Below are positions 1-64,000 of a DNA stretch of 64,000 nt, in pieces. Location of the stretch: NCBI GenBank assembly GCA_951804945.1, contig OX638159.1:24614001-24678000 (forward strand). The letters run 5' to 3'. The first letter of the stretch is position 1; every line of letters starts with the position of its first letter. This stretch comes from Podarcis cretensis. Lineage: Eukaryota. The translations under genes and the position numbers were made by a program. The notes beneath the pieces are model-generated. The model did no database searches. It saw nothing but the letters and a program-made list of their open reading frames with translations, and was not told the DNA's origin.

Positions 1-239
1 CTTGAATGTATACATGTAGAAGTACAAAAAATACATGTAGCAGTCACTTTTAGTACATTGGTTTTAAAAAGTGAGAGCGTGGTCATCAGGAAATAACAGT
101 ACAGGCATTTTAAATCAAAATAATAAATTAAATATCACTTGAGTCATCCAATTATTTTTGTACACTAAGCTTGGATTTTCTTAGCTTCCAGCAAATTTTA
201 CATCTCCCAAGCACATCATTGCTTGCAATGAAAATACAT

Positions 240-1800
240 ATTTATTTTATTCAAATTTATTTTTAAAATTTCTATCCTGACTATTTTGACAGACTCAAGG
301 TGACTAACAAACAGTAATAAAACAAGTTTTTAAAAAATCCCTAAAACAAAACTCTCAATAGACATTCAAATAATAATAATAATAAAACCATATCCAATCT
401 GTATATCAAATTTCAGCAGCAGAAAAAAATAGCACAGATCTGAGGTAGCAAAACTACATGATTAACCAAAGGTCTTTCTTAAAAAGCAGGTCTGCAGCAA
501 CCTCCTGAAGCAGTGTGGCTGCTTTGTGGGGAATCTTGCTTGGAAAGGGAGGTATAAATTTTTATGAATTCGTTAAATAGTGAAAGGGCCACTTGATAGA
601 ATTTTCCATAGGGTAGATGGCACAACAGAAAAGGGGCTGTACCCCTAATTTACACCAGCCACATCTCTGACATTGAGGGACTTAGGACAGAGTCTCAGAT
701 GATAATCTGAGCATATGGAGAGGAACATCTGGGAAAGGTAGTTCCTAAAGTAGACAGGTGCCAAGCCAACAAGGATTTTGAAGATTTAGGACCAGCACCT
801 TGAATTGACCTGGGAACTACCGTAATCAGCAGCCAGTGCATGACATAAAGAAATGGCACAATAAATCAGACCGCCTAGCTCTTCCCAACATTCTGGCGAC
901 AGCATTCTGTACTAATTGAGGTTTCTGAACATTTTCCAAGGGTACCCCTGTATAGAACATGTTACAGCAGCCCAATCTGGAAGTCATTAAAGCAAGAACG
1001 CCCATGCCAAGGTCCACCTTCGTTAGCAAAGGCCATAGCTGGCGTACCATTTTAAACTAGGGAAAGCTGTAAACGGTTCATCTACTAATGGTAACTTGTT
1101 TGGACTGAGTTTCAGCTTGTTGTACCACACCTAGCCTTTCAGAACTGTCAAGCAGTGCTTCAGCATTTCAACTGCCTCCTTTCATATAAAAATGAAAGGT
1201 AAACATGGGTACCTGATGACTTCAGGAACCAAATTTCCAATTGACCTTCCCCAGCAGCTTCATGTATGTGTTAAATAGCACAGTGGGATAAGGTGGAAGC
1301 CAGTGAAACTCCCTTGGTGACATGCCATGGGGAAGAAGAGCAGTCCCCCATTACTACCTTCTGTGTGGTAAGAAATCCCTGGAATAAACAGACCCATTTC
1401 AACACCATGGCCCCAGTTTCCATCACTTCAAGGTGACTCCAAAGGCCAATGGTGTCAAACCCTGCCAGGAGCCTACACACCCTCTTATCCATTTTGTAGA
1501 TCATCCACTAGGATGACCAAGGCAGTTTCCATGCTGAAACTAGGCTGAAGTCCAGTCTAGAAGGGATTTCAGTCATTACTTTCATCCAAAGCTCTGGAGC
1601 TACATTACTAGAACTTATGCACATACCCAATGAGAATATTAAAAACCAAAGTGATCACTACCCAAGTAGATTTCCATTTCCACGATCAGGCACTATATTG
1701 CTGCCTCTTTCCAGATTAAAGGCATGAAAACCTTGGTAAAGGAGGTGTTTATTACTGCCACACCCATTGGGCCTGTGCTACTACATCACCAAATATGTCT
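240..1800 (-). mobile_element. Old, degenerate L2-clade LINE (RT C-terminal region and 3' UTR)
   Basis: Fragmentary ORFs SRLGCCNMFYTGVPLENVQKPQLVQNAVARML and FDTI...VLKW...QKVVMGDCSSSPW..KG resemble L2 reverse transcriptase motifs, with many stops and frameshifts. Boundaries are approximate. Confidence 0.7.
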
Positions 1801-4800
1801 GTTGGTAGAGAAGACATGTTGAGAAGAGACTGTAGTTTATACCTAATGAACCTCGAATTCACCAAACCCACAAATGCAAAGGCTTATTTAACAAGTGGGT
1901 TTTTAAAAATCTACTTAAAATATTCAAACCCCCTTTTCTATTAAAAATAATTGCCAGAGTAGATTACCATAAAAATACAATATATCACAATACAGCAATG
2001 CACTGTAATACAATAACATTATTGCATTAAATTATCAAAACAGTAAACAACAATAATTAAAATAACAAAAGCCAGTAATAGTAGAACTTCATCGGAGACA
2101 TCATAAAACAGCAGGTGAGTTAATGAATTTCCCTTCCAAAAAGGGACTAATGTGAGCCCAGAGCTGTAAAGCCCTTAAAGAAGAGCTGTAAGATATTATT
2201 TCCAAACCAAACCACTTTTTATACAATGGATACCATTGAGAGTAAGAACAAGCCATATTGGCAACATGACACACACATCCCATTGCTTGTATTGAAGTTG
2301 TTTTTATTTTTATTTTTCTTTGAGCAGCTGTTTCACTCTACCAGGGGAGAAAGAAAATAGTTCTCAACATTAATTCCATAAGCATGAAAAATAGCTCTGA
2401 TGGCTTTCCATCAGGATTGCCTAAGAGTGGTTTTTATTAAGTCTAGAACCATTCAAATGCTAAAGCCTGAGCTAACAGGAAGTTAATGTCTTTTTGGCAA
2501 AAGTTTCAATGACTGTAATTTAAATTTCTGCCTTTTAAAACAATGGCACCTTTAGGCAAAGCTGACTGGTTGTCAAAGAATTCTGCAATGCTACCAAACT
2601 AGATGTGTCAGAATGCCATCAGATTAAAACAAAACACAACAACCAAGCAGAAGCATCTAGCTAAAGCCTGCTTTAGTTTTTGCATGTTTCCTCTGATTAA
2701 TAGGAGATGAGTAAAGGTGATAAACATTTACAGCTTGTTAATATTGCTTTCATTTTATAGTGCACATGAAAAATTAGTGCTTTATGAATGCAGGATGAGG
2801 AAAACGCTTTGAAAGCAGGGATTTCGCCTTTGACACCCAGCATGATACTAGCTGCTCCCAGCTAGGGTGAAGGGTGGACCACAGAAGGGATAAATTATAC
2901 TGTCTGATGGACTACCACATGTATGGGGTAGAAGGCATGCAGGGTTCTCTCTCCCACGTGCCTTCTTCCCCTTTACAGTTGCCAAAAGTTTGACAGAAGG
3001 AGAGGCTATGTTTGTGTGGCTTGGGTACCTGTGCAGACATGAAATGCTTCAGAGGACTATGTGTTGCGCACATGTTGTAAGAGATGAAGCAATAGCCAGT
3101 CTCGCCAAATCAATAAGTGCAGCTTGCTGAATTTTCAGGTAAGCAATGTATCAACTTCTATTAAGGGGTTTACATGAGTAGGTGTGAAAGAGCGAAGCCT
3201 TCCCTCCATGCCAACAATGGTTGAGTTGCCTTTAGAAGAATGACGACTTGAAGTTCACTCTTGAGTTTCAGTATGTGATGTTGTTCTTCACTTCCAAATG
3301 TGTCTCTTTCCTTACCTGCTCTTCTGGTGTGATTTGATTTACAAACCTTTTCTTAAATACTTTTTTATTTTATGAAAAAATAGCTTTTAACGTACTTCTA
3401 CAAAGTTAGGTTTAAGTTTGAGATCTCCACAGCATTCCATAATAGTTTAAAAAGGTGTATGGATCAAAAATTTATAAACAGACCATTTATTTGAGATCTC
3501 TATTGACTCCTTGAAAGGTATATTAATTTCATTGACAATGCTATTTCGCAGATCTTTTTAAATAACCATTCAGTAAGCTGAAGAGTTTGTGCAAATTCCC
3601 AATAGAGAACAATGCAAATTGTTGCCACTTTTTAGATGTATAATATGACTATACGCGCGCACGTGCACACACACTCTGTGTGTGTGTTTTTAAATGTAAC
3701 TAAAACATCACTGGGTGCATACAGTGTTGTTAAAAAGATGGCAAAAGTTTAAAGTGGATGTTCACATAATCTACTTAAAACAAAAAAAAAACAAAAAACA
3801 AAAAACACCCTCTTTTTTTAACCTTGGTATTAATAGAACTTTCGTAAGCACAATTCTGAATTTAAATGTGGTTTTCAAAAAAACAGACACCTTCAAGTTA
3901 ATGATGCTGCTAGAAAACTTCAAATATTACAATATGAGCTACGTTATTTTTAAATGCTTATTAGGTTTTAATGGATATTTTACATGGTTTATGAGAGTAG
4001 AATGGCGCAAGGTGCTGTTACTTTTAAACAGCCATAAGGTAAAGGTGATAAAAGTTTAATTCTTTAAATTAAAACGTACAATGGAAAAGATTCCTAGAGG
4101 GGAAAACAGAGGTAGGAGGTAAATGATTTAATTAGCATATGACTCAAAATCCACTTCATGTAGCATTTATCTCCAAAACATAGATAAATAGAAAATGCCT
4201 CACTTATGCTGTGGAAGTATATGCTGTAGCTTTTTTTTTTTTTTTTAAGCAAACTTTAAAAAAACAAAACAAAAAAAGCTTGTAAATGTATTAGGCAACC
4301 TAATCTGCTACCCCAGATTTGGATTTTGGATTCAAATGGAAGACAGTAATTCTGCTTATTTGGGGTAAATTAACAAGCTGCTCTTGAGTAATCCATTAGC
4401 CAGGGGCCATCTGTTGATGGTATGTTCCTATATGGTGAACTTTCTTCAGGCGATGAATGAGGGGAGAGAATCGAAGCACTCCATGCGATTAGTAAGCAGA
4501 TGCATGCTGTCTGAGAGCATCCTTCCTGCCTCTCATTCTGCCAGCTCTCTATATTGATGGAGTGTTGTATGCCTATAAGCCATTCCATGCTAGGGCAATG
4601 AGAAGTGCTCTCTCAGGGCCCATTCATCAAGTATTTCTACGGGTGTTTGTTAGAAAGGAATTCTGAATGTGGTTTTTTCATACAACGAAGGCTGATAGTC
4701 TTTCCTCCTTTTTCTTTTTTAAATCTGCAGACATATGTGCCCATTGTTCAACAGTAATAGCTATATGCTGTCCAAGGACCTCTTATAAATACAAGATTCA

Positions 4801-5944
4801 GCTGCTTTTTTGTAACGTGATCAACTCTTTTGTGTCAAGATCATATTGTTTTTTATTCTTTTTCACTACTTCCAGCTCTCAACAATATGGAGTAAAGTGT
4901 TAGGCTACTGCTAGTAAGCAGTTTGAGACAGACCTCGCCATATTAGAAAACGTAGACTATTGTTGAGATTATTTAATGTGTTGCAATTAAAGCTGTTTGT
5001 AGTTAGCCTTGCTGATGAGAGCCACCTGTTGCCAAAAGACCTTTTCAGTGTGTTTATTTCCCTGCTTAGCCTAGAACTAGTTCTCAGTACTAGGCTTGGA
5101 ACTTGTATCCTAGTGACCCAAGAGGGAGTGCCTGTCCTTCATCACTGAACAGTCATGTTGCACCTATCTGGGATTAGGAGGATGAATTGCAGGCCAGAGG
5201 GGTAAAACATCTTGGGAGAGTCCTGATTTCTCTTGTTCAATGTAAAGGCTACTTACTGAAACCCAGTGAAGAATCTGGAAGCATGTGATGCTGCATTATT
5301 ACTGGTTGGTAAGCAGATCACTTATTGCAGAGACATTAAAATGTTGTTTCAGTGCACTAGCCAACTTTTGGTCTGTCATAAAAGTCACAGGGATGCAGAA
5401 GCAGGTGAAACAAATTGCGCTGATCAAGCCATTATGCTCCTGATTTATTGCATAAATTAGTGGGAGCCTATCCTTCAGTATGTGTATGAAAGCAGCAGTA
5501 TTACAAATACTTGTCACAATAGCTCAACCATTTTACAAAAAGTGCATTTCTCATATATATCTATATATATATATCTATATCTGATGCTGTTGGTTATGGA
5601 TGGAATATCACAAAACAGCTTACCAGTAATATTACATTTTAGTGAATGTATTTGCTGATAGTATGCAAATAAGATGTAGAGTTAATAAGTAGCTTTGCTT
5701 ACCATAAATCCATTTTCCCTTTATACTGCCGTAATGCACTAATAACAAACACATCTACAAGAACAGTGTTGTGCTGTAAACTGCTGTCATATAAAAGCAG
5801 TTTTCAAACGTTTTGTCCATGCCAGGTATCCTGCAGGTAATCTGTTGAGGAAAATCTGTGGGTCTGAAACTGTAGAAAGAGGCATGAAAGATGCTGGACC
5901 TTGTTTCACAGTCCATAGTCAGTTCATGTGAACTACTACAGGTA

Positions 5945-6325
5945 TGCGGTAGAACATTTGCTTTGTGTGTAGAAGGTCCTAAGTTTAACCCTCAGCATCT
6001 TAAGGTCGGACTTTGAAAAAATTCCTGCCTGAAACACTGGAAAGCCACTGTCAGGGCTTATCCATACTTACTTTTCTGAATCAGAGTGAACATCAAGCCA
6101 TGGAAAACCCAAATTGACGTTTGCTCCAGTTCAGCTTTAAAGAGCAGGGGAAAGCTCAGGGCAAAAATATATGGAAAAAAAAATAAAATTGCTCAGACGT
6201 GGAGCATTTTAGCTCAGACCTCTGCCTGGAAAGAGCAGGGCAAAAGTTAAAGTGTGGATAAACCCCCAGTCAGTGTAGATAACGCTGAACTATGTGACAC
6301 CTTTGAAGGCAGCTTCCAATGTTCC
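5945..6325 (+). mobile_element. tRNA-derived squamate SINE (Squam3-like), interrupted at 6054-6265
   Basis: tRNA-like head (ggtagaacatttgctttgtgtgtagaaggtcctaagtttaaccc) and body cctgcctgaaacactggaaagccactg, resuming after the insert as ccagtcagtgtagataa...aggcagcttccaatgttcc. Confidence 0.65.
6054..6265. mobile_element. PIF/Harbinger-like MITE nested in the SINE
   Basis: TIRs gggcttatccatactt and aagtgtggataaaccc (14/16 match) with 3-bp flanks tca/cca. Confidence 0.6.
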
Positions 6326-6394
6326 TTGCTGGCTGCACCTATTGGGCCTTGTTGGAAACTGCAGGTGGGCTCAGGTTCTCGGGTCATGTTTGCA

Positions 6395-6492
6395 GAATTC
6401 CCAGAGCCACCTGGTTGGTCACTGTGAGAAAAGGATGCAGGACCAGGTGGGCCATTGGCCCGATTCAACAGGCTCTTCTTAAGTTCTTACGT
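6395..6492 (+). mobile_element. Degenerate 3' tail of a CR1-type LINE or CR1-dependent SINE
   Basis: gggccattggcccgattcaacaggctcttcttaagttcttac resembles a squamate CR1-related 3' end with a ttcttatg-type terminal repeat. Confidence 0.5.
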
Positions 6493-6962
6493 GCCTATAA
6501 AATGTGTTGAAATATAAGCTGTCACAGAGAAGTATGAAATGCATGCTTGGCTCTTAGGCTTTACAGGAACGGCCTTTGTGATTCTTTAAACAGCTTCATT
6601 CTTTCAGTAGGATTAAATGGATCAAACTATTCCTTCATAATTTACATCACTCCGTGATTCTTTTCTCTCTCTTTAGTTTATATGGCTAAATGTTTGAAAA
6701 TGCTCCCAAAATTATTCAGACCATGAGTGATTTACCACATCACATACTAAGTTTTGTTTTTAAAACATATTACAGCAGTAATGTATTAGTTGGAGAGGTA
6801 ATAAAATGCAGGGAAGAAAGCATGAATTATATTTGTGTAAGGCATAGCTGGAAAATGTTAAACACACAAATTTCAGCATCCATTTTCTCCACTTCTTGTC
6901 TGTCCTTGTTCTGGACAACACTTTGCTCTTTCCCAAAGAATCTAAACAAACAAAAGATCTCA

Positions 6963-8530
6963 CAATGTACCTCTGGTTATGAACTTAATTCGTTCCGGAG
7001 GTCCATTCTTAACCTGAAACCGTCCTTATCCTGAGGTGCGCTTTCGCTAATGGGGCCTCCCGCTCCGGCGCACAATTTCCTTTTGCATCCTGGGGCAAAG
7101 TTCGCAACCAGGAGCAGCTACTTCCAGGTTAGTGGAGTTCATAACCTGAAGCGTTTGTAACCAGAAGCATTCATAGAATCATAGAGTTGGAAGAGACCAC
7201 AAGGGCCATCGAGTCCAACCCCCTGCCAAGCAGGAAACACCATCAGAGCACTCCTGACATATGGTTGTCAAGCCTCTGCTTAAAGACCTCCAAAGAAGGA
7301 GACTCCACCACACTCCTTGGCAGCAAATTCCACTGTCAAACAGCTCTTACTGTCAGGAAGTTCTTCCTAATGTTTAGGTGGAATCTTCTTTCTTGTAGTT
7401 TGGAACCATTGCTCCATGTCCGCTTCTCTGGAGCAGCAGAAAACAACCTTTCTCCCTCCTCTATGTGACATCCTTTTATATATTTGAACATGGCTATCAT
7501 ATCACCCCTTAACCTCCTCTTCTCCAGGCTAAACATGCCCAGCTCCCTTAGCCATTCCTCATAAGGCATCGTTTCCAGGCCTTTGACCATTTTGGTTGCC
7601 CTCTTCTGGACACGTTCCAGTTTGTCAGTGTCCTTCTTGAACTGTGGTGCCCAGAACTGGACACAGTACTCCAGGTGAGGTCTGACCAGAGCAGAATACA
7701 GTGGCACTATTACTTCCCTTGATCTAGATGCTATACCCCTATTGATGCAGCCCAGAATTGCATTGGCTTTTTTAGCTGCCGCGTCACACTGTTGGCTCAT
7801 GTCAAGTTTGTGGTCAACCAAGACTCCTAGATCCTTTTCACATGTACTGCTCTCAAGCCAGGTGTCACCCATCTTGTATTTGTGCCTCTCATTTTTTTTG
7901 CCCAAGTGCAATACTTTACATTTCTCTCTGTTAAAATTCATCTTGTTTGTTTTGGCCCAGTTCTCTAATCTGTCAAGGTCGTTTTGAAGTGTGATCCTGT
8001 CCTCTGGGGTGTTAGCCACCCCTCCCAGTTTGGTGTCATCTGCAAATTTGATCAGGATGCCCTTGAGTCCATCATCCAAGTTGTTGATAAAGATGTTGAA
8101 TAAGACCGGGCCCAAGACAGAACCCTGTGGCACCCCACTAGTCACTCTTCTCCAGGATGAAGAGGAACCATTTGGGTTCGGTCAGTCAGCCAGTTACAAA
8201 TCCACTGAGTGGTAGCATAGTCAAGACCGCATTTTACCAGCTTCTTTACAAGAATATCATGGGGCACCTTGTCAAATGCCTTGCTGAAATCAAGGTAGGC
8301 TACATCCACTGTGTTCCCTTCATCTACCAGGCTTGTAATTCTGTCAAAAAACGAGATCAGGTTAGTCTGACATGACTTATTTTTCAGAAATCCATGCTGA
8401 CTATTGGTGATCACAGCATTCCTTTCTAGGTGCTCACAGACTGTTTGCTTAATGATCTGCTCCAGAATCTTCCCTGGTATTGATGTCAGACTGACTGGGT
8501 AGTAATTATTCATAACCAGAGGTACCACTG
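6963..8530. mobile_element. Tc1/mariner(Tigger)-like MITE (CAGTGGTACCT termini), interrupted by a CR1
   Basis: Right end gaggtaccactg|TA at 8530 and a degenerate left end caatgtacctc. The body is homologous, in reverse orientation, to 26370-27795. Confidence 0.75.
7171..8507 (-). mobile_element. CR1 LINE, 5'-truncated, young (ORF2 RT domain and 3' UTR)
   Basis: Encodes PVSLTSIPGKILEQ...QHGFLKNKSCQTNL...YLDFSKAFDKVPH...[19 protein letters not shown]...[10 protein letters not shown]. Frameshift near 8170 and a stop near 7336. (TTCTATGA)n-type tail at 7171. attcata is duplicated at 7169-7175 and 8508-8514. Confidence 0.95.
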
Positions 8531-9765
8531 TACAAGTTTCTGAGCTGATACAGGCAGTAGATAAAGACAGCATGTGCTGATCGTTCTTGCAGTGGATCAG
8601 CTGCTCAAGTATGGCATTTTGAGAAAAAAAACACAAGTCTCTATTAAATAGACTGCCACAGTGCTGAGTCACTGTATTGATTAGTGCAGTTTCACTGGGG
8701 AAAATATCCCTTGCATAATGACTTCAAAACAAGGCAGTACTAAAACACTGACCTTATTTGGTTTGCTTAGTCTCCCCAACATACTCTGCAGGATTTATTT
8801 GCTTTGTGATCTGTGTGTCGTTCTTTACACAGAAGATTGATGCAGCCAGGTTGGGAATATTTCTACCTTAGGGCACCCATAGTCTTGTTTCCCCCCACTG
8901 TTGCAATAAGACTTACAATAAACATGGTTTATTCTGGCACAAGAGGAAAGGAAATTTGCAGGAAAGATAAAAGTGTATTTAGGTTGGGGAGCATTTAGGT
9001 TCTGGTTTAGTCACCACTCAATATTCACTCAGCAGAGCTGGATGAAGAGTTCTGCCAAAGAAATTTTAACCCAGTCATGCACATCAGTTCTGGGGTTTGT
9101 AATTTCTCATCTTCTCTCCATTTCTGTTAGTTAGAAAAGAGGACAGCCAGGGCTGTATGGTGAAAATATGTCAGGGATTGTGCAAGGGATGGCTGAAAAC
9201 AGGCATGTGTGTCGTACTTGGGGAAGAAATTAATTTAAATAGCAGGCATAGAAAAACAAACTGAAAGAATAAGCAATTAAGTTTAATGAAAAATACCTGT
9301 AGCAGTTAACTGCCAAGCTGTTATTTCTTTTCATATGCAAATATAACTGAAGGTTGTTGTAGATACCTAAGGAATAAATCTTTTCAATGATCCTGTAAGC
9401 AAAGTAACGTTTTATGATTGAAGATCAGTCCAACAGCTCCCATGGTTTTCCATGGGATGTAGAGAAATGTCTGTGTGTCTTATGCAGCACTCAGAACTGG
9501 CCAAACTTCAGTGGGATGGTGCTTTGAATTTTATAGGCCAAGCTCCTGGGCAGGTGATTTCATGGAGTAAGCTTTTGACTAGGACTAGAAAATGTGTGGA
9601 ATAGTGTCCACTACCAGAGGCTAGCAGGAGGCACCTGAACTACAGATCATCACCTGAACAGCTGATCATCCTGAACTGTTCTATGTTTCCAGGAGCTTGT
9701 ATCTGGTAAAAAAATAAAAAATACCCTGTGCTATCTCTAAGCAGTGGCCTAGGTGTGGAGGGGTT

Positions 9766-10117
9766 GGGACATGGGTGGCGCTGTGGGTTAAACCACAGAG
9801 CCTAGGACTTGCCAATCAGAAGGTCGGCGTTCGAATCCCCGTAACGGGGTGAGCTCCCGTTGCTTGGTCCCTGCTCCTGCCAACCTAGCAGTTCGAAAGC
9901 ACGTCAAAGTGCAAGTAGATAAATAGGTACCACTACGGTGGGAAGGTAAACGGCGTTTCTGTGCGCTGCTCTGGTTTGCCAGAAGCGGCTTAGTCATGCT
10001 GGCCACATGACCCGGAAACTGTATGCCGGCTCCCTTGGCCAATAAAGTGAGATGAGTGCCGCAACCCCAGAGTCGGTCATGACTGGACCTAATGGTCAGG
10101 GGTCCCTTTACCTTTAC
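9766..10117 (+). mobile_element. Sauria SINE, full length
   Basis: tRNA-related head with A box (tggcgctgtgg) and B box (gttcgaatccc), and an (ACCTTT)n tail. TSD gtgtggaggg at 9753-9762 and 10118-10127. Confidence 0.92.
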
Positions 10118-13100
10118 GTGTGGAGGGACCCTGAGTTTTCTTTGCATAAGTAACCTCTTTGTGATGGTTTCCAGCACAGGTTTCATCATACCCTGTTAGA
10201 AGGCATAACGAAGCAGCTGCATGCTTGGAGTAATGGAGAAAAGACTATAGGTATCTGCAACCCTCAGGAATTGGATCTGAGTGCGAAGTGGAACAGCATG
10301 CCTGGTGCCTGGACCCTCCCCAACTGCCTTCTGTGGGTCTGCCTTAGCTTTGACCTGGGTCGTGTTGTAAAATTACTAGCTTTCCTAAGCTTACAAGATT
10401 CAGAAGCTTACATGTTTCAAGATTCTTATTCGTGCTGGGAAAGTCTTGAAAATAAAGCAAGCAAATTAGATTGTCAAATACAGACTTTGAGGTTATTAGC
10501 TCACAAGAAGTAATGCTAAAAATGCTGGGAAATTGTGCTATACTTGACAGTGTTTAAATCATGTTATAAGTATGTGAATAACAAAATGGAGTGATATGGA
10601 TAAAATGTGTGTTAAAGCAGGAAAATGAAAGTTGCTGTAGGAGTCAAGACTCCATTTACCCTTTCCTAGTTTGCTGCTGAAACCTTTAATTGTTTTCCTT
10701 ATCAGTAATTCATCTTACACTACATCTCTGTAGATACAGTAGACATCAAGAAAAAGAGGGGAAACAACTTTTATAAGCTTTTGTCAGTTTGCAACTGTAT
10801 TTGGTTGTAAAACAATAATTCTGTCTAAAATAATAAGAAGTTGGTTACAAATTCTTGAGCATATTTCTGTTCTCTGCTGGTAGGCAGATTTCTAATTTTT
10901 GCCCTTCTCTTTATCTATGGTTGCCTTCATCTTTGTAGCAAAGCTGTAGGCATTTGCTAAAGTGAAGCCTTTCTTCCTGTGAAAAGTGAGACTTGAAGGA
11001 CTGACCTTATTGTAATTTGTATTCACTTGAAATGACACATCTTTCTTCTCGTGGAGTAAAGTCTTGTCTCGGGAGAAGAACGTATGAAATACTCATTTTA
11101 AAAAGCCAAAAGGTTCCTGTGTTGGACCTGAGGTTATAATGATCTTTAAAACAGACAAAGAATCTTCAGTGCTTTGTGTACATTTATTAAAATTCTCTCC
11201 ACAAAGATAGCTTCAAGTAAGAGTACTTACCAAGGTGCTTTTTGTTTCTGTTGTTAGCAAATACTGATTATAGTGATCACGAAATCTTCCTTTTTCCATA
11301 TTGTGAGATGATACTTGTCACAAAGTAGAGGTACTTGGGATGATGAGTGGTGGAAGGATGTAATTAACAAATAGTTAGGTACTTTATTAATTTACCACAT
11401 GGTGAGCTCTATGCCCTTGTTGCATGGAGTTGTGATATTTTTCTGCTGGGTTTCGAATTCATTTTGGTAGGCTCCGAAAGGATCTCAACAATGATGATTG
11501 TATCCTTGTTACACATTTTATATTTTCAGAATTGGTGAAGATGGGTGACCTCGAAAGAGCACAGCTTGACTTTTAGAAGCCATGCTGAGTTTGCAGAGCT
11601 TGTAGTTAGGAAAATAATATCTTTGTCCTGTAAATGAAGCAAGTTCACTTGGGTAGTCATTGATTTTCCATATTTATTTTATTTCAAATGTTTCAGTCAT
11701 TCCGTATAGTAAAAATATAATTAAATATATTAAAGAATAATATAAATCTTTATAATTTATTTGAATAAACTGGCATGGGATATAAAACAGTTTAATTAGG
11801 GTATAAATCAGTTCATCACTTCCCACAGCCAAAGGAAATTCCGAAGCAACTTACAAAATAATAAAAAAATACTGCCTGGTAGCTGCATTTACCTGAAATT
11901 ACCTGAAATTAGAAGCCTTTGTTTAGGTTATAGTACAGTATATTCTTTCCCCCCAGTAAAACATCTATACAAAATGGTTTACAACTAACTGCACCTAAAA
12001 TTATATATTTCATATTTTATCAGAATAAAACCAGAGAAACTATATTGAGGTCCAAGAGGCAAATGACTGCTTATGTACAGATTTACACGTTGCTCTTTTG
12101 GACTGTTGTGTGAGCACTACAGTAGTGTCTTATTTTTGCTTGCACCATGCTGAGTGATTGGCTCATTACTGAGTGACTTGTCTGTACTGTGCTTGGGGTG
12201 AGAAGCTCTGCTTTTGAAAGCATCATAAGCAGGCTTGTCTGTGAGATAAGCTGCTATAGCTTTGTGCCATCCAGCTGGGCTGAAAGTTGGCATAATTATT
12301 ATAGAGGATACTTAATTTGTTTTGATTAGCTTAATAGGGTAATGATACCAATCCATAAGAGTTTAGCACCATTTTAGTCCAAAATACATAATCATCATCA
12401 TCATTATGAAGAAGAAGGGCTTCACCCATTGTTACAGAAATGAACAACTTTCTTGCTTCACAGATTACACAATATGTGGACCTGGCTGCTTTAAATTGTC
12501 TGCCAAGATTTATGCTGGTCCTGAAGAATGACTTGATGATGTGTTAGGACTAGGGATGAACAGATCCATCGAGTTCCATCTTGTGCTGGTTTCAGATTAT
12601 TGTCATAAGAATCGAGTTTCTCATTATTACTTTTTTTTGCTTCTGTAGGAACAATTTCATATTCATGATACGACTGATACTAAGTTGATCAGTCTGACTG
12701 AATTTTGTAAATGTCTCTGAAAATGTATTCTCTTATTTTTCCTTACACACAGAGAGAGAGAAATAGAAAGAGAGAGCGAGCAATAACATTTGTGTGTATG
12801 TGTCTGTTCGCAAAGTGTTGCAAATACATGTGACTGGTTTTTTTTTGGTTTTGTTTTATTATGTATTCACAATTAATTTTTTTTCTGTTGTGAACCACTC
12901 TGGGATCTTCAGGAGGGCGCTATGAAAATTAAATTAATTAATTAATAATATGGTTGCCTTTCTGATTCAAATTGCAAACAGGAAATGGAAAATCCAAAAG
13001 CTCTTCTTTTAGATAAACCTGAAAGAAGAGAAATTGAATTTCTTACAATTAACTTTGATTATGGTTTCCTTGAGGTTATGTCATTTATACAATGGTAAAA

Positions 13101-14596
13101 TGTTTGTGTGACTTCTGTTACAAAACTGAAATATTATGTTTCATTTTAAAGTATACAAAATAGAGTTGGTCGTTCAGCCCCTAAAGCGATCATTCTCTTC
13201 AAGGGTAGGCAGTGTTTTAGAGGGAAGACAGTTAAGATGTGGGTTGCACCGTGGTGAGAAGCTGTTCCAAGAATTACTTATAAGCACAGCCTTGGGCATG
13301 TCCTGGTGTGTGTGTCTTAGAGCCCATTGATGTTATATTTGCTATTATCAACATGCATGGTGATAGTGTAAGAATAGGTGCTCCATGGAAGGTTGCTGAG
13401 CTCATAAATCTCTATAACGTTTTTGTGGCTTTTGCCTGTATCATTTTAAAGGGTAGCCATACCAACCTTTTTAAAATACCTGCCAAAACCATTAAAAAGT
13501 GAAGGTGATTTTAATAAATTTCTCATGCAGCCTCTTGTTTCCTCCCTGCCCCTGATTTTTTTTTTTTATTTTTTTTTTGAGGCACCTTCTCGAACAGTGT
13601 GGGAGGTGGCATAGTGGACTGTAAGGGGAAATGGGAACTGGCAGTAATTCTATTGGAAGCCTCTACTAGATCAAAGTCCCTTCCAGAAGTGGAAGAAGCC
13701 CATCTGTGAAAGGACAAATTCAGATCTAACCCCAAAGATTAGTGGCATGTTCTTGTTAAAAACTGCAGTGTGTAAAAATTGCTTGCGCAGAGTGGGCCTT
13801 TTTTATTGCTTTAGAATAGCTTTTGAGAGATGACCATTTTCTATGGAACAGTCTTTTGTCTTCCAAAATACATCTGTTTGCTAGGCTTCCATATACTGGG
13901 GCTGCCATATGTCTGGTTTTACCAGACACATCAAGGCAGAAAATCTGGATGTATGGCAAGTAGGGTGTTTTTTTATTAAAAAAATACTTTAAAAATAAAA
14001 TAAAAAACACCTAACAACCTTTCTCTGTGCACCCTTTGTAAATAGGTTTGTCCAGAAACAACACATCTACTTACTCAGGAACCATGATATTTCTTTAGTT
14101 TATTTATGCAGAAGAATTGTGTGCCTCTTAGCATTTTTGGTAAACATCCCTAACTGGCCTATGGAAATCTTAAAATCAAAAGACAACAAAATAATACAGA
14201 TGAAGACTGGAACACATTAAACTGCATTGTTAAAGCTCTGTAATTTAAAACAGCAATTCAACAACGGAACAAGGAAACTGTCAAGCCTCCAAACAGGCCT
14301 GTTAAACAACTGAGTTTTAGAGAAATGTTTGATGGAATTGAAGGATAAAGTTTCAATCTGTCCACCAGCACCCTTAAAACAAAGTTATGCTGTCACTTGA
14401 CTTGACTGCTTGGCAGGCTTGGCAGTTGATTACATCAGAAATAAGAGCTTGAATGCCCCGACAATACGTGAAAATGGGCGTTCCTAGTAAAAAAAAAGAT
14501 GGCTGGTCCCATGCAAACATAGTGTCATTCCCATAAACCCGAATTTTCAATTTGCTTGGATTACTGAACAGTGATAGCCATTTTATTTGAAATAAG

Positions 14597-14715
14597 GATG
14601 GTGGGATTCGTTGCCCTTGGATGTTCTGGGATCTCCAGCCTCCAACATCTCCAGCCAGGCATGATGGGAGTTGCAGACCAACAACTTATGGAGACCTATG
14701 AGTTCCTCATTTATG
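14597..14715. mobile_element. Degenerate palindromic hAT-type MITE (relative of 34234-34369)
   Basis: Contains gatgggagttgcag...aacaacttatggag, similar to the intact copy. Further degraded relatives appear at about 36050-36143 and 37345-37479. Confidence 0.5.
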
Positions 14716-16603
14716 GGTTAGACTAAAAAGAAAGGGATGGGGATAACCCTTGGCCACACTGACACCTTGTCGACTATAAAGAACCCTCTACATGAAAGTC
14801 ATAACTCTCCTCATCATCCCGTCCCCAACATCCTCCTAGTTTCATGGGAGATGAATGCTCCTGTAAAATAATGTGTTGTGTTCTGCCCTGGTTAAAGGAA
14901 TCGACATTTTTTAATTTATACAAAGACTGTAAACATGTCTCCTCTGATACTAAGCCTGTTTACCATTTTTCTATTAGATAACATTTAAAAACACATCTCT
15001 TTAGGATGTCTATTTTAGCCTTCACTAAAACGAATGTTAGAATGTAGTAATTCAATCACTGACATAATTAGTTCTGTAACCTTTCATGCATTCAAAGGCA
15101 AGCCTTCTCCAGTCACTTCTTAATTCCCTAAGTAGCTATATGACTTCAGGTATCTTCAGTTACATCGTCTGCATACTTGCTAGTATTTTTTTGTGACGTT
15201 ACAGTCATTAACCTTGGGGGATAATGGAAGTGTCACCTGAGCAAGCTAGGTCAGAGATCTCCAAAGTATTTGGGGCTCACAAAGTCACAGCTGTGTTACC
15301 TGCTCTGTACTAATTAAGAGCTACCATGAATCTGTCTGACAATTAAGGACAGAATGAACTTTAGTGGAGATAGGCACTATGGGACAGTAAACAGTTCTAA
15401 AGCAAGCAAAAAGTCAGCACAGGAAATACTGCTGACAGCATGGACTTTGTTTTAATGCTATGCAGAGTAAAATGCCTGAAATAAGTGTCTAAATTGGGTA
15501 TTCCATCATTATTGCAGGAATAAGTATCCAGAAATGGCATTGTCAAAGCCTTGTATCACCAAGACAAATTTTTCTCTATAAAGATGCTTATCTCATGCAA
15601 AGTAGATGAACAAGAGAGATTAAGGGAGAGGGAAGTTCTTGGGCAAGTAGCGATTCCAATCTGTCTTCTGTCGGCCATGGCCTTTGTAGTTACTGTATTA
15701 ACAACTCAGTCTTCGTATGATTAATATCTTAGTTAAGCTTATTATGAATCATTTATTATTATCATTAACTTTATTATTGTTATTATACATAATGATATAA
15801 AAGCCTTTTTTTTATTATACATTCTAAACTCTCCCCGCTCCCATTGAAGCATAGTCCTAATAAAAGCATTATGTGTGAAGTTGTTGGGTTTATCCTCTTT
15901 TTCTCTCCCATGGCTCTCATGGCTGTAGCAATAGCAGTGAAGAGCCCCCACCCCATGATAACCCCTCCAAACAGGAAAATCATTATTTAAGCTTTACATG
16001 TTGCGTCCTTGGTGCTTTGGGTGGTGGTTGCAGCAGTGAAGATATAGAAGTATGTGCCATTCTTACATTCGGGCACAAACCCACAGGTATCGCTGGCAAA
16101 TTAGCTGCCACATTCCTGGTTGTGCAGATGCTACAGGAAGTAAGTGTGTGTGTGTTTGTGTACAGAAACAGCCATGTATTTGTGTCTGTCTAGTAGTCAG
16201 GGATAAGTGACGGAGCGGGAGATGTTGCTGACTGAAGTGGTAGCAGCAGCTATGGCATGAAATACATCATTCCAGTGGCGTTGTGCATAGTTTCATATTA
16301 CAACAGTTGCTGTTGGGGTTTTTTTGGGTGGTGGTGGGGAGGCTTAATAAGTAACTGAGGTGGATTTGTTAACAAGAAAAGAGCTTCGGTACTGTTTGCA
16401 TGTGTGAGGCCATTTGAAATGCACCAGAATTAATGCTACCTTGTTTATCTTCTGCCCTGGAAAGGAGAAGAAAAAGAGACAGTTTGATGTCTAAATGAAG
16501 TAATCTTCAGAAACAAAAAGATTATATTTGTTAAACTGTATGGGGGGGAAAAAGTCAAAAGATAATATGGCTTTGTTCACAGTATTACATAAAGAAGATT
16601 AAA

Positions 16604-16759
16604 NNNNNNNNNNNNNNNNNNNNNNNNNNNNNNNNNNNNNNNNNNNNNNNNNNNNNNNNNNNNNNNNNNNNNNNNNNNNNNNNNNNNNNNNNNNNNNNNN
16701 NNNNNNNNNNNNNNNNNNNNNNNNNNNNNNNNNNNNNNNNNNNNNNNNNNNNNNNNNNN
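16604..16759. other. Assembly gap (156 N)
   Basis: Run of N flanked by A-rich sequence on both sides. Confidence 1.
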
Positions 16760-17211
16760 AAAAAGAAAGCAACCAAAAAGAAAGAGGTTACAGAAGGGAG
16801 ACCAAAGCCTGGCATATGATTGAAGCTGACATTTTGTCATTTTAAGCCTGGTGCGGGAGGACCTTCCTGTAATACCCTTGTATAAATACCAGCTTCATTT
16901 TCTGCCATCACCAGCTATATTGTAAAAATGATGTCATGACAAGACCCAAAGGAATTCCTTTTGTTGCTCAGAGCCACTTTGGCAGCTCTGAGTTAAACTA
17001 ATCATGAGCGAGCTGACGCATTATTAATTAGTTTGCCCAGTATCAAGGTATTTAGAGAGGAAGGGGAGGGAGAGTCTGCATGGCAAGAAAAGAGGGGTAG
17101 GTGTTTGGCACAGAAAACTTTGTGTATGTTCTGTTGTTTTCTTCCTTTTAAACTGATGCATTCACCAATTGATGTGGCAACAAGTGGATAGATCCAAGGC
17201 TGTTTATCACT

Positions 17212-17523
17212 GGTTGTGTCTGGACAATCGTGTCTCATCTTAATATGAATGAGCCTGTTGCACCCGGTTTGCTCCTCATTTGTGCAAGCAAGGAAACAAA
17301 CCACAGTTGACTATAGTTTTCCAGGATGTCTGAAGTAGGAAACTGTGGTTAATGGTTCACAAACAAGCCAGCATAAGAAGCCATGGTTGAAAGCTTATAG
17401 ATTCCGATGTAACAGCAGGTAATAACCAACCATAAAGGAGAAGCAAAGCAGCTGCATGTGGGTACATGAGACTTGTTCATATCTCTGCTTATTAAGCCAA
17501 GATGTGGTGGTCCAGACATGGCC
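17212..17523. mobile_element. Old Harbinger-like non-autonomous element
   Basis: Termini ggttgtgtctggac and gtccagacatggcc (11/14 inverted match) with a 3-bp duplication act on both sides. Confidence 0.45.
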
Positions 17524-17742
17524 ACTGTGTGTTAAACAATTGGCCACTGCAACACTACAGTTGAAGGTCCAGTCCCTGTATTTTAGTAGCTCTGCTAAAT
17601 AACCTGAAAACTTACATTGCATCAGTTTGTTTGCACACATTATTTCTCTACTGCATGCAATGCTTATAACTGTGTATCCTTACCAGTGTGGTCCTTGCCA
17701 GTTTGAATGAATGATGCTGGCAATATTACAATAAACTTAATA

Positions 17743-17952
17743 AAACCAAATAAAAGAAAAAAATTCCTTCCAGTAGCACCTTAAAGACCAACTAAGTTAG
17801 TTCTAGGTATGAGCTTTCGTGTGCATGCACACTTCTTCAGATGAAAGCTCATACCTAGAACTAACTTAGTTGGTCTTTAAGGTGCTACTGGAATGAATTT
17901 TTTTCTTTTATTTTGTTTTGACTATGGCAGACCAACACGGCTACCTATCTGT
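17743..17952. mobile_element. Penelope-like retroelement remnant forming a long inverted repeat
   Basis: Arms at 17743-17818 and 17843-17918 are about 76-bp reverse complements with about 2 mismatches. Same family as 55538-55687. TSD aataaact(t/a)aata at 17730-17742 and 17953-17965. Confidence 0.85.
17807..17842 (-). ncRNA. Hammerhead ribozyme core with truncated stem I (probably inactive)
   Basis: Minus strand reads AU-CUGAAGA-A-GUGUGCAUGCACAC-GAAAGCUC-AUAC. Only 2 bp of stem I remain because the inversion junction removed the rest. Confidence 0.6.
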
Positions 17953-18279
17953 AATAAACTAAATACAAAGTCTACCCAAGGCATTTTGTTGGGACAAGAT
18001 GTAACCCCCCAGCAAATACACATATAGCATCTGAGCAGACTGGCAGCTGAATCTTACTTCAATAATGGCAACAGGATGTCATCCTTCGCTGCATCTGAAA
18101 ACTGCAAGCTACCTTTGGAGGTGCAGGACATGCTAGCTTAGGGAGAACGGGGGATTGTTGCTAATATCATTGAATGGATGTCTACACCATCTTTAGTTGA
18201 GCTGAAGGCATATGAGAGCAACAGGGATAAGAATATGCCAAAGAGAGTTGGGACAAGAAAAACCACTTTTCATACTGGA

Positions 18280-18740
18280 TGAGCCGCCATACTGCACAGT
18301 GCCACACGTGTTCTATTGGAAATACACATGTTGTGGAGATTAGGTGTGTTTGAGCAGTGTGAAGAGTTCTTTTTGGCTGATGAGGTCAATGGACTTTGTC
18401 AGGTCTGTGAAGGCAACATACAGGGGGTGTCTCTGTTCTCACCATTTCTGCTGCAGCTTGACGCAGTGAGAAGATCATGTTGACTGCTAACCTCTGAGCT
18501 ATAAAGCAGGGTTGGGGCTCAGGATAGACCCTGTCAGTGAGTGGCTGCAGTCTGTTGAGAACCACATGGGCAAAGTCTTTCCCCACAATACTCAGCAGAG
18601 AAATCCCATGGTATTTGTTGCAGTCATGGTGGTCACCTTTGTTCTTGTAGAGGATCAGAGTGATGGAGTCGTGTATGTCTTCTGGTGTGAATCCTTGTTC
18701 ACAACACAAGGATGTCTGACTAGATGGAGAAATATCATGG
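18280..18740 (-). mobile_element. RTE-clade LINE reverse transcriptase fragment (degenerate)
   Basis: LYKNKGDHHDCNKYHGISLLSIVGKDFAHVVLNRLQPLTDRVYPEPQPCF...NMIFSLRQ matches the RTE pattern YK.KGD..DC.NYRGISLLS..GK...PE.QCGF....DMIFSLRQ. Confidence 0.85.
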
Positions 18741-21700
18741 AAGACCCCCCCCCAAAAAAAAATCTTTCTTAACATCTTACAAAGCAGCTGAAGAAGTCTC
18801 ATGTGCTAGGGATTCTGTTTCCAGCTATACCTTCAACTCTTCAGGCACATGGGTGCATGACCTTCATATGCATTAAATGTTTCCTTAAAATGCCAAAAAT
18901 ATTTTAACCTGTTATAAAATATGTATGTGCCAAACATAAATATTTATATTCTACTGATTTGTGTGTATGTACACGTGTGCATATGTGAGGGATAGTTAAA
19001 ATCATTAATTGGCAAATTACTAATAGTGTATGCTTATAATTTCTCCTGTGGAGCATTCAGTTTTTTTAAAAGAAACAAACCAATGATTGAAAAAGCCCTA
19101 GGATAGTAGGGAAGCCAGTAACACAATAATGAAAGGAGCTGCTTTTCAATGTAAATTAATTTGGTATTTCCTAGCATACTAATGTTCCATTCCATTAGGG
19201 CAATGACAAACATACATATATATATCCTGACTATGGTCTTGAACACCAATGATTCTGACTTCAGTGGCTGTGTAGGATCAGTGGAGAGATCCAATAATGT
19301 CTTAAAATTAGATGTTGTAGAAAGTTTCAGCACAGACTACCCATAAAAGCACATTGCTTGCCATCACCACCCAGACTTTGCAATTCAAACAAAAGGTGGT
19401 GGTGAACTATTTGCCTCTCCATTTTGTTCTTTCCTGTTTGCTTTGTAGCGCTGCTATAACTTCTTTGTTTTTTGCTGGTGTTCACTGTCTACATTTTGTG
19501 TTCTTTTCCAAAGGAGTGCAACTAACTCATTTCCCATTTCTATTATGGTTAACACATCTGCAGTCATACAGGACAAACTCGTCCCAGAAATTATTTGTCT
19601 TAAATGTTAAGAATTATTTTTTTGTCCTATTTTTGCCTGCTGAAGCCAGCTTGAATTCAAGGGTTGTTTTAGAATTGGTATTTCTTATTGGTCTGCTCAG
19701 TATTACTTACCAAAGCCATGTGATAATTAGCACCAGAATGGGAAGAATCAGCTGATTTCCTGGCCTATTTTACTGTATTTGCTTGCCTTTATTTCCTATG
19801 ATTACAGATGGCTTATTTATTTAATTGCCGTACCATAAAAGCAGTTTTCTTCATCTCTGGTGCACAAGATACGAAGTTAAAGAGACTGTTAATGCACTGT
19901 TGGCCTGACCATAAAAAGCAATGTACTTTAAATACTAGTGTTAGTAGAATAAATGCCTCCCTTTTATTACCTCTCCTCTGTATATTTTTACTTCCTTCTG
20001 ATAAAGAATTACATAATCCCGAGTGCTCTTCCTCCATGAGTTTATATTCTGCTGAGAATTCTGCCTGGTATAATCTTGTACATGGTGTGGAAAGCAGTTT
20101 GTCATTTCAAAATATGACAGTGAGCGACTTACATCTGATTACTGAAATCCATAGTATTCAAGTGACATGTCCTGTTTGTTTTTCTATCCACAGACATTTT
20201 TCTTAGCAGTTTTATGTCTTACGGGGTGCCATTTAAAGTGTTGCAGTTTTCATTTTCTGGCCAGTAAACCTGAAAATAAAAGCTGTTACTATATAATGTC
20301 ATTTTAAAATAGTTCTTAGCACGTGAAAATATATGTCCAAGTGTGGTTAACTCTTCTTTAAAAATATCTCAGTGAGCGTAAGGAGGTACAGCTATCTAAA
20401 TGTGAATATCTCATTTAAAATGCTGACTAATGAAGAATGATTCACAGTAGCACTGACAAAGTTAATGGAGGAATAAAACCCTAGTCCTTTTCCCAAAAAT
20501 AATTAGATACTAAGGGACTTATGTTGTTTCCAGAAGGAAGCCCATGTGACTCTGCCTATTTATTAAGACTGATGAACTCTTGTTAGCCTGTTTACTCTTT
20601 CCCTCTTGTATTATCTCCACTCCCCACTCCAGATTTACAAGCTGTGTATAAACTACAATTTTTATGTGCGCCCCCCCTCTGTCTCTGTCTCTCTCTGTGT
20701 GTATTATATATATTTTCTATCTGTTTTTTATGACTTTTTTCCACAACATTTATTGACAATCTGAATCTAACAAATCCTAAACTACTTAATGGGTTCTGGC
20801 TGCATCCAGTATGTGGCCTGAATATTTCCCCCCCTCAGACATCTGTGAGGATAGCTTCTGAAATTTACAAAACCTTTGTGTGTAATCCCACAGCCGGACC
20901 TGCACATTAGAAATCTCAACCAGTATTTGTTTGCTGCTAATTACTCCATGTAAACCTGTGGGAACAGATTCTCTATTAATGAATTTGAGCAAGCAGTTAG
21001 AATTCTTTGCATAAATTTTAAGGAAATTACTAGTCTGGTTGTTTAGACTCTTCCCCCCCCCTACTCTTCCCCCTCACCTGTTACAGCCAGGTCTTCATAT
21101 CCTGCACAGTCACGCTGCTGCTGGTGTTATTTTATTCATCATTAATTAGGGAGAAAAAAGAGCTAAGAAATAAGAAATCTTATTTGGCACCACTGCGTAA
21201 CAGAAACAGCTGTGTAATGTGGCATCAGTGGGTTATTAAATATGACATAATGAGTAGTATTTCTATCATGGCATTATCTGTCATAGCTTTTGTCAGGCAA
21301 TTTTTTTTCAAGGTTTGAAATCTTTCTCATGTATTTTTCACTGGGTATCATTTAAAATGTCCAGAAATCCCACTGCAACCAATCAGTTTGTCTTCTTCTA
21401 AATACCTTCCTTTGATTGATGGCTTGTTAGGCAAAGTTAGGAAGCCACAGGGAACTCAATTACTTTACTATGTGATGCAACAATAGTTTGACCCAGGTAA
21501 TACTGGTTAGCTGTATTTGTGGCATACTTTGGGGTGGGGGGAGTCACAGATTTTTACCATAAGCCTAACCTGAAAGAATTTGATGCAAACATTCAGTGCA
21601 ATCCAGTAGAACATGTTGGTGTCTAATCATATCTTATTGTGAAGCATCTGGTATATTGTGTATATTCTAAACATATAGTGCCATCTGCTATGTTGATGCA

Positions 21701-21775
21701 GTTCTGGGCAATGTTTTAAACTCTGATCCAGCGTTTGCAAAAACTATGAATGTTATAAAAGCAGAAGCAGTGCCA

Positions 21776-21780
<5 letters not shown>

Positions 21781-21820
<40 letters not shown>
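21781..21820. repeat. Compound microsatellite (CT)n(GT)n
   Basis: Read directly from the sequence. Confidence 0.95.
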
Positions 21821-21928
21821 AGAAGTCTGTTTCTACACTCGTACAGTTCTTTACATTCAGTGCTTTATGGTTCCTATGCATGATTTATGGAATTGTGACT
21901 GCAATCTCTTTTATCTGAATATATATAC

Positions 21929-21929
21929 A

Positions 21930-21976
<47 letters not shown>
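21929..21976. repeat. (GT)n(TA)n microsatellite
   Basis: Read directly from the sequence; about 19 TA units. Confidence 0.95.
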
Positions 21977-21981
<5 letters not shown>

Positions 21982-23364
21982 GCATACCAGGACCAGATTA
22001 AACTACATTTTGCAGGTCACATTTGGCCAACCTTTGCAACCTCTTTCAATTTCTATCATGAGTTAGAAAATAATCCAGTGGTACTGTAATTGTTAGTGAC
22101 ACCTAAGATTTTATAGGTAATATTTCTGTTAATGCACAGGTATAGTTGTTGGTGGCTTAATTAACCACATAGAAATATGTTAGTCTTTAGGTAGTTGTCC
22201 TAATTAGTGTGTGATTACTATATTTTATTCAATAGATGTTGTTTGCATTGGTAGCCATTTGTTATTTTCATCTTAGCAATTTTTGTGCTATCTGGCAGCG
22301 ATATCCTGGTTATTTCCACAGTGCTGAAAGCCATGATGACAGAATGAATTATACAAATGAAATATGGCATCAGCTCTGCAAATCCATTGGTCCATAAGCT
22401 GTATCCAGCATCTGGCAATGTCTGAGGAAGAGTTGCACAAAGCTTGTTTAGGAGTCCAGCATTGCCTTTCCAGATTTATCATAGGAAGAAAGCCAACATG
22501 TGCTACAAAAAACAAGGGCTGAATGAACAATGGAAAGGGAAAGATAAGCACAAAAAGTTCTTGTAAGCCAGTGTAGAATGGACTCCATGAAAAGTGCTGG
22601 CAGGTGGCTTAGAACTCCATTTACAGTGTTAAAATTCCAGCATATCAAAGTGTTTGCTAACAGTGTATTTCACTCTTTTCATCAGCTCTGCATTCGCATC
22701 ACTGAATCAAGTAGCTGTATTTCAGAAGTGAATATGGCTCAGATAACTGTTCAGGCTCATGTTACTGATCCATATCTGTTGGTGATTCTATTCCTTTTAC
22801 CTCCCACATGAGTCGTACCTTTCTAGTGCAAATAAGCTGCCACTAGTGCCTTTGCTTGATCTCCATGCTACAGATGTCTCTAATTAACTTTACCATGACA
22901 GGCCACCAGGATACAGTTACAAAGGTTGACAGATCCCAGTGTCCTTGGAGGCTCTACCCTGTCACCTGACACATTCCTTGTGCTAACATCCTTTTGGCAA
23001 GCTCTTTTTAATGACTAAGTCCATCTTGTACCTGTGTGTTTAATATGGGGAGTGTAGAGTGATAGCCACTAAAAGATAACAAAGAATTTTTAGTTGGAGA
23101 GCAATTACAGTATCGACTTTGATTTAGCAACATAAGAGATGTGCCGTTAGATCCTGTTTGAAAAATTCAAATACAGCAGTACACCAAAAACAAGTAACTT
23201 TGGAACAGTGTTTTGGAGACAGTCTTAGCTCTGTATTTATAGGATTAAATGGCAGAAAAGGTTTTTTTTCAGAGAGTTGATTGTACTGTGAGCTTCACTG
23301 GCCGCCTGAGCAGAAACGTGTTACTATTAAACACAAAATCTTTCTATCAATACATGTGAATTAA

Positions 23365-23455
23365 GCCACAGGGCAATCTTACATATATAAATATTAAGCC
23401 CCAGTGAATTCAGTGGGTTTTGCTCCTAGGTAAGTGAGCATAGAATTGCAGCCTC
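23365..23455. mobile_element. Ancient short palindromic MITE remnant (second copy at about 42058-42150)
   Basis: gcaatct...cccagtgaattcagtggg...ggtaagtgagcatagaattgcagcc, compared with cacaatcct...cctattgaattaagtgga...ggtaaatggggttaggattgaagcc at 42 kb. Confidence 0.5.
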
Positions 23456-23864
23456 AAAGTAGCTGTAACAATTCCCAGGTCCAAATTCTGAGATAGCTTC
23501 TATACAATTGGAAGAGCTACACAGAAGAAAGCCATAATCAATTGCAACTTTGTTCACTATAGTGCTTAAGTCATGGAAAAAGCCAAACCTTTTGAAATTT
23601 CCCTTCTATGCAATTTTTCAATTCTGAATGTGGCAACAAAAATGGATAGAACTTGAGTAAATTATACTTCCTCAAGATTTAGCATTTCAAATAGCTTGAA
23701 ACTCAAAACAAATCTTGAAACTCAAGCTTTTATTTTAAATTCTAGATTTAAACGCACTGGGGAAGGAAATAGGAAGGTTAAATCACTTGACAGATTAAAA
23801 TCAGATGAGAGGGAGGAAACAGTAGCAGTGGAAATGATTAGAAAACGACGAAGTGCGTTGATAT

Positions 23865-24133
23865 CAGAGCCGTAGCTAGGGGATCTTGTGCCCCTGGCAG
23901 AACGGTTCAGATTGTGCCCCCTAACCATGGACAAATTAGCTCTTCTTTCTGCCTCTCCTCCAAACCCCCCCCCCATTCAATTCACCCTTTATTTAAAATA
24001 TTTTCTTATGAGGCAATAATCAATATTTTTATTTATGGACATATTTATGGACATATTTTAAGCCAATTTTGGGCTCTCCTTCACCTGTGCCCCTGGCGGG
24101 GCCCCACCTCATCACCCCCTAGCCATGGCCCTG
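23865..24133. mobile_element. hAT-like MITE
   Basis: TIRs cagagccgtagctagggg and cccctagccatggccctg. 8-bp TSD gttgatat (23857-23864) and gttgatac (24134-24141). Confidence 0.75.
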
Positions 24134-24509
24134 GTTGATACCCATCACAATTATAGATGAAATGGGAGTAGAATGTACAATAATGTAAAAGCCTCTATTA
24201 GCTCCAATAAACTCAGATGGAAGTAGAAAACCAAGGCAGAGTTCCTTTATTGGGTAAACCTCCTAAAACTATCTTAGTTGCTAAATAAGCTATCTTAGTT
24301 GGTAATGTGATTAGGTGTGACTTGGGTGGCTCAATGAAACACAAAGTATTCCTTGGGCATTAAGAGCTGTTAACTAGATGAAGCTCGTTAAGCTTACTTA
24401 CTTGCAGAAAAATGTACCAAATTGGAAAAAGCTTATACTTTCTCCTGCAGTAGGAAGACAAAGCATACTATACACCCTTCGTAGGCCAGGCTTTGGTCAG
24501 CCAAAGGTA

Positions 24510-25105
24510 CCGTATTTTTTGCTCCATAACACTCACTTTTTTCCTCCTAGAAAGTAAGGGGAAATGTCTGTGCGTGTTATGGAGCGAATGCCTAAGGATG
24601 GCAGGGGGCGATCTGCTGCAGTCATGAGCAGAGGATCCATGGTTCCCCTTCCTTCCCTCCTCCGTGGCTCGCTTTGCTCGCTTTGAAACAGCAAAGCGGG
24701 AGAAGAGCCACTGAGTGGGGAGAAGAGAGGGACAGAGAGCCTGGTTACAAAGCACGGGTCCACATGGATCCTCAGGATTTTTGCACTGGGTCACCCCAAA
24801 TTCACCATCAGATCACATAGCATGTCCATGGCTACAGCTTGCACCAAAAAATCACGCACCCACTGTTGCTTGGGGCCGCAGTGGTGCAAAAACGTGGTTA
24901 CAAAGCATGGATCCACATGGATCCTCAGGATTTTTGCATTGGGCTACCCCAAACTCACCGTCAGATCACATGTCTGTGGCCACAGCATGAACTACAAAAA
25001 TCATACATCCACTGTTTCGTTTAGAATATTTTTTTTCTTGTTTTCCTCCTCTAAAAACTATGTGCGTGTTATGGTCGGGTGCGTGTTATAGAGCGAAAAA
25101 TACGG
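24510..25105. mobile_element. Tc2/pogo-like non-autonomous DNA transposon, 596 bp, about 1.5 internal 153-bp units
   Basis: TA|CCGTATTTTT ... GAAAAATACGG|TA. Subterminal sequence is shared with 26572-27769. Confidence 0.85.
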
Positions 25106-26571
25106 TAATATTGCAGTTATAAGCTGTGCTTTCCAAGATCCTGAATTAAGTATGATTTAAGTTGCCCCATTAAGATTATTTGAGCTGCATCTGCACAGGA
25201 TGTCATACATTCCTTTTAAAACATTTGTACTTTCACTTCTTAACCTCATGTATTCAACAGAATGGAAGGGTACAGAATTGGGATGGCTACAGCTGCTGGG
25301 TGATTCACAAATGTATTGAGTTTGATTTTATCATAGAAAGGAAGGATGTAAATATCCAAATAATAAGTAAAAGAAAAGTGAATCACAAAAAAGATATCCA
25401 GGCAAAACAGGCTGTTTTCACCTAGCTTTTAGCAAAGATGAGCTGATAAACTTAGTTGACTAGACTTAAACATAATGATTATCTTTCAAACTGTTTGCAT
25501 CTATTGCAGATTGATCAAGGATGATACCACTATGAAGTATGGTCTATGGACTCTTCCCAGCTTTGTAAAAAAAAGAAAAAAGATTGGGATCCTGAATACT
25601 ACAGTGTTTTGCTAAAAAGTCTTGATGCCTTTAAGATTTAATTTGGGATGATTTCAAAACCACCAAAGTAAGGTGCAATTCTGCACCTGTTAGTGGCTGC
25701 CAGACTTATGGAATCATGTGAACTGGAAGAGTCTGGAATAAGCAATGTCTGGTAATCCTAGCTGGCCTTTAGTCATTGTCAGGCAAAGCAGAGGACTTTA
25801 CACTCCAATGACTAAGGAAACTATTACTAAAAAAGACTGTTGCAATCCGAGGCTTGTAATCAGAGTTGCAGAACCTACCTAATGAATTTAAGATTGAGAA
25901 TCTAATTTTCTTAGAACTATCACTTGAGAATCAGAGTAATTATTTCCTAGCACCCTTTGTGGAATATAGTTATAATTGCATTAGTGTAGGAATGTTCACA
26001 TAAACACTTAATTGTTAACATCCTCCTAATTCAGAGGAAATCATCACCTCTTCATATTTCACTGTCATAAAGGGTTGTTAAATTTTTTAAAAAGGAAGCA
26101 CGGTTACATCTGGAATGCAGAGTGAGAAACAGAATTTGGAAATATCTGAAATATGCCTCTGAGGGACACACACACTACTGTGATAAAGAGCTGTTACATG
26201 AAAACTTACACACACACCTGCAATATTTTTTTTAAAGGTATTGAGACTTATTTAAGAACTTTTTCCTATTTGTTAAAGAGTTGCAGTTTTAAAAGGCACA
26301 CTGAAGAATTAGAAGGAACAGCACCAAAGAAATTATGTATACAGCAATACTCCCTCTGGTGAAAGAATACAGTGGTACCTTGGGTTACATACGCTTCAGG
26401 TTACAGACTCCGCTAACCCAGAAATAGTACCTCAGGTTAAGAACTTTCCTTCAGGATGAGAACAGAAATCATGCTCCGGCAGCGCGGTAGCAGCAGGAGG
26501 CCCCATTAGCTAAAGTGGTGCTTCAGGTTAAGAACAGTTTCAGGTTAATAATGGACCTCCGGAACGAATTA

Positions 26572-27769
26572 CCGTATTTTTCCTTCTATAACACGCAGAT
26601 TTTTTCTCCTAAAAAGGAAGGGGAAATGTCTGTGCGTGTTATTGAGCGAATGTGTGGTCCCTGGAGCCAATTGGTGCAAGGGGAGGCAAAAAAAAGCAGG
26701 CAAAAATCAAACCGCGCGTCTCCTAGAAGGGAAACCTGAAAAGAGGAAGCGGCTGCTTTCCTGCATTCTGCCTCAGGGTCTTACTGCCCACCCACCTCTG
26801 TTTCCTTGCTGTGTTTGCTCAAACGGAACAAAGAGCAGGGAAAGCCCCTCCCCTCCAGGCAAGCAGAGGGGAAAGCAGAGTGAAAACATGCAGGAGGGAG
26901 AGAGAGAGAGAGCGCGTGTGCGCGCGCGTGCGCGCGAGCTGCCTGGCTTGGGTGGGTAGGTGAGGGAAAACTTTTGCCTTCCTTTCCTCCCTCCCGTTAT
27001 ACCCCTCTCCTGCATTCTTAGCCAGCTGCTTCTCTGCACACCCCTCTCCTGCTCCTTGTCCCTTCTGTGTTTTTCCTTCCCTCCCCACTTAAAATGTGGT
27101 TAAAAAGCATGGATCCACATGGATCCTCAGGATCTTTGCATTGGGTCAGCCCAAATTCACCATCAGATCACATAGCATGTCCATGGCTACAGCCTGCCCC
27201 CCAAAAACCACACACCCACTGTTGCCTGGGGCTGCAATGGTGCAAAAACGTGGTTAAAAAGCATGGATCTACATGGATCCTCAGGATCTTTGCATTCAGT
27301 CACCCCAAATTCACCATCAGATCACATAGCATGTCCATAGTTACAGCCTGCCCCCCCAAAATCACGCACCCACTGTTGCCTGGGGCTGCAATGGTGCAAA
27401 AACGTGGTTACAAAACATGGATCCACATGGATCCTCAGGATCTTTGCATTGGGTCAGCCCAAATTCACCATCAGATCACATAGCATGTCCATGGCTACAG
27501 CCTGCCCCCCCAAAATTACGCACCCACTGTTGCCTGGGGCTGCAATGGTGCAAAAACGTGGTTACAAAGCATGGATCCACAGGGATTCTCAGGATTTTTG
27601 CATTGGGTCACCCCAAATTCACCATCAGATCACATGTCTGTGGCCACAGCATGAAGCACAAAAATGATACATCCACTGTTTCATTCAGAATGTTTTTTCC
27701 CTTGTTTTCTTCCTCTAAAAACGATGTGCGTGTTATGGTCAGGTGCGTGTTATAGAGCGAAAAATACGG
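26572..27769. mobile_element. Tc2/pogo-like non-autonomous DNA transposon, 1198 bp, nested
   Basis: TA|CCGTATTTTTC ... GAAAAATACGG|TA, with TA duplicated at 26570-26571 and 27770-27771. Confidence 0.88.
27091..27635. repeat. Tandem array of an ~154-bp unit (about 3.5 copies) inside the Tc2-like element
   Basis: The anchor gtggtta recurs at 27096, 27250, 27404 and 27558. Confidence 0.92.
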
Positions 27770-28384
27770 TAAGTACTTAATCCGAGGTACCACTGTACTT
27801 CTGTTGGGGACCAAGTTGGGATTCCCCCTCTAATTTATGGGTTGTCTAAATACTGTTGAAGCTTTTGTAAGTCTCATCACCTTTACCTTTCTGAACAAAA
27901 AGTGTGGAGTTGTTTACTCTTAGAATTCAAAGCGGATAGATCATGTGATGTCCTCAATCTGCAGGAAATTTTCCCAGAATATCCCCACACCCTTTCACTC
28001 TGATCTTAAAGAGGGAGAAGAGGCTTGCAAAAGCCTTGGGAGAGAGGGGGAAAGGGCACATTTTCCAGAGGTAGAAAAAGTTTCAGGAGGAAGGAAATGG
28101 GAAATGGGATGTGTTTGCAGTCTAGCATCATCTGTTGCCTACCTCTGAAAGTAGCAATCACTCCAGCTTGTGGTGTCATGTGGCCTAGAGAAGCTAGAAA
28201 AACAAGAAATTGATGAGGAGCTATATCAAATATGGGGTGAACAGTGGCTTCTCCTTCTGTTTTAGAGAGGAGAGAAGTCCATGCAAGTCAGAGACGGTGT
28301 GTCTGTTATAGGTCTCTGTTAACTAAAAAATATGGCAGTCATGTACAGTAGAACCTTATCCATACACCAACTTAACATTGGTAT

Positions 28385-28803
28385 TTCCTGGTATGTCCCA
28401 CAGAGGAACTTACGGTCTGCAAATAAAAACATATTGAAGATCCCAGGCCACAGAGAGGTTAGGCTGGCCTCAACTAGAGCCAGGGCCTTCTCGGCCGTGG
28501 CTCCAATCTGGTGGAACGCTCAGTCACAAGAGACTAGGGCCCTGCGGGACTTGACATCTTTCCGCAGGGCCTGCAAGACAGAGCTGTTCCGCCAGGCCTT
28601 TGGTCAGGGCGCAGCCTGACCCCCCTCCTCTGGCAATCTGCACAGAATTTTGCTTAATGGTTGCCATCAATTTGATTTTAATTAATTTTTATAATGAAAT
28701 GTTTTTAGAATCGTTGGATTATTTTGATTGTTGTTAGCCGCCCTGAGCCCAGCTTCGGCTGGGGAGGGCGGGATATAAATAAAATTTATTATTATTATTA
28801 TTA
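28385..28803 (+). mobile_element. L2-clade LINE 3' end
   Basis: Encodes YVPQRNLRSANKNILKIPG...RARAFSAVAPIWWNA...FRRACKTELFRQAF, then a 3' stem-loop (gccgccctgagccc...gggagggcgg) and a (TTA)n tail. Confidence 0.85.
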
Positions 28804-29829
28804 GGGCTTTCTGCTGATCTTTTTACCTAAGGAGCCAAGAAGGCAAAAAACTGTAATTATTTATTGTGGGTAGAGTATGAGTAGCAGTTTTTGTCAATTA
28901 ATAAGAGAATGGAAAAATATGTTGCCATTCCTATTTTAATTCTTGCTTCGTTTCTGTAGTTTGCTTAGTTTTATTGAATTAGCAAGAGGAGACTGAATAT
29001 GTATTTTGTTAGACTTCTTTACGTACTCTGGTTTGTCCACTAGCCAAACAGGGCTGCATGTATTTTACTGAGCTGCTCATGTAAACTTTAGCTGGAAAGT
29101 GAACAGTTAATCTTGTTTGAACCTGCAATTTCAGCACAATGGGTTTGCCAGAGTTGCTGATTCTGAAGTTGGTGTTAAAAAACAAAAAAGATGTGTGTGA
29201 GAGAGAGTTTTTAATGGACTTTTTGAAAAACCCTGGGGAACTCCTTATTTTGTGGGACTGTGATAGCTCAATACTGGAATATTTCAAAAACACCTCTAGA
29301 AGGGGAGCCCCCTACTCAAAATAACTTTGACTGACATAATTATAGTTTAGAAATGGCCTTATAAAGGATTTTTCCTGGCATGAGTTGATTTCTTATCAAA
29401 CTGTGCAGTGACAAGTGAGAAACAACAAGCTTCATTTTCTTCTGCTCTGTGACTCATTAGTTTTGTCTCATAAACACCTTATTATTCCACCTTGAACTTG
29501 TTTAAAGGTACAGAATGAAACTTAAAACCTTCAGCAGTTTTCCCAAGCCAATAAGTATCAGAGACAAACAGAAGGATGAAAAGAATTCTGTAAGATTCAG
29601 AATGTTTCATAAGATACAGTAGATACAGGTTCTTGCTGATGTTAAATAAGACTGATCAGATATTTTGACGTACTATAAGGATAGAATCTGGCTCCCCCCT
29701 CCCTAATTGACTTCCAAAAAGCAGCCTTGCCTACATAAGATTATCTTCATACTATAGCTTCAAATTATGAGTCTTTGAGCTAGAAGTACCAACCTTCCTT
29801 TTTTTTCTTTTGCAATAGGCTTTTGAAAG

Positions 29830-30225
29830 TCCCCCCAAGCCTTTCTCATGAATTATTGCTGCAAGGCAGCGGAGATTTAGGATCAGAGTTTTCCTTCTCC
29901 TAGATGGGCTACCTTCCCAGGTTGACGATCCCCATCTGACCCTCATTTCCCTTTACAGCATGTGCACTAACTGCCTTCTTGACTGTTGGGACAGACACTT
30001 GGTCTTGTCTGCTCACTCTGCCATAACCTGTCTTCTCATGCAGGGGAAGTCCCAAACTCACTGAGGGATTAAGACCCATTGGCTACCCTCACCTGGTTCA
30101 GCCTGCCAGGTTTAGCCTGGTTTAGCCTGAAGCCGTTTCCCATGCTGACAGCTTCTAGGAACCACAGGTGAGAACTGAATGCAAGGTGAGGACTAAAGGT
30201 GGACAAGCTACCCCAGAAGGAGTGT
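29830..30225 (-). mobile_element. 5' UTR-type fragment of an RTE-clade retrotransposon
   Basis: Minus strand contains ggtagcccatctaggagaaggaaaactctga, a motif I recognise from RTE 5' regions. No ORF is attached. Confidence 0.55.
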
Positions 30226-30241
30226 CCTCCACAAAAGATAT

Positions 30242-30591
30242 TAAAGGTAAAGGGACCCCTGCCCATTAGGTCCAGTCGCGGATGACTCTGGGGTTGTGGC
30301 GCTCATCTCACTTTATTGGCCAAGGGAGCTGGCGTACAGCTTCCGGGTCATGTGGCCAGCATGACTAAGCCAATTCTGGCAAACCAGAGCAGCGCACAGA
30401 AACACTGTTTACCTTCCCGCCGGAGCGGTACCTATTTATCTACTTGCACTTTGACATGCTTTCGAACTGCTAGGCTGGCAGGAGCTGGGACCGAACAACG
30501 GGATCTCACCCCGTCACGGGGATTTGAACTGCAACCTTCTGATTGGTAAGCCCAAGGCTCTGTGGTTTAACCCACAGTGCCACCTGTCTCC
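30242..30591 (-). mobile_element. Sauria SINE, full length
   Basis: Reverse complement of the 9766 copy, with the aaaggtaaaggg tail at the left end. Confidence 0.92.
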
Positions 30592-33064
30592 TAACACCCC
30601 ATACATTAGTACATGGTTACTGAAACATTAACATTGTTAGAGAGAGAAACCATAAACTATGGTTTATGATCAGAAAAAATTGGAATTCCGAACCACAGAT
30701 TAAAATAGATTAATGTTCACTTAGAGAGTTCTGATGGAACTCCATGGCAATGTAGAATTTTCCATGGAAACACTATGGAGTCATTATCTGAATTGAGACA
30801 AAGGGTATGCATCTCTTGAGTAAAAAATGTTTGCTTTTTTTAATACATATGCTTCATCAGCAAGTAAATTTGCATTTAATCTATTGCTTTGAATAACTTC
30901 CCTTCGTGTAGAAGCCTTCTCTTTTTCCCTCTCTCCCACACAATGCCTTTTCTGGATTGGTTGAAAGTGGACCTCATGCAAGAAAATTACAGCTACACTT
31001 AAGGGAGATCTGCCAACAAGGCAGTTTATTATCAGATATATCGCACAGCACAACTGCACCCTTGCGTCTTTAAAGCAGGTCGAGTCATTTAAAATCATAG
31101 TTACTTAGGACTGAAGTGTTATCTTTCATTTCCCAAGAAAGGAAAAAAGCATGTCATAGTGGGGAAAAACTAAAATAAAGAAAACTTAAAGTTGTGTATG
31201 AAAAGTTCTAAATTCACTTTTTTAGAAAATAAGAAAATCACACTCTAAACACACACACACATGTATATAAAATTACAGTTAAAGTAACCAGGAATGCCAG
31301 GAGCTGATATGAATCATCAGGAAAGCCCTGGGTGAATGTTCTCAGTTGCTTGCAGAGGCACCCAACTCTCAGTGGGTGACCATCGCCTGATATTCACAAG
31401 ATAAGCATTCCTAGAGCAGATTCTAAAAAAGTTATTTACACTTGTATTGAGACAGTAGGTTGATCCAGAGATCCATGATCATGGACAGGGGTGCTCTCAT
31501 GAACAGAATAGGGAGATTATTTTTGCATATTTTTCCAGCAGCCTTTTGTGTGAACAGAAATCTCTTCAGGGTAGGGAACCTAAGGAACAGTAAGGAAGTA
31601 GGGAAAGGGGGGCTGCAAAAATTGAATTCAAGTGCCTTTCACAAATGGAAGGTCCTGATGGATTCCACCCAGTGTGTTAAAACTTCTGTCAGTCTAACTG
31701 TATAGTTGTGTTTGTTTTATTATTTATCTAGTATGAATCAAACACATGTATATGCTAGGCTACTTCAAGATTGCACACTAATAAAAAAAATGGCAAGTTT
31801 TAAATGATGTGTTCATGCATTTAGGTTTTTTCTATATGCAAGTTCATAGTTTAGGGCCCCCAATGTAAAGTAGTAGCTGTTCATACTATATACTCATCTC
31901 AAGAAAATAATATATCTGTATTGCTCTTCATTTGTTCTATTATGATGTATAAAGCAGTTCTAGGTCCTTATTTGCTTAGAAATAAACAAATGAAAATATC
32001 ACTGTAACTTCTTAGAGGAAAATCTGGCAAGTAAAATCAAATACTCAAGCACATGAAGAGAAAAATATTGAACAACTCACTTTCTGGGATAGGAGACATA
32101 TTGGAAGGTACTTCCTGTGTGCTCTGGAATAAAAATATAACACTGCAAACTTAGCAAAAACAGGAACATTTAACACTTTCATGTTTTTTATATAATCTAA
32201 CCATGAATGCTCTACTAGAAATTGATCTGATATTGAACATGCAATAAAGAAAACTCATAGCAGCATATGGGAAACTCATCAAAATGGTTCCAACAAAATC
32301 CCAGCTTCACAGGTGTTGACCTTGTCATTATGGCCTGCAAGCACATTTTTCTTAGAATCTTATCATTGTGGTTTTCTACGATTTGGGTGGCTGACTGTGG
32401 ACAAGGCTTTCTGTTGACCTTAAAATAGTGACACCAAGTTGACTGGAGCAGGTGTTTTATTTTGTGTTTATTTGCTACGCATTTTATGAAAGTAAAAAGG
32501 GGGAAGAAGGTTAGAACTCAGAGCACAGGCCCCTTTTATTGATACAACTGCCGTTGTATCCTATTGGTCTGCTTTTAAAAAAAATATTAGCAACATGCGA
32601 TACGGCTTCTCATTTCCTTTATACTAAGTCTTGTGTATGCAAACTTTCAGAATATTTGGCAGGGATTGAATAATCGAGAAATTTAGGTTCTGAAGGACAC
32701 CCCAAACTTCAGGTAATAGAGGCTTGCCTGAATGTTCTTTGCCTTTTTTTAAAAAAAACAACACTCATCTGAAATTCTTCTTTGGAAATTCTTCTTATTG
32801 GATTTATTTTTTTTTAATGTGCTTTTTTCATAAGAATATTATTCTCCTGATGAAACTGAATCATAACTTAATTAACTCACTGGTCTAAATCCCATGTGCT
32901 TTATTCACATAAACAATTCCGGTCCTTCATTTAAGGCATTTAATGCTATCTAAGGTACATGTCATAAAAAAAAGTTTGCAGTTTGAGACAAATTTGGTGG
33001 TTTGTTTAGATTCAGAAACTTTATTATAATAGAAAATATGAGTTACAGAGCTGGAAATTTTTGA

Positions 33065-33441
33065 TAGGGATGAATGAATCTGTCAGTTTTGGTTTCTCTC
33101 AGTTTCTCATTTTTCCAATCTTAAGTTCATTTCTCCACATTTCTGCATCAGTTTGTGAATCCTCACAAAAAATTGTCAACATTTTAGTGCACATTTCTCC
33201 ATATATACCCATTTTATACACCATTTTCTCTAATACTACTTTCTGTATCCTATTTTCATTAATATGTGCATTTTTCTACATTACTTTCATGAACGTGTAC
33301 AGTTTGGGGCACACTTTTCCCCAATATACACATGTTTGTGTACACCTATCAGTTAAAGAATTATATTATTTGGGGAAGTGAAAATTAGGTAGATTTGCAT
33401 TGACACGTGAACCAAACCAGATTCCCCCCCCCCAATCCCTC
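33065..33441. mobile_element. Degenerate hAT-like non-autonomous element
   Basis: Termini tagggatg and caatccct with an AT-rich interior. No clear TSD. Confidence 0.45.
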
Positions 33442-33635
33442 ATTTCAGGCTGCCCCCAGTCAGGTTGTGGGGTGCTGGATCCACATAGTTGGGTTTGGGA
33501 ATATCATACAAGATCAAACTTTTGCTGCCTTTGCGGGGGGGGGGGGGGAACTTAGCTTCTTTCTAGTAGGCTATGCATGTATATTTGAAAATAAGAGTAC
33601 AAAGACACTACAGGTTTTCAGTACTCTCTCATCTA

Positions 33636-33988
33636 GGTAGAGGTAGAGGGACCCCTGACCATTAGGTCCAGTCGTGGCCGACTCTAGGGTTGCGGCGTTC
33701 ATCTCGCTTTATTGGCCGAGGGAGCCGGCGTACAGCTTCCGGGTCATGTGGCCAGCATGACTAAGCCTCTTCTGGCGAACCAGAGCAGCGCACGGAAACA
33801 CTGTTTACCTTCCTGCCAGAGCGGTACCTATTTATCTACTTGAACTTTGATGTGCTTTCGAACTGCTAGGTTGGCAAGAGCAGGGGCCAAGCAACAGGAG
33901 CTCACCCTGTTGCGGGGATTCGAACCGCCGATCTTCCGATCGGCAAGTCCTAGGCTCTGTGGTTTAACCCACAGTGCCACCCGTGTCC
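33636..33988 (-). mobile_element. Sauria SINE, full length, variant tail
   Basis: Intact B box. 14-bp TSD tactctctcatcta at 33622-33635 and 33989-34002. Confidence 0.93.
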
Positions 33989-34233
33989 TACTCTCTCATC
34001 TATAAGTAATCCAATAATATCCAGGGTCTTAATAATCCCTCAGGAAAATTGGGAGACTCCAACGTTAGCCTAGGAGCATGGTTCGAAATTAGCAAGGCGC
34101 CAGGCACATTTTGCACGTAAAGATTCTGCATTTGTGAGTACCTCCAAAAGTCTGGATGCCATTTCCTGTGCCTGGCTACACTCAAGGATTACTGAAATGT
34201 GTGTGCTTTGAAGTATTGAAGTATATGTTAAGG

Positions 34234-34369
34234 CAGGCATAGGCAAACTCAGCCCTCCATATGTTTTGGGACCACAGCTCCCATCATCCCTAGCTAACAG
34301 GACCAGTGGTCAGGGATGATGGGAGTTGTAGTCCCAAAACATCTGGAGTGCCAAGTTTGCCTATGCCTG
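34234..34369. mobile_element. Palindromic hAT MITE, 136 bp
   Basis: TIRs caggcataggcaaact and agtttgcctatgcctg, with a near-complete internal inverted repeat. Perfect 8-bp TSD tgttaagg at 34226-34233 and 34370-34377. Confidence 0.9.
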
Positions 34370-37300
34370 TGTTAAGGATAGGCAATATGGTAAGGAGTTT
34401 AACAATAAAGAGTAGGAGTGTTTTGAAAACTGCTGTATGGTACCAATCTTTTTATTGTAAACACCAAATTAAATGTGTATTAACAATTTAACAATCAACA
34501 ATGTGTCATTTATGGGAATTGCGTATTAGTTCATACTTATTGAAATAATAAATAAAAAGTGTTGCTGCCCCCCCCCCCCAAATGGCAACTGGACATTTTG
34601 TTTTGGCACCCACAACCCAGGTTCAGGAGCCATTTGTCTCCTATCTTTTCTATCCCAGTTTCTAACAGTGCCTAGGAGGAAAACCCAAGGGGTGCGCTAT
34701 CCCATTACTTCTCTTCTGGAAGCACCATATGGAAACTGAAATGTCATCTCTATTTCAATTAATGTATGTGTTCTGCCAGCAAGCACCTATGAAGGAAAAG
34801 CATACCAAGACTAGATTACTTATATACGTTCTTTCTGATGAATTAGATTTTACTCAAGTCAAGTTTTCAATAAATCAGTTAGACCGATATGCTTTCTGTG
34901 TGACAGACTGCTACTGAATCTCATTATTCATACATGTCTCTGTGATGTTACTGAATCAATTTGTGCTGTATCCATTTTGCACTCATGGATAGTTCACGCT
35001 CCCTTATGTGCATAAATAGTCAGCAGGCAATAATGGGAGATGTGGAGCAAAGAAGGTTGAAGCCTACGTTCCTGGGATTTGTAGCCCCAAGTTCTTTTTC
35101 ACTGAGAAAAAAAGTATATGTTTGCACACACGTACACACTCACATTGCCTCATCAATATGTAGAAAGCGGTAGCTAAATTAAAACCAGATGCTCTAGCAC
35201 TTTACAAATCAATCCTTTTACATTGTAACAGGCATAGTGTTAAACTGGGGTCTGGAAAAGGTCTTTGCATTGTCTGATTGGCAGAAGAGGGCCATGTCTA
35301 CATGTAATTGCTTGTTGGATGTAATTCTGTTGAGAGACACTGACTTGACATGCCTTTCCTGAAAAGGCCTCATCCAGAATAAAATGCTATCACAGAGCAT
35401 CCTTTTAATTGCAGCTGCATGGCCCACAGTAATTGTAAGCTACGGCATTATCACGTAGTATTCTGCTTCTAAATCAATTTGTACTTTTGCTTTATTCTTT
35501 CTGGTTAATGATTTGTTTGTTTAGGCCTTATGTACTGATGCTGCAATTCATCTTGTATTTATATCCTTCGAAACCAGTCATGATTTCTTATCAGTGTAGT
35601 AAATGTTGTTTTTTTAAACAAAAAGAAATTTAGACAAATAGAAGGAAGACAGTATACTAGCAGATCAGCATGCTCTCTAGAGTGCAAAAAGGTTTAATTC
35701 CGAAATTCAGTCATTCATGCATCTCATTGTCTTGTCTTTACTGTGCGCTTTGCTTGAACATGTTCAGAAACATTGCTTTTTCATTTTTGACACACAGTGC
35801 AATACTATTCTTTCAAACATAATTCTGGGGGAATCTTATAGTAGCCTCCTGAAGTGTAAATTCAAGAGTTATAAGTGAATGCCATTGCATTCCTATAATT
35901 TCCTAAGTATCTGTATTCATCTTCACAGAAATTAATCATAGGACTCATTCAATTAAGTGGGCAGGTAGCCTGAGAAACACCTTCCTATATAGGCAAAGAG
36001 TTTTAGATTATATCAAATCAATCTCTTCTCAACTCTTTACATTTGAGCAAGAGCCTCCAGCATGGTACCCTTCAGCATGGCTGATTGGGAATGATGGGGG
36101 TTGTAGTCTAATAACTTGGAGGGCACCATATATGCTGCCACTGCTTTTGCATACCTTACATGATTCACAGGGCACAGTAGCCTTCTTTAGACACCCCAAG
36201 CATATGTATTAAATGCTGAAAGAAAGAGCAGGAATGTGAAAGGTCCTACATTCATACAGATTCCTGCTCACATGAGAGAAGTTGTATATATGCTCCCACA
36301 CCCTTTCACATTGCTCCTAAATGAGTGGCCAGATGGCACTAGTATGAGGGATTTAAACAATTGGCATTTCTTCACTTTTCCATCACACAGTCACTGAATA
36401 TTTAAAAGGAATTGCCTAAAGAAGTCTGCCCTTATTATTATTCCGAATGCTGTTGGTTAAAGATAACAAAATTATGGTTGTGTGCTCACATATTGTAGGG
36501 TGTACCCTCTTATCTGATCTTTCCAGAGATTGTATTGCTTCTAAGAAAGTTTAGACACTCACCCACCCAATGAGAGTTTTCTTTTCAATATGCAGTTTAA
36601 TAATAATAAATAAAAAAACAAGTTGCACCAAACACAAGTTGCACCTGATATTAGGGTGGGTTGGTTTTCAAAGGAAAATAAATAATTTGCTTAAAATTGT
36701 TTATTTCATAGGAAAACACAACTTATCTAACATGGAGCACAAGCAACTTATCTATAATGTGTTTGTTCCCAATATTATAAATCCTGTATTTTTAAAGAGC
36801 CAAGCTCCAACCCTGTTTATTGAGAATACGGAATACTGAAGTTACTCCCTTGGTGTTAAGTCACCATAATATATTTTAAGCTAATGCAACAATTTGAACA
36901 TATCCCTGTTGAAAAAGTTTTTGGTGCACAAAATATTGTTTGAAACTTCAGCAGACCTTTGATCAAAAATAATGTTCATCCAGCAACCCGCTTTTAAGTG
37001 CAGATTCAAGACTGAGAAGTGGATGTCATTGCTTTGGCAAAGGTCCCATTTTGTGGCATTCAAAACATAGGCTGCAATCTAACTTTTGACCTTGTTCTCA
37101 TGAAAGGGTTATAGAGCCAGCAGATGCCTCTGCTATCAGGAGTAGAGGAGGGAGGTTATTTTTGATTGTCCCTCTCCGGTCTATAGTCCCCACAACCCTT
37201 TAAAATGAGCTTAAGAGAATTTGGTGGAAGTTGACATGGGAGGGGGCTGCAAGTGAAAAGCTAACTAGACAAAACAATTCCTCCACTCCCCTTTGGTTAG

Positions 37301-38742
37301 CAGAGAGATCCTCTGGATCAAAAGACTTTCCATGAGTGTTAAAGCAGTGCTGGGAAACATGTGGCCCTGCAGATGTTGGATTCCAGCTCCCAGATGCTGC
37401 AGGCAGCAGGGCTAATTATCAGGCATGACAAGACTTGGAGTCTAATAACATCTCAAGAGCCATAGGTTCTCCTGCCCTGATGCACCGGTACATAATACAT
37501 TAGCATACTACTAATGTTATGTAGCTTGAGTAAATCTGCCACAAAAGGAATTGGCTTTACTTGGAAAGTTGTTTCACATGGAAATATTTGGACAATGTTT
37601 TGCTGAGTGTAGCAAGCATTACATGATACAATGTTTTATGGTCTACTATTTTCAAAATATTCCATTTCACATTCCAACAAGTTACTTTAAAAACCAACAG
37701 TTGTCTTTGAAAGTTGCATGTTTCTGATTTTACTTTAGTACTTGTTACTAAAATTAGTTATTGTTGCTAAAATACCTACGAATCATCTGAAAGGATTCCT
37801 TTTTTTAAAAGAACTTAAGGATTTAAGAAAAATCAAGATTTTTTTTGTCACATAATGTTTTCATATGGATGTTTCCCATTGGCTTGCTTCTCCTTACCCA
37901 CAAGTCATTAGAAGCCAAATCTGGGCCAGGACAGCTTTTAAAAATTGTTTAATTAGGTGCAGATATAAATCAAGCCTTGTGTTTAGTACATTTCATGCTG
38001 GGGGAGGGGGAGTCTGCAGTATGACTATGCATATGAAAAGAAATGGAACTTCACCTATGTTTGTCAATAGGTTCAGATTTATTCATTAGATATAGTAAAA
38101 TGTAATGTGCATGGGAGCAGTTGCAGGCATTCTTTTCTGTTAAATGGGTGACTTTTTATTTTAAATTTTTTCAAGAATAGACAGTCTGCTTCAATAAATC
38201 ATTGTGGTCTCTATTATGCTGGTTCTGAATGGATGCAGATGCTAACTGGACCAAAGTGATGGCTTTTACAGTTCATTGGGGATCTTGTGAGGAGGGAAAA
38301 GCAATTTGCACTGAGTGAAGTGAAGAAAATTTCCATTACTAAATTGCTCTGAGCTCTAACTGCAAGGAGACACCACTGATTTTCTTAAATCCCTGTATGT
38401 CTGTGTGGAGGGAAGAATTGGGGAATAAAACAAGCTTTTGCCTGCATACCATCTTTGAGGCAGGGAAGAAAATTAAGAGCTTTATTTGGGAGAAAACAGG
38501 CAGTGCTCCTGACATACTAGGTCTATAACAGAGTCTGAATTACTTTCCCTCCACATAGATAAATATTCCTTCTCTGTTTCCGGCAATACATTTCGCCAGA
38601 GTTTAAACATATATTTCTGCTTATTTTCCTCAGGATAGAAACCCATTTGCACAGGCTTTGCCAATATTTTTGGGACTGTGGGCATGTTTGAAAAGCAGAG
38701 AAACGGTTGTGGTAGCACACACTCAACACAATCATACACTTA

Positions 38743-39123
38743 CTGGGCAATATCTGGTTTTCAACATCGCGATATATCACCAGCTAAACATTGCGATATA
38801 CTGATATATCACAATGTCTGAAATAAGGATGGAGCTTTGTAGAGGCATTGGCTGGCTTCATGGTTTTTCCCACATTGTGATTTTTGCATAGCACACACAC
38901 ATCATGATTAGCAATATATTGCCAGGTCAAAAATCATGAAACCAATATCTTGATATGGATTTGAAACTGGTTTTGGATGATATATTGCCTAGCCCTAACA
39001 CACAACATGATTTGTGATCTATTTGCCAGGTCAAAAACTATGAAATCGGTATCAGAATATGGACTTCAAACCAGTTTTGGACGATATATATCATGGTATA
39101 TATCAACATGTCACCCAGCCCTA
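38743..39123. mobile_element. hAT-like non-autonomous element with duplicated right end
   Basis: Subterminal cgatata/gatatatc motifs and two right termini: gcctagcccta (ends 38997) and acccagcccta (ends 39123). Confidence 0.65.
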
Positions 39124-40340
39124 CTCATTATAACACACACTCACTGCCCTACTCCCAAGCTTTATTCGGAGGGGGTGGTTTTCCTGGAGAGTGCAACTGG
39201 AAAGCCAAGGTTCAACCATGTCAGCCCTGCTGCAGTCTGAGGAAGGTCCCACACACATGCCTGCTTCCATTAGCCTTGGAAAAAGCCATCTATTTGAGCT
39301 AGTAGAGGGCTTTTATCCCAGCCTCGTTGCAGGGGGAGAGGGAATATTGGGGGGGGGGATTACAGCAGGGGAAGAGCTACATGAGCATGTTCAGTGTTCG
39401 AAACTCCCATTGTTCTAGGCGCATTTTGCAGCAGGGAATTTCATTAGCTCTGGGCGCAGTACTGCACCTAAGATTTCAGATTAAAACTGAAGAGTGGAAG
39501 GAAAGGAGGACCTTTTTCTGCCTCCCCACTTCCAGCTACTCTCTGAAGACTGGAGGAAAGACCCTCTGAGGAGTATTAAGGAGGGGTGGGGAGGGGAAGG
39601 ACTAGACCATGTGAAAAATTAACATAATATTTTAGTTGCAGTTCATTCATTTTCAGCTTTGTATTCTTGTTACAAAAAAAGTGTGCCTATAGATTCCATT
39701 TTTGCGCCCAAAGCCTAGGTTCAAGGTTCCGTTTAGCTCCTGGCTTTTGTATCTCAGTTTCTAACACTGAGCATGCTTCTTCTGAGTTTAATTTCAGCAG
39801 GGTAAGGAGTGGGATGCTGTGGGCACTGGGAAAAAGCCTCTGTGAACACATCTATGCCTATAGGCACTGTGTTAGCAACCCATGCATTAGCAGATGTGTC
39901 CAAATAAACATAGTGATATTCCTTTTGCTTATGGGGTAAAAAAAAGTTGCTGTTTTAACATTTCCTGTCAGTGGTAATCTAACAACTATGGGTGGGCTTA
40001 CTGTATAAAATGCTTCTTCATGTTTGTATCATACACTGGAAAGTATAGAGAAAGTTGGAGATAGAAACCCCCATTTGTTTCCAGGTATAGATACTTTACC
40101 ATGTTGTTTGCTGTCAAATTGGGGATTCTTTCAAGGGTGATACCAGAGGTTGGTTATGCTCCTTCCCTTGCCCATCCTTCACTCACATTACTATTGGTAC
40201 AAACTAAGAGATGAATCATGGAGAACTGGTATTTATTTATTTCAATGCATAATTTCCCAGGTTCATTTACCAAATTCTACTTCCAGGGCGTCATATTTAC
40301 TTTGAAGTATAGCTTCGAAATACAACTTCGAAATACAACT

Positions 40341-40970
40341 GCAGTGTGACGCGGCAGCTTAAAAAGCCAATGCAATTCTGGGCTGCATCAATAGGAGTAT
40401 AGCATCTAGATCAAGGGAAGTAATAGTGCCACTGTATTCTGCTCTGGTCAGACCTCACCTAGAGTACTGTTTCCAGTTCTGGGCATCACAGTTCAAGAGA
40501 GGACACTGACAAACTGGAACGTGTCCAGATGAGGGCAACCAAAATGGTCAAAGGCCTGGAAACGATGCCTTATGAGGAACAGCTAAGGGAGCTGGGCATG
40601 TTTAGCCTGGAGAAGAGGAGGTTAAGGGGTGATATGATAGCCATGTTCAAATATATAAAAGGATGTCACATAGAGGAGGGAGAAAGGTTGTTTTCTGCTG
40701 CTCCAGAGAAGCGGACACGGAGCAATGGATCCAAACTACAAGAAAGAAGATTCCACCTAAACATTAGGAAGAACTTCCTGACAGTAAGAGCTGTTCGACA
40801 GTGGAATTTGCTGCCAAGGAGTGTGGTGGAGTCTCCTTCTTTGGAGGTCTTTAAGCAGAGGCTTGACAACCATATGTCAGGAGTGCTCTGATGGTGTTTC
40901 CTGCTTGGCAGGGGGTTGGACTCGATGGCCCTTGTGGTCTCTTCCAACTCTATGATTCTATGATTCTATG
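40341..40970 (+). mobile_element. CR1 LINE 3' fragment, young, same subfamily as 7171-8507
   Basis: Encodes [41 protein letters not shown]...FKQRLDNHMSGVL followed by a stop. 3' tail tctatgattctatgattctatg. Confidence 0.95.
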
Positions 40971-41006
40971 TATAGCTTCAAAGTATAACTTCGAAGTATG
41001 AGATAA

Positions 41007-41322
41007 GGGTGGTGCTGTGGTGTAAACCACTGAGCCTAGGGCTTGCTGATCGGAAGGTCAGCGGTTCGAATCCCCGCGACGGGGTGAGCTCCCAGCTCCT
41101 GCCAACCTAGCAGTTTGAAGCACATCAAAGTGCAAGTAGATAAATAGGTACCGCTCCGGCGGGAAGGTAAACGGCGTTTCCGTGTGCTGCTCTGGTCTCG
41201 CCAGAAGTGGCTTAGTCATGCTGGCCACATGACCCAGAAAAACTGTCTGCGGACAAACGCCGCAAGCCCAGAGTCGTCTGCGACTGGACTTAACTGTCCG
41301 GGGTCCTTTACCTTTACCTTTT
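41007..41322 (+). mobile_element. Sauria SINE, divergent subfamily with small internal deletions
   Basis: B box ggttcgaatccc, shared core agtagataaataggtacc and tail tttacctttacc. The 3' third differs from the other copies. Confidence 0.88.
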
Positions 41323-42500
41323 TATAGCTGTCTCATGGCTTACTGTGATGTAGTTAGCATTACAGTATCAATTGATCGCTTGGCAGAAGGGTAAAAATTC
41401 CTGAGCAGCACGTCATTGTGTTAATCTTAATGATCTAAATCTTTAATTATTTATGATGGAAGGTCATGCATCACCTTTCTGTCAAAACAGATGCAGCACC
41501 TGAACTTAAATTGCATTCGTTGCAAAAAGATGTTGGGCTGCAAAGGGAAGAAAGAATGTTCTCTCCAGTTTTTGTTAGGTTTCCCCCCTTATGTGTGATC
41601 AACTACACATTTCTGGGTAAATATACAAAGAGTAACAAGCTTGCCATGCTGCAGGATAAAATGACAAGATGTGCTTCATGAAATTGCTAGCCTAGAAACC
41701 ATAATTGTTGTGGCATATTACTTTGCATTCAAAGGAATACTTGTGATTTTCTCCTGTTGAAAACAACTAATGGAAAGATGAAGTCATTATATTCTGAAAG
41801 CAGAAGAGGTAAAGTACAGCAGAAAAATAACAAGCAGGCAAAACTCAAAATATATGCTGTTTTTCTAGTTGGAAGCTTTTCTGGGGATAAGGAATAAAAG
41901 CTATAAAGGGTTGAACTGAACTGAGAAGCCACAAACAGGGAAGGGATTAATTTTTTAAAAAAATCACTAATGGGTCTTAATATGTTACCTGTGAAAGATT
42001 TTGTTAAAGATTACTTCAAGTTGCATGTAATGCTTGCCCGTTTACAGATGTTAACTTACAGCACAATCCTAAACAGGCCAGCTGAGAAGTAAATCCTATT
42101 GAATTAAGTGGAGTCTACTTCTTGGTAAATGGGGTTAGGATTGAAGCCCTAGACATTGTATCATTCTATACAATTTCAGCGCTACTTACGGTTTTCTGAT
42201 TCTGTTTTTCTTAAAAAAAATATTTGATAAGGTTAAACTCATAAGGAAAATCCGTATTCTCTACCTCACACACAGACAGATGGATAGATCAAGTACTGCC
42301 AGCTTTCCTGCTCAGTGATTATTGAACTTTAGCATGGGGAAGGGGTGATCTGAAATCTTTCTGCCCAGCATCACAGTGAGGATCTTCATCATCACTATCA
42401 CTATCATTATTAGGTATTTCAGTTTATATCCTCTTCCACTCAAATGAGCCAAAGGTGGCAACAGCATGTAGTTCCCACTAGTGCTCTGTCCTTTTTTTCA

Positions 42501-42628
42501 TGTTGTTTGTTGTTGTTTAGTCATTTAGTCATGTCCGACTCCGTGACCCCATAGACCAGAGCATGCCAGGCACTCCTGCCTTCCACTGCCTCCCGCAGTT
42601 TGGTCAAACTCATGTTGGTAGCTTCATA
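42501..42628 (-). mobile_element. RTE-BovB LINE extreme 3' end (about 125 bp, 5'-truncated)
   Basis: Minus strand reads ggggtcacggagtcggacatgactaaatgactaaacaacaac, a BovB-type 3' end with a (CAA)n tail. Confidence 0.8.
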
Positions 42629-42984
42629 AGGTAAAGGGTAAAGGGATCCCTGACCATTAGGTCCATTCGTGACCGACTCTGGGGTTGCGGCGCTCATCTC
42701 GCTTTATTGGCCGAGGGAGCCGGCGTACAGCTTCCGGGTCATGTGGCCAGCATGACTAAGCCGCTTCTGGTGAACCAGAGCAGCGCACGGAAACGCCGTT
42801 TACCTTTCCGCTGGAGTGGTACCTATTTATCTACTTGCACTTTGACGTGCTTTCAAACTGCTAGGTTGGCAGGAGCAGGGACCGAGCAATGGGAGCTCAC
42901 CCCTTTGCGGGTATTCGAACCGCTGACCTTCTGATCGGCAAGTCCTAGGCTCTGTGGTTTAACCCACAGCGCCACCTGCATGCC
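42629..42984 (-). mobile_element. Sauria SINE, full length
   Basis: 12-bp TSD ggtagcttcata at 42617-42628 and 42985-42996. Confidence 0.93.
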
Positions 42985-45900
42985 GGTAGCTTCATAGGGG
43001 ATGCCAAATTGGGTTGGATTGCTGGTGGGTTACCAGGAAAGTCTTGGTGGGACACAGCAACCTAGCTTCTGCCCAAGCCCATAGTTAGTGTTAACATATA
43101 GGCAAACCTCTATTTGTGCAGGGGTTGTGTTCTGGGTCATTGTGCATGACGACGGAATGCACACAGGCCCACTCCACCCTGTTCTACCCCCGCCCCCATT
43201 CCATCCCTCTTTCTGGCCACTTCTGGGTCGCCGCGAAACACAACCAGTTGATGTCACACATCAATTGGTTGCACATAAATCGGTCATGGCCTGCACTGAA
43301 TATATAATGCTTAAACATCTCTGAAAATGCACATGAGAAAATGTTCCCGATCTTGGAACTGTGGTAGGGTATTCGCCCTATGTAGGCATAACATCTTTTT
43401 ATGTGGGAAGTGTTTTAAATTTTATACCTGCAACTGCTTTAATGTCACACCCTGTGGGAGCACATTTGCACTCCTCATCTAATCATAAGTAGACACAGAT
43501 AATAAGCCTCCTTATACTATGATGCGCTTCATCATGAGAGCGACACAAGCATGTTTTGTGACTGTGGAAAGTAGATTGGGTATCACTATCCAGCCACTAT
43601 GTCTTTTTTCTGTAGGAAAGCTGTTGCAGAAAAGAAAAATGGGGGTGGGGGAACAAAACCAGGAGCAAAATATTTTAGCTAATTATGAAGGGAATTATTT
43701 TCTTTGTTCATATAGAAACTCCTTTAATGTGTTGAAAAAGTGCAGTAATGATGAGATCTGGAATTCATTCTGCTCTGCATCATCATAAAGGGGGGAAAAC
43801 CCTTGGATGGCATTTTTGCCTACAGGCTGCTGAGAGCTGATTATTCTTCTAATCAGAGCCATCACAATCAGGGGAGACAATTAGCTAGGTTAGGTCTCTG
43901 CTGATTTCTCATATGGCCCTTAGCATCAGATGGCCTTGAGCACTCTTGAATCATGCCAACAAGTATTTCGATAGTCTGTATTCAACTCCACCTGCTGTCA
44001 TTAGGACTCTTTTTATCCCTTGAAGTGCTTGATTTTGTGCATACTTATTTATATTAAACTCAGACTGAAGGAACTTGCTGTCTTTCAAAAGAAAGAGCCT
44101 TCCAGACTTGACAATAACAGATGAGTTTAAACACCTGATTGATGCTCTGAAATTCATGAATTGAAATGTGTGATCTGCCTGTATGTCTGGCTTGCCTTTT
44201 TCTTTTAAAGTACAATAACACGTATTTAATGGATATAATTTAAAATTTGCTGGGTACAATAGGGACCAACAGCAGTTGGCCTCAGGGTCCTGCAGAGTTC
44301 TAGTTTTCCTACAGTAATCAACCAGAGGCACGTGGGTGTATCGTGTAAGTGGGGATGTAGATCAAACTGCAGAACACTTTGGTGGGTGGATGAGATCGCT
44401 CCCAATTCTTCCTTTCTAGCCATGAGAGACAGCAGTCACCCATCTCACCTTAATCAAACTGGCCTTTCAATGTTTGTACTCCACAAAGGAGCGTGCCACA
44501 TCTGGACGGGCAGCATGAGCAATGGAAGTTTTTATAAAAAAGGTTTTCGTATATAAAATAACAAATGCCCTTTATAAAGTAAAACGTCCTTTTCATAGAA
44601 GAAAGTTGAGGATATAAAAAGACTTCCATCTGCTGAATATATTGCCTAAAGGTTTGGTGAAGGCCAAAGTCTTGAGTCTTTTGCTTCTGGGAACTTGGAA
44701 GACCTAATTGCCTCCCTGTAGTTTTCAAATTGAAGGAGATTTATCACTCAAACAAGACTCTGCAGATCTTTTGTTACCATTGGGTTTTAGTTGAGGAAAG
44801 CAGGTGTAAAACAGGTTTGCTTATGCGTGCTGTGCTGTAAAATTCCCACAGCAGGTGTTAGGCAGCAAAGAGACAACTTCTTGGGGCCTTCAAACTGTGA
44901 CACTGTGCAAAATTAAGCCGTAAAGGTTGTCATGGTTAAGATCATTGATTGGCCAGCACTTGGAAAGTCTAATGTACATTTACTGTGCAAAGGAGGTAAC
45001 ATAATGGTGGCTGCTCAGGAAATGCTTTACGCTCTAGTTTTTAAGACCTTTTCACAAATGTTTCAACTAAAACTTCAGGTGAGTGATGGACCCAGACATA
45101 ATTTCCATTAAAAATATCTTGAATGCTTGTCCCTCGTGGCAATCTACTATTCTAATCATGCTCTGGGTGCAACAATTCCTCATTTCTAAGGGGGCAATGA
45201 TTGAAAGGTCTTTTTAAAATAATTATTCAGAGGCTAGGAACCAACAAGGCCTGGAGAGAGACCGGGAACCAGCAAGGCCCGAAGAGTATCATTGGGCTCT
45301 GCATACAGAGCAGTGTCCCAAAATGCATTCTGTCATCTTCATCTTGTACAGCAGGAAGCAATTCTAGGAAGGCGGAATTTAGTGCTCATTGCAGAATATT
45401 CAACAGATGAAAACTGTTGAAGGTAGATTTTATGTTCATGCTTCTAATGCTGCAAATTTCACTGGGGGAAAAAATCAAACCTGGATTTAATCTACAAGTG
45501 CAGCCTATAAATAAAAATGGGTGCAGTAAAGACAGTGATTCACACGTAATTAGTATTGTGTGTAACCACCATATATTATTTACATCATATCTACATATGA
45601 CAATACAATATAAAAATGTGCACATTACTTGCAGTTTACATAGAACATTTTACTACAGATGTGCTTCAGAGGAATTACTGCTGACACTTTTGTTAGTGTG
45701 TCATTGAAGTCATGAGGATTCAATAGAATATTTGCATACCCAAAATGAAGTGGTTCAATCAAAGGAGTCTTACTCCTTACTCCATATGGCCTTCCATAAA
45801 CCAGCCCCATTCTTGAAAGTGGGCTGGAACTAATATATTGTCTCATGAACATGGTAAGGTGACATACCTTAGGATTTATGCGCCAACAGATCTGTCAGAG

Positions 45901-48900
45901 GAGGCATGGAGCTGGAAGAAGATATTTTTAAGCAGGATTTCAGGTAGAAACATACTAAAGTCATCTTTGTTGGTGGAACATTAAGAACAGCTTCATAAAC
46001 TTGACTTCTTGTTGCAATCAAATGTCTGGTGTCAATGTTTAAGTAAGGTACGCAATTGTGTAAGATTGGAGTTAACCAGTTTTATGCTGTCTGTGGTTTA
46101 TGTTGTGGGAGCTGGTTAGTTTTTGTTTTCAAAACTTGTATACAAGGCTTCTCTAGTCTATAATGCATATATGATATAATCTGTTGCACAGATGTATATG
46201 TGGACAGTCGCAGTCATTATTTTTTGTGACATACAATGCAATGTTAAAACGAGGACTTGAGAACCTAATTACTGTAAGTTTCTAGAAAAGCATTTTAATA
46301 GACTTTTTCCTGTTGGATTTGCTTCATTCTCATTCATCAATAATATTGTATAGAAGAGTAGAAATACAAATTATAAAACCTATTGGTGTCAGTATCTGTG
46401 TAAATTGCTTAGGGAAAGGCAATGTGAATTATGGTGCAAGTGATTTTCCTTTTGGCTTTTTGAGTGTGAAAAGCAAGACCTTTCTGCAGATGGGCCATTG
46501 TTCTCCATAACCATTAATAGATGTCAGCAAATGCCTCGGGGCAGGGTTAACAAATACCAATCATTGTCGCATTCCATCAAATCTGATGGACTGTAGCTCT
46601 TAAGTTAGACACATGGTCAACACATGTTATGCAGCTCATGTCTGCATTGTTTAGCACCATACCCATGGGTGCTTTTTCCTTTTTGCTGTTTGGTGCCTCT
46701 CAATTAACTCTTAGAACTGAAGTTTTAATGTAGGAATCAAAGAGTTATAATGTCTTAATATCAGTTCACTGCATTTTTTTTGTATTATGCTATGATATAA
46801 TTAGTTGTTGAATGTAGGGTTCAGACATGTACTGCCCCCTCTGTGTAATATTCTAATGTACACATTTATTTGTTTCTCCTAAAAATAGACATTATGATTG
46901 CAGCCTTAGAAGTGTGCCTCAATGGCCAAAATAACAAATTATGTACATATTTACAGAGACAATTATATACATGCATACCAGTATGTTCTAAAGTGATAGG
47001 ATGTAATACACTGTTGATTGCTAAATATTGTTATCTAGACTGCATGAACAGAAATTCAATAGAAGGCTTGCCTGTCCCTGCCCTCCATCCCTAATTAGAG
47101 CACATGATATCCGGGAAGGCAGAATGTTTCTGAAAAGAGCATTTGACTAATACCTAAATCTGGGTAAAATATAGATGGGAAGCAGTAGGAGAAAGGTAGA
47201 TTGGAACTTAGCGTAGCTAAAAAAAATAAACAACTCTACAAAGCTCCTCCTCCCAGCTGTGCAGGAAGGGGGAGAGTATATGAGCCCGATGGTTGCCTTG
47301 GGCTCACTGATGTAGCACTAAGCCGTGGTTTAGGCATGCAAACACTGCTAGCATTTGACAGCAAAATCTGTGGTGGTTAATTATGAGCTTCCTTGCTGCT
47401 GCCAAAAATAAAGTGGAATAAATGTTGTGAGTCAGACCCTAAGTACTACTGGATAGAACTAATGTGAAGGAAGTAATTGGGAACTGAAATTCATGAGAGC
47501 GCATATCTGTAAATCAGCCTGGCAAAGATTTTGGCATAGACTTGGATGTTGGGTTTCTGTAGTTTGGAAACAGACTGCAAGTGATTGCTGATGGACCTCA
47601 GTATCTGCTTGGGTGTGATCGCCTGCAGTTTATGTGACTCGGGCCATTGATACTAAAGTTCAGCTCATAAGTCTAAATGATGCCTTTGAAAGAATAAAAG
47701 CTTGTCTTGTACTCTTCCCCCTCCCATCTCTCTCCATCCCCCTCACTAAGCTAAATGCCCACAGCAATGAAAAATCAATAGGCAGGTAGAGGTTGCCATT
47801 GCAGGGATTAAAGCTATTGGAGCTGGGAGAATTTGAGGATGAGAGCTTGATCTCCTTGGAATCGATGCTCTGACATGTCACACAGCATGAATGTGCCCCT
47901 GATTGCCCTCTTGCTTTATCATCCATCTGCCTTGGCACAACTATTCTCCTGAAGCCCCGCGGCCTGGACAAGCACACACTTCTTAAGGATGGGACAAGAA
48001 GTCCCAAAGATCAAGAGGTGGCTTATGTGTGTTTACATTGAAGAGCGGTTGCCTTTCTTGTACATTCTTCTGGAAAGTACCGTTTAATCAAAAGAAGAGA
48101 GGAAAGGGAGAGAAGGGATGTTCATGAGAAGATAAGAGTGTTAAGTGCATAAAAGTGTTCCCGTATTTGACCAGTTGCTACTAAAGTGGCTAGATTTATA
48201 GCTGGGAAGTAAATGTTGACTGTTTTTGTGGTGTGTTATGGAAAGAGTAACTTTTTATGCTTACATTATCTCTTTATGTATATTGCTTTCTGCAGTGTTT
48301 GGCTGTGATACAAGATCCAACTGTACGAAAAGTTATGGGTATGGGATTGAACCACAGATAATTCAAGAAACAAGGTTGCACTTTTAATATATAACTACAT
48401 TAAAAATCATTATACTTAGCTTAGTTTTGTTGGTTTGCATGTCCTTTCATGCAGTGTAGCTTGGTTTTGATGAGAAAAGGACATAGCATGTTAAAAGCTT
48501 CCCAGTAGCTATTGCACCCACCCATGATTCTGTCACCACCGTTGATCATTATTGTTCTGTTCAAACCCAAGGCTCTTATTTATTGAGTTAACATTTATGA
48601 GTTGCTGCTCTTCTTCAATTGATTCTGTCCTTAAATACAGTGCAAGAAAGGTGTCTCTTGGTTCGAAATATACAGAGGATGCTCCTGCATTTATTGGCAT
48701 ATTTCTTGCAGGCAGAGACATGCATAAAATTAAGGCTGCCCAGCTTTAATCAGTCTGTCTAGTAGATAGAGTAGACATACTTTGGTTGACTGCCCAGCAT
48801 TGGCAGGTTGTTGTATTTTAATTGTTGGATATGAAAATGAAGCAACCCTTTGTTGTTGTTGTTGTAGACATTTTGTATGACTGTAGTAGGAATGGTTTCT

Positions 48901-50889
48901 GGTAGCATTTCCTACGAGCAGTTAGGGGTAGCTTTTAAAATCAGGGCTATTCCTGGCCCTACTTTGTGCACTGCAGTGTGTATGAGAGGCCCGTTATTAT
49001 GGAAAAGGACAGCAGGCATTGGCACCCAACTTTTGTGCATGCTTCTCTGTGCACATTGTTCCACAGAGTGTCCCTTGTGTTTTATATTTCAGTATTCTAA
49101 AAAAAAGGAAGAAGCTGGATTGAAGTTTTGATAAGATGAAGTGGATTTTATTTAACTGCTTAAAAGCTTGGTGATCATAGCAGAAGCTGATCCATCTTTA
49201 GACTGTTTTCTATGAACTGAGATAGAAAGGGATCTTAGTGCTCATTTTCGGCAATAAATCATTACTGTTTACCCGTCCCTCCACCCTTCCATTGTTGCTG
49301 ATTGCATCCCACTTATATGATCCAACTAATTTGAAGCATTCAGGTGCCAGTGCAGGGTTACAATAGGAATAAGAGGGTGAAGCTAGATCTTTGACTCGTT
49401 GGCACAATGGAAATTGGGTAGCAAGATAGTCTTGGCTGTTCCTGAAAATGTGATAGGTCGTTGCAGTCTATTATAAGGCAGTAATTTCAGGTCTGATGAA
49501 GTCTCTCAAGTACAGGGACCTGATTCTGCTCAACTGTGTAATTGTGATGGAAGTGGGCCAATCAGAGACAACAGCTTTGGCACAACCTTTTGGGAGTTTT
49601 GTTCCAGTAGAGCAAGTGAAGGGTGGGGGGGGGGGGAATGAGAGAAGTTACAAATGATAAGTTGCTCTGCCTGATTTTGTAATGAACAAGTAATAAACGG
49701 CCTGGTTTCCCATGGAAGCCTGACGATTACAGAGCAGCCGCAGCTCTATGCCTGTATCCATGTTTTATTTTGATCATTGCAGCACAGCAGAGACAGGTAA
49801 TTATCATAATCTAACAATTAGCCTGGCATCCTTTCCCAGTGTTTAATTACCCAGATAAATAGTAATTGAATAGAGAGGACTTAATGATAAAAAGAAAAAC
49901 TTTCCCTCTGTCTCAGTGCTTTCCTGGCCTGAGCATGACTTATTAGTACTGTTATTGTAGAGGTCTTATTATTACTTTATATCCTGCCTTTCTTCCAAGT
50001 TGGGATTCAATGTGTGTTAACAAGAAGGTACAAGACATTCTTAACTACATTGGGACATAAAACAGACGATCTAACAATGGTCATCATCCTGGTACTTCGC
50101 TACCCTAATTTATTTGTTTTGTCCTACTTTTTTTTAAAAAGTAACAAAATGGAACCTTTCCAATATGCTGCCTTCTGCAACTAGAATAATGCATTGCTTT
50201 TTTAAAAAAAGTGAATAGAACTGAAATTAATACTCTGTCTGATTATTCTATTGTTCTTTGAGTTGGAATCAATGATGTTTTCAGCACTGCCTGTGAACAG
50301 TTTATTGGGTGGCATGGCAATTCTGACAAAAGGGGCATGATTTCTTTAAAGGAGTTTGTTTATGGGTATTTCTGAAATAGTGCTTTTGTATAAATTCTCA
50401 GCATCCAAATGATAGACGCAAGCACTATTTTTGCAATATCTTTAAATAAATTGTTTTATCTTCCAGCAAGCTTAATTACTAACCTCTAGCTTTTTAAATC
50501 ATTATGTGGGAGAGAGTATTGAGAAAAACGAAAATGAATGTATTGAGCTGTTCAAAAGAATAATGGAGTGATGATTCTTCTGTTGAGAGCTCACATTCGG
50601 TGGTATTTGGGTGTATCTTGAACGTTGGCTGACTTATGGGTTTGAATTCATATACTCCTCAAGTAATCTATAAACCACTGGCAGTCTGTTAACTAAGCTA
50701 CGAGATGGGTGGTTTGCAGAGGAATGCCATACTACAGTGGATTTGGTTGAGGCAGAGATGCTTCCACCTGTTCACAAATAGTAGACAGACATTACTGCTT
50801 ATGATAGCTAGTGGGGACTTCTAAAATAGGGCATTTTGGAGGAAAGGGGTAGGATTGAACCAGGACAGGACCTGCTGGATCCTGTGCAG

Positions 50890-50979
50890 CATAGCTGTCA
50901 ACGTTTCCCTTTTTAAAAGGGAAATTCCCTTATTCCAAATAGGATTCCTCGCCATAAAAGGGAAAAGTTGACAGCTATG
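50890..50979. mobile_element. 90-bp hAT MITE
   Basis: About 25-bp TIRs catagctgtcaac(g/t)tttccctttta. 8-bp TSD ctgtgcag/ttgtgcag. Confidence 0.8.
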
Positions 50980-51444
50980 TTGTGCAGCCATCACATGCAG
51001 GCAACAGGCCCCATCCAAGCCTTTTCATTGGCACAGCAAAGAGGATTCCCCTCCTTCCTCTGCCCAACCTTCCACCTTGGAAGGTGTGAGCAGTAGTGTT
51101 GTGGATGTGGTGGTATCCACAGCACACTATTAATCCCATCACTGCCATCCAAGGGTTTGGATTCAGCACTTTATATAGGTTTATATATGAAATGCATTTA
51201 AACATACGGTAATCCTAGGAGTGCATCTAATAGCCTTGTTCAGCTAACAGTAAGGGGGAATAAACCAGTTTTTGGCGATTTCCACGGGCGGTATTGTTGG
51301 ACACAGCCTTCAGTGTTTTATGATAGGCTTGTAAGTTTAATATAAAAAACTTCTTCAAGTAAGATATATAATTGTGCAACTGTATATTGTAAGAACTTTT
51401 TCACACGGCATCTGTTAATTAAATTAGCAATGTTAGGACGAGAC

Positions 51445-51630
51445 ATAGGAGCCAACTCCTAGGGGCCAAGGTCCCTTTGCCCCCCTATAAAATATTTTGG
51501 GGGGGTCCCCCTTAAAAATTAATGGACATTGCGATTCAAATGTGTGTGCGCGCGCCATGTCATGTGATCAATTATGGGGGGGGGGTTACCTGGGCTCCCC
51601 CAATATTTTATTCAAGTTGACACCCCCGGG
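51445..51630. mobile_element. Possible degenerate hAT-like MITE
   Basis: Termini cataggagccaact and aagttgacacccc, with G/C-run subterminal motifs. No convincing TSD. Confidence 0.4.
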
Positions 51631-54223
51631 GCGAAGGTATTGTTACCCAATTCAAATGTGAATAATCACTTACCTGATTTGTCAGTCTGAACATTCTGAG
51701 ATCTGAGGAAGAATGCCATCCTAATACTTATAATGTGCTTGTGTTTAAGCAGGAGGATTTTCCCTTCTCTGTAAAGAAAACTCTCTTCCATGATATCTGA
51801 AAATAGAGAGCAGTTTGAAACTGAGGTGCTGCTGCTAGCATATGGACCTTAAAACACAGAATATGACTAATATATATTCTTTGTATGGGACAAGCCACAA
51901 GCAGAAGCTATTGCCGTTCTTTATCCATCTATATGATAATGGGCAATTAGTGTCAGTGGTGCTATTTTTTATGTCAGGATTTTATACTGTTTATTTTTTT
52001 GATGGAGGGAAGTGAAAGAGAGAGCAACATGCAAAAAATGCTACTGCATTCTAAATATCTAGTTAAGCAGACCTCTTATAGCCATAGCCAACAAAGTTTA
52101 TTAGATTCAAGACAAGACTCGCATATGCTTCAGAATTACAATTATGAAAAAATGCACATGGTACGAGCCGTGCCTGCATTTTGTAATGATGGATAAACAC
52201 CAGAGCACAGGAATTAATTTCAAAACATTTTGTCAGTCTTGAGTATTTCTTTGGTTGAAAGTGTCAGCCCCCCATATTCAGCATTGAAACAAATAGGAGA
52301 TGTCTGAGAAGCAAGTATCCTTACATCTGATGATCTGAACCAATCTTTGCTGGCCTGGAATCAATATGAATTCTTATTTGCTTGCTGCAGAGGTGCCTTG
52401 GCTGAGGAGCTACTTAACTGTCTCAAGCTTTGCCATGCCTTTTTAGAGCTTTACTGCCTATTATCTAACTCAGTAGCGTGCAAGTTTCCATGACACTCTA
52501 TGAACGTCACCTGACTGAATGTAAAGGTTAATTGTGGTTGAAGAATAGCAGTGTGTTTTCTTGTATGCAACCGAGAATGTAAGGAGGCAAAATGCATTAT
52601 TTGGGGTGGGGGGGAAACACTTGTGGTTCAGGAATTTTATTTTAGCTCTCTAGCCTATTCATTTTGAAGAAAAGACTGACTTATCCCTTCCTTACATTAT
52701 AGTCTCAGCTAGCTTTGAGTAGGTGTGTGTATTCTGAGCTTTCTACATGGAGTAGACGTGTAAGAAGTTAGTTGCCTAAACTAGTGACTTTTGGGACTCA
52801 TTTGCATACTGTTTAGGGGAATCTACAAGATTGGGGCTTAAATGACAAAACCAGGAAAATCTGTAGCCTCTGTGAATACTGTAGAGGAGCATACGGTTTG
52901 CATTCTAGCAAAATGTGAGGAAGGAGCTGTACAGCCTGCTTTTTTATCATCTTCTCAAACATGTTTGTAAAACTAATTTCTTCTTTCCTACACTGTTGCA
53001 CTTTTCAGTCTTGGTTTAGAGCAGGTAAATTAGTTTTGAACTGAAACATTCGTCTCATTCTGATAGCTGGCTATTTTTCTTATAGTATACCTTAAATGTA
53101 GTCTCTGAAAGTTAAAAATGCTTCCTTTGAATTCAGGTTGGGGTTTCTGAGGAGGAAATAATGACTTTTAGCTTTGATCTAGTAAACTAGGCTTTCTGTT
53201 TGCTAATCAATATATTCAAGTTTCAGATATGATTTAAATAGTCTGGGTTTTTGGCAAGAATTTAAAATTGCCTGATACTAATAAAATGAAATATAAAATG
53301 TATAAGCTCTTTAGCAAATAGCTTTAATTAGTAGCCATCCACTTTAGTACTTACACACACTTAATACAAATATCCAAATAAGGATGGGAATAAGTTGCCT
53401 CTTTCTTCTCAGCCTTGAGTAGCCACGTTGCCCCTTCTAAATATTGCTTTGATTAACTCATAATATGAGTGGTCCTGATCTTCTTTCTGAAATTTATCAT
53501 TCCTCCAACAAACCTGCTGTAAATCCCCATTGGCAAAATTTAAGGGAACACAGAGGGCAAATAGCTCCAGGGATTAGAATTTTCAGTGGGGTGAAATCAC
53601 AGGAAGAAAGGTTTAAAATTCCTTCTCTGTTATACGGCAGCACTGTCCAGTATCAGGGATCTTCATTGCTGCTTTTTGTCAAAGAAAAAGGCTCTCGGAA
53701 TTCCAGCCATGGTAATCCCTCATCTACTTTGCCTTAGTGGTTATGGCAGATATGAGTTCTGAAATAAAGTCCCTTTACTGGGTTTCAAGAGAAAACCATG
53801 TGGTGATGTGCACTGGCCAGAATTAGATTTAGCAGGCTTTTGTTCGTACACTAAACACAATTTCTCCTTTGTTAAAAACCTATTTTATGGTAGCTAAATG
53901 ATTGTAGGAGATGAATAGATTGCTCTGAATATATCCTTGGAGAAGACCCAATGATCATTGCTTTCCCCCCGCCTCACCGCCCTAAATTGGATGGAAGTAT
54001 CTAGTTGGCAGATTTCAGGTCCATCAGGTGCTTAAAATATGTGCCTCAGGTGAAAAGGGACATTATAGTTAAATATATCACGGTATCTTTATTACTATCT
54101 CTGCACTTTACAGTGGCTGCTGTCGAGGAATAGAAGCCATAGGTAGTGATAATGTGGTGTAAGAATAAGTACAGCATGGAAAGAATAGCTGGTAGAAGTC
54201 GGTGCTTGTCTCTGTGGAACTAT

Positions 54224-54378
54224 AAGGTAAAAGGGTAAAGGACCCCTGGATGGTTAAGTTGGCAGAAGCTGGGACAGAGTAATGGGATCTCACGCCACTG
54301 CATGGATTTGAACTGCTGACCTTCTGATCAGCAAGCCCAAGAGGCTCAGCGGTTTAGACCACAGCACCACCCGCGTCC
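54224..54378 (-). mobile_element. Sauria SINE with large internal deletion (head joined to tail)
   Basis: Both ends are present but about 200 nt of the core is missing. TSD ctgtggaa(c/g)tat at 54212-54223 and 54379-54390. Confidence 0.85.
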
Positions 54379-54521
54379 CTGTGGAAGTATTATGCTGCAG
54401 GTATACAGTGTGGTCTAGAACCACTATTTCACAAGACAGCTTGTGTTAACTTTATATTCCTGCTAACAGATGTCCACATTATGCGATACCTGTGAAAATA
54501 AAGCTTTCACTGATGATGATA

Positions 54522-55265
54522 TTACTACTACTACTAATTTATTCAAACCTTTCCCATCTGGCTGGGTTGCCCAAGCCATTCTTGGTGGTTTCCAGCAGAA
54601 TAAAACATCAAATATAAAAACCTTCCTGATACAGGACTGCCTTCAGATGTCTTCTAAAAGTTATGTAGTTATTTATCTCCTTGACATCTGATAGGAGGGT
54701 GTTCCACAGGGTGGCCACCACTACTGATAAGGCCCTCTGCCTGGCTGCCTGTAAGTTCACTTCTCACAGTGAGGGAACTGTCAGAAAGCCTTTGGAGCTG
54801 GACCTCAGTGTCTGGGCCGAATGATAGGGCTGGAGACACTCCTTCAGATATACAGGACTGAGGCCATTTAGGGCTTTAAAGGTCAGCACCAACATTTTGA
54901 ATTGTGCTCGGAAACGTACTAGGAGCCAGTGTAGATCATTTAGGACTGGTGTTATATGGTCCCGGTGGCTGCTCCCAGTCACCAGCCCAACTGTCACATT
55001 CTGGTTTAGTTGTAGTTTCCATGTCACCTTCAAAGGTAGCCCCACGTAGAGCGCATTGCAGTGGTCCAAGCAGGAAATAACCAGAGCATTCTGGCAAGAC
55101 AGTGTGCAAGCAGGTAGGGTGTCAGCCAGCACACCAGATGGAGCCGGTTGACAGCTGCCCTGGAAACACAATTGACCTCCATGGACATCTGTGAATCCAA
55201 AATGACTCTCAGGCTGCACACCTGGTCCTTCAAGGGCACAGTTACCCCATGGACCATCTCTAACC
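54522..55265 (-). mobile_element. L2-clade LINE 3' fragment
   Basis: ISCLDHCNALYVGLPLKVTWKLQLNQN...RDHITPVLNDLHWLLVRFRAQFKMLVLTFKALNGLSPVYL matches the L2 ORF2 C-terminus. Confidence 0.88.
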
Positions 55266-55537
55266 TTTGCAATGAATGTATGTTTGATTCATGTTCCAAG
55301 AGTGTTTTGCTGTAAAGATGCACTCCTGTGAGTAGAGAGTAGTAGGTAGAGAGGACTCAGTGGGACTAAATTGCCGCGTCTGGGCTGTGTGTGAAAGTTA
55401 CTCTCTCAGGTGATTGGCAAGCTTTCGTATGCAGTGCATACAACTCCCACCTGCAGTACGCAGCTAAGAGTTGGGCGAGAAATATATTGGCCCTACCTGG
55501 CACTAAGCTCCTGCACTTCTATTACAATGACAGTAAA

Positions 55538-55687
55538 GTTACAGATAGGTAGCCATGTTGGTCTGCCATAGTCAAAACAAAAAAAAGTGTATCTGAAGAA
55601 GTGTGCATGCACACGAAAGCTCATACCAAGAACTAACTTAGTTGGTCTTTAAGGTGCTACTGGAAGGAATTTTTTTATTTTGTTTTG
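55538..55687. mobile_element. Penelope-like retroelement terminal remnant with inverted segment
   Basis: Starts with gttacagataggtagccatgttggtctgccatagtc (reverse complement of the 3' tail seen in the 17.9-kb copy), followed by the forward hammerhead-containing segment. 14-bp TSD acaatgacagtaaa at 55524-55537 and 55688-55701. Confidence 0.85.
55589..55626 (+). ncRNA. Minimal type I hammerhead ribozyme motif (Penelope-associated)
   Basis: Reads GUAU [stem I] - CUGAAGA [core, 55593-55599] - extra A - GUGUGCAUGCACAC [palindromic stem II] - GAAA - GC - UC [predicted cleavage after C55622] - AUAC [stem I partner]. All conserved core nucleotides are present. Helix III is reduced to the palindrome AGCU. 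Confidence 0.8.
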
Positions 55688-56914
55688 ACAATGACAGTAA
55701 AAACAGCCTCACTACTGCTGCAGCTAATACTGCTTACCACTGCTGATAATAAAAGTGCATCAGTGAAAGTGCCTTGTACTACCTTTCTCATCTGGCTCTC
55801 ATTCCAAACTGTCAGGTGAGTGCTGATAATTCATAGTCTAGAATTCTTTTATCTGAGCAGCGGTATCTCTTCTATGCACTTTGGCAGTGGAGTTACATTG
55901 CTTTTCAAAAATATTTCAAAGGTATACTTTGCTTTCTTGGATCTTGACTAAACGTTGCCAGCAGCAAAGAGAAAGCAAAGATGAATGAGTGTTTGTAGGA
56001 AATAAATGTATGTGCCTGTAATGAGATTTGGTTGTGGTACAGAAATGATATCTCCCATTTGGTGTTTGTGCTGTATGAAAGTATGTATAGCATTTCTGTT
56101 CTTTTTTCATTAATAAAGAGAGAGATGAAACGGAGTTTCTCTCACAGTCTCCCTCCCCCCCCCCATATAGAATATATTGATCTGGAGGCAATTGTAGAGC
56201 AAAGGACACAGACAGAACTGTTAGGAGTCTTTCTCCGTGTTTGCAGTCATGGGATTGTTGTCTATCACATGGCGGTGTATGTTTTCATTCCACAGTGTGG
56301 GAAGTGATGGAGACAGGATGTTTATGTTACTGTGTTCTGTGAAGTGGGACTATTGTCCTTTGTTCTTTCTCTCTTTGCTGTCTGATGAGAAAGAGGAAGG
56401 AGCTTAGTCAGAATGCTCCAAGTGTATTATATGTAAATAAAGTAGATTAGCCAAAATGCTGTGCTACTGAGTTCTGTTACACAAACTGTGAATACTCTGT
56501 GGATCCCTAAGTGTGCTGATGCCTCTTGGTATCATGCCAGTCAGGCATGTGTCTCTGCCAGGATCCTACAGGAGAGTAGGACAATCCTAACAAGAACTGG
56601 TTGTGGCCCTTCAGTTAAAGGGCACTGAGTGCAAAGTTATGGCTTGAAATATTTCTTGAGCTATTTCCCATGCTTTTGACAAAGGAAATACTCCAAGGGT
56701 AGTATTCAACACTGCACTATTACAAAGGTTCCATCTATGCAGACATAACAGGATGCCTGATGGAACAATTCTCCCCTCCCTTGTGTGCTGTCCTGGGGGT
56801 TCTCATGGAACACAAAAATGGAGCCAATACAGGGGATGGGAAAGCCCCATTGCACAGGTGGAAGTCCTTGTGAAGGGCTTTTTCTGAGAGAGTGAATCCT
56901 GATCAAGATGTTAA

Positions 56915-57385
<471 letters not shown>

Positions 57386-60300
57386 TGAGTATATACTTGT
57401 AGATCTTGGGATCCCTAGATAAAATCACCAGGAGTATGGGAATAAAAATGAGATATAAAATATGTCTGCCTTTCCCCACATGAAACCGCATATCCAGCTG
57501 CATTCATGTGAAATAAAGCAACGCCATTGAGGTTATTCAAGAGAACTTCTCTTACTCCTACATACACACTGGTTCACAGGCATTTAAATAACAATATCAT
57601 TATTGCAATGTTTTTCATTTATGAGGTTCGCATTCAGGTTCAAAGAGGTGTCCCCAAACACTTGTTGATTCAATAGAATAGTAGCTACACTCATTTTGAT
57701 GGATTGATGTAGAGTGAACTCTATGCTTGTAACAGTGAAGAAATGTCAGTATGACTCCCCTTTGATGGTTCTTTACTTCATATTATTCTCTGTGAATGGA
57801 GCAGGAGATGCTGCTAAAAGTGCAGAGTACATTTGTAAACTTAAGTATTAATGTTCTTGTGAACGCAACCTCATTATGTTCATTTGAACTGCTTCTCAGT
57901 TTGGAGACGTGCAAAGTGTCATTGCAGAAAGTGTATAGTAACAGACTATCCACTCCAGATATGCAAAATTCTTTCATTTTTTCAAAGAAGCTGTGGCAAT
58001 GTCCTTGGCAACACAAAAATGGTTATCAGTGAAGAAATGTTCCAAATGCTATATCTGCAAATACTGCAGTCCAGCATTATTGAATATAGTAATGTCTAAG
58101 GATAAATGGCAGTCTTCACCAAGTCAAGGAGACTTTTTACTCAGAACAGCTGTTTCTTTGAGCATGTGGGGGGATGCAAAATGCATTGGGAGCAGGTTTT
58201 CAAGAAAATAGTTATGAAGGAATTCACACACCTGCATCCTTTAAACAAGCACACACTCCCTCACTATCAAGGCACTTTCCCCCACCCCAAGGAGATTTGA
58301 AGCCTGCTATGGCCTTTAGGTGATGCAGTGGGAGAAACAAATCCCAGAAAAAACATCAGCCTTTTAGCTGCATACGAAAGTAATGAAATGAGCTCTCCTT
58401 TAGCAAAGAGCTCCTTTCCTTTACCTTACACATCTAGAGTCCAATACTTTACAATTAGTTTCAGCATTGCAGTAGCCATTTTTTTCCAGGTGTTATTTCC
58501 TCAGTGAAACCACTATCTCGCTAAACTGGTAGCATCTATTCTTTTACTTTATGCCTTCAGTCTCATGTTTCTTAAAAATAAATAGGGAAATTCATTCTTC
58601 CTGAAATACATGAATGCTTCTTCTACTTAAGCAACCAGGCATCGCAGGAAAACGTACCTCTTTTTGTACTTTTGTGTGCTCGCCTCTCAATCTTACACTC
58701 TCTCCACGTGCCAAAGCGTAATGAAAATAAATTGGAACAGTAACAGTTGAATTGTTTCACTGCTTACTTTCGGAGATGTGTCATGTGAAAACATGTCAGA
58801 ACTAAACTCTGGTTCATATCCTGTTAGTAAATACGAAAGGAATCCCAGTCAAGTGGAGATGGTTGTGAAATGAATTAATTTACATCATATGGTACCGATC
58901 TCACTTATGCAAACATCCCCCTTGACTTTGGAGAGTTTGTGTCTCTAAAGGGATGCAGAACTATATCTCACTGCAGTGAGCAATAGGTTAGGTATTATTG
59001 TGAACTTTGCTGCTTGAAAGTTCTGACAAACAATTAAACTAGCCAAGGAAATTTAAAGTCAGGTATAACTGGGTGTGTGCAGCAACCAAAAGGCTCCTCT
59101 TGTATATGTAGCATCTGGAAGCAGCCTCATCTGTTTTAAGATCTGCTCTGTATTATTCTGATTTGATTCATTATTTGGGTCCAATTCTGATCTGTTAAAT
59201 TCAAAGCTCAGTTCTACATCTATTGACCATAATTAGAAATCTAAAGATGGATATAAGGTTTTACTCCCCTGCCTTTTCACTCAAGTGTTTGAAATTTGCA
59301 GGGAAATTTCTTGAGCAGGTTCAGTCTGCCAAATCCTTTAAGGGGTTTTAAAAATATTACTTGATGCTCCATCTCTGGGTGCAGATTTCTCTCTACCCTC
59401 ACAGAGGAAAATGTGTTCTGTCCTATGGGCTCTGGGACTCCCTCCCAAAAACCACAGGATTGCAGGGTGCATGTACAAACTGTTTAGTCAAAACCATTAT
59501 TTGATTTTTAATTTTTAATTTTTGTATTCTGTTTTCCAACAACAAAAGTTGAGCTAACAGTAGCTCGCACTAATAACAATTGCATCAAAAATTAGCAGAC
59601 ATTCCAATCTCTGTATGAATATTATAAACAAAGTAGCATGTAAAGTATGCAAAAAACGAAGCCATTCATTTAAACAATTAATGCAATTCAGTAAAAACTC
59701 AACTGCTTCAAAATATCAGGAATAGCTGTTGAGCACCAGCCCTGTCCCAGTTGACGTCCTCTCTCTGGGAAAGGGTTTCTTTACCCGGTGTGGCAGCAGT
59801 GCACTCCCAGGCAGCAGCAAGACCTTTCATAGGGAAGTAGGATAAAAAAAAATCTCATTGTGGTTTTGCTACGTACTAACTTGCTTATTAGAAAATACAG
59901 AATCCGTTGAACTATATAAGCAGCACTTCACTGCCGTTTGAATTAATAGTAAAAATGCACCCTAGCGCTTGTAACACCTTTTTTCCTAATTTGTGGTTAA
60001 ATTCAATATTTTTCTTTTTAAAAAAGTCACTGTGTTTTCTATAACATTCATTTAGCAGACTCATTTAACTGTCAATGGTTCCCATTAACGTAATTGTTTC
60101 ATAGTACTTTGAAATATCAAGAGTTTTATGCTCTTCATCTAAGCTGCAGTTACTTTTTTTAATGAAAGGTGAAATAGCACAAAATTAGGAATGCAATGAT
60201 ATATTTTTAGCAGCAGCATTTTGGCATTCCAATTGATGAGATTAAATTTTTAGCCATATCTCAGAGTCTTAAAGTCTTAAAAAAAGTTTTCCCTGCACCG

Positions 60301-60906
60301 CAAAATATCACTGGATCACATCTTCTACAGCATAACTCTGTACTTCTTGTATATGACTGAACTACATCTTTGTAGTATGAACTATTCAGTGGTTTCCACT
60401 AAACATTTCCCAAAAGAACAGATTTTTAAAGGATTAAACAAACATTAGGTTATTTCTTGCAAATAAATTTGAACTTGTACCTATCATTGGAAACTTACTG
60501 ACTGTTAAATTCACTGCATTATCTAACAGTTAAATGTCAAAAACCTCAAGGAAGGTTGTACATTTATTTGAATGTACAAGATTATGAATCGGTTCATACT
60601 TTTTTGAGTTACTGCCATGTCTTTTTAAGACACAGAACTCTTTGGTAAGCAGTTGTTTGTTTCAGAGGTTATAGGCTCTTAATTTGGTTCTAGAGTGCCA
60701 ACTTGTTGAACTAAACACAAAACTAAGAGGCTGGATGAGGTTCCATCAATTCTATTTGGGTTACTGGTGTGTGCATAATATTAAACAATGATGTTCCATT
60801 TTTGTGTCATTGACTGTTGCTGTTGCATCCTTGGGATACATGTTTCTTCCTTTGATCAGTGATAGCACTGGGCATATTCCTAGTCAAACAGTCCTAGAAA
60901 GCCATC

Positions 60907-61065
60907 CAGGCCCATGTAGCGCTTGTTCGAGGCCCGGAGCAGGAGTCTTGTTAGAATAAAGTTATAAACTCAAACACAAAATCAGCCATCCCTGGTGGGG
61001 AGGCCCCAGCCAGCTTAGCCCACTGATGCCTGGGACAGCTGCCCCCCCCACTATGCATGGGCCTG
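60907..61065. mobile_element. Possible old hAT-like MITE
   Basis: 10-bp inverted termini caggcccatg and catgggcctg. The flanking 8-mers match at only 5/8. Confidence 0.35.
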
Positions 61066-62654
61066 AGCCCATGGATTAGGAAACTGCAAAATGTCATCTA
61101 ATTAGCAGGTGCTCCTCTGCGAGTCATACTGCATATGACAAGTCAAAAGTGAAAACAGAATCCTCTCCTTCCACTTCCATCTTACTGAAACATAAACACA
61201 CTGTTATGGCTAGCACTTTCTTCTTCCCTACCTGCGATACCGTAAGTGATAGGTGAAAGATACTTGAAGCATGGGAAGGTGCTCAATAAACTCTGCTACC
61301 CCCCACTGTATAAATGAACGAGACAGACGTATGGCTGTTGCATCCGCATCTAATTTGACCCTGAGTCATGTGTGTTAACAATTTATTTCTTGGCTGTCAT
61401 CCAAGTAAAGGAACCTCAAATGCAACTGGACCTATTCTGTTGTTATCTTTCGGGATAATATAAATTTCCTCTGGATTTGTGGAACACTTTCCCCCTCCGG
61501 GGGCCTCATACCACTGTGATCTGAGAGAACTGTGTTTACCATTTTATTCACATATAGGAACATCTGAATTGACCTTTAGGAATGAAAACTAACTAAGGAA
61601 ATTTATTTAGATTCAGAGCTTTTTAATGTCCCAGTAATACTTCAGGGTATTGTTTTTATTGCTAGATGCCCTTTTAACTTTTCAGTGGAGATCTGATCAG
61701 CATAAACAGGGATGCTGCCCTGACAGCTGTTGAGCTGCTCAAGTGACTCAAGGAATCCTGACTTTGATAGTTGGTTCACCCAAATTGCTTTCGACATTCT
61801 GAGTGAAATCAGAGTAATTGGAAGAGTTTGATAGATGTGTTTTTATTTTATTATTGGTATTTTTTGTTCATGAGACATTAAACAGACAGACAAGGTAACC
61901 TTTAAAAGGGAATTTTGCTTAATCTAGTGTGCAGATTAAAGGACTGGTTGCTATTAGAAGAATTAAGTGCTAGTCTTGTAAAAGAAAAGCTGGAACAATC
62001 ACCACTGTCTAATAGATTTTGATGTCGGTAGTGTTCTTAAAACCCTCAAAGGGAGTGTTAAAAGCTGTTGCATAATTTGGGACTGAATAAATATCTGCGT
62101 AAGAGAGTGGAGATATGAACCAAAGCAGTGCTAGCATTTGTTTTTGCAGGTCCTCTCCCCCCACCAACCCACCCCCAAGCCTGTCAGATAACTAATTGAA
62201 AAGAGATTATTTGGATTCCTGCTGTTAAAAATTCAAGTGTTATTAACGCAATGGAACAGGGTGTATAGAAAGGAGATGGGCTGTGCTTGTAATGTGCATC
62301 TTTGAGAATTGTCTCATATGTATATTGTAAGAGGTCTTGGCATTTGTGGCTGAATGAATGCATGGTTTTCTTTCCACGGTTAATAAACAAGACAAAGGGG
62401 AAAGAGTTTTTTATTCCTCTTCCTGAACGTTAGATTTAAGTTGTGAGAACCAACAAATGCAACAGGAGTTTTGAGGCGAGATATAAAGATGTGCCTATTT
62501 TAGATATACCGGTAAGAAAATCAATCAGCCAAGTTTCATCCAAAGTGGGGTGATAGGCACATATATGAACATATGCTAAACTAAGCTTACTGGTGCATGT
62601 TCTGTGAAAACATGTAAACCTCCTTCCTTATTGATTAGATGTATATTAATTAGA

Positions 62655-62992
62655 GGGACGCAGGTGGCGCTGTGGGTTAAACCACAGAGCCTAGGACTTG
62701 CCGATCAGAAGATCGGCGGTTTGAATCCCCACGACAGGGTGAGCTCCCGTTGCTCGGTCCCTGCTCCTGCCAACCTAGCAGTTCCAAAGCACGTCAAAGT
62801 GCAAGTAGATAAATAGGTACCGCTCCAGCGGGAAGGTAAATGACGTTCCTGTGTGCTGCTCTGGTTCACCAGAAGTGGCTTAGTCATGCTGGCCATATGA
62901 CATCGGCTCCCTTGGACAATAAAGTGAGATGAGCACCGCAACCCCAGAGTCGGCCACGACTGGACCTAATGGTCAGGGGTCCCTTTACCTTT
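62655..62992 (+). mobile_element. Sauria SINE, nearly full length
   Basis: 12-bp TSD tatattaattag at 62642-62653 and 62993-63004. Confidence 0.93.
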
Positions 62993-64000
62993 TATATTAA
63001 TTAGTGTATGTGCTGGATTTCATTTTGTAATCAGCCTAGCTAAATACATACTACAAATTAGTTATGATGTTTTATCATTTCATAGCTAGAACTGGTTAGT
63101 ATTACTGTACTGTTGGGAGTCCTTTGCTTTATCATAATAGAATTGGCAGGATATGAAATGTGAGTACAGGTATTGTACTATATACCCTGAAAGAATTTAG
63201 TGAGGACTTGCCAAACCAGACATTCTTTTAATGAAACCAGTTTTGGGAAATGATAGTGCTGTTACACTCTTGTTGTGGAGATGAGAAGTGTTCTCGCTAG
63301 GTAATTCAGTTTCTGAGATAACACACTAATTGAATGAACTGCTGCAGTGCTTGTATACATTGTGTAATATGGAATAGATGCCGGCTGAAATGATATCAAC
63401 AATATGCATAAAGTAATTTGTTCCAGACCTACACCCATGACCAATCCACTGGAATCACTTAAAAATAACCCATGCAATTTTGCTCTGATTGGTGTCCCTG
63501 ACCTGGACCAAGAAAATGAGTTGTTTTTGTGCAATGCAGAACAGGAAAGCTCTCTTTCTCCCAACCCATCCCATCCTTTAGCCTAGCTCCTACCCCTTAG
63601 CCTGACTGTTTCTCCCCTCACTCCTAGCCTTGCTTTCTTTCCCTTCAGCCTCTCCCCTTCTGCTCTCTCCAAGGACCCAACCTTGCTGTTTCTCTCTTCC
63701 TCCTCTACCACCACTTAAACACTGAGGGTTGGACCCAACCAAATTATTGTATGCATGCAATGACGTCCCTGAGCACAATGGTATTCTCCCCTCTTATCTC
63801 CCAGCACTCCCCCAAAACTTTCTCCCAAGACTCCTGAGCACATTTGAGTGTAGTGAAGGGACTGGTGGGGGACTGGAGTGATATAACTACCATTGTGCTC
63901 CTGAGAGTTGTTCCATATGCACAGTGACTTAGCTGGATCCACACCACAGTCAGTTTGCCTGTGCTCTGCCATTTGTTCTATCTTTTGTGACTTCTGGCTC

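What the first reader, a model, noticed from the sequence alone, without database searches (positions are those of the whole stretch)
55589..55626. Intact minimal hammerhead ribozyme on the sense strand of EFNA5 intron 1, 1.37 kb upstream of exon 2
Seen: GUAU-CUGAAGA-A-GUGUGCAUGCACAC-GAAA-GC-UC/AUAC. This gives the full hammerhead core, a 4-bp stem I, a palindromic stem II and a helix III reduced to AGCU, with predicted cleavage after C55622. It lies inside a Penelope remnant with a perfect 14-bp TSD, so the insertion is probably recent. Established: Penelope-like elements carry minimal type I hammerheads that are thought to cleave as dimers through the palindromic helix III; an extra nucleotide between A9 and G10.1 is tolerated in natural hammerheads; and intronic hammerheads exist in amniotes (e.g. 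RECK). Inference: every EFNA5 pre-mRNA from this allele would carry a potential self-cleavage site just before the acceptor of its key exon, which could affect co-transcriptional splicing or ephrin-A5 dosage. A lone monomer may well be weak or inactive.
Basis: partly seen in the sequence, partly recalled or inferred. Interest (0 to 1): 0.78.

Follow-up and report, generated by a model that had tools for sequence, protein, structure and literature searches.

The report
Penelope-type repeat copy with hammerhead motif
A short, recently inserted copy of a common lizard jumping-gene family sits in an ephrin-A5 intron and carries that family's usual minimal hammerhead ribozyme motif, which on its own is most likely inactive, so this is an ordinary example of a known kind.

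Summary
Window 55589-55626 (+) reads as a complete minimal type I hammerhead: 4-bp helix I, CUGAAGA, one extra A, palindromic helix II, GAAA, helix III reduced to AGCU, and C17 at 55622. My descriptor scan finds it once in the window and in 0 of 200 shuffles.

It lies in a 150-bp insertion with a perfect 14-bp target duplication. That insertion has the Penelope-like anatomy: a short inverted copy, a 33-nt tail at one end only, and a 5'-truncated direct copy. A second copy with an identical 30-nt core lies at about 17.8 kb on the other strand.

The motif lies 1,367 nt upstream of an exon that matches ephrin-A5.

The functional inference is not supported:
- Helix III cannot form in a monomer, and an AGCU duplex between two molecules is worth only -2.5 kcal/mol.
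- No second sense-strand copy lies in the window.
- Single Penelope mini-hammerheads did not cleave in vitro (PMC4209133).
- The anole Poseidon hammerhead, which has the same layout, cleaved only with its own protein, and no RNA-seq ends were seen at its cut site (PMC11167929).

No Rfam hammerhead model matches. This scan already holds 104 notes on hammerhead/Penelope repeats elsewhere in this genome.

The parts
55524..55537 (.). Left copy of the target-site duplication, ACAATGACAGTAAA
   Evidence: 14 of 14 identical to 55688-55701.
55538..55570 (-). 33-nt 'tail'. This is element sequence that continues past the normal 3' end and is present only at this end, in inverted orientation.
   Evidence: the reverse complement of the left end shares TTTTGTTTTGAC with the right end and then runs on for about 33 nt. 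The same extension is seen in the 17.8-kb copy. Tails of 30-40 bp at one end are described for Penelope-like elements (PMC8557442 and PMC11167929, passages and main text).
55571..55587 (-). Short inverted, 5'-truncated copy of the element's 3' end (GTCAAAACAAAAAAAAG on the + strand)
   Evidence: (inverted repeat I1).
55588..55687 (+). Direct, 5'-truncated copy of the repeat. It starts a few bases upstream of the hammerhead core and ends at GTTTTG. The next two bases, AC, could belong to the element or to the duplicated target.
   Evidence: 95 nt at 96.8% identity to the 17.8-kb copy.
55589..55626 (+). Minimal type I hammerhead motif. Helix I 55589-92 with 55623-26; CUGAAGA 55593-99; extra A 55600; helix II 55601-14; GAA 55615-17; AGCU (helix III half-site) 55618-21; C17 at 55622; predicted scissile bond 55622/55623.
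55688..55701 (.). Right copy of the target-site duplication
17742..17955 (-). Second, longer copy of the same repeat, on the strand antisense to EFNA5. It has the tail, a long inverted copy and a direct copy, which together form an 82-nt-arm hairpin. The 30-nt hammerhead core is identical, but there is no helix I next to C3, and GAAAGCUC is paired with the inverted arm.
   Evidence: (MFE -126.7 kcal/mol, z -19.8).
56989..57281 (+). Ephrin-A5 exon (293 nt), with an AG acceptor before it and GTGAGT after it. It is context only and not part of the element.
   Evidence: sequence; 97 of 97 residues aligned to ephrin-A5 chain 1shw_A, E 1.7e-66.

Best explanation
This is one small, young, dead-on-arrival insertion of a high-copy Penelope-like (or Penelope-mobilised, protein-less) lizard repeat.

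Inferred mechanism of insertion: both strands of the nicked target were extended by reverse transcription that began inside the element's RNA. One cDNA is about 100 nt long and forms the direct copy. It stops 4-5 nt upstream of the hammerhead core. The other is about 50 nt long and forms the inverted copy. It began at the more distal start site and therefore carries the 33-nt tail. Joining and repair then duplicated 14 bp of target.

The hammerhead motif is family baggage. In the source element it belongs to the pLTR region, where two copies in tandem transcripts, probably helped by the element's own protein, can build the shared helix III and cleave.

In this intron the motif is a lone monomer whose helix III is only the half-site AGCU. 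It is most likely catalytically silent, and the insertion most likely has no effect on EFNA5.

Shown here: the sequence, motif, target duplication, tail, inverted anatomy and second copy. Inferred: the insertion mechanism, the inactivity and the lack of effect on the host gene.
For: - Motif and chance control.
- Perfect 14-bp target duplication flush with the homology limits.
- Inverted short copy plus one-sided 33-nt tail, the same in both copies. The second copy is a fold-back with 82-nt arms.
- The target duplications differ in length (14 bp here; about 8-12 bp, imperfect, at 17.8 kb). That fits reverse-transcription-based insertion and not a cut-and-paste transposon.
- Literature on element anatomy: Penelope-like elements show 5' truncation, an adjacent inverted truncated copy, a 30-40-bp tail at one end and a hammerhead in the pLTR (PMC8557442, passages). 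The green anole Poseidon element nicks and extends both strands and starts reverse transcription at two internal sites, which explains the tail (PMC11167929, main text read).
- Literature on the motif: Penelope mini-hammerheads have helix I of 4-5 bp, a long helix II, an unpaired nucleotide between 9 and 10.1, G10.1-C11.1 and palindromic 15.2-16.2 (PMC4209133, body text read up to the start of Methods).
- For inactivity, from calls: an AGCU:AGCU duplex is -2.5 kcal/mol. The homodimer minimum-energy fold of the 38-mer is an extended duplex through the helix II palindrome, not a double hammerhead. Helix I pairing probability falls from about 0.7 in a 66-nt context to about 0.05 in 131-nt and 281-nt contexts (all). 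There is no second sense copy in the 64 kb.
- For inactivity, from papers: single motifs gave no detectable cleavage, and dimers gave low cleavage (PMC4209133). The anole hammerhead did not cleave without its protein, and no RNA-seq reads began or ended at its cut site (PMC11167929).
Against:
- The assignment to Penelope-like elements rests on insertion anatomy and the motif. No reverse transcriptase or GIY-YIG open reading frame was linked to this family, and no repeat library was available.
- Only two copies were available, so neither the family consensus upstream of the core (is helix I GUAU a family feature?) nor covariation could be tested.
- The helix I plus helix II fold is within 0-1.2 kcal/mol of the minimum-energy fold, so the motif is not sterically excluded from forming.
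- The family is abundant in this genome according to this scan's own unchecked notes. Partner RNAs or the element's protein could therefore be present in some cells.
Confidence: 0.8

Rival explanations
1. The motif self-cleaves in EFNA5 pre-mRNA, as a monomer or through trans-dimers, often enough to change co-transcriptional splicing of the next exon or ephrin-A5 dosage.
For: - All conserved core positions are present on the sense strand, 1,367 nt upstream of the acceptor.
- The helix I plus helix II fold is near the minimum-energy fold.
- Conserved intronic hammerheads exist in amniote genes (PMC6155905, passages).
Against: - Helix III is a 4-nt half-site and cannot close in a monomer. The trans duplex is only -2.5 kcal/mol.
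- There is no sense partner in the window.
- Published single mini-hammerheads are inactive (PMC4209133).
- The anole hammerhead with the same layout needs its protein and shows no in vivo ends (PMC11167929).
- The insertion is young (perfect target duplication; copies 96-97% identical). It therefore has no record of conservation, unlike the RECK-type motifs.
- No Rfam hammerhead family is matched, including the conserved intronic ones.
Confidence: 0.04
2. Conditional, protein-assisted cleavage. Where the autonomous Penelope-like element is expressed, its protein, or abundant family transcripts acting as partners, could fold or dimerise intronic copies such as this one. The pre-mRNA would then be cut occasionally, with little or no phenotypic effect.
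For: - The anole Poseidon hammerhead is a protein-assisted ribozyme, and its protein is predicted to be a dimer (PMC11167929, main text).
- The family appears to be abundant in this genome (unchecked notes).
- Thirteen small runs of organism A (X2-X12, X14, plus X1 at 0.15) hold 0.07-0.15 of the words of the 1.6-kb stretch. The repeat makes up 0.094 of that stretch, so these runs may hold the repeat alone. This was not checkable.
Against: - In the anole element the RNA needed for protein action reaches 172 nt into the ORF, beyond the reverse-transcription start sites (PMC11167929). This copy ends at the first start site, so it probably lacks part of that region.
- The same paper found no reads ending at the cut site in vivo.
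- The 17.8-kb copy in the same intron supplies a 95-nt antisense match that could sequester the motif instead.
Confidence: 0.12
3. This is not a Penelope-type retroelement. It is a fold-back DNA transposon (MITE) or SINE that happens to contain a hammerhead-like string by chance.
For: - The longer copy is a near-perfect hairpin.
- No reverse transcriptase was linked to the family here.
- Rfam gives no hammerhead hit.
Against: - The duplicated targets differ in length.
- The inverted arms are not terminal: a 33-nt unpaired tail lies outside them at one end only.
- There is no poly(A) or A-rich 3' end typical of SINEs.
- The motif meets five independent features of the published Penelope mini-hammerhead that go beyond the core boxes (PMC4209133).
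- 0 of 200 shuffles give such a motif.
Confidence: 0.03

Closest known systems
Minimal hammerheads (min-HHR) of metazoan Penelope-like elements (Cervera and de la Pena 2014, PMC4209133)
   Same: Type I layout, short helix I (4 bp), long G-C-closed helix II, one unpaired nucleotide between A9 and G10.1, and helix III reduced to a palindrome (AGCU). They mostly occur as scattered single motifs in truncated copies and are reported in reptiles (turtle and snakes).
   Different: This particular sequence family (helix II GUGUGCAUGCACAC) was not seen in the text I could read. The supplementary alignments were closed. Helix II here is 5 bp with a 4-nt loop in the predicted fold, against the 7-8 bp quoted for Schistosoma.
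Hammerhead of Poseidon_Ac (PAc), the green anole Penelope-like element (Frangieh et al. 2024, PMC11167929)
   Same: By eye, from the template sequence printed in the paper, the order of parts is the same: short helix I, CUGANGA, extra nucleotide(s), helix II, GAAA, 2-nt palindrome, U, C. The cut site lies some tens of nucleotides upstream of the internal reverse-transcription start sites (about 85-92 nt there; 63-65 nt and 96-98 nt here). The insertion products have a tail and both strands extended.
   Different: The sequence differs. In PAc the ORF starts at helix II. Here the ATG inside helix II meets a stop after 9 codons, so this family is non-coding or a different element. The comparison was made by eye only; the paper's sequence was not put into any tool.
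Non-LTR retrozymes of animals (Cervera and de la Pena 2020, PMC7229834, abstract only; Li et al. 2026 preprint 10.64898/2026.07.22.740005, abstract and part 1 of 2 of Results read)
   Same: Short, protein-less repeats with type I hammerheads, related to Penelope pLTRs and present in reptiles. Monomer derivatives are scattered through genomes, including introns.
   Different: Retrozymes are defined by tandem head-to-tail units that give circular RNAs. This is a single unit with an inverted partner and no tandem repeat.
Conserved intronic hammerheads of amniotes (RECK, CTCL, DTNB; PMC6155905, passages)
   Same: A type I hammerhead motif on the sense strand of an intron in a vertebrate gene.
   Different: Those motifs have a full helix III, loop-loop tertiary contacts and deep conservation, and they have Rfam models. 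This one has none of these, matches no Rfam family, and is a young repeat insertion.

Membership tests
Hammerhead ribozyme, minimal type I variant of Penelope-like elements | Conserved core: C3 U4 G5 A6 N7 G8 A9, G12 A13 A14, A15.1-U16.1, H17 | tested here: met
   CUGAAGA 55593-99, GAA 55615-17, A55618 and U55621, C55622.
Hammerhead ribozyme, minimal type I variant of Penelope-like elements | Open-ended helix I of about 4-5 bp flanking the core and the cleavage site | tested here: met
   GUAU with AUAC, 4 bp. Pair probability is about 0.65-0.75 in a 66-nt context but about 0.05 in 131-nt and 281-nt contexts.
Hammerhead ribozyme, minimal type I variant of Penelope-like elements | Helix II closed by G10.1-C11.1, longer than the canonical 4 bp, preceded by one unpaired nucleotide after A9 | tested here: met
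   Extra A at 55600; GUGUG-CAUG-CACAC is 5 bp with G-C closure; pair probability 0.83-0.91.
Hammerhead ribozyme, minimal type I variant of Penelope-like elements | Palindromic 15.2-16.2 (helix III half-site) that lets two copies build a shared helix III | tested here: met
   AGCU 55618-21 is self-complementary. The duplex energy is only -2.5 kcal/mol.
Hammerhead ribozyme, minimal type I variant of Penelope-like elements | A second motif on the same strand nearby (tandem) to form the active dimer | tested here: not met
   The only other copy in the 64 kb is on the opposite strand, 37.8 kb away, and lacks helix I. Sequence beyond the window was not examined.
Hammerhead ribozyme, minimal type I variant of Penelope-like elements | Self-cleavage at H17 | not testable with these tools
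Rfam hammerhead families (type I, II, III, HH9, HH10; names recalled) | Score at or above the gathering threshold of the covariance model | tested here: not met
   The whole window gave 0 matches at gathering thresholds. Region 55500-55720 at E up to 10 gave 3 matches, none of them a hammerhead family. This is expected if the models require a helix III.
Penelope-like element insertion | Target-site duplication of variable length | tested here: met
   14 bp, perfect, here. About 8-12 bp, imperfect, at the 17.8-kb copy.
Penelope-like element insertion | 5'-truncated copy with an adjacent inverted 5'-truncated copy | tested here: met
Penelope-like element insertion | 30-40-bp tail present at one end only | tested here: met
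   About 33 nt at the left end of both copies and absent from the right ends.
Penelope-like element insertion | Link to an ORF with a telomerase-like reverse transcriptase and a GIY-YIG endonuclease | not tested
   Neither copy holds an ORF. The window's ORFs were not scanned, and no repeat library or genome of this species was available.
Animal non-LTR retrozyme | Head-to-tail tandem units, each with a type I hammerhead | tested here: not met
   There is a single direct unit and no tandem copy.

The most novel reading that the evidence does not exclude
Lone Penelope mini-hammerheads in sense introns might not be inert. In cells that express the autonomous element's dimeric protein, intronic copies such as this one would be folded or paired and cut. 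Bursts of Penelope activity would then cleave hundreds of host pre-mRNAs, EFNA5 among them, at defined sites. That would be a cost, or a regulatory layer, visible as selection against sense-strand intronic copies.
Probability: 0.05. Interest if true: 0.7.

Novelty: new member of a known kind. Interest (0 to 1): 0.15.

Why it matters
This single locus matters little. It is one more copy of a repeat family whose hammerhead motif, dimer model and insertion anatomy are already in print.

It is a clean, young example in which each part of a Penelope-type insertion event can be read to the base: tail, short inverted copy, truncated direct copy and 14-bp duplication.

Neither copy starts at the predicted cleavage site. 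In this window the cDNAs run 8 to 36 nt beyond it. This agrees with the published in vitro result that uncleaved RNA is the substrate for insertion.

The general question is whether lone intronic mini-hammerheads are ever cut in vivo. It stays open and would be worth a genome-wide test, but this locus gives no special handle on it.

Tried and rejected
- **Rfam.** At gathering thresholds the whole window gave nothing. At E up to 10 on 55500-55720 there were three chance-level hits (a CRISPR repeat, TCV_H4, U4) and no hammerhead.
- **More family copies, for a consensus and covariation test.** Exact-pattern scans of viral contigs, metagenome contigs and genome contigs gave 0 hits each. These collections hold no lizard genome, so the blanks say nothing. 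Local blastn and nhmmer of both copies against the window found only the two copies.
- **RNA evidence.** Read starts at 55623, intron versus exon coverage, and presence or absence of the insertion in organisms C and D all remain unknown.
- **Folding energy as evidence.** The 38-mer (z -0.44) and the 150-nt insert (z -0.51) fold no better than shuffles. The case for the motif rests on pattern and family, not on stability.
- **An 'AC-rich stem-loop' at the reverse-transcription start, as in the anole element.** The tail in sense orientation gives only a weak hairpin (-4.5 and -4.1 kcal/mol, z +0.67 and +0.47). I make no claim from it.
- **Scan notes.** The search of earlier findings by sequence and by the words 'hammerhead reads RNA cleavage ends' returned nothing.
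- **Papers not seen.** Lunse, Weinberg and Breaker (dimer cleavage of small Penelope hammerheads) is not held. I saw only its title in the reference list of PMC6765202 and that review's summary. They may already show this exact family, so 'new member' could really be 'already known'.
- **Considered and rejected.** A MITE or SINE (see rivals). A coding role for the ATG in helix II, which meets a stop after 9 codons here and 7 in the other copy.
- **Spliced model.** Only the one exon was searched, on its own.

Full report
**What is there.** In hammerhead numbering:
- helix I is 55589-55592 paired with 55623-55626;
- C3 to A9 is 55593-55599;
- an extra A lies at 55600;
- helix II is 55601-55614;
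- G12-A14 is 55615-55617;
- A15.1, G, C, U16.1 is 55618-55621;
- C17 is 55622.

I wrote a descriptor requiring helix I of at least 4 bp, CUGANGA, 0-1 extra nucleotide, a G-C-closed helix II hairpin, GAAA, a palindromic inner helix III of 0-6 nt, then U and H. It finds exactly this site on the two strands of the 64 kb and nothing in 200 dinucleotide-preserving shuffles. The looser core pattern ending in GAAAGCTC has two matches against 0.04 expected. So the motif is real and not a chance string.

**What carries it.** The motif lies in a 150-bp insert (55538-55687) flanked by a perfect 14-bp direct repeat, ACAATGACAGTAAA. A second copy of the same repeat lies at about 17742-17955 on the minus strand. 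Its 30-nt core is identical, and the shared parts are 96-97% identical. A local blastn and nhmmer search found no further copies in the window.

Aligning the ends shows the anatomy:
- The left end of each copy, read in reverse complement, shares TTTTGTTTTGAC with the right end. It then continues for about 33 nt that the right end lacks.
- In the 55.5-kb copy the inverted part is short: the tail plus about 17 nt. The direct part starts only 4-5 nt upstream of the hammerhead core.
- In the 17.8-kb copy the inverted part is long. The whole element folds into a hairpin with 82-nt arms, MFE -126.7 kcal/mol, z -19.8.

The published signature of Penelope-like element insertions has four parts: a duplicated target of variable length, a 5'-truncated copy next to an inverted truncated copy, a 30-40-bp tail at one end only, and a hammerhead motif (PMC8557442, passages). 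The work on the green anole Poseidon element explains this signature. Its protein nicks and extends both DNA strands and starts reverse transcription at two neighbouring internal sites of the RNA, and the tail is the stretch between them (PMC11167929, main text).

**Gene context.** The exon at 56989-57281 has an AG before it and GTGAGT after it. Its translation aligns over 97 of 97 residues with ephrin-A5 chains in the PDB, E 1.7e-66, against 1.9e-44 for ephrin-A2. The motif is on the same strand, and C55622 is 1,367 nt upstream of the exon start. Calling this 'exon 2' and 'intron 1' rests on my recall of the human gene. A short recalled exon-1 motif was not found in 1-56900.

**Is it a hammerhead of a known kind?** It meets the features that Cervera and de la Pena list for Penelope mini-hammerheads beyond the core boxes. 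[quoted passage not shown] They report such motifs mostly as scattered single copies in truncated elements, and in reptiles (turtle and snakes).

The template sequence printed for the anole Poseidon element shows, by eye, the same order of parts, with a 2-nt palindrome between GAAA and UC. I did not put that sequence into any tool.

No Rfam family is matched, either at gathering thresholds over the window or at E up to 10 over 55500-55720. I take this to reflect the missing helix III and not the absence of a motif. It does mean that membership in the curated Rfam families is not met.

**Does it work here?** Probably not.
- The monomer cannot close helix III, because A15.1 and U16.1 would enclose only two bases.
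- An AGCU:AGCU duplex between two molecules is worth -2.5 kcal/mol. With neighbouring bases it is -3.9 kcal/mol.
- The minimum-energy homodimer of the 38-mer is an extended duplex through the helix II palindrome, not a double hammerhead.
- The helix I plus helix II fold is within 0-1.2 kcal/mol of the minimum. However, helix I pairs have a probability of only about 0.05 once 131 nt or 281 nt of context are included.
- There is no second sense-strand motif in the window.
- The other copy is antisense. In the EFNA5 transcript it offers a 95-nt complement to this one.
- In print, single mini-hammerheads gave no detectable cleavage, and dimers or trimers gave low cleavage (PMC4209133). The anole hammerhead cleaved only with its own protein, its core mutants did not affect insertion, and no RNA-seq reads began or ended at its cut site (PMC11167929). 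The review PMC6765202 summarises the dimer model.

One detail from this window agrees with the published finding that uncleaved RNA is the template. None of the three longer cDNA copies starts at the cleavage site. They reach 36, 32 and 8 nt upstream of it.

**What could not be done.** The one read-laying run covered 54800-57400, with two raw RNA runs and two DNA-like holders. I therefore have no data on read ends at 55622/55623, on intron expression, or on presence or absence of the insertion in other samples. Scans of the three public DNA collections for more copies were blank, as expected for collections without lizard genomes. No family consensus or covariation test was possible.

**Earlier notes of this scan.** A word search returned 104 notes on hammerhead and Penelope in this same genome. 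Several have been followed up as ordinary Penelope-type inverted insertions. One of them is a 216-bp hairpin insertion much like the 17.8-kb copy here. These are unchecked leads.

**Verdict.** The identification as a Penelope-type minimal hammerhead is supported. The proposed effect on EFNA5 is unsupported and unlikely. This is a new member of a known kind and of low interest.

Noticed in passing
window 17742-17955 (-): A longer copy of the same repeat forms a near-perfect hairpin with 82-nt arms (95% complementary, MFE -126.7 kcal/mol, z -19.8). It has an imperfect target duplication, AATAAACT(T/A)AAT. Its hammerhead core is identical, but its 3' half is paired with the inverted arm and no helix I adjoins C3.
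   Followed up: yes
window 55420-55445 (-): On the minus strand, 100 nt from the insertion, there is a hairpin GTATGCACTGCATAC followed by GAAAGCTT. It is preceded by CTGCAGG, which has two mismatches to CUGANGA. This could be an old decayed mini-hammerhead of another Penelope family, or chance.
   Followed up: partly
window 55688-55697 versus the tail, 55561-55570 in reverse complement: The first 10 nt of the duplicated target (ACAATGACAG) match 8 of 10 with the start of the tail in sense orientation (ACTATGGCAG). This could be chance or microhomology at the reverse-transcription start. The 17.8-kb copy shows no such resemblance.
   Followed up: partly
window 16604-16759: A run of 156 N lies about 1 kb from the 17.8-kb hairpin copy.
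   Followed up: no
window 54800-56400 (runs X2-X14): Thirteen small runs guessed to be RNA, twelve of organism A and one of organism B, hold 0.07-0.10 of the sampled words. The 150-bp repeat makes up 0.094 of the stretch, so these runs may hold only the repeat, which would hint that the family is transcribed.
   Followed up: no
window 55607-55636 and 17826-17803 (-): The ATG inside helix II opens only 9 codons here and 7 in the other copy. In the anole Poseidon element the ORF starts at helix II (PMC11167929). So this family is non-coding or belongs to a different element.
   Followed up: partly
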